A stretch of 34,756 bases of DNA, from contig JAVXWK010000912.1 in assembly GCA_032230575.1 (NCBI GenBank), positions 1 to 34,756 of the forward strand. Direction: 5' to 3'. The notes below the pieces were generated by a model. It was not told the DNA's origin. It saw nothing but the letters and a program-made list of their open reading frames with translations, and made no database searches. This DNA comes from Pseudonocardiales bacterium (lineage in GTDB: Bacteria > Actinomycetota > Actinomycetes > Mycobacteriales > Pseudonocardiaceae). The position numbers and the translations under genes are program-made. Shown piece after piece: positions 1 through 34,756 of this stretch (position 1 is the first letter of the stretch; every line of letters begins with the position of its first letter).

Positions 1-681
1 GGAATACCTGTTGATCAGCTCGCTGGGCGACCCCTCAGCCGCGATCCGACCACCGTCCATCACCACGAGCCGGTCGCACAGCTGCTCGGCCTCGTCCATG
101 TAATGGGTGGTGATGATGAGCGTGACACCGTCCTGCTTCAGCCGGAACAGCCTGTCCCACAACAGATGCCGAGCCTGCGGGTCCAACCCGGTGGTCGGCT
201 CGTCCAACAGCAGCAACTCCGGATCGTTCACCAACGACCGCGCGATCGTCAGCCGCCGCTTCATCCCCCCGGACAACGGCTCGACTTCGTGATCCGCCCG
301 ATCCGTGAGCTGCGCGAACTCCAGCAACTCGTCGGCCTTCTCGCGGCACCGCGCCCGCGACATCCCGAAGTACCTCCCGTAAATCTGGAGGTTCTGCCTC
401 ACGGTGAGCTCCGTGTCGAGGTTGTCGAGCTGCGGCACCACCCCGACCCTCGCCCGAATCCTGGGCCCGTCCCGCTCCGGGTCCATCCCGAGCACCGACA
501 GATCCCCACCGGTCCGCCCGGACACGCACGAGATCATCCGCATGGTCGACGACTTCCCGGCCCCGTTGGGTCCCAAGAACCCGAAGGCCTCCCCACGGCG
601 CACCTCGACGTCGATGCCGCGAACGGCCTCGAACGACCCAAAATGCTTGGTCAGCGCCTTGGCCTCAACGAGGTTCTCCAC
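1..681 (-). CDS. ABC transporter ATP-binding protein, NodI/DrrA-like (3' end runs off the window)
   Basis: Manual translation from GTG at 681 (absent from the ORF track because there is no stop in the window): MENLVEAKALTKHFGSFEAVRGID, Walker A GPNGAGKS, signature LSGGMKRR, Walker B LLLLDEPTTGLD, H-loop TTHYMDEAE. Confidence 0.92.
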   Translation of the reverse strand, partial: MENLVEAKALTKHFGSFEAVRGIDVEVRRGEAFGFLGPNGAGKSSTMRMISCVSGRTGGDLSVLGMDPERDGPRIRARVGVVPQLDNLDTELTVRQNLQIYGRYFGMSRARCREKADELLEFAQLTDRADHEVEPLSGGMKRRLTIARSLVNDPELLLLDEPTTGLDPQARHLLWDRLFRLKQDGVTLIITTHYMDEAEQLCDRLVVMDGGRIAAEGSPSELINRYS

Positions 682-736
682 CCGCCCGACGTTAACGAAC
701 AGGTCCGACAATTTTCGACGCATTTACGATCAGCAC

Positions 737-1333
737 ATGCCCGAGACGGAACTCCGGTGGCTGACCGAGGCCGACGACACCCTCCGCGCCGAAATCCACG
801 CAGTCGTGCACGACGTAGTAGCCGCAGGCGGCGCGGTCGGCTACCACGAGCCCCCGACCTTCGACAGAATCTCCGCCTGGCTGGACGGCGTCCTCAAGCA
901 GGTCCGCGACAACGACGCCGCCTTCGTCACAGCTCTCGTGGACGGTGTGGTCCGGGCAGTGGGCCTCTGGCGCCGTGGCTCCACCGCCGTCTTCCAGCAC
1001 CGCGTGGAAATCCAGCAGATCATGGCCCACCCCTCCGCACGCGGTCTGGGCCTGGGCAAACGAGTCGTGCGGGGCCTGATCGACCACGCCCGCGAACACG
1101 GCGTCGAAATCGTCATGCTCGGCACACGCGGCAACAACCACGGCGCCATCGAACTCTACGAATCGCTCGGCTTCCGCGAATGCGGCCGCATGCCGAACGC
1201 CATCGCCGTGGGCACCGAACGCTGGGACGACGTCTGGATGTACCTGCCACTCGGCTACCCGGAGGGCACCACCCTCAACGGCGCCAGCGCAGGCGGCCTG
1301 GGCTCGAGCCCACGGCGGGACGGCGCGCCCTGA
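737..1333 (+). CDS. GNAT family N-acetyltransferase (198 aa)
   Basis: Acetyl-CoA motif HPSARGLGLG, then NHGAIELYESLGFRECG. Start moved to ATG 737, 6 nt after TACGAT; the track start at 404 overlaps the ABC gene. Confidence 0.85.
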   Translation: MPETELRWLTEADDTLRAEIHAVVHDVVAAGGAVGYHEPPTFDRISAWLDGVLKQVRDNDAAFVTALVDGVVRAVGLWRRGSTAVFQHRVEIQQIMAHPSARGLGLGKRVVRGLIDHAREHGVEIVMLGTRGNNHGAIELYESLGFRECGRMPNAIAVGTERWDDVWMYLPLGYPEGTTLNGASAGGLGSSPRRDGAP

Positions 1334-1364
1334 TCAGGCCGAAACGGCACCGCCCGAAAACAAC

Positions 1365-1400
1365 GAGTGGCCCTGACCGATTTACCGGTCAGGGCCACTC
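1365..1400 (-). terminator. Intrinsic terminator between convergent GNAT and ndk
   Basis: Perfect 15-bp stem GAGTGGCCCTGACCG/CGGTCAGGGCCACTC with a 6-nt loop, followed on the minus strand by GTTGTTTTC; could act in both directions. Confidence 0.85.
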
Positions 1401-1431
1401 ACAGAACGAGAAACGCCGGAACAGCGCCAGA

Positions 1432-1842
1432 TCAGAGGTTCGGGAACCAGATCTTGATCTCACGCTCAGCCGACTCGGCAGAGTCGGACCCGTGCACCAG
1501 GTTGTACTGGACCTCGAGCCCGAAGTCGCCGCGGATCGTGCCGGGGGTCGCCTTCTCGACAGGGTCAGTACCACCAGCGAGCTGACGGAACGCCGGGATC
1601 GCCCGCACACCCTCGACCACCAGAGCGACCAACGGCCCACCGGTGATGAAGTCGACGAGGTCGTTGTAGAACGACTTGCCGTCGTGCTCCGCGTAGTGCT
1701 GCTCAGCAGTCGCGCGGTCAGCGGTGCGAAGCTCCAACGCGGCGAGCTTGAGCCCCTTGCGCTCGATCCGGGCGATCACCTCGCCAACGAGACCACGCTC
1801 AACGCCATCGGGCTTAACGAGAACCAGGGTGCGCTCGGACAC
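1432..1842 (-). CDS. ndk: Nucleoside diphosphate kinase (136 aa)
   Basis: [21 protein letters not shown] and active-site NLVHGSDS; GTG at 1842 with GAGGAG RBS upstream. Confidence 0.97.
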
Positions 1843-1908
1843 GACGGTGTGACTCCTCAAAACAGGTCGAACAGGTACGGGAAGTGCCGCCAAGGGTAGC
1901 TGCCCGCA

Positions 1909-3354
1909 CTAGTGCACCAGCACCGGCTGCGCGTCGTCCCGGGAGACCGCGACCTGCCGCAGCACGAACACCGCCAGCCCGAGAGCCACCGCCACCAGTC
2001 CGGCCGAGATCCAGAACGCCAGGTGGAACCCGGAGGTCAGCGCCTCCAGCCGGCCCACCCCTGAGGCCACCAGCGACGACGTGTACGCGGTGGAGGTGGT
2101 GGCCAGCACCGCGAGCCCGAGAGCTCCGCCCACCTGCGCGGTCGTGTTGACCAGCCCGGAAGCCAGCCCGGCCTCGTCGTGCGAGGCACCGGACATCGCC
2201 AGCGTCATCAAGGCGGGGAACGACAACCCGAGCCCGATCCCCAGCGGCGCCACCGCGGGCAGGATGTCCGGCAGGTACGAGCCGTCGACCGGCACCTGCG
2301 TGAACACGATCATCCCGGCCAGCATGAACAGCAGGCCGACGATCAGCATGTTCCGCTCGCCGAACCGCGAGTTCAGGCGCGCCGACAGCGACACCGAGAA
2401 CACCGCGATCGCACCGGCGACCGGCATGAACGCCAGGCCGATCTCCAGCGGCGAGTAAGCCAGCACGAGCTGCATGTAGAGCGTGCCGAGGAAGAACAGC
2501 CCGAACATGCCGGCGACCATCGAGATCTGCACGAGGTTCGCACCGGTCACGTTGCGAGACCGGAAGACCCGCAACGGCAGCAGCGGCTTGGCAGCAGTCC
2601 GTTGGCGCACAACGAATCCGACGAGCAGAGCCAGTGCGACTGCACCCAGCCCGAGGGTCTGCACCGAACCAAAGCCGTAGTGCTCGGCCTTGACGATCGT
2701 GTACACGCCGAGCATCACCGCGGCCACGATCAGCAGCGCACCAAGGACGTCCGCGCCCTCACGCAGCCCGAGACCCACCGAGTCCGGCACGAGACGCACC
2801 GCCGCGATAGCGGCCACGATGCCGATCGGGATGTTCACGAAGAAGATCCAGTGCCACGACATGGCGTCGGTCAGCACGCCGCCGAGCAGCAGGCCGATGG
2901 ACGCTCCCGCAGCAGCGACGAAGCTGAAGATGCCGATGGCGCGCCTCTGCTCGTCGGGCTTCGGGAACATCGTCACGACCATGCCCAGCGTCACGGACGT
3001 GGCCAGCGCACCGCCCGCACCCTGCACAAATCGAGAAATGATCAGCATCTCGGAGCTGAAGGACACGCCGCACAGCAGCGACGCGACCGTGAAGACGCCG
3101 AGGCCGATCAGGAACACCTTCTTGTGCCCGATCAGGTCGCCGAGGCGGCCCGCGAGCAGCAGCAGACCGCCATAGGCGATCAAGTACGCGTTGACGACCC
3201 AAGCCAGACCGGCCTGGCCGAACTTGAGGTCTTCTTCGATCGCGGGCAGCGCGACGTTCACGATCGTCTGATCGAGAACGATCATCAGCATGCCCGCGCA
3301 CAGGACGATCAGCGCCAGCCAGCGCGAGTCCGTCTTCGGTCCCCCTGAAGTCAT
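1909..3354 (-). CDS. MFS drug:H+ antiporter, DHA2 (EmrB/QacA) family
   Basis: LDQTIVNVALP, motif A GRLGDLIGHKK, WHWIFFVNIPIG and about 14 hydrophobic segments. Confidence 0.92.
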   Translation of the reverse strand: MTSGGPKTDSRWLALIVLCAGMLMIVLDQTIVNVALPAIEEDLKFGQAGLAWVVNAYLIAYGGLLLLAGRLGDLIGHKKVFLIGLGVFTVASLLCGVSFSSEMLIISRFVQGAGGALATSVTLGMVVTMFPKPDEQRRAIGIFSFVAAAGASIGLLLGGVLTDAMSWHWIFFVNIPIGIVAAIAAVRLVPDSVGLGLREGADVLGALLIVAAVMLGVYTIVKAEHYGFGSVQTLGLGAVALALLVGFVVRQRTAAKPLLPLRVFRSRNVTGANLVQISMVAGMFGLFFLGTLYMQLVLAYSPLEIGLAFMPVAGAIAVFSVSLSARLNSRFGERNMLIVGLLFMLAGMIVFTQVPVDGSYLPDILPAVAPLGIGLGLSFPALMTLAMSGASHDEAGLASGLVNTTAQVGGALGLAVLATTSTAYTSSLVASGVGRLEALTSGFHLAFWISAGLVAVALGLAVFVLRQVAVSRDDAQPVLVH

Positions 3355-3369
3355 AAGAGGAACCGTAGC

Positions 3370-3393
3370 AGATAGTTTTGTACGGGACTATCT
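3370..3393. promoter_or_regulatory. Candidate MarR operator over the MFS promoter
   Basis: Inverted repeat AGATAGT-N10-ACTATCT next to a TACGGT -10 (minus strand, 3362-3367). CAGATAGTTT recurs upstream of marR (3908-3917, minus). Confidence 0.6.
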
Positions 3394-3394
3394 T

Positions 3395-3877
3395 TTATCC
3401 AACCGCATGACGCAGGGCACGCTTGCGCGGCGGCTTCTCGCACGGCATCGGGGTGCTCAACCGGCCCTCGGTCAGCCGGGTCAGGCCACCGACCAGGCCT
3501 TCTCGCTCATCGGCCGGCAGCGAGCTCAGCACGCTCTCGTACACGCCGGCCACGACCTGGTCGGCCTTCTCGACGATCGCCCTGCCCGCCTCGGTCACGA
3601 CGACGACGCGGGCACGACGGTCGGTGGCGGACGGCTTGCGCTCGGCGTAACCAGCGGATTCGAGGGCGTCCAGGGTCACGACCATGGTCGTCTTGTCGAT
3701 GCTGATCATGTCGGCGATCTCGGACTGCGTGTGGTCCGCGTCCAGGGCACTGGCCAGCACGCAGCGGGCTCGCGGAGTCAGTCCGATCTCCGCGAGCCTC
3801 GCCGTCAGCTCGGTCTCCAGCGCGTGTGACGTGCGATGCAGCAGCATCATCAGGTCAGTACACATCGTCGTGCCCAT
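3395..3877 (-). CDS. MarR family transcriptional regulator
   Basis: TQSEIADMISIDKTTMVVTLDALE helix-turn-helix and wing motif DRRARVVVVTEAG; adjacent to the MFS gene. Confidence 0.92.
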   Translation of the reverse strand: MGTTMCTDLMMLLHRTSHALETELTARLAEIGLTPRARCVLASALDADHTQSEIADMISIDKTTMVVTLDALESAGYAERKPSATDRRARVVVVTEAGRAIVEKADQVVAGVYESVLSSLPADEREGLVGGLTRLTEGRLSTPMPCEKPPRKRALRHAVG

Positions 3878-3926
3878 GAGACCTACGGTATCAAATTATC
3901 TCGACCGAAACTATCTGCCGGAAGAA

Positions 3927-9323
<5,397 letters not shown>

Positions 9324-9336
9324 CGCGACCTCCTTG

Positions 9337-9417
9337 TCGCAACTTCTTGCAGGGTTGCTGCACGAAACCACGGCAAACAGCCGGAAACAATACGTCGGGT
9401 CCTGCAAATATTTGCGA
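9337..9417. promoter_or_regulatory. Pair of candidate LacI/MalR-type operators upstream of the amylopullulanase
   Basis: TCGCAACTTCTTGCAGG (9337-9353) matches the reverse complement of 9401-9417 at 14/17; the second site contains the perfect palindrome GCAAATATTTGC (9404-9415). Confidence 0.55.
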
Positions 9418-10665
9418 TCAGCCCGCCGGACGCTTGTACGTGATCGCGATGCGAAGCGGATGCGAGCGCCACTCGTTGACCGCCATGCCGGCGATCACGC
9501 CGATGCCCTCGATGGAGTCCGGGGTCGCCGGCGCGCTGCGGCTCGGCGAGCCCGCCAGCGGACCTCCGACCGGCGGCGGCGAGAACTGCGCGACGACCAC
9601 CTGCTGCCCTTCGTGGGGCTGCACGGCAAGCAGAACGTGCGGGTTCGCCTGCTCGCCCTGGTTCTCGATCGGTTCGAGGGAGAGGTACTCACCGCGTTCC
9701 GCCGCCTCAGCGCACATCCGGCCCGCCCACCTGAACGCGTCCATGACGTCGTCGTCGGAAAGCTCGGCGTCCGCTTCCGGCAGCGAGACCTGCACCAGGT
9801 GCGTGCCGTGCGCGGTCATCTCGCCGTTGGTGGTGTAGCGGTCGGGGATCATCGCCTCGCCGGTCTCGAGGTCGATCATGAGCAGGTCGCGGAACCTGGT
9901 GTCGGCGAGCGGTGACCGGCCCATCAGGCCGCGGCCGAGCATCTCCTTCAGCTTCGGGTCGGTCATCCGCCAATACGTCGTCAGCTCACCGATCTGCAGG
10001 CCGATGAAGTCCTTGACCGGCAGGCTGGGCAACGCCGTCATGAGGCTCTGACCGGGCGAGACCGGTGGTTGCGACGGCGCCTGGACCTGGAACGGCGGGA
10101 GAGCCGCGAACTGCGGGTCGACCCGTGCCGTGCGGACGACGTGGTGAGCCCACGCGCGCACACGGGACAACGGGTGGTCAGGGAACCTCACGTCGTAACG
10201 AGGATCGTCGCCCGCGTGGAACGGCAGCACGCCCTGCAGCTCCGGCGCGTACGGGTGCTGCATGATCCAGCGCTCGAACCCGACCTCGGGTGCCAGCGCC
10301 GCCTCGCGCATGCCCGAGACCGGGCCTTCCGGCGCGATGAGCTGCAACACCGCGCTGCAGGTCGCCTTCGGGACCGTGAACGAGCACAGGAACGCCTGCC
10401 CGGCCGGGCGGTTCGGCAGCGGCACCTTGATGATCCGCAGCAGCGCGGGCACCCCGGCGAGCTGGACGACGTGCGCCTCGATGAGGCAACCGTCCTTGCT
10501 GTGCAGCACAGCGAGGTCGTGCCTCAGTCCGGGCAGGTCGTCCAGCCCGGCGGGCAGATCCGGGACAAGGTCGTAGTACTCCAGGACAACGTGGTCACCA
10601 TTGGCGTGCTGCCAGGTTGTCTGGTCGAGCTGACGGAAGCCGGCGGTGTCGAACGAGATGGGCAC
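9418..10665 (-). CDS. Hypothetical protein (415 aa, probably multi-domain)
   Basis: Protein-like composition, fills the gap between flanking genes, TAGGGT -10 lies 7 nt before the GTG; Pro/Gln-rich linker near residue 195. No family recognised. Confidence 0.78.
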   Translation of the reverse strand: MPISFDTAGFRQLDQTTWQHANGDHVVLEYYDLVPDLPAGLDDLPGLRHDLAVLHSKDGCLIEAHVVQLAGVPALLRIIKVPLPNRPAGQAFLCSFTVPKATCSAVLQLIAPEGPVSGMREAALAPEVGFERWIMQHPYAPELQGVLPFHAGDDPRYDVRFPDHPLSRVRAWAHHVVRTARVDPQFAALPPFQVQAPSQPPVSPGQSLMTALPSLPVKDFIGLQIGELTTYWRMTDPKLKEMLGRGLMGRSPLADTRFRDLLMIDLETGEAMIPDRYTTNGEMTAHGTHLVQVSLPEADAELSDDDVMDAFRWAGRMCAEAAERGEYLSLEPIENQGEQANPHVLLAVQPHEGQQVVVAQFSPPPVGGPLAGSPSRSAPATPDSIEGIGVIAGMAVNEWRSHPLRIAITYKRPAG

Positions 10666-10687
10666 GCACCCGACCCTATTGCGATCG

Positions 10688-12196
10688 TCAGGCCGCCCTC
10701 AGCGTTTTGGACCAGAGCGATGCGCCGGTTGCGTCACGCAGCCACACGGTGAGCTCGTGCTGGGTCGCCTCGACCTCACCGAAGTGCTGGAAGCCGTCCA
10801 GCGGCGAGGTGTTCGGAGCGGGCGGGGCGTGCACGAACACGGCTTCCGGGCCGAACGTCGGGTCGAGCGTGTTCGGGCCGAACGCACCCGCGTGGGCCGG
10901 GCCGGACACGAACTCCCAGAACGGGTCGAAGTCGCCGACGGCCGCGCGGTCCGGCGAGTAGTGGTGCGCCGCCGTGTAGTGAACGTCGGCGGTGAGCCAC
11001 ACGGTGTTGCGGACGCGGCGCTTCTTGAGCTCCCGCAACACCCACGCGATCTCGTGCTCACGGCCGTTGGGGGCGCCCGGCAGGCCGTTGGCGACGCCCT
11101 CGATGTCGGTGCCGTCCGGGACGGTGAGGCCGACCGGCAGGTCCGCGGCGATGATCTTCCACGTGGCGGTGCTGCGGCTGAGCTCGTTCACCAGCCACTT
11201 CGCCTGCTTCTCGCCGAGGATCACGCCGGGCTGGTCCTTGGGCGAGGTGTTCTTGTCCTTGTAGGTGCGCATGTCGAGCACGAAGATCTCGACGTTGCGG
11301 CCGTAGGAGAACTTCCGGTAGACGCGGCCGTCCACAGCGCGGTGCCGGTCGATCGGCATCCACTCGTGGAACGCCTGGAAAGCGCGCTGTGCCAACACAT
11401 CTACGCGCTTCTCGGTGTACTGAGGGAGGTCCAGGATCTCGCCGGGGTACCAGTTGTTGGTGACCTCGTGGTCATCCCATTGCGCATAGGCGGGAACCTG
11501 CGCGGCGAAGCGCTTGAGGTTGTCGTCGAGCAGGTTGTAGGCGAACTGGCCGCGGTACTCGTCGAGCGTTTCGGCCACTTTGGACTTCTCGGGCGTGACG
11601 ACGTTGCGCCAGATCCGGCCGTCCGGGAGCGTCACGGACTCCTTCATCGGGCCGTCGGAGTAGACGCTGTCGCCGCTGTGGACGAAGAAGTCGGGCCTGC
11701 GGTCGGCCATGGCCTTGAAGATCGGCATGCCGCCGATGTCCGGGTTGATGCCCCAGCCCTGGCCGGCGACGTCACCGGACCACACGAAGCGGACCTGGTC
11801 CCGGCCGAGCGGGGCGGTGCTGAAGCTGCCGGTGACGGGCTCGCTGCACGAGCGGCCGTGCAGGTCCTCGGCCGTGACGCGGTAGTAGGCGGTGCGGCCT
11901 GGCAGCAGGTGGCCGACCCTGACCTGCCCGGTGCCGCCCGTCTCCGGCGTGAGCAGCGGGCCGCGGACGTGGCGGGAGAGGCGGAACTTCGGGTCGTCGG
12001 ACACCTCGACGAGCATCCGGGACGGCCGGTCCGCGCGGGTCCAGACGATGCCACCGTCCCAGGTGACGTCGCCGGACTGCACGCCGTGCGTGAGGACGGG
12101 ACGGTCGGCCTTGGCGAGGCTGATGCCCGAGGGCACCAGCGCCGCGGCCGTGCCGATTGCGCCTGCCTTGAACAACGTGCGACGGTCGAAGGTCAT
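10688..12196 (-). CDS. phoD: PhoD family alkaline phosphatase, Tat-exported
   Basis: Twin-arginine FDRRTLFK; THGVQSGD, HSGDSVYSDG, QWDDHEV, LDMRTY, TADVHY. Confidence 0.93.
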   Translation of the reverse strand: MTFDRRTLFKAGAIGTAAALVPSGISLAKADRPVLTHGVQSGDVTWDGGIVWTRADRPSRMLVEVSDDPKFRLSRHVRGPLLTPETGGTGQVRVGHLLPGRTAYYRVTAEDLHGRSCSEPVTGSFSTAPLGRDQVRFVWSGDVAGQGWGINPDIGGMPIFKAMADRRPDFFVHSGDSVYSDGPMKESVTLPDGRIWRNVVTPEKSKVAETLDEYRGQFAYNLLDDNLKRFAAQVPAYAQWDDHEVTNNWYPGEILDLPQYTEKRVDVLAQRAFQAFHEWMPIDRHRAVDGRVYRKFSYGRNVEIFVLDMRTYKDKNTSPKDQPGVILGEKQAKWLVNELSRSTATWKIIAADLPVGLTVPDGTDIEGVANGLPGAPNGREHEIAWVLRELKKRRVRNTVWLTADVHYTAAHHYSPDRAAVGDFDPFWEFVSGPAHAGAFGPNTLDPTFGPEAVFVHAPPAPNTSPLDGFQHFGEVEATQHELTVWLRDATGASLWSKTLRAA

Positions 12197-12213
12197 GCGC
12201 GGTTTCTAGTCGC

Positions 12214-12246
12214 CGGTTCTGACCGGCCGCCGAACCCCAGATGAAC
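12214..12246 (-). promoter_or_regulatory. PHO box (PhoP/RegX3-type direct repeats) upstream of phoD
   Basis: Three in-phase 11-nt units GTTCATCTGGG, GTTCGGCGGCC, GGTCAGAACCG ending 17 nt before the ATG; resembles the Streptomyces PhoP G(G/T)TCA 11-nt repeat unit. Confidence 0.75.
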
Positions 12247-12247
12247 T

Positions 12248-12679
12248 TCAGCAGCGCTTGTCCGTGGCGCCCCACACGTAGTCGGTGACGCCGGAGCCCG
12301 TGCGGATGGTGGCGACGGCCTTGGTGCACTTGTCGAGCGTGGCCGCGCCCGCGCCCCACAGCTCCTGCTTGCCGGTGGCCTGGCCGCCACCGTGCGGGAT
12401 CTCCTCGCCGCCGCTGAACTCCGCGATCCAGTTGCTGGTGCTGACGTTGCGGTGCGAGCTGTAGAACGAGTCCCACACCCACAGGTACGGGTAGTTCTTG
12501 CCGCAGCCGGCGAACTGCTTCACAGAGCCGATCTGCTTGCCCTGGTAGGTGATGGCGCCGGTGGAGCCGATCTGCTTGGCAGAGGCACAACCGGGGACGG
12601 ACTCGGCGTTGGCGGTGCCAACTCCGACGGACAGCAGCGTCGCGGCCAGTGCGGCGGCGAGGGCAAGTGGCTTTCTCAC
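12248..12679 (-). CDS. Small secreted hypothetical protein (143 aa, 4 Cys)
   Basis: Sec signal MRKPLALAAALAATLLSVGVGTANA; mature part looks beta-rich and has four cysteines, the last being the C-terminal residue. Confidence 0.8.
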   Translation of the reverse strand: MRKPLALAAALAATLLSVGVGTANAESVPGCASAKQIGSTGAITYQGKQIGSVKQFAGCGKNYPYLWVWDSFYSSHRNVSTSNWIAEFSGGEEIPHGGGQATGKQELWGAGAATLDKCTKAVATIRTGSGVTDYVWGATDKRC

Positions 12680-12723
12680 AGCCGCGACGCTGGTGCAGTC
12701 CGGTTATGTAGCGGTAAATCCCT

Positions 12724-13428
12724 TTAGGTCAGGCGCTTGAGCCAGTCCGTGATGATCTGGCGCGACGCCGGGGTGGCGTGCACCCACGTCTGGTGGTTCT
12801 GGTCGGTGTACTTGACCACGAGCCAGCGGCCGTCCTCGAAGTCGATCGTGGTGAGGAACGTCTTGGCCCGCTGCCGGCCCTCGCCGTTGCGCTTCGCCGC
12901 GTACAGCTTCGCAGTGCCCTTGCGGGGCTGGGCGAGCAGCTGACGCAGCGAGATCGACGGCGACGCCTTGCCCGGCTGGTGCACGTTGATCTCGGACTCG
13001 TGCACGTTGATCGACGCGCCACGACCCGCCGGGACGTCCGGCAGCTGCATCGCGAGGACCTCCGGCGCGTTCTCCGGCCGGATCGGGTGCAGCTGCACGA
13101 ACCCGTTGTCGTGCACGGCGAGGACGCCGTGCTGCGAGTTCGCCGCGACCACCACGGGCTTGGTCTCGCTCGGCGTGACCGCGATCCACGCCGAGTAGTC
13201 GTGGTCCGCCTTGGCGATCAGGTGCAGCGTGCCCCGCACGTCCGGATGATCGAGCCCGACCCTGCGCAGCTCGCCGATGACGTCGCGCTCGATCAGCGCA
13301 CGCTCGTCTTCGGTCTCACCGGGCGAGTCGACGGAGAGCGCCGGGTGGTACTCCCCGAGCCGCTCCTGCTTCCACAGCACGTCGAACGCGAGGTCGGACA
13401 GCTGAATGGACGAACGCAGCACGCTCAC
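12724..13428 (-). CDS. espG: ESX secretion-associated protein EspG family chaperone
   Basis: LSDLAFDVLW, HPALSVDSPGET, LPDVPAGRGASINV, IDFEDGRWL, PAS pattern typical of actinomycete EspG; GTGA overlap with the PPE-like gene. Confidence 0.85.
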   Translation of the reverse strand: MSVLRSSIQLSDLAFDVLWKQERLGEYHPALSVDSPGETEDERALIERDVIGELRRVGLDHPDVRGTLHLIAKADHDYSAWIAVTPSETKPVVVAANSQHGVLAVHDNGFVQLHPIRPENAPEVLAMQLPDVPAGRGASINVHESEINVHQPGKASPSISLRQLLAQPRKGTAKLYAAKRNGEGRQRAKTFLTTIDFEDGRWLVVKYTDQNHQTWVHATPASRQIITDWLKRLT

Positions 13429-14735
13429 CCCCCGATCGTCGGCGGCGCGACCATCGGCATGTCACCGATGATCTCGTTGGTGTTCTCCTCGGTGACCAGG
13501 TAGTCGGCCGACTTGTGCTCCAGGTCGTCCTCCCCCTGTCCCTTCTGACCGTGGCCGCCCATGCCGCCCGCACCGGCGGCACCGCCCCGGCCGGCCGCAC
13601 CGACGCCACCGCGCCCTGCCGCGTTCGGGCCACCCTCCGCGCCCATGCCGCCGAACACCCCGGACTTGCCGCCGGGCTGCTGCGCGTTCGTGCCGCTGCT
13701 GCTGCCCGTGCCGACGCCACCGAGGCCGCCACCGCCGAGCCTGCCGGACCCGCTGCCGCCACCGAACTTGCCGCCCGCGCCGCTGCCGCCGGGACCACCG
13801 GGGCCTCGGCCCGCGCTGCCACCGGGACCACGTCCGCCACCGGTGCCACCGGTGCCGCCGGGACCGCCGATGCCGGGAGGCACGCCGATCGGCGGGATTC
13901 CCGTGTTCGGCGGCCGGTCGATCACGCTGCCGACGGGAGGCTTGTTGCCAGGGGGAAATTCGGAGCGCAGCGGGCTGTCGATGTCTCCGCCGACAGCCTG
14001 GGACGTCGTGGTGTCGTTGCCGCCGGTGATGTTGCCGGGCGGCGTCCACGTGGTGCCGGTCGTGCCCTGCGGGTTGCCGGTCGAGCTCGGGAACGTGGGC
14101 GTACCGTGCGGCATGCTGGAGTTGTCGACGTTGTCGCCGGTCTTGTCCCGGCCGTCGTCGCCACCGGTGTTGGTGACCTCGACCTGCAGGTTGTCGCCCG
14201 TGACGCCGGGGAACTCCTTCGGCAGCTCACCGCGGTTGGTGTTGCTGGCGCTCTGGAACTCGCTGTAGACCTTGCGGTTGTGCGACTCGTCGCTGTTGTA
14301 GGCGTTGACCGAGTCCTCGGTGTCGGTGTCCCACGGGGTCGCGTCGTCCCAGAACCCGGTCTCCGGCTTGCTCTCCGGCATGTTCTTGAGCTGCGACTTG
14401 TTGTGGTTGAACTGGTAGACCTGGTTCGACAGCGAGTGGTCGGCCTGCCGCAGGGAGTCCTGCATCTGGATCATGGCCTGGTTGATCGGGTTGCCCGCGG
14501 CCTGGGCGGCATCCGCGCTGGCGCCGCTCCACGCCTCGCCGAGCGTCTCACCGACCCTCTTGAGCCGGGCCTCGACACCGGCGTAACTCCGCTCGAGCGA
14601 GGAGGCCGTGTTCGCGGCGGCTTGCGCCGACCCGGTGCCGGGGCCAGTCGTCATCAGGGAGTAGATCTGGTACCCCGAGATGCCTTCAGCGCGGGTGGAG
14701 TCCTCGGAGAAACAGCTGGGCGCGGGCCGTGTCAT
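13425..14735 (-). CDS. PPE-domain (type VII substrate) protein with Gly/Pro-rich tail, 436 aa
   Basis: Helical N-terminus with WxG (EAWSGASADAA), long Gly-rich low-complexity region, C-terminal EDDLEHKSADYL...PPTIGG; ATGA overlap with the upstream gene fixes the start at 14735. Confidence 0.82.
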   Translation of the reverse strand: MTRPAPSCFSEDSTRAEGISGYQIYSLMTTGPGTGSAQAAANTASSLERSYAGVEARLKRVGETLGEAWSGASADAAQAAGNPINQAMIQMQDSLRQADHSLSNQVYQFNHNKSQLKNMPESKPETGFWDDATPWDTDTEDSVNAYNSDESHNRKVYSEFQSASNTNRGELPKEFPGVTGDNLQVEVTNTGGDDGRDKTGDNVDNSSMPHGTPTFPSSTGNPQGTTGTTWTPPGNITGGNDTTTSQAVGGDIDSPLRSEFPPGNKPPVGSVIDRPPNTGIPPIGVPPGIGGPGGTGGTGGGRGPGGSAGRGPGGPGGSGAGGKFGGGSGSGRLGGGGLGGVGTGSSSGTNAQQPGGKSGVFGGMGAEGGPNAAGRGGVGAAGRGGAAGAGGMGGHGQKGQGEDDLEHKSADYLVTEENTNEIIGDMPMVAPPTIGG

Positions 14736-15337
14736 TTCGCACCTGCCTTGATCGTGGTGATGGCGAGATTGGCGAACTCGGCGACCGCAGCACACGGGTC
14801 CGCGTACTTGGGACTGCCCTTGTCGCTCTGGAAGGTGAAGAGGAGGGCCTTCTTGTCGGAGACGCCGGTGAGAACCGAGCAGCCGCCGCCACTGCGCTGG
14901 TCGGACACAAGGGCCATGTACGTGGGATAGCCCTGAATGTCCGGCAGCTGCTCAAACTTCTCGTAGGTCGTGTCCTTGTTGGGGAGGATGGTCGAGATGT
15001 TCGTGTCCTCTGGGAGGAACGCGACCGCCGGAGCCATCCTCGCCGGTGTGCTGGACCCCAGCCACGCGCAGCCTGCTCCGAGGTCGGTGTTGTTCACCCT
15101 CCCGGTCACCCCGGGCAGTCCGAACGCCTGCACCTGAGCCGCGGTGACCGTGCTGCACGGATCGGCCTCGAAGACCTTCACGTCGAGCGGGTTCTGAACC
15201 TTGGGCGCTCCGCCGCTATCGCTCGCGCTCGTCGGCGTGGTCGCGGTGGTCGGCGTGCCAGTGGTCCCGCCACCGGTGTTGCAACCAGCCAGCAGTGCGA
15301 ACGCGGCGGTACCGACGACGATGGTTCGGATGCGCAA
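14732..15337 (-). CDS. DUF3558 family lipoprotein
   Basis: Lipobox LAGC, Thr-rich tether, APKVQNPLD...DPC, then GCAW, IQGYPT, GCSV and DPCAAV, the four-Cys pattern of DUF3558. Confidence 0.85.
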   Translation of the reverse strand: MRIRTIVVGTAAFALLAGCNTGGGTTGTPTTATTPTSASDSGGAPKVQNPLDVKVFEADPCSTVTAAQVQAFGLPGVTGRVNNTDLGAGCAWLGSSTPARMAPAVAFLPEDTNISTILPNKDTTYEKFEQLPDIQGYPTYMALVSDQRSGGGCSVLTGVSDKKALLFTFQSDKGSPKYADPCAAVAEFANLAITTIKAGAK

Positions 15338-15341
15338 CAGC

Positions 15342-15647
15342 TCAGTCCTTCGGCTTGAGGTTTGCCTGGTTGCCCTGCTCAGTCCGCTCGTACTGAGCCA
15401 GCGTGGCCTTCAGGTTGTCGATCCTGGTGGTCAGAGCGTCCTGAAGCTGCTTGTTCGAGTCCTGGTGCGCTTTGCCCGCAGACGCCGCCCAGTTCGCGTA
15501 GACCTGGCTCGGCACGTCCCTGCCGGCGCCCTTGACCGTGGTCAGCACCTGACCGTTCGTATGGGCCAGCGACAGCTCGTCCTTGATCGACTCGTACTCC
15601 TTGATGGCAGCACGCAGTGTGTCGAGATCGACCTTGGTCCCACTCAT
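15342..15647 (-). CDS. PE-like / WXG100-like small type VII substrate (101 aa)
   Basis: ATG 15647 after AAGGAGG; about 100 aa helix-turn-helix character, central GAGRDVPS turn and C-terminal YxxxE secretion motif (YERTE). Confidence 0.8.
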   Translation of the reverse strand: MSGTKVDLDTLRAAIKEYESIKDELSLAHTNGQVLTTVKGAGRDVPSQVYANWAASAGKAHQDSNKQLQDALTTRIDNLKATLAQYERTEQGNQANLKPKD

Positions 15648-15789
15648 CCCCAGTACCCCTCCTTGCAGATTCGTGCGTCGAACAGCATAGCGCCGGGTCA
15701 GGGGCGTTGTCCGGGGTTCAAGGCACGATCGGGTGAACAAGACGAAGTGTCACCGACGCATTGCGACAAGTGAGGGTACGAACAGCTGC

Positions 15790-16485
15790 ATGCTTCGTTC
15801 ATTGGCGCTTTTCGTCAGCGCCGCATTGCTGCTCGTCTCGTGTTCGTCGGTCGAACCGAAGGCGGTTCCCGCCAAGCTCACGCCGCCGACCCCCGCGGTC
15901 GGCCCGCAGGAGAACTGCGAGAACGTGCTCACGGGTGATCCGGAGTCGTGCGTCCCGTGGACCGCGCCCGAACCACACGGCTTCGCCCAGGTGCTGCCCA
16001 TCAACGGCGAGGAAGCGGGCACCGGTAAGGAAGCGCAGTGGGGTCCCTATTACTGGTGTGCCGCCATCACTGACGATGTCGCCGAGAAAGTCCTGGGCAC
16101 CAGAGACGTCATCCGAGTGGTCACCGGTAAGTTCTCCTGCCGAATTGCATTGGGCAAGAAGTCCGGTCTCGACAACACTCTGAGTGTTTATCTGTCGCCC
16201 TACCAGCCCGGAAATGGCGCATACGACTGGTTCGTGGAGCCGAACCCGCTCGGCACGGTGACGCAGGTGAAGGGACGCAAGGCGGTGCGCACCGAGATGC
16301 CTCGGTTCGACTCGATCGACCGCGCCTCCTACACCATCGAGATCCCGGACCACGGGTCCGCGTGGAACATCGAACTGCGCCGCGGCCCGGCCGACACCAA
16401 GACGGCGTTCAAGGCCGACTACGACGACGCTGACCGGAAGGTGCTGGTGGCCGCCGACGCGCTGATGGCCTACGACCGGACCTGA
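15790..16485 (+). CDS. Putative lipoprotein (231 aa), possibly DUF3558-like fold
   Basis: Lipobox LVSC after a hydrophobic stretch, Pro-rich linker, four further Cys, VKGRKAV segment; divergent from the PE-like gene. Confidence 0.75.
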   Translation: MLRSLALFVSAALLLVSCSSVEPKAVPAKLTPPTPAVGPQENCENVLTGDPESCVPWTAPEPHGFAQVLPINGEEAGTGKEAQWGPYYWCAAITDDVAEKVLGTRDVIRVVTGKFSCRIALGKKSGLDNTLSVYLSPYQPGNGAYDWFVEPNPLGTVTQVKGRKAVRTEMPRFDSIDRASYTIEIPDHGSAWNIELRRGPADTKTAFKADYDDADRKVLVAADALMAYDRT

Positions 16486-16881
16486 TCAGGTGGACTGCTG
16501 CTGTTGCTGCGCGGGGAGGCGGCCCTCGGCCATGCGCTTGAGCAGGTCCTTGCGCAGCCACAGCAGGTAGGCCCACACCAGGCCGAAGATCACGCCGATC
16601 ACGCCGAGCGCGGGCAGCAGGAACCAGGTCGCGATCAGCAGCACGTGCAGCGCCACGACTGCGGCGATGGCCCACGGGCGGCGGACGAAGGCGCACATCG
16701 CGATGAACACCGCGATGAAGCCGAACGCGGTCCAGCCGACGAGCGTGCCGACGCCGCCGTGCAGCTTGGCGATCACCGGCAGGGCCAGGGCCACGACGAT
16801 GACCTCGAGGATCAGCGTTCCGGCCATGATGCCCCGGAACGCCTTCATCGGGTCCTTCTTCAGAGGGGCCGGGGAGGTCAT
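16486..16881 (-). CDS. DUF4233 family membrane protein (131 aa)
   Basis: DPMKAFRGIMAGTLILEVIVVALALPV and about four TM segments; ATGA overlap with folC, the position of this family in actinobacteria. Confidence 0.88.
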   Translation of the reverse strand: MTSPAPLKKDPMKAFRGIMAGTLILEVIVVALALPVIAKLHGGVGTLVGWTAFGFIAVFIAMCAFVRRPWAIAAVVALHVLLIATWFLLPALGVIGVIFGLVWAYLLWLRKDLLKRMAEGRLPAQQQQQST

Positions 16882-18215
16882 GCCGGCTCCTTTCCGAACA
16901 GGGCGCGCGCCTCGCCGGCGGTGACGACGGAGCCGGTGACGATGATGCCGCCGCCGGACTGTTCGTCCTCGATGAGGTGGATGGCTTCCTCGATGGCGTC
17001 GTCCAGCCGCGGGCGGACCTCGAAGCGGTCCTCGCCGAAGATCGGGACGGCGATGCCGGCGAGCACGTCCGGGTCCATGGCGCGCGGCGACGAGTTGGTG
17101 GTGATCACCAGCTCCTGCACGACGGGTTCGAGAGCCGAGAGGATGCCCTCGGCGTCCTTGTCGGACATCACGGCGACGACCGCGACGAGCTTGCGGAAGC
17201 CGAACTCGGAGTCCAGCGCGCGAGCCAGTGCCGCGGCTCCGTGCGGGTTGTGCGCCGCGTCCACGAAGACGTTGGGAGCGGAGCGAACGCGTTCCAGACG
17301 ACCCGGCGTGACGACAGAGGCGAAGCCTTCCCGCACCGCCGCGATGTCCAGCCGACGTTCGGGACCGGCGCCGAAGAACGCCTCCACCGACGCGAGCGCC
17401 AGAGCGGCATTGGCTGCCTGGTGCTCGCCGTGCAGCGGAAGGAAGATGTCCTCGTAGACGCCGCCGAGGCCCTGCAGCGTGATCATCTGGCCGCCGACGG
17501 CCACCGCGCGCGAGATGACCCCGAACTCGCTGCCGAAGCGCGCGATCATGGCGTCCACCTCGGCCACGCGCTTGAGGATGACCTTCATCGCCTCTGGCGT
17601 CTGCTCGCCGACGATCGCCACTGAGTCCGGCTTGATGATGCCGGCCTTCTCGCGGGCGATGTCCTCGATGCGCGTGCCGAGGTACTCGGTGTGGTCCAGG
17701 CCGATCGGGGTCAGCACAGCGATCTTCGCGTCCATGATGGACGTCGCGTCCCACGTGCCGCCCATGCCGACCTCGACGACCGCGACGTCGGCCGGTGCGT
17801 CCGCGAAGGCCGCGTAGGCCATGGCGGTGAGCACCTCGAACTTGCTCAGCCGGATCTCGGACCGCGCGTCGACCATCGCGATGTACGGCTCGAGGTCGCG
17901 GTAGACCTCGACGTAGCGATCGGGGTCGATCGGCTGGTTGTCGAGGCTGATCCGCTCGGTCGCGAGCTGCAGGTGCGGGCTCGTGTAGCGGCCGGTCCGC
18001 AGACCGATGCGCGAGAACAGCGCATCGGCCATGCGGGACGTCGACGTCTTGCCGTTGGTGCCCGTCAGCTGAACCACGGGGTAGTTCGTCTGCGGGTCGC
18101 CCAGCACGTGCGCCAGCGCCTTGATCCGGTCCAGCGACGGCTCGAGCTTGGTCTCGGGCCACCGCTGGTTGAGCTCGTTCTCGACGTCGAGGAACTCGTC
18201 GAGGTTGGTTTCCAC
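16878..18215 (-). CDS. folC: Folylpolyglutamate synthase / dihydrofolate synthase (445 aa)
   Basis: TGTNGKTS, TSPHL, EVGMGGTWDAT, IGLDH, EKAGIIK, PGRLE, DAAHNPHG, TGSV; GTG 18215 with GGAGG RBS. Confidence 0.96.
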   Translation of the reverse strand: METNLDEFLDVENELNQRWPETKLEPSLDRIKALAHVLGDPQTNYPVVQLTGTNGKTSTSRMADALFSRIGLRTGRYTSPHLQLATERISLDNQPIDPDRYVEVYRDLEPYIAMVDARSEIRLSKFEVLTAMAYAAFADAPADVAVVEVGMGGTWDATSIMDAKIAVLTPIGLDHTEYLGTRIEDIAREKAGIIKPDSVAIVGEQTPEAMKVILKRVAEVDAMIARFGSEFGVISRAVAVGGQMITLQGLGGVYEDIFLPLHGEHQAANAALALASVEAFFGAGPERRLDIAAVREGFASVVTPGRLERVRSAPNVFVDAAHNPHGAAALARALDSEFGFRKLVAVVAVMSDKDAEGILSALEPVVQELVITTNSSPRAMDPDVLAGIAVPIFGEDRFEVRPRLDDAIEEAIHLIEDEQSGGGIIVTGSVVTAGEARALFGKEPA

Positions 18216-18220
18216 TTGTC

Positions 18221-20848
18221 TTACGCCTCCGGCAGCGCGGCCAGGCGCTCGTTGATGCGGGTGATGTCGGACTCGGCAGCGGCCTTGCGCTCTTCGATCT
18301 TGGCCTTGACGTCGGCGGGCGCCTTGGCGAGGAACGCCTCGTTGCCGAGCTTCTTGGTCGTGCCGTCGAGCTCCTTCTTCGCCGCCGCCAGGTCCTTCTC
18401 CAGACGCTTGCGCTCGGCCACGACGTCGATCGCGCCGGACAGGTCCAGCTCGACCTTCACCGCGCCCTTGGGCAGGCCGACCTCGAGCGTCGCGGAGACG
18501 GTGAACTCGTCGCCCGGCTCGGTCAGGCGCGTCATCGAACGGACCGACGGCACCTGGTCGACCAGGCCGACGCAGCACGCGCCGCGGACCTTGCCCGCGA
18601 CCTTCTGCCCCGGCTTGAGACCCTGCTCGGAACGGAACCGGCGGATCTCGGTGGCCAGCTTCTTCAGACCCTCGATCTGGGCAGCCGCATCGAGGTCGCG
18701 CTCACCACCGGTGGCCTGGGGCCACGAGGCGATGACGAGCGACTCCTCGCCGGTCAGCGCGGTCCACAGCGTCTCGGTGACGAACGGGATCGACGGGTGC
18801 AGCAGACGCAGCACGACGTCGAGGACGTGACCCAGGACCGACTGCGTGGCCTCGACGCGGCCCTCCGCGATCTGGACCTTCGCGATCTCCAGGTACCAGT
18901 CGCAGAACTCGTCCCACGTGAAGCTGTACAGCGCCTCGCACGCACGGGAGAACTGGAACGCCTCGAAGTTCGCGTCCACAGTGGACACGAGTGCGTCGAG
19001 CTCGTCCAGGATCCAGCGGTCCGCGGCCGTCAGCTCCTCGCGCGCGGGCAGCGGACGCGACACCGTGGCGCCGTTGCTCAGCGCGAACCGGGAGGCGTTC
19101 CACAGCTTCGTGGTGAAGCTGCGTGAACCGGTCGCCCGCTCCTCGGAGACGGCCATGTCCGAACCGGGGTTCGTGCCGCGCAGCAGCGTGAACCGGGTGA
19201 CGTCCGCGCCGTAGCGCTCCATCCAGTCCAGCGGGTCGATGCCGTTGCCCTTGGTCTTCGACATCTTCTTGCCGTACTGGTCCCTGATCAGACCGTGCAG
19301 GAAGACGTGGTCGAACGGCTGCACGTCGTCCATCGCGTACAGGCCGAACATCATCATCCGGACGACCCAGAAGAACAGGATGTCGTAGCCGGTCGAGAGG
19401 ACGGACGTCGGATAGAACTTCTTCAGGTCCTCAGTGGACTCCGGCCAGCCCAGCGTCGAGAACGGCCACAAACCGCTGGAGAACCAGGTGTCGAGGACGT
19501 CCTCGTCCTGACGCCAGCCCTCGCCGGTGGGCGCCTCGTCGTCCGGTCCGACGCAGACGACCTCGCCGTTCGGGCCGTACCAGACCGGGATCCGGTGCCC
19601 CCACCACAGCTGGCGCGAGATGCACCAGTCGTGCAGGTTGTCGGTCCAGTCGAAGTACCGCTTGTTCAGCTCGGCCGGGTGGATCTTGGTGCGGCCGTCG
19701 CGAACAGCGGCGGACGCGGCCGCCGCGATGTTCTCGACCTTGACCCACCACTGCAGGGACAGGCGCGGCTCGATGACCGTGTCGCACCGCGAGCAGTGCC
19801 CGACGGCGTGGACGTACGGCCGCCTCTCCGCGACGATCCGGCCGTCCGCGCGCAACGCGGCGACGATCGCCGGACGGGCCTCGAACCGGTCGAGCCCCTC
19901 GAACGGGCCGTGTGCGGTGATGGTCGCGCGGCCGTCCATGATCGTGAGGTTCGGCAGGCCGTGGCGCTGGCCGATCTCGAAGTCGTTCGGGTCGTGCGCG
20001 GGGGTGACCTTGACCGCGCCGGTGCCGAACTTCGGGTCGACGTGCGTGTCGGCGACGATCGGGATGCGGCGGCCGGTCAGCGGTAGCTCGACCTCGGTGC
20101 CGATGAGGTGCTGGTAGCGCTCGTCGTCCGGGTGGACGGCGACCGCGGTGTCACCGAGCATCGTCTCGGCGCGCGTGGTCGCGACGACGATCGAGTTCTC
20201 GCCGTCGCCGTAGCGGATCGAGACGAGCTCGCCGTCGTCGTCGCTGTGGTCGACCTCGACGTCCGACAGCGCCGTCTGGCAGCGCGGGCACCAGTTGATG
20301 ATCCGCTCGGCCTGGTAGATCAGGCCGTCGTCGTACATCTTCTTGAAGATCGTCTGGACGGCGCGCGACAGCCCCTCGTCCATGGTGAAGCGCTCACGCG
20401 ACCAGTCGATGCCGTCGCCGAGCCGCTTCATCTGGTCGAGGATCTTGCCGCCGTACTCCTCTTTCCACTCCCAGACGCGCTCGACGAACTTCTCGCGCCC
20501 GAGGTCGTGCCGCGACATGCCCTGCTTGGCGAGGTCGCGCTCGACGGCGTTCTGGGTCGCGATGCCCGCGTGGTCCATGCCCGGCAGCCACAGGACCTCG
20601 TAGCCCTGCATGCGCCGGCGCCTGGACAGCGCGTCCATCACGCTGTGGTTCATGGCGTGACCCATGTGGAGACTGCCGGTGACGTTCGGCGGGGGCAGCA
20701 CGATCGTGAACGGCGGCTTGTCGCTCTTGACGTCCGCTTCGAAGTAGCGACGGTCGACCCACCGCTGGTACAGCTCCGCCTCTACCTCCGCCGGAGTCCA
20801 CGCGGCGGGGAGGTCAGGACGCTGGGTTGCGGTGTCGAGTTCAGTCAC
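18221..20848 (-). CDS. valS: Valine--tRNA ligase (about 875 aa)
   Basis: [46 protein letters not shown] and C-terminal coiled coil. GTG 20848 follows a TAGACT -10; TTG 20857 is the alternative start. Confidence 0.98.
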
Positions 20849-20933
20849 AGCTGTCAAGTCTACGGAGGCGTGGGTATCGACTTAAATCGAGATACCTGCT
20901 AACGGGCGGAACACGCCGTAGCATCCCCGAACC

Positions 20934-21416
20934 GTGGCACCACCTGGGGGAATTGAAGATCGGCCCGACCCGTTCGCGGGCACCGAGGCCGCCGGCTGGG
21001 CTCAGGGCTCGGACGGCATCACGGCACTGAACGACGACCCGGCGTACCTCGCTGTTCAGCAGGCGCTGATCCTCGCGCGGGTCGAGCTCGATCAAGCGGC
21101 TTTCCTGGACCTCCTCACACCCGAGTCCCGTGAGGTCTTCGGGCGGGAGGCGCTGCTGCCGTCACTGGTCACCCGGCTCCGGCCGCACGGCGTCCGGGTG
21201 CGCGGCGAGATGTTCGAGGCGCTCGACCAGCACGACCGGCTGGTGGTGATGACCGACTACCGGTTCGCGTACGCGGTCGCGGACAACCCGGACGGGCCCG
21301 CGCGCGTGGTGTTCGTAGCGGCGCAGGCCGACTTCCAGCTGCGGGACGACGGACTCCGGGTCCTCGCCGCGACCAGCTCCGAACTGCTTGGGGGAGAAAG
21401 TGGAGTACGACCTTGA
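20934..21416 (+). CDS. Hypothetical protein (160 aa), short paralog of the downstream gene
   Basis: Aligns by eye with the extracellular domain of 21400..22257 (PFAGTEAAGW vs PFASTPAEQW; TDYRFAYA vs TDYVFAYA). Confidence 0.7.
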   Translation: MAPPGGIEDRPDPFAGTEAAGWAQGSDGITALNDDPAYLAVQQALILARVELDQAAFLDLLTPESREVFGREALLPSLVTRLRPHGVRVRGEMFEALDQHDRLVVMTDYRFAYAVADNPDGPARVVFVAAQADFQLRDDGLRVLAATSSELLGGESGVRP

Positions 21417-22257
21417 GGACCACCCGGACCTGAAGGACGCGGCGTGGATCCGCGCCGCGAACAGACGCGCCAAGAAGGAGATCCGCCGGCAACGCCGCCA
21501 GGCGCGCACGCAGCGGCACGGCGGCACGATCGTGTCCGTCATCGCGTTGCTCGTCATCGGCGCACTGGTGTTCGGCTTCTACCAGGCCGGCAAGTTCGGC
21601 GAGGTCACGCTGCCGGACGTGAAACTGCCCCAGGTGGGCGTCAACACCCAGATCCCCTTCGCGAGTACGCCCGCCGAGCAGTGGCCGGAGGGCGAGAAGG
21701 GCATCGTCGCGCCGGACGGCAACCCGGTGTACGAGCAGGTGCGGCAGGCGCTCGTCGCGTCCCGGATGGATCCGGCGACGCTCTACGAGCACAAGCCCGA
21801 CCGGTTCCTCGCGATGCTGGCCCCCGAGGTGCGCGAGCACGTGAGCAAGGATCTGTCCGGCTGGGTCACGTTGCTCAAGGCGGGCACGAAACTGCTCCCG
21901 AACGGCATCCGGGTGACCGGGAAGATGACGCTCGGCGAGAAGGACGGCTTTCCGGCGGTGACGACGGACTACGTCTTCGCGTACGCGTTCGAGCCGCCGG
22001 ACCCGAAGAAGCTCGTCGACCAGATGGAGATCGTGGCGGCGATCCGCGAGAAGGTGACGTACCTGGTCACGCCGGACGGGCTGTGGCTCGCGGACTCCGA
22101 CGGGTTCCAGTACTCGATCGCGTGCGAGGCGGCGAAGCAGGGTTTTCTCGCGCCGCAGTTCACCGAACCGTCCAAGCCCGGCGAGGGCGTGCCGGGAGAG
22201 GAGCGGAAGTACTTCTCGGTGGACGGGCAGATGCCGAACGAGAACACCTGCGATTGA
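21400..22257 (+). CDS. Membrane-anchored hypothetical protein (285 aa)
   Basis: GTG 21400 after GGGGAGA; basic N-terminus, one TM (IVSVIALLVIGALVFGFY), C-terminal domain with two Cys (SIAC...NTCD). Confidence 0.82.
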   Translation: MEYDLEDHPDLKDAAWIRAANRRAKKEIRRQRRQARTQRHGGTIVSVIALLVIGALVFGFYQAGKFGEVTLPDVKLPQVGVNTQIPFASTPAEQWPEGEKGIVAPDGNPVYEQVRQALVASRMDPATLYEHKPDRFLAMLAPEVREHVSKDLSGWVTLLKAGTKLLPNGIRVTGKMTLGEKDGFPAVTTDYVFAYAFEPPDPKKLVDQMEIVAAIREKVTYLVTPDGLWLADSDGFQYSIACEAAKQGFLAPQFTEPSKPGEGVPGEERKYFSVDGQMPNENTCD

Positions 22258-22284
22258 TCACCCTTTCAGAGGTGCCGGGCGAGA

Positions 22285-22385
22285 GTGACGGCGATCACAA
22301 TTGCCGTCACGGACCGTTCAACCCCTTGGGGCCCGTGACGACGACGCCGCCGCGTTCTTCGGGGGCGCTGGCGGCGCCGACGTCG
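22285..22385. other. Cluster of inverted repeats / structured intergenic element upstream of the FdhF/YdeP gene
   Basis: GTGACGGCGAT/ATTGCCGTCAC (22285-22310), overlapping alternative stem CGTCACGG/CCGTGACG (22305-22340), and CGCCGCC...GGCGGCG hairpin (22345-22376). Function unknown. Confidence 0.5.
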
Positions 22386-22404
22386 ATCAGCGAACAATGA
22401 ACCC

Positions 22405-24690
22405 ATGAGCAGCAAGCCCCCGCAGCACGACGTCGACGAGTCCGCGCTCGAAGTCAGCACTCCCAAGACATGGGCGGCGGGCATTCCCGGCGTGCTCGTG
22501 TCGCTCGACCGGGCGGTCGAGCAGATGGGTGTCAGCCGGACCGTCAAGACGTTGCGCCTGCTCAACCAGCGTGAAGGTTTCGACTGTCCCGGTTGTGCGT
22601 GGCCGGAGCCGCAGGGCCACCGCAAGATGGCGGAGTTCTGCGAGAACGGTGCCAAGGCCGTCGCCGAGGAAGCCACCAAGCGGCGGATCGGGCCGGCGTT
22701 CTTCGCCGAGCACTCGATCGAGAGCCTCAGGACCAGGACCGACTACTGGCTCGGGCAGCAAGGTCGTCTCACCGAGCCGATGGTGCTCAAGCCCGGCGCC
22801 ACGCACTACACGCCGATCGGCTGGGACGCCGCGTTCACGATGATCGCGGAAGAGCTGAACGCCCTGTCGTCACCCGATGAGGCGATCTTCTACACGTCCG
22901 GCCGCACCAGCAACGAGGCCGCGTTCCTCTACCAGCTGCTGGTCCGCTCGTTCGGCACCAACAACCTGCCGGACTGCTCGAACATGTGCCACGAGTCGTC
23001 GGGCGCCGCGCTCAACGAGACCATCGGCATCGGCAAGGGCTCGGTGTCGATCAAGGACTTCGAGCTCGCCGACCTGATCGTGGTCGTCGGCCAGAACCCC
23101 GGCACGAACCACCCGCGCATGCTCGGCGCGTTGGAAGACGCGAAGAAGAACGGCGCGAAGATCATCGCCGTGAACCCGCTGCCAGAGGCCGGGCTGATGC
23201 GGTTCAAGAACCCGCAGAACGTCGCGGGCGTCATCGGCCGCGGCACCGCGCTGTGCGACGAGTTCGTGCAGATCAAGGTCGGCGGCGACCAGGCGCTGTT
23301 CCAGGCGATCGGCCACCTGGTCCTGCAGTGGGACAAGGCCGACAAGAACTTCGTCGACACCAAGACGCACGGCTTCGAGGCCTACGCCGAGCACGTCAAA
23401 GAGCTCGACTGGGACCGCGTGCTCACCGCGACCGGCCTCACCCGCGAGCAGATCACCCGCGTGGCCGGCATGTTCGTCGACTCGAAAGCCACGATCGCTT
23501 GCTGGGCAATGGGTCTGACGCAGCACAAGCACAGCGTGCCGACGATCCGCGAGGTCGCGAACGTCATGTTCCTGCGCGGCATGATCGGCAAGCCCGGCGC
23601 CGGCCTCTGCCCCGTGCGCGGCCACTCGAACGTGCAGGGCGACCGCACGATGGGCATCTACGAGAAGATGCCGGAGAAGTTCCTGCTGGCGCTGGAGAAC
23701 GAGTTCAGCATCTCCGTACCGCGCAAGCACGGCTTCGACACCGTGGACGCCATCAACGCCATGCGTCACGGCCGCGGCAAGGTGTTCATCGCGATGGGCG
23801 GCAACTTCGTCAGCGCCACCCCGGACACCCCGGTGACCGAGAAGTCGCTGGAGCAGTGCTCGTTGACCGTGCACGTCTCCACGAAGCTCAACCGCTCGCA
23901 CGTGGTCCACGGCAAGACCGCGCTGATCCTGCCTGCCTTGGGACGCACCGAAAGCGACGTGCAGCACTCGGGCGAGCAGTTCGTCACGGTCGAGGACTCG
24001 ATGTCGGTCGTGCACCGCTCACGCGGCCGGTTGAAGCCCGCGTCGGACCAGCTGCTGTCCGAGGTGTCGATCGTCTGCCGCCTGGCACGCAAGACGCTCG
24101 GCTCGTCGCATCCTGTCGCGTGGGAACAGTTCGAGAAGGACTACGACATCATCCGCGAGCACATCTCGCGCGTGGTGCCGGGCTGCACCGACTACAACAC
24201 GCGCGTGCGCCAGCCCGACGGTTTCGTGCTGCCCCACCCGCCGCGCGACTCGCAGGAGTTCGCGACGGCGACCGGCAAGGCGAACTTCACGGCGAACGAG
24301 ATGACCGTGCTGGAGGTGCCGGAAGGCCGCCTGGTGATGCAGACCCTGCGCAGCCACGACCAGTACAACACCACGATCTACGGCCTGGACGACCGCTACC
24401 GCGGCGTGAAGGACGGCCGGCGCGTGGTGTTCGTGAACCCCGATGACATCAAGGACCTGGGGTTCGAGGACGGTCAGATGGTGAACATCATCTCGGAGTG
24501 GAAGGACGACCCGACGGGCGTGGTGGAACGCCGCGCCGAGTCGTTCCGGATCGTCTCCTACTCGACCGCGCGGGGGTGCGTGGCCACGTACTTCCCCGAG
24601 GCGAACCCCTTGATCCCGCTGGACTCCAAGGCGGACACCTCGGGCACGCCGACCTCCAAGTCCGTGATCGTGCGCCTGGAAGCTATTTGA
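22405..24690 (+). CDS. fdhF: FdhF/YdeP family molybdopterin oxidoreductase (formate dehydrogenase H-like)
   Basis: GFDCPGCAW, EFCENGAKA, YTSGRTSNEAA, LPDCSNMCHESS, RGHSNVQGDRT, RSHDQYNTTIYG. Confidence 0.92.
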   Translation: MSSKPPQHDVDESALEVSTPKTWAAGIPGVLVSLDRAVEQMGVSRTVKTLRLLNQREGFDCPGCAWPEPQGHRKMAEFCENGAKAVAEEATKRRIGPAFFAEHSIESLRTRTDYWLGQQGRLTEPMVLKPGATHYTPIGWDAAFTMIAEELNALSSPDEAIFYTSGRTSNEAAFLYQLLVRSFGTNNLPDCSNMCHESSGAALNETIGIGKGSVSIKDFELADLIVVVGQNPGTNHPRMLGALEDAKKNGAKIIAVNPLPEAGLMRFKNPQNVAGVIGRGTALCDEFVQIKVGGDQALFQAIGHLVLQWDKADKNFVDTKTHGFEAYAEHVKELDWDRVLTATGLTREQITRVAGMFVDSKATIACWAMGLTQHKHSVPTIREVANVMFLRGMIGKPGAGLCPVRGHSNVQGDRTMGIYEKMPEKFLLALENEFSISVPRKHGFDTVDAINAMRHGRGKVFIAMGGNFVSATPDTPVTEKSLEQCSLTVHVSTKLNRSHVVHGKTALILPALGRTESDVQHSGEQFVTVEDSMSVVHRSRGRLKPASDQLLSEVSIVCRLARKTLGSSHPVAWEQFEKDYDIIREHISRVVPGCTDYNTRVRQPDGFVLPHPPRDSQEFATATGKANFTANEMTVLEVPEGRLVMQTLRSHDQYNTTIYGLDDRYRGVKDGRRVVFVNPDDIKDLGFEDGQMVNIISEWKDDPTGVVERRAESFRIVSYSTARGCVATYFPEANPLIPLDSKADTSGTPTSKSVIVRLEAI

Positions 24691-26875
24691 CCATGACGCT
24701 GTAGTTGCTGGCACCGCCGTTGGGCCCGAGTTGCACCTCGCCTGCCGGGAAACCCTTGGCGTACAGGCGGAAGGTCTTCGGGGACCCTTCGCTGTTGACC
24801 AGCTGCAGGCCGCTGTCCAGCCACAACGCGTCCATCCACGGGCGCTTGCCGAGCCGCGTGTCGACCGCGACGTAGACCACCGCGTCGCGGTTGATCGTGA
24901 AGCGCGCCAACGGGTTCTGCGTCGCCGACTTCGAGTCGTTGGCGGTGCGGACCCACTGCGAGCCCGCGACCTCGGCCGGCACCGAGCTGAACGTGAAGTC
25001 GCGGTCACCGTACTGCGCGACACCGGTGCGCAGGTTCGACTGCAACGACCAGTCGCCCGCGTTCCCGGTGTCGGCCACGGACAACGCGCTCAGCACCAGC
25101 TCGTCCGGCGCGTCACCGACGGTCAGCCGGGCGGTCGCGGACTTCGTGATCGACCCCGCCGTGCCCGTCACCGTGATGTCGGACGTGCCCTGCGGAGTGT
25201 CCGGCAGGGTCGCGACGGTCATCGTGGCGGTGTCACCGGGGTTGACGGTGGACGGGTTGAACTGGACCACCGCGCCGGGCGGGATGTTCTCCGCGTCCAG
25301 CGCGATCGGGCCGGGTGAGCCCGTGGCGGTCGTGCGGATCGCGTAGGACGCGGTCTCACCGGGCTGGATCGTCCGCGCGGCCGGATCGACTGCCAGGCTG
25401 AAGTCGTTGCCGACACCGCACTTCTCGGTCGACGACGTGTTCTGGACGCGCGGTGAACCGGAGTTGCGCACGCAGAACCCGTTGGTGTTGCGGAAGAGGA
25501 AGTCCGTCGGGCTGTTCGTGCCGCGCTCGAAGCCGAACGTGTCGAACGTGATGTCGGTCGAGTTGTCGGTGATCACGGCGGGCCGGCCGTCGTTGTTCGT
25601 GAACGACACCCCGCTGCCGTTCAGGAACTTGATGCGGTCGGCGTAGCGGATGTACCAGCCGTACGCGGGCCGCGTGCCGATGCTGTTCGGGTTGTAGTTG
25701 GTGCGGTCGTTGCTCGGCGGGTTGGTCGACATGGTGCCGCTGCCACCGGGCACGTTGATCTTGACGTTGTTGAACGTCACGTCGGTGACGTGGCCGTCGA
25801 CGTCACCCATGATCGTCGGGCTGAACCCGCCCGAGGCGCCGTTGAGCGTGATGTTGTCGTAGGTGATGTTCTTGACCGTGCCGACGCCGGGGTTGTTCCC
25901 GCACCGTTTTCGCGCCCCGACCTTGATCATGATCGGCGACTTCACGTTGCTGACGGTGATGTCCTTGTAGTGCACGTCGGAGATGACCGCGCCGTCCATC
26001 GACACCAGCCCGAGCCCGGACTTGTTGGAGCCCTTGATGTCGATGCGCTGGAAGTCGTAGCCGGTGAAGTCACCGCACGTCTCCGAACCGAACATCAGGG
26101 CGTTGCAACAGCCCGCGCTGAGCTTCGAGTCGTAGACCTTCACGTTGCCGTTCGGCAGCTTCTGCCCGAGCGCGTAGTCGCTCTTGAACACCAGCGCGTC
26201 GTCGTTGCCGGCGAAGGTGCCGTTGGTGATCGTGACGTTGGTGGTGCTGATGATGTTCCAGCCGTCGCGGTCGCTCGCGGTGTCGACGTTCAGCCGGTCG
26301 GACACGACGTTCTTGCAGCCGTTGATCAGCATCGCGAAGTGCCCGCCGCGCCGCAGCTTGATGCCGCTCACGGTGAGGTTCTCGCAGCGGGTCAACGAGA
26401 TGATCTTGTCGGCCTGACCGCTGCCCGGGTTGCCGGTGATCAGCGCGCCGCCGCCGTCGATGGTGCCGGCGCCGACGAAGCCGATGTTGGTCAGCCGGTC
26501 GCCCCAGATCATGGCGTTGTGGAAGTGGCTGTGCCCGTAGTCCTGGTACTTGTCGTTGGGGTTCGGCTCGGGCTTGTCGTAGCCGCTGCCGCTCGCGCCC
26601 ATGACCGTGGCGCCCGCGTCGAGCTGCAGCGTCACGTTGCTCTTCATGTGGATCGAGTTGGGCGAGCGGTAGGTGCCGGACGGGAACCTCACCGTGCCGC
26701 CGCCCGCGCCGTTCGCCGCCGTGATCGCCTTGTCGATGGCCGCCGTGTCGTTGGCGCTGCCGTTGCCGACCGCCCCGTAGTCCTTGACGTTGAACTCCGC
26801 CGCTTGAGCGGGTTCCGCGAGCACTGCCATAGCCAACAGTGCCGCAGTAGCCGCCGTGCCGAGTCTCCGTAACAC
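24683..26875 (-). CDS. Secreted GH28-like / pectate-lyase-fold glycoside hydrolase with C-terminal accessory modules
   Basis: Signal peptide ending AQA; FNVKDYGAVGNG, DRDG, GNDDA, FGSET and Asn-rich beta-helix repeats, then an Ig-like DFSLAVDP...ARLTV module and a further domain; GAGGGGAG RBS. Confidence 0.85.
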   Translation of the reverse strand: MLRRLGTAATAALLAMAVLAEPAQAAEFNVKDYGAVGNGSANDTAAIDKAITAANGAGGGTVRFPSGTYRSPNSIHMKSNVTLQLDAGATVMGASGSGYDKPEPNPNDKYQDYGHSHFHNAMIWGDRLTNIGFVGAGTIDGGGALITGNPGSGQADKIISLTRCENLTVSGIKLRRGGHFAMLINGCKNVVSDRLNVDTASDRDGWNIISTTNVTITNGTFAGNDDALVFKSDYALGQKLPNGNVKVYDSKLSAGCCNALMFGSETCGDFTGYDFQRIDIKGSNKSGLGLVSMDGAVISDVHYKDITVSNVKSPIMIKVGARKRCGNNPGVGTVKNITYDNITLNGASGGFSPTIMGDVDGHVTDVTFNNVKINVPGGSGTMSTNPPSNDRTNYNPNSIGTRPAYGWYIRYADRIKFLNGSGVSFTNNDGRPAVITDNSTDITFDTFGFERGTNSPTDFLFRNTNGFCVRNSGSPRVQNTSSTEKCGVGNDFSLAVDPAARTIQPGETASYAIRTTATGSPGPIALDAENIPPGAVVQFNPSTVNPGDTATMTVATLPDTPQGTSDITVTGTAGSITKSATARLTVGDAPDELVLSALSVADTGNAGDWSLQSNLRTGVAQYGDRDFTFSSVPAEVAGSQWVRTANDSKSATQNPLARFTINRDAVVYVAVDTRLGKRPWMDALWLDSGLQLVNSEGSPKTFRLYAKGFPAGEVQLGPNGGASNYSVMVK

Positions 26876-26908
26876 CGATGTTCTCCCCTCGGTCGAGGTG
26901 AAACGTGG

Positions 26909-26922
26909 TGAAAACCTTTACA
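26909..26922. promoter_or_regulatory. Candidate LacI-family operator upstream of the GH28-like gene
   Basis: TGAAAACCTTTACA, imperfect 14-bp palindrome resembling the TGWAANCGNTNWCA LacI-family pattern. Confidence 0.45.
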
Positions 26923-26941
26923 GCGGCGGCGAGTCCACACG

Positions 26942-27121
26942 CTACGCCGGTCGAACGCGACCGAACAGCCTCCAGCGGCGGCGCCCTGACGCGAGCACTC
27001 CTCCACCCGCCTTGCGAGCGGGCTCCTCAGGTGCGCGAACGAGTCGGCGCGCCTGCGCGTCGGACTCAAGTTCGAGCTGCCTCATCTTCGCGATAGCAAA
27101 CGCCTGGTCGTGCGACAGCAT
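26942..27121 (-). CDS. Small hypothetical protein (59 aa), not in the ORF track
   Basis: ATG 27121 with GAGGGG RBS, 23 nt after the regulator stop: MLSHDQAFAIAKMRQLELESDAQARRLVRAPEEPARKAGGGVLASGRRRWRLFGRVRPA, TAG at 26942-26944. Confidence 0.7.
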   Translation of the reverse strand: MLSHDQAFAIAKMRQLELESDAQARRLVRAPEEPARKAGGGVLASGRRRWRLFGRVRPA

Positions 27122-27144
27122 GACAATCCCCTCAGCTTCGTCAG

Positions 27145-27702
27145 TCAGTCGGTTGCGACGGTGGTGCCCAGGAAGAAGCGCACGGCACGGGCGCCCTCAG
27201 GACGCAGGGACGGATCGTCCATGCGCTCGTTGTACTTGCGCAGCAACGCCTGCAGCTCGTTCAGGTACTCGGTGAGCTCCTCGGCGGTCAGGAACTTGGT
27301 GCTGCCGTCCGTGCCGACCGAGTCGCGCCACTCCCACGGCAGCAACTTGCGAGCGACCAGCCGTTCGCGCAGGCGCTCGAACTCCTGCTCCAGGTAGGCC
27401 AGCGCGGCCGTCTCGGCAGCCATCGCGCCTTCGGGATCGAGCCCGTCCGGCGAGATCGACTGACGCACCTTCGTGATGCGCCACGGCTTCTGCCTGCCAG
27501 GACCTGCTACTTCCTCCACGAAGCCGTACTTGGCCAGCATGTTCAGGTGGTAGGAGCAGCTCGCCACGCTCTCGTCGAGCTTCTCCGAGCACTGCGTGGC
27601 GGTCAGCGGACCGCGCTCAGTCAGCAGGTTGAGCAGCTTCCACCGGAACGGGTGCGAGAGCGCTCGCAGTGCCTTGGGATCACGAACGCGCGGATCGGTC
27701 AT
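27145..27702 (-). CDS. ArsR/HTH_20-type winged-helix transcriptional regulator
   Basis: ALRALSHPFRWKLL, TATQCSEKLDESVASCSYHLNMLAKYGFVEE, RQKPWR, LTAEEL. Confidence 0.88.
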   Translation of the reverse strand: MTDPRVRDPKALRALSHPFRWKLLNLLTERGPLTATQCSEKLDESVASCSYHLNMLAKYGFVEEVAGPGRQKPWRITKVRQSISPDGLDPEGAMAAETAALAYLEQEFERLRERLVARKLLPWEWRDSVGTDGSTKFLTAEELTEYLNELQALLRKYNERMDDPSLRPEGARAVRFFLGTTVATD

Positions 27703-27718
27703 GACACCACCGTACGTG

Positions 27719-27750
27719 TATCAATAAACCTTTAGCAAGGTTCCTTGATA
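27719..27750. promoter_or_regulatory. AT-rich palindromic operator between the divergent regulator and DUF2238 genes
   Basis: TATCAA-ta-AACCTT-tagc-AAGGTT-cc-TTGATA, 4 nt from a TACGGT -10 (minus, 27709-27714); followed by TGATATA repeats. Confidence 0.65.
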
Positions 27751-27775
27751 TATAAATCCTGATATAAAACCGCCC

Positions 27776-28381
27776 ATGATCGGCCAAGCTGTGCGCATGA
27801 CTCGGGGGCAGCTGTGGCTGTTGGGAGCGTTCGGGGTGCTGGTCGCGGTGACGTGGCTCAACCCGCCGTGGCCGGCAGAGCACGCGTTGCACAGCTCGTT
27901 GACGGCCGTGGCACTCGTCGCGCTGGTGTTGCTGCGCAAGCGCCTGGACACCGCGCAGTGGGCGTGGGCGCTGCTCTTCCTGGCGCTGCACACGATCGCG
28001 GCGCGCTGGATCTACTCGTTCGTGCCGTACGACGACTGGACGGACGCGCTGTTCGGCGTGCGGCTGTCGGAGGCGTTCTCCTGGGAGCGCAACCACTTCG
28101 ACCGGCTCGTGCACTTCGCGTACGGCGTGTGCCTGACCGCGATGCTGCGGCTGAAGTTGTTGCGCTCACTGGAGATCGTGCTGGCGACCAGCGCGGCCTA
28201 CGAGTTGCTGGAGTGGGCGATCGCGATGACACTCGCCCCTCAGGTCGCCGAGGCCTACAACGGCCAGCAGGGCGACATGTGGGACGCCCACGCGGACATG
28301 GCGCTGGCCGCGCTGGGGGCACTCGTCACCAGTCTGGTGAGTTACGCGCGACGGCGGTCACCAGCGGCAACGACTCGATGA
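27776..28381 (+). CDS. DUF2238 (YjdF-like) membrane protein
   Basis: LHTIAARWIYSFVP, RNHFDRLVHFAYG, SAAYELLEW, YNGQQGDMWDAHADM; start may be ATG 27797. Confidence 0.88.
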   Translation: MIGQAVRMTRGQLWLLGAFGVLVAVTWLNPPWPAEHALHSSLTAVALVALVLLRKRLDTAQWAWALLFLALHTIAARWIYSFVPYDDWTDALFGVRLSEAFSWERNHFDRLVHFAYGVCLTAMLRLKLLRSLEIVLATSAAYELLEWAIAMTLAPQVAEAYNGQQGDMWDAHADMALAALGALVTSLVSYARRRSPAATTR

Positions 28382-28817
28382 CCGGTACCCGCAACAGTTC
28401 GGCGGGCACGTCCGGATCACGCACCGGCTCGATGAGCTCCCGCAGCAACGCGCCCACGACGTCGTCCGCTGCCTGGTCGACCTCGTGGATGAGGTCGCGC
28501 AACTGGTCCGCCGCGTCGTTGAGCACCCGTGGCCGCTGCGGCTCCTCCAGCATCAACGCCGCGAGCCGCAGCACCCGGCGGCACGTGCGCAGCCTCAGGC
28601 TCCTGCTCGCGGACTCCCGTGCGCCCGCGAGGCCCAGCCTGCCGCGGGTGCGGTCGATCCACGGCTCAACCGTCTCGCGCCGCCAGATCGGGCCGGACGC
28701 CAGCTCCGCGTCCGGCTCGGGAATGCCGTGCGAGCGCCGCTTTCGCCACACCGCCACCAGTTGCCGACTGAGCCCCATGGCGTCGGCGATCTCCGCGATC
28801 CCGTAGAAGTCCCCCAC
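28326..28817 (-). CDS. Putative DNA-binding protein, MerR/excisionase(AlpA)-like N-terminal HTH plus helical C-terminus
   Basis: YGIAEIADAMGLSRQLVAVWRKR...PEPDAELASGPIWRRETVEPWI; TACAGT -10 lies 7 nt before the GTG. Confidence 0.78.
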   Translation of the reverse strand: MGDFYGIAEIADAMGLSRQLVAVWRKRRSHGIPEPDAELASGPIWRRETVEPWIDRTRGRLGLAGARESASRSLRLRTCRRVLRLAALMLEEPQRPRVLNDAADQLRDLIHEVDQAADDVVGALLRELIEPVRDPDVPAELLRVPVIESLPLVTAVARNSPDW

Positions 28818-28836
28818 GCCGCATACTGTAACCAGA

Positions 28837-28855
28837 GATGACGGATGATGTCATC
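28837..28855. promoter_or_regulatory. Inverted repeat in the promoter spacer of the HTH gene
   Basis: GATGAC-N7-GTCATC directly upstream of the TACAGT -10 (minus, 28825-28830). Confidence 0.45.
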
Positions 28856-28862
28856 AAAAATT

Positions 28863-30377
28863 TCAGATGCGTTCGAGAACTGCCTTCGCCGCGTTGTGGC
28901 CGCCGATGCCGCTGACCCCGCCGCCGCGCCGGGAGCCCGCCCCGCAGACGAAGACGTTGTCCACGTCCGTCTCGACGCCCCACCTGCCGACCTCGTCGTC
29001 GCTCTCCGCGAACGGCCAGTCGAGTTCTCCGTGGAAGATGTTGCCACCCGGCAGTCCGAGCTCCTCCTCCAGGTCCAGTGGGGTGCGGGCCTCGATGCAC
29101 GGCTTGCCGTTCGCGTCGGTCGCGAGGCACTCCTGGATCGGCTCGACGAGGTGGGCGTTGAGCTGGTCGAGGTAGCGCCGCACCAGCTCGTCGCGCAGCT
29201 CGGAGTTGCGGCCCTCGAACAACGACGCGGGCAGGTGCAGGCCGAACAACGTCAACGTCTCGTGGCCCGCGAGCGACGGCCCGAGGATCGACGGGTCGGT
29301 CAGCGAGTGGCAGTACATCTCTCCCGGCAGCACCGACGGCACCTGACCCGCGACACTCTCCAGGTAAGCGGTCTCCAGCTGGTCGTAGGACTCGTCGAGG
29401 TGGAACGTGCCGGCGAACGCGAGCCGCGCGTCGACCCCGGACTTCAGCTCGGGCAGCTTCCGCAGCAGCATGTTGATCTTCAGCTGGCAGCCAGGCGCGT
29501 CGTGCACTTCCTTGCCCTGCAACCGTCCCAGCACCGAGGGCGCCACATTGGACAGCACGAACCGCGCCTCGGCAGTCTCGTCCCCGTACGTCACCGACGC
29601 GGTCTTGCCGTCGGACTCGATCGCGGTGACCTCGGCGCCGGTGACGATCTCCGCACCGGCCTCGCGCGCGACGCGTTCCAGCTCGGCCGTCACCGCGCCC
29701 ATGCCGCCGACCGGCACCTTCCACTCACCCGTGCCGTTGCCGACGATGTGGTAGAGGAAGCACTTGTTGGCACGCAACGAATGCAGCGACGAGTGCGTGC
29801 CGATCAACGCGTCCGTGGCGACGACACCGCGCACCAGGTTGTTGTCGAACAACTCCTGCAGCGTCGCGCCGATAGGGCGTTCGAAGACCTGGTCCCACAG
29901 CCGCCCGCGCACCACCGCGTCGACGTGCACGCGCAGGTGGTCCCGTGACACCAGCGGTTCCAGCAGGGTCGGCGCCAGCGCCTGGGCCATCAGCTCCAGG
30001 TCGGCGTACCAGCGCTGCCACCGCTCCCAGTCGTCGAGCGACCCGCAGACGGCCTCGAACGACCTCAGGGTCGCGTCGCCGGGCTCGCGTTCGACCAGCA
30101 GCCCGGACTTGCCGTTGGGGGTGTAGCTCGACGCCGAACGAGACCGCAAAGTCAGGTTCAGGCCCAGATCTTCGGCGATCTGGTCCGGTAGGAGGCTGAC
30201 CAGGTAGGAGAAGCGCGAGAGCCTGGCGTCGACGCCCTCCCACGGTGACGCGCTGACCGCCGCTCCGCCGACGTGCGGCAGCTTCTCCAGCACCTTGACC
30301 GACTTCCCCGCCCGTGCGAGGTACGCGGCCGCCACCAGCCCGTTGTGCCCGCCCCCCACGATCACGACGTCGTCCAT
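28863..30377 (-). CDS. Phytoene desaturase family FAD-dependent oxidoreductase (504 aa)
   Basis: MDDVVIVGGGHNGLVAAAYLA dinucleotide fold, GGMGAV, TPLDLEE, GGNIFHG, GGGVSGIGGHNAA; real start is ATG 30377. Substrate unknown. Confidence 0.88.
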   Translation of the reverse strand: MDDVVIVGGGHNGLVAAAYLARAGKSVKVLEKLPHVGGAAVSASPWEGVDARLSRFSYLVSLLPDQIAEDLGLNLTLRSRSASSYTPNGKSGLLVEREPGDATLRSFEAVCGSLDDWERWQRWYADLELMAQALAPTLLEPLVSRDHLRVHVDAVVRGRLWDQVFERPIGATLQELFDNNLVRGVVATDALIGTHSSLHSLRANKCFLYHIVGNGTGEWKVPVGGMGAVTAELERVAREAGAEIVTGAEVTAIESDGKTASVTYGDETAEARFVLSNVAPSVLGRLQGKEVHDAPGCQLKINMLLRKLPELKSGVDARLAFAGTFHLDESYDQLETAYLESVAGQVPSVLPGEMYCHSLTDPSILGPSLAGHETLTLFGLHLPASLFEGRNSELRDELVRRYLDQLNAHLVEPIQECLATDANGKPCIEARTPLDLEEELGLPGGNIFHGELDWPFAESDDEVGRWGVETDVDNVFVCGAGSRRGGGVSGIGGHNAAKAVLERI

Positions 30378-30441
30378 GCCCCGGAATCCCTCCCACGTAG
30401 CCTGGTCGTGGGGAAGATAGCGGTCCGAAGGAGATGTGCAC

Positions 30442-31269
30442 ATGGGCCGAGTGACGGTTCGCCGAGCGGTCGAACGCGTGTCGCCGAACGGTCGGCGGCG
30501 CCGGGTGGACGCCCTGGCCGCCGAGGAACCGCTGGAGCTGAGGGTCGACGGCAAGGCGTTGGCCGTCACGATGCGCACCCCCGGCCAGGACGTCGAGCTC
30601 GCGCACGGCTTCCTGCTCAGCGAGGGTGTGATCGGGTCAGCCGAGGACATCTCGATCGCCCGGTTCTGCGAGGGTACCGGGCCGGACGGGATGAACACCT
30701 ACAACGTGCTGGACATCGCGCTGGCCGAGGGCGTGCCGCCGCCGGACACCGGGGTGGAGCGGAACTTCTACACCACCTCATCGTGTGGCGTGTGCGGCAA
30801 AGCAGCGCTCGATGCGGTGAAGCTCAAGACCCGCTACTCCCCCGCGCTGGACGACGTCAGGGTCACTCCGGAGGCGCTGACGGGCTTCCCGGACGCGTTG
30901 CGGGAACGGCAGAAGGTCTTCGAGAGCACCGGCGGCCTGCACGCGGCGGGGCTGTTCGTGAACGGCGAGCTGCTGGTCGTGCGCGAGGACGTCGGGCGGC
31001 ACAACGCCGTGGACAAGGTGCTGGGCTGGGCGGTGCTGCAGAACCTGGTGCCGCTGACCGGCGCGGTGCTGATGGTGTCCGGGCGGGCGTCGTTCGAGCT
31101 CGTGCAGAAGGCCGCGATGGCCGGAATTCCGGTGCTGGCCGCGGTGTCCGCGCCGTCGTCGCTCGCCGTGGAGCTGGCGGAGGAGCAGGGCATGACGCTC
31201 GTCGGGTTCCTGCGCGGCGACTCGATGAACATCTACACCGGTGGGGAGCGCGTGCTTGAGACCGCTTGA
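30442..31269 (+). CDS. fdhD: Formate dehydrogenase accessory sulfurtransferase (275 aa)
   Basis: [50 protein letters not shown]; GAAGGAG RBS. Confidence 0.95.
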
Positions 31270-32386
31270 CGGCGTCGTGGTGGTGAGCCTGGAGCAGGCC
31301 GTCGCCGTGCCGTACGCGACCCGGCTGCTGGCCGACCTCGGGGCGCGCGTGATCAAGATCGAACGGCCTGGCGTGGGCGACTTCGCGCGGCACTACGACT
31401 CGTCGTGCGGCGAGGTGTCGTCGTACTTCGCGTGGACGAACGTCGGCAAGGAGTCGGTGTCGCTCGACATCAACCACCCCGACGGGCGAGAGGTGCTGGA
31501 ACGGCTTGTCGCGCGCGCGGATGTGCTGCTGTGCAACCTGTCGCCGCGGGTGTGGTCACGCCTCGGCCTCGACCTTCCCGAGAAGCTGATCGTCGGCGAA
31601 CTGTCCGGCTACGGCTGGGACGGCCCCTATGCGGACCGCAAGGCGTTCGACGCGCTGGTGCAGTCCGAGGCCGGACTGGTGTCGCTGACCGGCGAGGGTG
31701 ACGTGATGGCCCGCGCCGGCATCTCCGTGGCGGACATCGCGGCGGGGGTCCAGCTGCACGCCGCGGTGCTGGCGGCGTTGCTGCAACGGGGACGGACGGG
31801 TTCCGGTGCCCGGCTGCGGCTGTCGCTGTTCGAGGCGATGGCCGAGTGGATGCACCAGCCGATGCTCTACGCGGCCGGAACGGGCGCCGCGGCCCCGCGT
31901 TCGGGCGCGCACCACCCGAGCATCGCGCCGTACGGGCCGGTGGCGTGTGCGGACGGCGCCGTGCACCTGGCCGTGCAGAACGACGGCCAGTGGCAGCGGT
32001 TGTGCGGGCTGATCGGGCTCGGCGCCGAGGAGAGGTTCGCCACAGTGGCCTCTCGCGTGGCCCACAGAGAGGAGCTGCAGAAGCTCCTCGAACGGGCGTT
32101 TTGTGCCATGACGGCCACCGAGTTGCTGACCGCTCTGGACGCCGTCGACGTGCCCGCCGCGCTGACCCGCCCGATCACCGGCCTGCCCACCCACCCGCAG
32201 CTCTCCACGTGGGTTGACGTGCGGGTTCCCGGCGGATCCGTGCGGATGCTGCCACCGCCCGTGGCCGGTTTCGAGTGGTCACCGGGTGCGGTCCCGGCCC
32301 TCGGCGAGCACAATGATCACGTGTTGCGCTGGCTGGGCTATTCGGATGAGGAACTGTCCTCCTTACGCGTTCGTTCCGTCCTCTGA
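31256..32386 (+). CDS. Family III CoA-transferase (CaiB/BaiF)
   Basis: [36 protein letters not shown], catalytic Asp in [14 protein letters not shown]; start TTG 31256 or GTG 31241, overlapping fdhD. Confidence 0.9.
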
Positions 32387-32419
32387 GAAGGAAACGAGGA
32401 CCGGTACCCACGCGATGAG

Positions 32420-33307
32420 GTGAGCATGGGGGAACCGAGGTACAGCCGCCGCACACTCATCGCGGCGATGGGCGTGGTCATCGCGACAGCCACCGGCGTC
32501 GCGACGTACGTGACGGCGTCCTCCCAGGCCCCCGAAGAACAGATCGCCACCTCGGACCGCCTCAGCCGCACCAACGCCGCCTTGCCGACGCTGCGCTTCG
32601 AGCACGTCTACTCGGCCGCCCGCCACCGCGACGTCACGCTCGCCTTCTACCTCCCGCCCGGCGCGAACCCGCGCGGCCTGCCCATGTCGATCCTGCTGCA
32701 CGGCCTGCACGGCGACGCCCGCCACGCGGCCGTCGGCGACCTGGCCGACGTCCTGGCCTCGGCCGTGAAGAAGGGCTCGGTCCCGGCGTTCGGCTTCATC
32801 GCGGTCGACGGTGGCGACAACTACTGGCACGAGAACACGCCGGGCGACGACCCGATGGCCATGCTGCTCGACGAGGTTCCCGGCTGGCTGCGGGAACGCG
32901 GCTACGGCGAGCCCTTCGCCATCACGGGCGCGTCGATGGGCGGCTTCGGCGCGCTCTTGTACGCCCGCCGCCGAGCCGAACGCGGCGACCCGATCGCGGC
33001 CACCGCGGCCATCTCCCCCGGCCTGATCACGACGTGGCCGGAGATGGCCAAGCGCCGCGCGTTCAAGAACGAGGACGAGTGGACGTCGCTGGACCCGTTG
33101 CGGCACCTCACCTCCACCGGCCCGACCGCGCTCGGCGTGTGGATCGGCGACCGCGACAGGTTCATCGAGGGCACCCGCCGGTTCATCCGCGACGTGCGGC
33201 CCGAGGTCGGCACGGTGAAGGGCGGAGGGCACGACGACGGCTTCTACCGCAAGGTGACGCCCGACGTCGTGCGGTTCCTCGCCAAGTACGCCAAGCGGGC
33301 CGTCTAG
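32420..33307 (+). CDS. Exported alpha/beta-hydrolase (esterase family)
   Basis: Tat-like YSRRTLI plus hydrophobic stretch; LHG, VDGGDNYWH, nucleophile GASMGG, GDRD, GGHDDGF; start could be ATG 32426. Confidence 0.85.
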   Translation: MSMGEPRYSRRTLIAAMGVVIATATGVATYVTASSQAPEEQIATSDRLSRTNAALPTLRFEHVYSAARHRDVTLAFYLPPGANPRGLPMSILLHGLHGDARHAAVGDLADVLASAVKKGSVPAFGFIAVDGGDNYWHENTPGDDPMAMLLDEVPGWLRERGYGEPFAITGASMGGFGALLYARRRAERGDPIAATAAISPGLITTWPEMAKRRAFKNEDEWTSLDPLRHLTSTGPTALGVWIGDRDRFIEGTRRFIRDVRPEVGTVKGGGHDDGFYRKVTPDVVRFLAKYAKRAV

Positions 33308-34602
33308 ACCCGCATCGCCGCGCGGCTCCAGTGCACCCAGCCGACGCGGCCGTGCTCGTCCCTGCCGCCCAACGGCAGCACACTGCTCCTGTCCACGGCG
33401 ATCAGCACGTCGTCCGTCAGGTGCACGTACTCGCGTTCCTCCACCGAGATCAGCGGGGCCGTGACCGGATCGCGGCCGACCCTCCGCACCATCACCCTGC
33501 CGTCCTCCGCCGGGGTGATGTGGATGTCGAGGGCCGTGCAGCGGTAGAGCCCGACGACCTTCGCGTGATCCACGGCGGGATCTTCCCGCACGTCCGGGAG
33601 CTGCCGCTTGCGCACGCCCGCGAGCTCGTCGAGCAGGTGATCGAAGATCGCTCCGAACAACGGCGCGATCTCGGTGCCTCCGCTGGCCACCATCGCCACG
33701 GCGACCCCGGCTGACGGCACGACCCGCAGCACCGACAGGTATCCCATGGTCATGCCGGTGTGGCCGATGACGTCGCCGCCCTCGTAGTTCGACAGCTCCC
33801 AGCCCAAGCCCCACCACCAGCCACCGGTGCCGAAGTCCGGGTGCGTGATCTGCTTCTCCCGCATCCCGTCGAACTCGTCGGTCTCCAGATGCATGCGCAC
33901 GAACTGAAGCAGCTCACGAGCGGGCATCGCCAGCACCGAACCGGCGGCCACTCCCGACTCCAACAGGTGCTGGGTGATCGGCTCTCCTTTCAGGTGCCCG
34001 TCCGCCATCTCGTGCCGGACGTACTCGGCACGTGCGACCGCGACCCTGCGCAGCCCGAGCGGCTCGACCAGCCGTTCCCGCAGAACGTCCCGGAAAGGCT
34101 TGTCCCGCACCACCTCGACGATCCGGCCGAGCACCGCGTAGCCGGCGTTGCAGTACGAGTAGAGCTCACCGGGCGGGATGACCTGGCCGGCGTCGGCGAG
34201 CAGCTCGACGAACCTCACGAGCATGTCGTCGCCCGAACCCGTGTCGAACCTCAGGTCGCCCTCGAATCCCGCGGTGTGGCACAGCAGGTGCCTCGGGGTG
34301 ATGGTCTTCGTCGCCTGCTCGTCCGCGACCTCGAAGTCCGGCAACACATCTCGCACCGGGCGGTCGAGGTCCAGCAGACCTTCGTTCACCAGCTGCATGA
34401 CCAGGGTGGCCGTCCAGACCTTGGTGATCGACCCGATCTGGAACAGCGTGTCCGTGGAGACAGGTTCCTTCGTGACGGCGTTGCGCACACCTGCTGCGGC
34501 GTCAACGATTTCGCCGTTGTGCAGCACCGCGACCTGTGCGCCGACGACTCCGTGTTCCTCCAGCAGCTCCGGCAGCCGCCGCTCGATCCACTCGCTGATC
34601 AT
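33304..34602 (-). CDS. Serine hydrolase, beta-lactamase/AmpC-like family
   Basis: FQIGSITK (SxxK), LLCHTAG, YSYCN (YxN), GHTG; no signal peptide. Confidence 0.9.
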   Translation of the reverse strand: MISEWIERRLPELLEEHGVVGAQVAVLHNGEIVDAAAGVRNAVTKEPVSTDTLFQIGSITKVWTATLVMQLVNEGLLDLDRPVRDVLPDFEVADEQATKTITPRHLLCHTAGFEGDLRFDTGSGDDMLVRFVELLADAGQVIPPGELYSYCNAGYAVLGRIVEVVRDKPFRDVLRERLVEPLGLRRVAVARAEYVRHEMADGHLKGEPITQHLLESGVAAGSVLAMPARELLQFVRMHLETDEFDGMREKQITHPDFGTGGWWWGLGWELSNYEGGDVIGHTGMTMGYLSVLRVVPSAGVAVAMVASGGTEIAPLFGAIFDHLLDELAGVRKRQLPDVREDPAVDHAKVVGLYRCTALDIHITPAEDGRVMVRRVGRDPVTAPLISVEEREYVHLTDDVLIAVDRSSVLPLGGRDEHGRVGWVHWSRAAMRV

Positions 34603-34756
34603 GCTTCCCCCTTGGATGCCGCGCGGCCGAAGTGAAGCCAGCGCACGTGTCCTTCCCGTCTACAAAGGACGATCACCGCGTGCCCGCCGCCCGCTGGCTC
34701 AACGGAGATCATGGCGTCGTCGCGCAGGCCTGTGTACTCGCGTTCCTCGTCCACCA
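34599..34756 (-). CDS. C-terminus of a second, paralogous serine hydrolase (partial)
   Basis: Manual translation ...VDEEREYTGLRDDAMISVEP...GHVRWLHFGRAASKGEA* resembles the C-terminus of 33304..34602 (VEEREYVHLTDDVLI...GRVGWVHWSRAA); ATGA overlap. Confidence 0.7.
   Translation of the reverse strand, partial: VDEEREYTGLRDDAMISVEPAGGGHAVIVLCRREGHVRWLHFGRAASKGEA

Follow-up and report, generated by a model that had tools for sequence, protein, structure and literature searches.

PE/PPE heterodimers carry a WxG motif plus a YxxxD/E signal and are chaperoned by EspG. In Mycobacterium abscessus, PE-DUF3558-PPE operons of the SigM regulon (Mab_0012c-0010c, Mab_1828-1830 and Mab_1896c-RS09705-1895c) and a PE-PPE-EspG operon (Mab_0149c-0147c) have been described (PMC13491425). 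The role of DUF3558 was left to directed study, with a chaperone or an effector suggested, and the accessible portion of that 2026 account does not describe immunity by DUF3558 lipoproteins, allelic swapping, orphan pairs or arrays (PMC13491425). Four-gene type VII cassettes joining helical partners to a lipoprotein are known from M. abscessus (EatA/TapA1/TapA2/EatI; PMC13444075) and from Staphylococcus aureus (TslA/TlaA1/TlaA2/TilA; PMC10730906), and the TilA family shows variable tandem arrays and cognate-specific immunity (PMC10730906). MidA (Msmeg0070), the self-identity gene of M. smegmatis esx1, is a Pro-rich transmembrane protein (PMC9040860). Searches of the main texts of papers open without subscription turned up no study of such modules in Pseudonocardiaceae and none that gives DUF3558 an immunity role.

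We analysed a window of 34,756 nucleotides (the whole stretch of DNA studied) from a Pseudonocardiales bacterium, in which open reading frames and the Pfam profile search detected four coupled minus-strand genes, encoding a PE-like protein, a DUF3558 lipoprotein, a PPE-like protein and EspG. Their features are:

12724..13428, minus strand: EspG-family chaperone, 234 aa, private to the module (PF14011, E 2e-43)
13425..14735, minus strand: PPE-like protein, 436 aa (Pfam PPE, E 1e-5, 26.1 bits, cut-off 26)
13428..13550, minus strand: acidic C-terminal motif of the PPE-like protein, ending APPxIGG (own profile)
14331..14354, minus strand: hydrophobic tip FWDDATPW between helices 4 and 5 (D130, P134 and W135 invariant)
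14523..14531, minus strand: WxG motif W69-S70-G71, modelled as a turn between helices 2 and 3 (W69 and G71 invariant)
14732..15337, minus strand: DUF3558 lipoprotein, 201 aa, TTG start (PF12079, E 1.4e-25, 90.7 bits, cut-off 34.1)
15281..15292, minus strand: lipobox LAGC with Cys19, read from the sequence (nearly invariant in 76 homologues)
15342..15647, minus strand: PE-like helical hairpin protein, 101 aa (Pfam PE, E 1e-7, 32.6 bits, cut-off 22)
15378..15392, minus strand: YxxxE secretion motif YERTE, residues 86-90, read from the sequence (Y86 and E90 invariant in 36 loci)
15528..15593, minus strand: hypervariable PE residues 19-40, end of helix 1 and hairpin (alignment of 36 loci)

The gene order and coupling of the first-pass annotation were recovered at the same coordinates, with a 4-nt gap between the PE-like and lipoprotein genes, an ATGA overlap between the lipoprotein and PPE-like genes and a GTGA overlap between the PPE-like and EspG genes. 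The YxxxE and WxG motifs assigned there to the 101-aa and PPE-like proteins are both present, and their residues are invariant in relatives. Like the mycobacterial PE25-PPE41-EspG5 and PE5-PPE4-EspG3, the module combines a YxxxE PE, a WxG PPE with a five-helix N-terminal domain and an EspG-family chaperone. Unlike them, it has a lipoprotein partner, an EspG per module instead of per ESX system, and no Pro-Glu or Pro-Pro-Glu signature; sequence inspection found the signatures of the mycobacterial families absent from both N-termini, and the proteins are therefore named PE-like and PPE-like. The host, unlike mycobacteria, is not known to have a mycolate outer membrane.

None of the 31 proteins of the window that went through the profile search matched an ecc or mycP family, in agreement with the earlier statement that the window is free of ESX core genes. 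The view of the locus as a satellite type VII module is supported too, and the ESX machinery on which it would depend was found in the same Lentzea genome on other contigs: C456 carries a complete core (eccE, eccB, mycP, eccD and eccC over cut-offs), and C246 and C677 carry further ecc genes. In 39 of 43 related loci the four genes stand in the same order, with folC-DUF4233 on one side and phoD on the other (three of the other four are broken off upstream and L055 is without PE, lipoprotein and PPE), so the four-gene arrangement is not a chance one. Accessory genes are gained or lost on either side of the module in related loci, and the divergent upstream lipoprotein gene (15733-16485) did not come out as DUF3558-like (hhalign probability 17%, 4.4 bits by our own profile).

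The private EspG and the lipoprotein placed between PE and PPE had been regarded as unusual, and neither is. An EspG per module is the norm in Pseudonocardiaceae, with 8 over the cut-off in the host genome and 9-15 matches per Lentzea genome; the PE–lipoprotein–PPE order was detected in 42 of 62 sampled family loci and is found in the M. abscessus operons (PMC13491425). Searched by the lipoprotein marker, all 41 of 41 Pseudonocardiaceae genomes had modules, and a metagenome scan gave 4 additional loci, which were left out of the analysis. What these four genes form is a genuine type VII secretion cargo module, found across this family of soil actinomycetes, and the host, a Lentzea species, has several such satellite modules. 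The M. abscessus operons resemble the present module in the DUF3558 gene between PE and PPE and in satellite loci off the ESX core, whereas the module has espG in the operon and is not followed by an NlpC/P60 or Tle1-like gene. What is new is that the lipoprotein gene keeps company with the PE gene.

The PPE-like protein consists of a helical domain (residues 1-170), a disordered Pro/Gly linker and a conserved C-terminal motif, with no enzyme domain. The WXG100 profile remained below its cut-off on this protein, and PDB sequences gave weak matches to PPE4 and PPE41 (E 0.065-0.6). A low-confidence model places helices at 21-29, 34-68, 74-115, 127-130 and 137-168; the full model (pLDDT 43) was too poor for a fold search. 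The tail had been called Gly-rich, which describes residues ~180-395 (Pro/Gly-rich and modelled as disordered) but not the last 40 residues, which are more conserved than any other part (dN/dS 0.10) and whose motif ends 97 of 121 long relatives by our own profile. The FWDDATPW tip is the likely EspG-binding site, judged by the position of that site in the PE25-PPE41-EspG5 structures. EspG itself has 91% mean identity across Lentzea and follows the flanking-gene tree. An apparent PPE-EspG fusion in genome G003 was rejected as a frameshift read-through. Pairing of the PE-like with the PPE-like protein is likely, as is stabilisation of both by their own EspG, and export would probably go through an ESX core encoded elsewhere.

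Sec exports lipobox proteins, which end up on the outer side of the membrane; the lipoprotein could therefore meet its partner only once that partner has been exported. Its mature domain has four invariant cysteines, and the structure model (pLDDT 88) predicts a PsbP/Mog1p/DcrB-like fold, unlike EatI, which is a 10-strand beta-sandwich (PMC13444075). Proteins of this fold include DIP2269, TiME, the PknH ectodomain, Tsi3 and LpqN, the best of which matched at Z 7.6-8.6 (rmsd 3.4-3.8 Å; identities 6-14%); the type VI immunity protein Tsi3 aligned over 109 residues (Z 7.6, rmsd 3.4). Sharing this fold is no guide to function. The Z-scores are middling and the non-immunity proteins TiME and PknH ectodomain match too, which counts against immunity. 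Foldseek returned no match at E <= 0.001, the PDB sequence search nothing meaningful, and the ESM Atlas, for homologue P0003, just unnamed actinobacterial clusters and DUF2020/DUF6215 leads under 0.9; the 7997 candidates inspected for longer or fused forms held none, a weak indication. The lipoprotein has no cytoplasmic part and the module no signalling gene.

We detected that the PE and lipoprotein genes move together between species, separately from the flanking genes. At this locus the PE-like protein has 71% mean identity (27 Lentzea orthologues) and the lipoprotein 63% across Lentzea. PE variation is concentrated at residues 19-40 (mean pairwise difference 0.52, vs 0.04 at residues 1-18), with as many as 12 residue types at position 33 in the 36 loci, and the variable residues sit on exposed helix faces; the PE-like protein is the candidate allele-specific subunit. 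Among 36 alleles of the locus, the PE and lipoprotein trees have 17 of 33 splits in common, each has 3-4 in common with the flank tree, and the lipoprotein and PPE 1-60 trees have 9. For the lipoprotein data the PE tree was accepted (AU p 0.997), while the PPE and EspG trees were rejected (p <= 0.003). Per codon, the lipoprotein-tree signal is 5-9 lnL in PE, at a distance of 250-440 nt, but 0.5-2.2 in PPE at 130-250 nt. Synonymous divergence is 0.54-0.64 in PE, lipoprotein and PPE 1-60 vs 0.25-0.36 in the flanks. Two loci illustrate this: L019 has EspG at 99% and FolC at 96%, but PE at 70% and lipoprotein at 60%, and L046 has flanks at 91%, PE at 90% and lipoprotein at 82%.

The PPE had been assumed to be the co-varying partner of the lipoprotein; tree tests at this locus assign that place mainly to PE, and the proposal of a cognate lipoprotein gains from tree sharing, asymmetric signal and adjacency. 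The PE gene adjoins the lipoprotein gene in 61 of 62 loci, a PPE without PE beside the lipoprotein occurs in 0 of 62, and 5 of 62 have a PE without a following PPE. Across Lentzea, PE is conserved in two lipoprotein-less modules (86% and 89%), which otherwise have the same PE/PPE/EspG build, and PE/lipoprotein identities in three other lipoprotein modules are 93/85, 79/61 and 54/56%. We think it very improbable that the genes are merely weakly constrained neighbours in a recombination-prone spot, their arrays being gene-accordion noise. The accessory genes that come and go on both sides and the failure to detect positive selection agree with that idea, but the PE-lipoprotein adjacency persists in both gene orders and without PPE, the tree signal favours PE over PPE, and PE is conserved where the lipoprotein is absent.

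These results (adjacency, the shared tree with its AU tests and lnL asymmetry, the dS excess, loci L019 and L046, and PE conserved without a lipoprotein) argue for the lipoprotein as a candidate cognate immunity protein or receptor. We give about an even chance to the reading we favour, that exported PE:PPE harms non-kin and that the lipoprotein is the allele-specific immunity. The lipoprotein would likely bind the variable PE face in competition among related strains, and the helical PE:PPE bundle itself may do harm from outside, most simply at the membrane. Neighbours co-inherit anyway, which weakens the argument: in module C887 PE data show no preference between the lipoprotein tree and the PPE tree (AU p 0.49 and 0.60), in C837 the lipoprotein agrees more closely with PPE 1-110 than with PE (0.84 vs 0.17), and family-wide partial correlations differ modestly (lipoprotein-PE 0.35, lipoprotein-PPE 0.22). 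The C128-type lipoprotein module is conserved (PE 93%), which also speaks against immunity.

Orphan cassettes and tandem diverged lipoproteins, as in type VII toxin-immunity systems, are present in relatives from other genera. Genome G031, with 56 DUF3558 matches vs 16 for EspG, has 3-6 lipoproteins arrayed after PE or between PE and PPE; lipoproteins of the L090 array are 58-94% identical, and G048 has three in tandem. PPE-less PE-lipoprotein pairs or tandem diverged lipoproteins were found in G031, G048, G041 and others, and 9 of 10 PPE-less PE genes keep YxxxD/E. Diverged arrays, such pairs and the Tsi3 fold class count towards immunity, as do the lipoprotein precedents EatI and TilA (PMC13444075, PMC10730906). 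A stand-alone PE would find a partner in trans in the PPE already present, giving new alleles, and extra lipoproteins would broaden protection. The swap pattern and the arrays likely mark an undescribed self/non-self pair, toxin-and-immunity-like, with no toxin domain. Against immunity, arrays of at least three lipoproteins were seen in two genomes only, the Lentzea modules examined had no orphan cassettes or tandem arrays and one lipoprotein each where present, lipoprotein-less modules of the same build exist, and mycobacteria have tandem DUF3558 pairs, with no PE, PPE or EspG match nearby at the one locus examined, L088.

The single lipoproteins suit a different and, in our judgment, unlikely role, that of a factor dedicated to anchoring or assembly, which takes over its own PE:PPE after export and holds the pair on the cell surface, the two diversifying under phage or predator pressure while staying compatible. 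In two complete genomes 14 of 17 DUF3558 genes over the cut-off lie within 2 kb of espG, translational coupling implies joint synthesis, the variable PE residues are exposed, and a chaperone is among the options named for M. abscessus (PMC13491425). An anchor leaves six diverged copies behind one PE and the PPE-less pairs unexplained, and lipoprotein-less PE-PPE-EspG modules indicate that the lipoprotein is not a general secretion factor.

Selection tests agree with an anchor and count against immunity: no codon class lay clearly above dN/dS 1 (M2a vs M1a p 0.28-0.95; top class 0.35-1.07) in our own M1a/M2a and M3 code with three codon-frequency models, tests limited by extreme GC3 and recombination. 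The killing agent is likewise unexplained under immunity, since the toxin domain, which the first-pass annotation had not recognised either, is absent from the module and from the 150 best-matching PPE relatives, none of which exceeds 516 aa. Compared with type VII polymorphic toxin-immunity systems, the module has the co-varying candidate immunity gene, to whose co-variation adjacency may contribute, without the toxin domain. In the EatA and TslA cassettes the lipoprotein blocks an enzyme toxin domain, whereas the variable partner in the module is the small helical subunit (PMC13444075, PMC10730906).

Nutrient capture, in which secreted PE:PPE binds a ligand and returns via the lipoprotein as receptor, private alleles stopping piracy, seems to us a far-fetched explanation. 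A T7SS-secreted carrier with a surface receptor is known from ExsI-ExiR iron uptake in Corynebacterium glutamicum, but ExiR is a ~50 kDa three-helix membrane protein and not a lipoprotein (PMC12607788). The module neighbours phoD, but modules have no transporter and no ligand site is evident.

A toxin domain is not required for positive kin recognition without killing, which fits the same co-inheritance and polymorphism and which we rate as rather improbable. Hyphae in contact would display or exchange PE:PPE as a mark of identity, and the lipoprotein would be a receptor that reads this mark and controls fusion, transfer of DNA or a response to contact, as with MidA and SigM/ESX-4 in Mycobacterium smegmatis. 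The related M. abscessus operons belong to the SigM regulon, which contact induces in M. smegmatis recipients (PMC13491425), and a polymorphic esx1 gene determines conjugal identity (PMC9040860). MidA is like the module in being polymorphic, ESX-linked and swapped between strains, and differs from it as a transmembrane protein (PMC9040860). The predicted fold shared with the PknH sensor ectodomain would suit a receptor, but the lipoprotein lacks a cytoplasmic part and the module a signalling gene, and many diverged lipoproteins behind a single PE better match immunity stockpiling. The SigM-type promoter GGAAC-N16-18-CGTCR was absent from the 130 nt 5' of PE in the aligned loci, another point against kin recognition.

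We offer, tentatively and as a doubtful extension of the immunity reading, that Pseudonocardiaceae and probably rapidly growing mycobacteria too have multi-locus kin discrimination without a toxin domain: the ~100-residue PE may be the exchangeable part, serving as a warhead or as an identity tag on a PPE carrier that varies less, DUF3558 may be an allele-specific immunity family, and stand-alone cassettes would add specificities in trans. If true, this gives PE/PPE an ancestral competitive function and DUF3558 a role, and the small type VII heterodimer partner, usually seen as a mere secretion escort, carries specificity. The modules bear on the role of PE/PPE before their expansion in pathogenic mycobacteria and on that of DUF3558, and they offer natural allele series in harmless soil bacteria.

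In four metatranscriptome runs, contigs of relatives spanned all four genes at 80-95% identity with shares of 0.05-0.07, at which DNA carry-over is possible, so expression is not claimed. A generic sigma-70 scan detected neither a full promoter nor a terminator at the module, and the alignment of 40 upstream regions showed two conserved elements:

15684..15689, minus strand: TATGCT, putative -10 element of the module promoter by sequence (kept in nearly all of the 40)
15724..15737, minus strand: box TTCACCCGATCGTG, possible regulator site (most of the 40)

The box resembles a BldD box. A match to the SigM-type pattern was observed at the ESX core on C456.

The module under study occupies four minus-strand genes encoding, in order, PE-like, lipoprotein, PPE-like and EspG proteins. 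The features discussed here are:

12724-15647, minus strand: the four-gene module
13428-13550: acidic motif, ending in APPxIG, of the PPE-like protein
12248-12679, minus strand: secreted, Cys-containing protein of 143 aa
15724-15737, minus strand: conserved box upstream of the module
15733-16485, plus strand: divergent lipoprotein

The layout described in the first-pass annotation was recovered exactly, with a 4-nt gap between the PE-like and lipoprotein genes, an ATGA overlap between lipoprotein and PPE-like genes and a GTGA overlap between PPE-like and EspG genes. The two motifs it had reported were located as YERTE (YxxxE) in the 101-aa PE-like protein and W69-S-G71 (WxG) in the 436-aa PPE-like protein; the lipoprotein (201 aa, start codon TTG) has the lipobox LAGC. 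Pfam named all four proteins (PE above its cut-off, DUF3558, PPE right at the cut-off, EspG), and detected no ESX core proteins among the 31 window proteins scanned, as the annotation had claimed. Named homologues place the source genome in Lentzea, Pseudonocardiaceae.

The proposal of a satellite type VII module was supported by ESX core sets found elsewhere in this genome (completeness 83%): contig C456 encodes a full core (eccE, eccB, mycP, eccD and eccC over NCBIfam cut-offs), C246 a second eccB/C/D set and C677 a third, partial one. We counted eight EspG genes over cut-off on eight other contigs, five of them in modules with a DUF3558 gene (PE-lipoprotein-PPE-EspG in three, lipoprotein-PE-PPE-EspG in two). 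EspG matches number 9-15 per genome in all 18 other Lentzea genomes searched; the sole over-cut-off eccC of the closed genome G003 lies 230 kb from the nearest espG, and in genome G004 a partial EspG match lies 8 kb from one of four eccC genes. A private EspG in satellite modules, initially regarded as unusual, is therefore the rule here. An ESX evolution survey, in its available part, mentions non-mycobacterial espG, pe and ppe only inside ESX-4evol clusters of mycolate-bearing species (PMC4791881). The closest paralogue of the module (locus L068, contig C56; EspG 43%, PE 34%) has the order PE-PPE-EspG without a lipoprotein gene, providing a natural control for experiments. A SigM-like promoter match on C456 (L070:5745, from a scan in which chance matches are common) lies just past eccB, 5' of the core's small helical gene, in the same way as for esxUT in M. 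abscessus.

DUF3558 exceeded the cut-off in 41/41 family genomes (40 genera), with 2-55 matches per genome. The surveyed sample comprised 62 loci hand-picked among the 150 best-scoring of 596 matches, omitting rows of genomes G031, G000 (the source genome) and G010 and annotated with profiles built for this study. A PE gene upstream and a PPE gene downstream of the lipoprotein were found at 42/62 loci, so that the embedded position, also thought unusual at first, is the family default; PE was downstream at 14, upstream with no adjacent PPE at five, and one locus, at a contig end, had neither. A lipobox-like motif was present in 59/62 lipoproteins. Strong DUF3558 matches also occur as tandem pairs, presumably LprB/LprC, at locus L088 (genome G030) and in seven genomes of mycobacterial genera. 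No PE, PPE or EspG hits lie beside the pair at L088, the one locus examined, and DUF3558 is thus not confined to type VII modules. The gene set itself is already known from annotation and one 2026 paper, whose accessible part describes three PE-DUF3558-PPE operons and one separate PE-PPE-EspG operon in the M. abscessus SigM regulon and leaves the function of DUF3558 open (PMC13491425).

The module lies between folC-DUF4233 and phoD at 39/43 related loci. Mean identity over 27 loci is 91% for EspG, 91% for FolC and 90% for PhoD, and 71%, 63% and 74% for PE, lipoprotein and PPE. In the evolutionary analysis of 36 loci (8/44 left out as incomplete or broken), dS was approximately doubled in PE, the lipoprotein core and PPE 1-60. 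Covariation of the lipoprotein with the PPE had been anticipated; we detected that it varies mainly with PE (distance correlation 0.74, vs 0.23-0.38 with the flanks; 17/33 splits common to both trees, the flank tree having only 3-4 in common with either). In a sliding test, lipoprotein ancestry was strong in PE 250-440 nt upstream, including third codon positions, and died away within 130-310 nt in PPE, leaving a signal at PPE 19-79 at first and second codon positions only. PE variation is centred on residues 19-40 and exposed helix faces. Locus L019 is a close relative with distant alleles, and L046 a distant relative with close alleles. At this locus dN/dS exceeded 1 in no site class, so the variation has the look of long-standing alleles that are maintained and traded rather than of demonstrated rapid adaptation. 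In one Lentzea species (L055:3941-7684), PE, lipoprotein and PPE have disappeared jointly, and a small WXG-like gene set in inverted orientation stands in their place; espG stays (85% identity).

Control modules in Lentzea (13-17 loci each, genomes largely the same) gave PE identities of 86% and 89% in two lipoprotein-less modules, and PE/lipoprotein identities of 93/85, 79/61 and 54/56% in three lipoprotein-bearing ones, with EspG at 89-94% throughout. PE is therefore hypervariable only in lipoprotein-bearing modules, both proteins varying in step, although one such module (93/85%) is conserved all the same. In tree tests the PE tree was the best fit for the lipoprotein in 3/4 modules; in module C837 the lipoprotein fits PPE 1-110 as well as or better than the PE tree, and in C887 the lipoprotein and PPE trees suit the PE data equally well. 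Linkage of neighbours may account for part of the co-inheritance, and genomes of kin do not count as independent; as the whole explanation, linkage seems to us highly improbable.

Loci picked for their clustered look provide occurrences, not frequencies, of lipoprotein arrays. Genome G031 has 56 DUF3558 matches vs 16 EspG, including one PE followed by six lipoproteins (L090; 58-94% identical among the matches listed) in a locus with neither PPE nor EspG nearby, EspG-PE ahead of four or more lipoproteins, PE with two and with three lipoproteins ahead of PPE, and a repeated PE-lipoprotein-PE-lipoprotein-PPE-EspG order shared with G064. G048 has three lipoproteins in tandem and several pairs, G066 one pair, and G038, G059 and G045 no tandem lipoproteins. 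Ten PPE-less PE-lipoprotein units were found in G031, G041 and G051, 9/10 PE proteins retaining an intact YxxxD/E end; an orphan PE of G041 shares its subfamily with a full module elsewhere. In the accessible parts of the respective papers, S. aureus TilA forms variable arrays (PMC10730906) and the M. abscessus lipoprotein EatI is cognate-only (PMC13444075); the pattern seen here matches both. We found no earlier report of PE-lipoprotein coupling, orphan pairs or arrays in the literature searched (closed-access papers and supplements were outside its scope).

The confident lipoprotein model (pLDDT 88) has a predicted PsbP/Mog1p/DcrB-like fold class, with middling matches (rmsd 3.4-3.8 A) to DIP2269 (Z 8.6), TiME (8.5), the PknH ectodomain (8.2) and Tsi3 (7.6); Foldseek gave no match at E <= 0.001. 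This predicted protein-binding surface fold is compatible with immunity, receptor or chaperone functions alike. In the established view, PE and PPE would assemble into a helical bundle carrying a composite WxG/YxxxE signal, its hydrophobic tip shielded by EspG; an ESX core would export the pair, and the lipoprotein would leave by Sec and be anchored outside. There it may bind the variable middle part of the bundle (PE 19-70 for the most part, with some of PPE 19-60) and protect kin from a bundle acting from outside, a reading to which we give an even chance. Positive recognition without killing, for which the M. smegmatis self-identity protein MidA is a precedent in the available part of its report (PMC9040860), is rather unlikely, and we rate a role as anchor or assembly factor equally low. 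Carrier-receptor uptake (cf. PMC12607788) appears very improbable.

In its genomics, the module works like a type VII toxin-immunity system, but it falls outside the known ones because it lacks a toxin domain. The PPE-like model has five helices within 15-168 and disorder thereafter, at low confidence. Profile search gave 421 clusters, the best 150 being <= 516 aa, and the 17 relatives scanned against Pfam matched PPE or WXG100 only, in agreement with the annotated lack of a recognisable toxin domain. The tail is not just Gly-rich as described; it ends in the acidic motif, which is better conserved than any other part of the protein. Profile search detected the motif in 97/121 long relatives (among the best 150 of 421); inspected by eye, most of the remaining 24 carry it too or are truncated or frameshifted. 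The motif also terminates the WXG100-like protein in the C456 ESX core (L070:7052-7210) and may serve such substrates generally as a second signal.

The upstream box, which we take to resemble a BldD site, hints at developmental control. The divergent lipoprotein, belonging to no Pfam family, is full length in only 11/44 loci; the DUF4233-PE interval is empty or has unrelated inserts in the others and is thus a variable slot. The 143-aa protein has no Pfam match and is a member of an expanded unknown family: its 12 paralogous hits are spread over 11 further contigs of this genome, and it is present in 24/44 loci.
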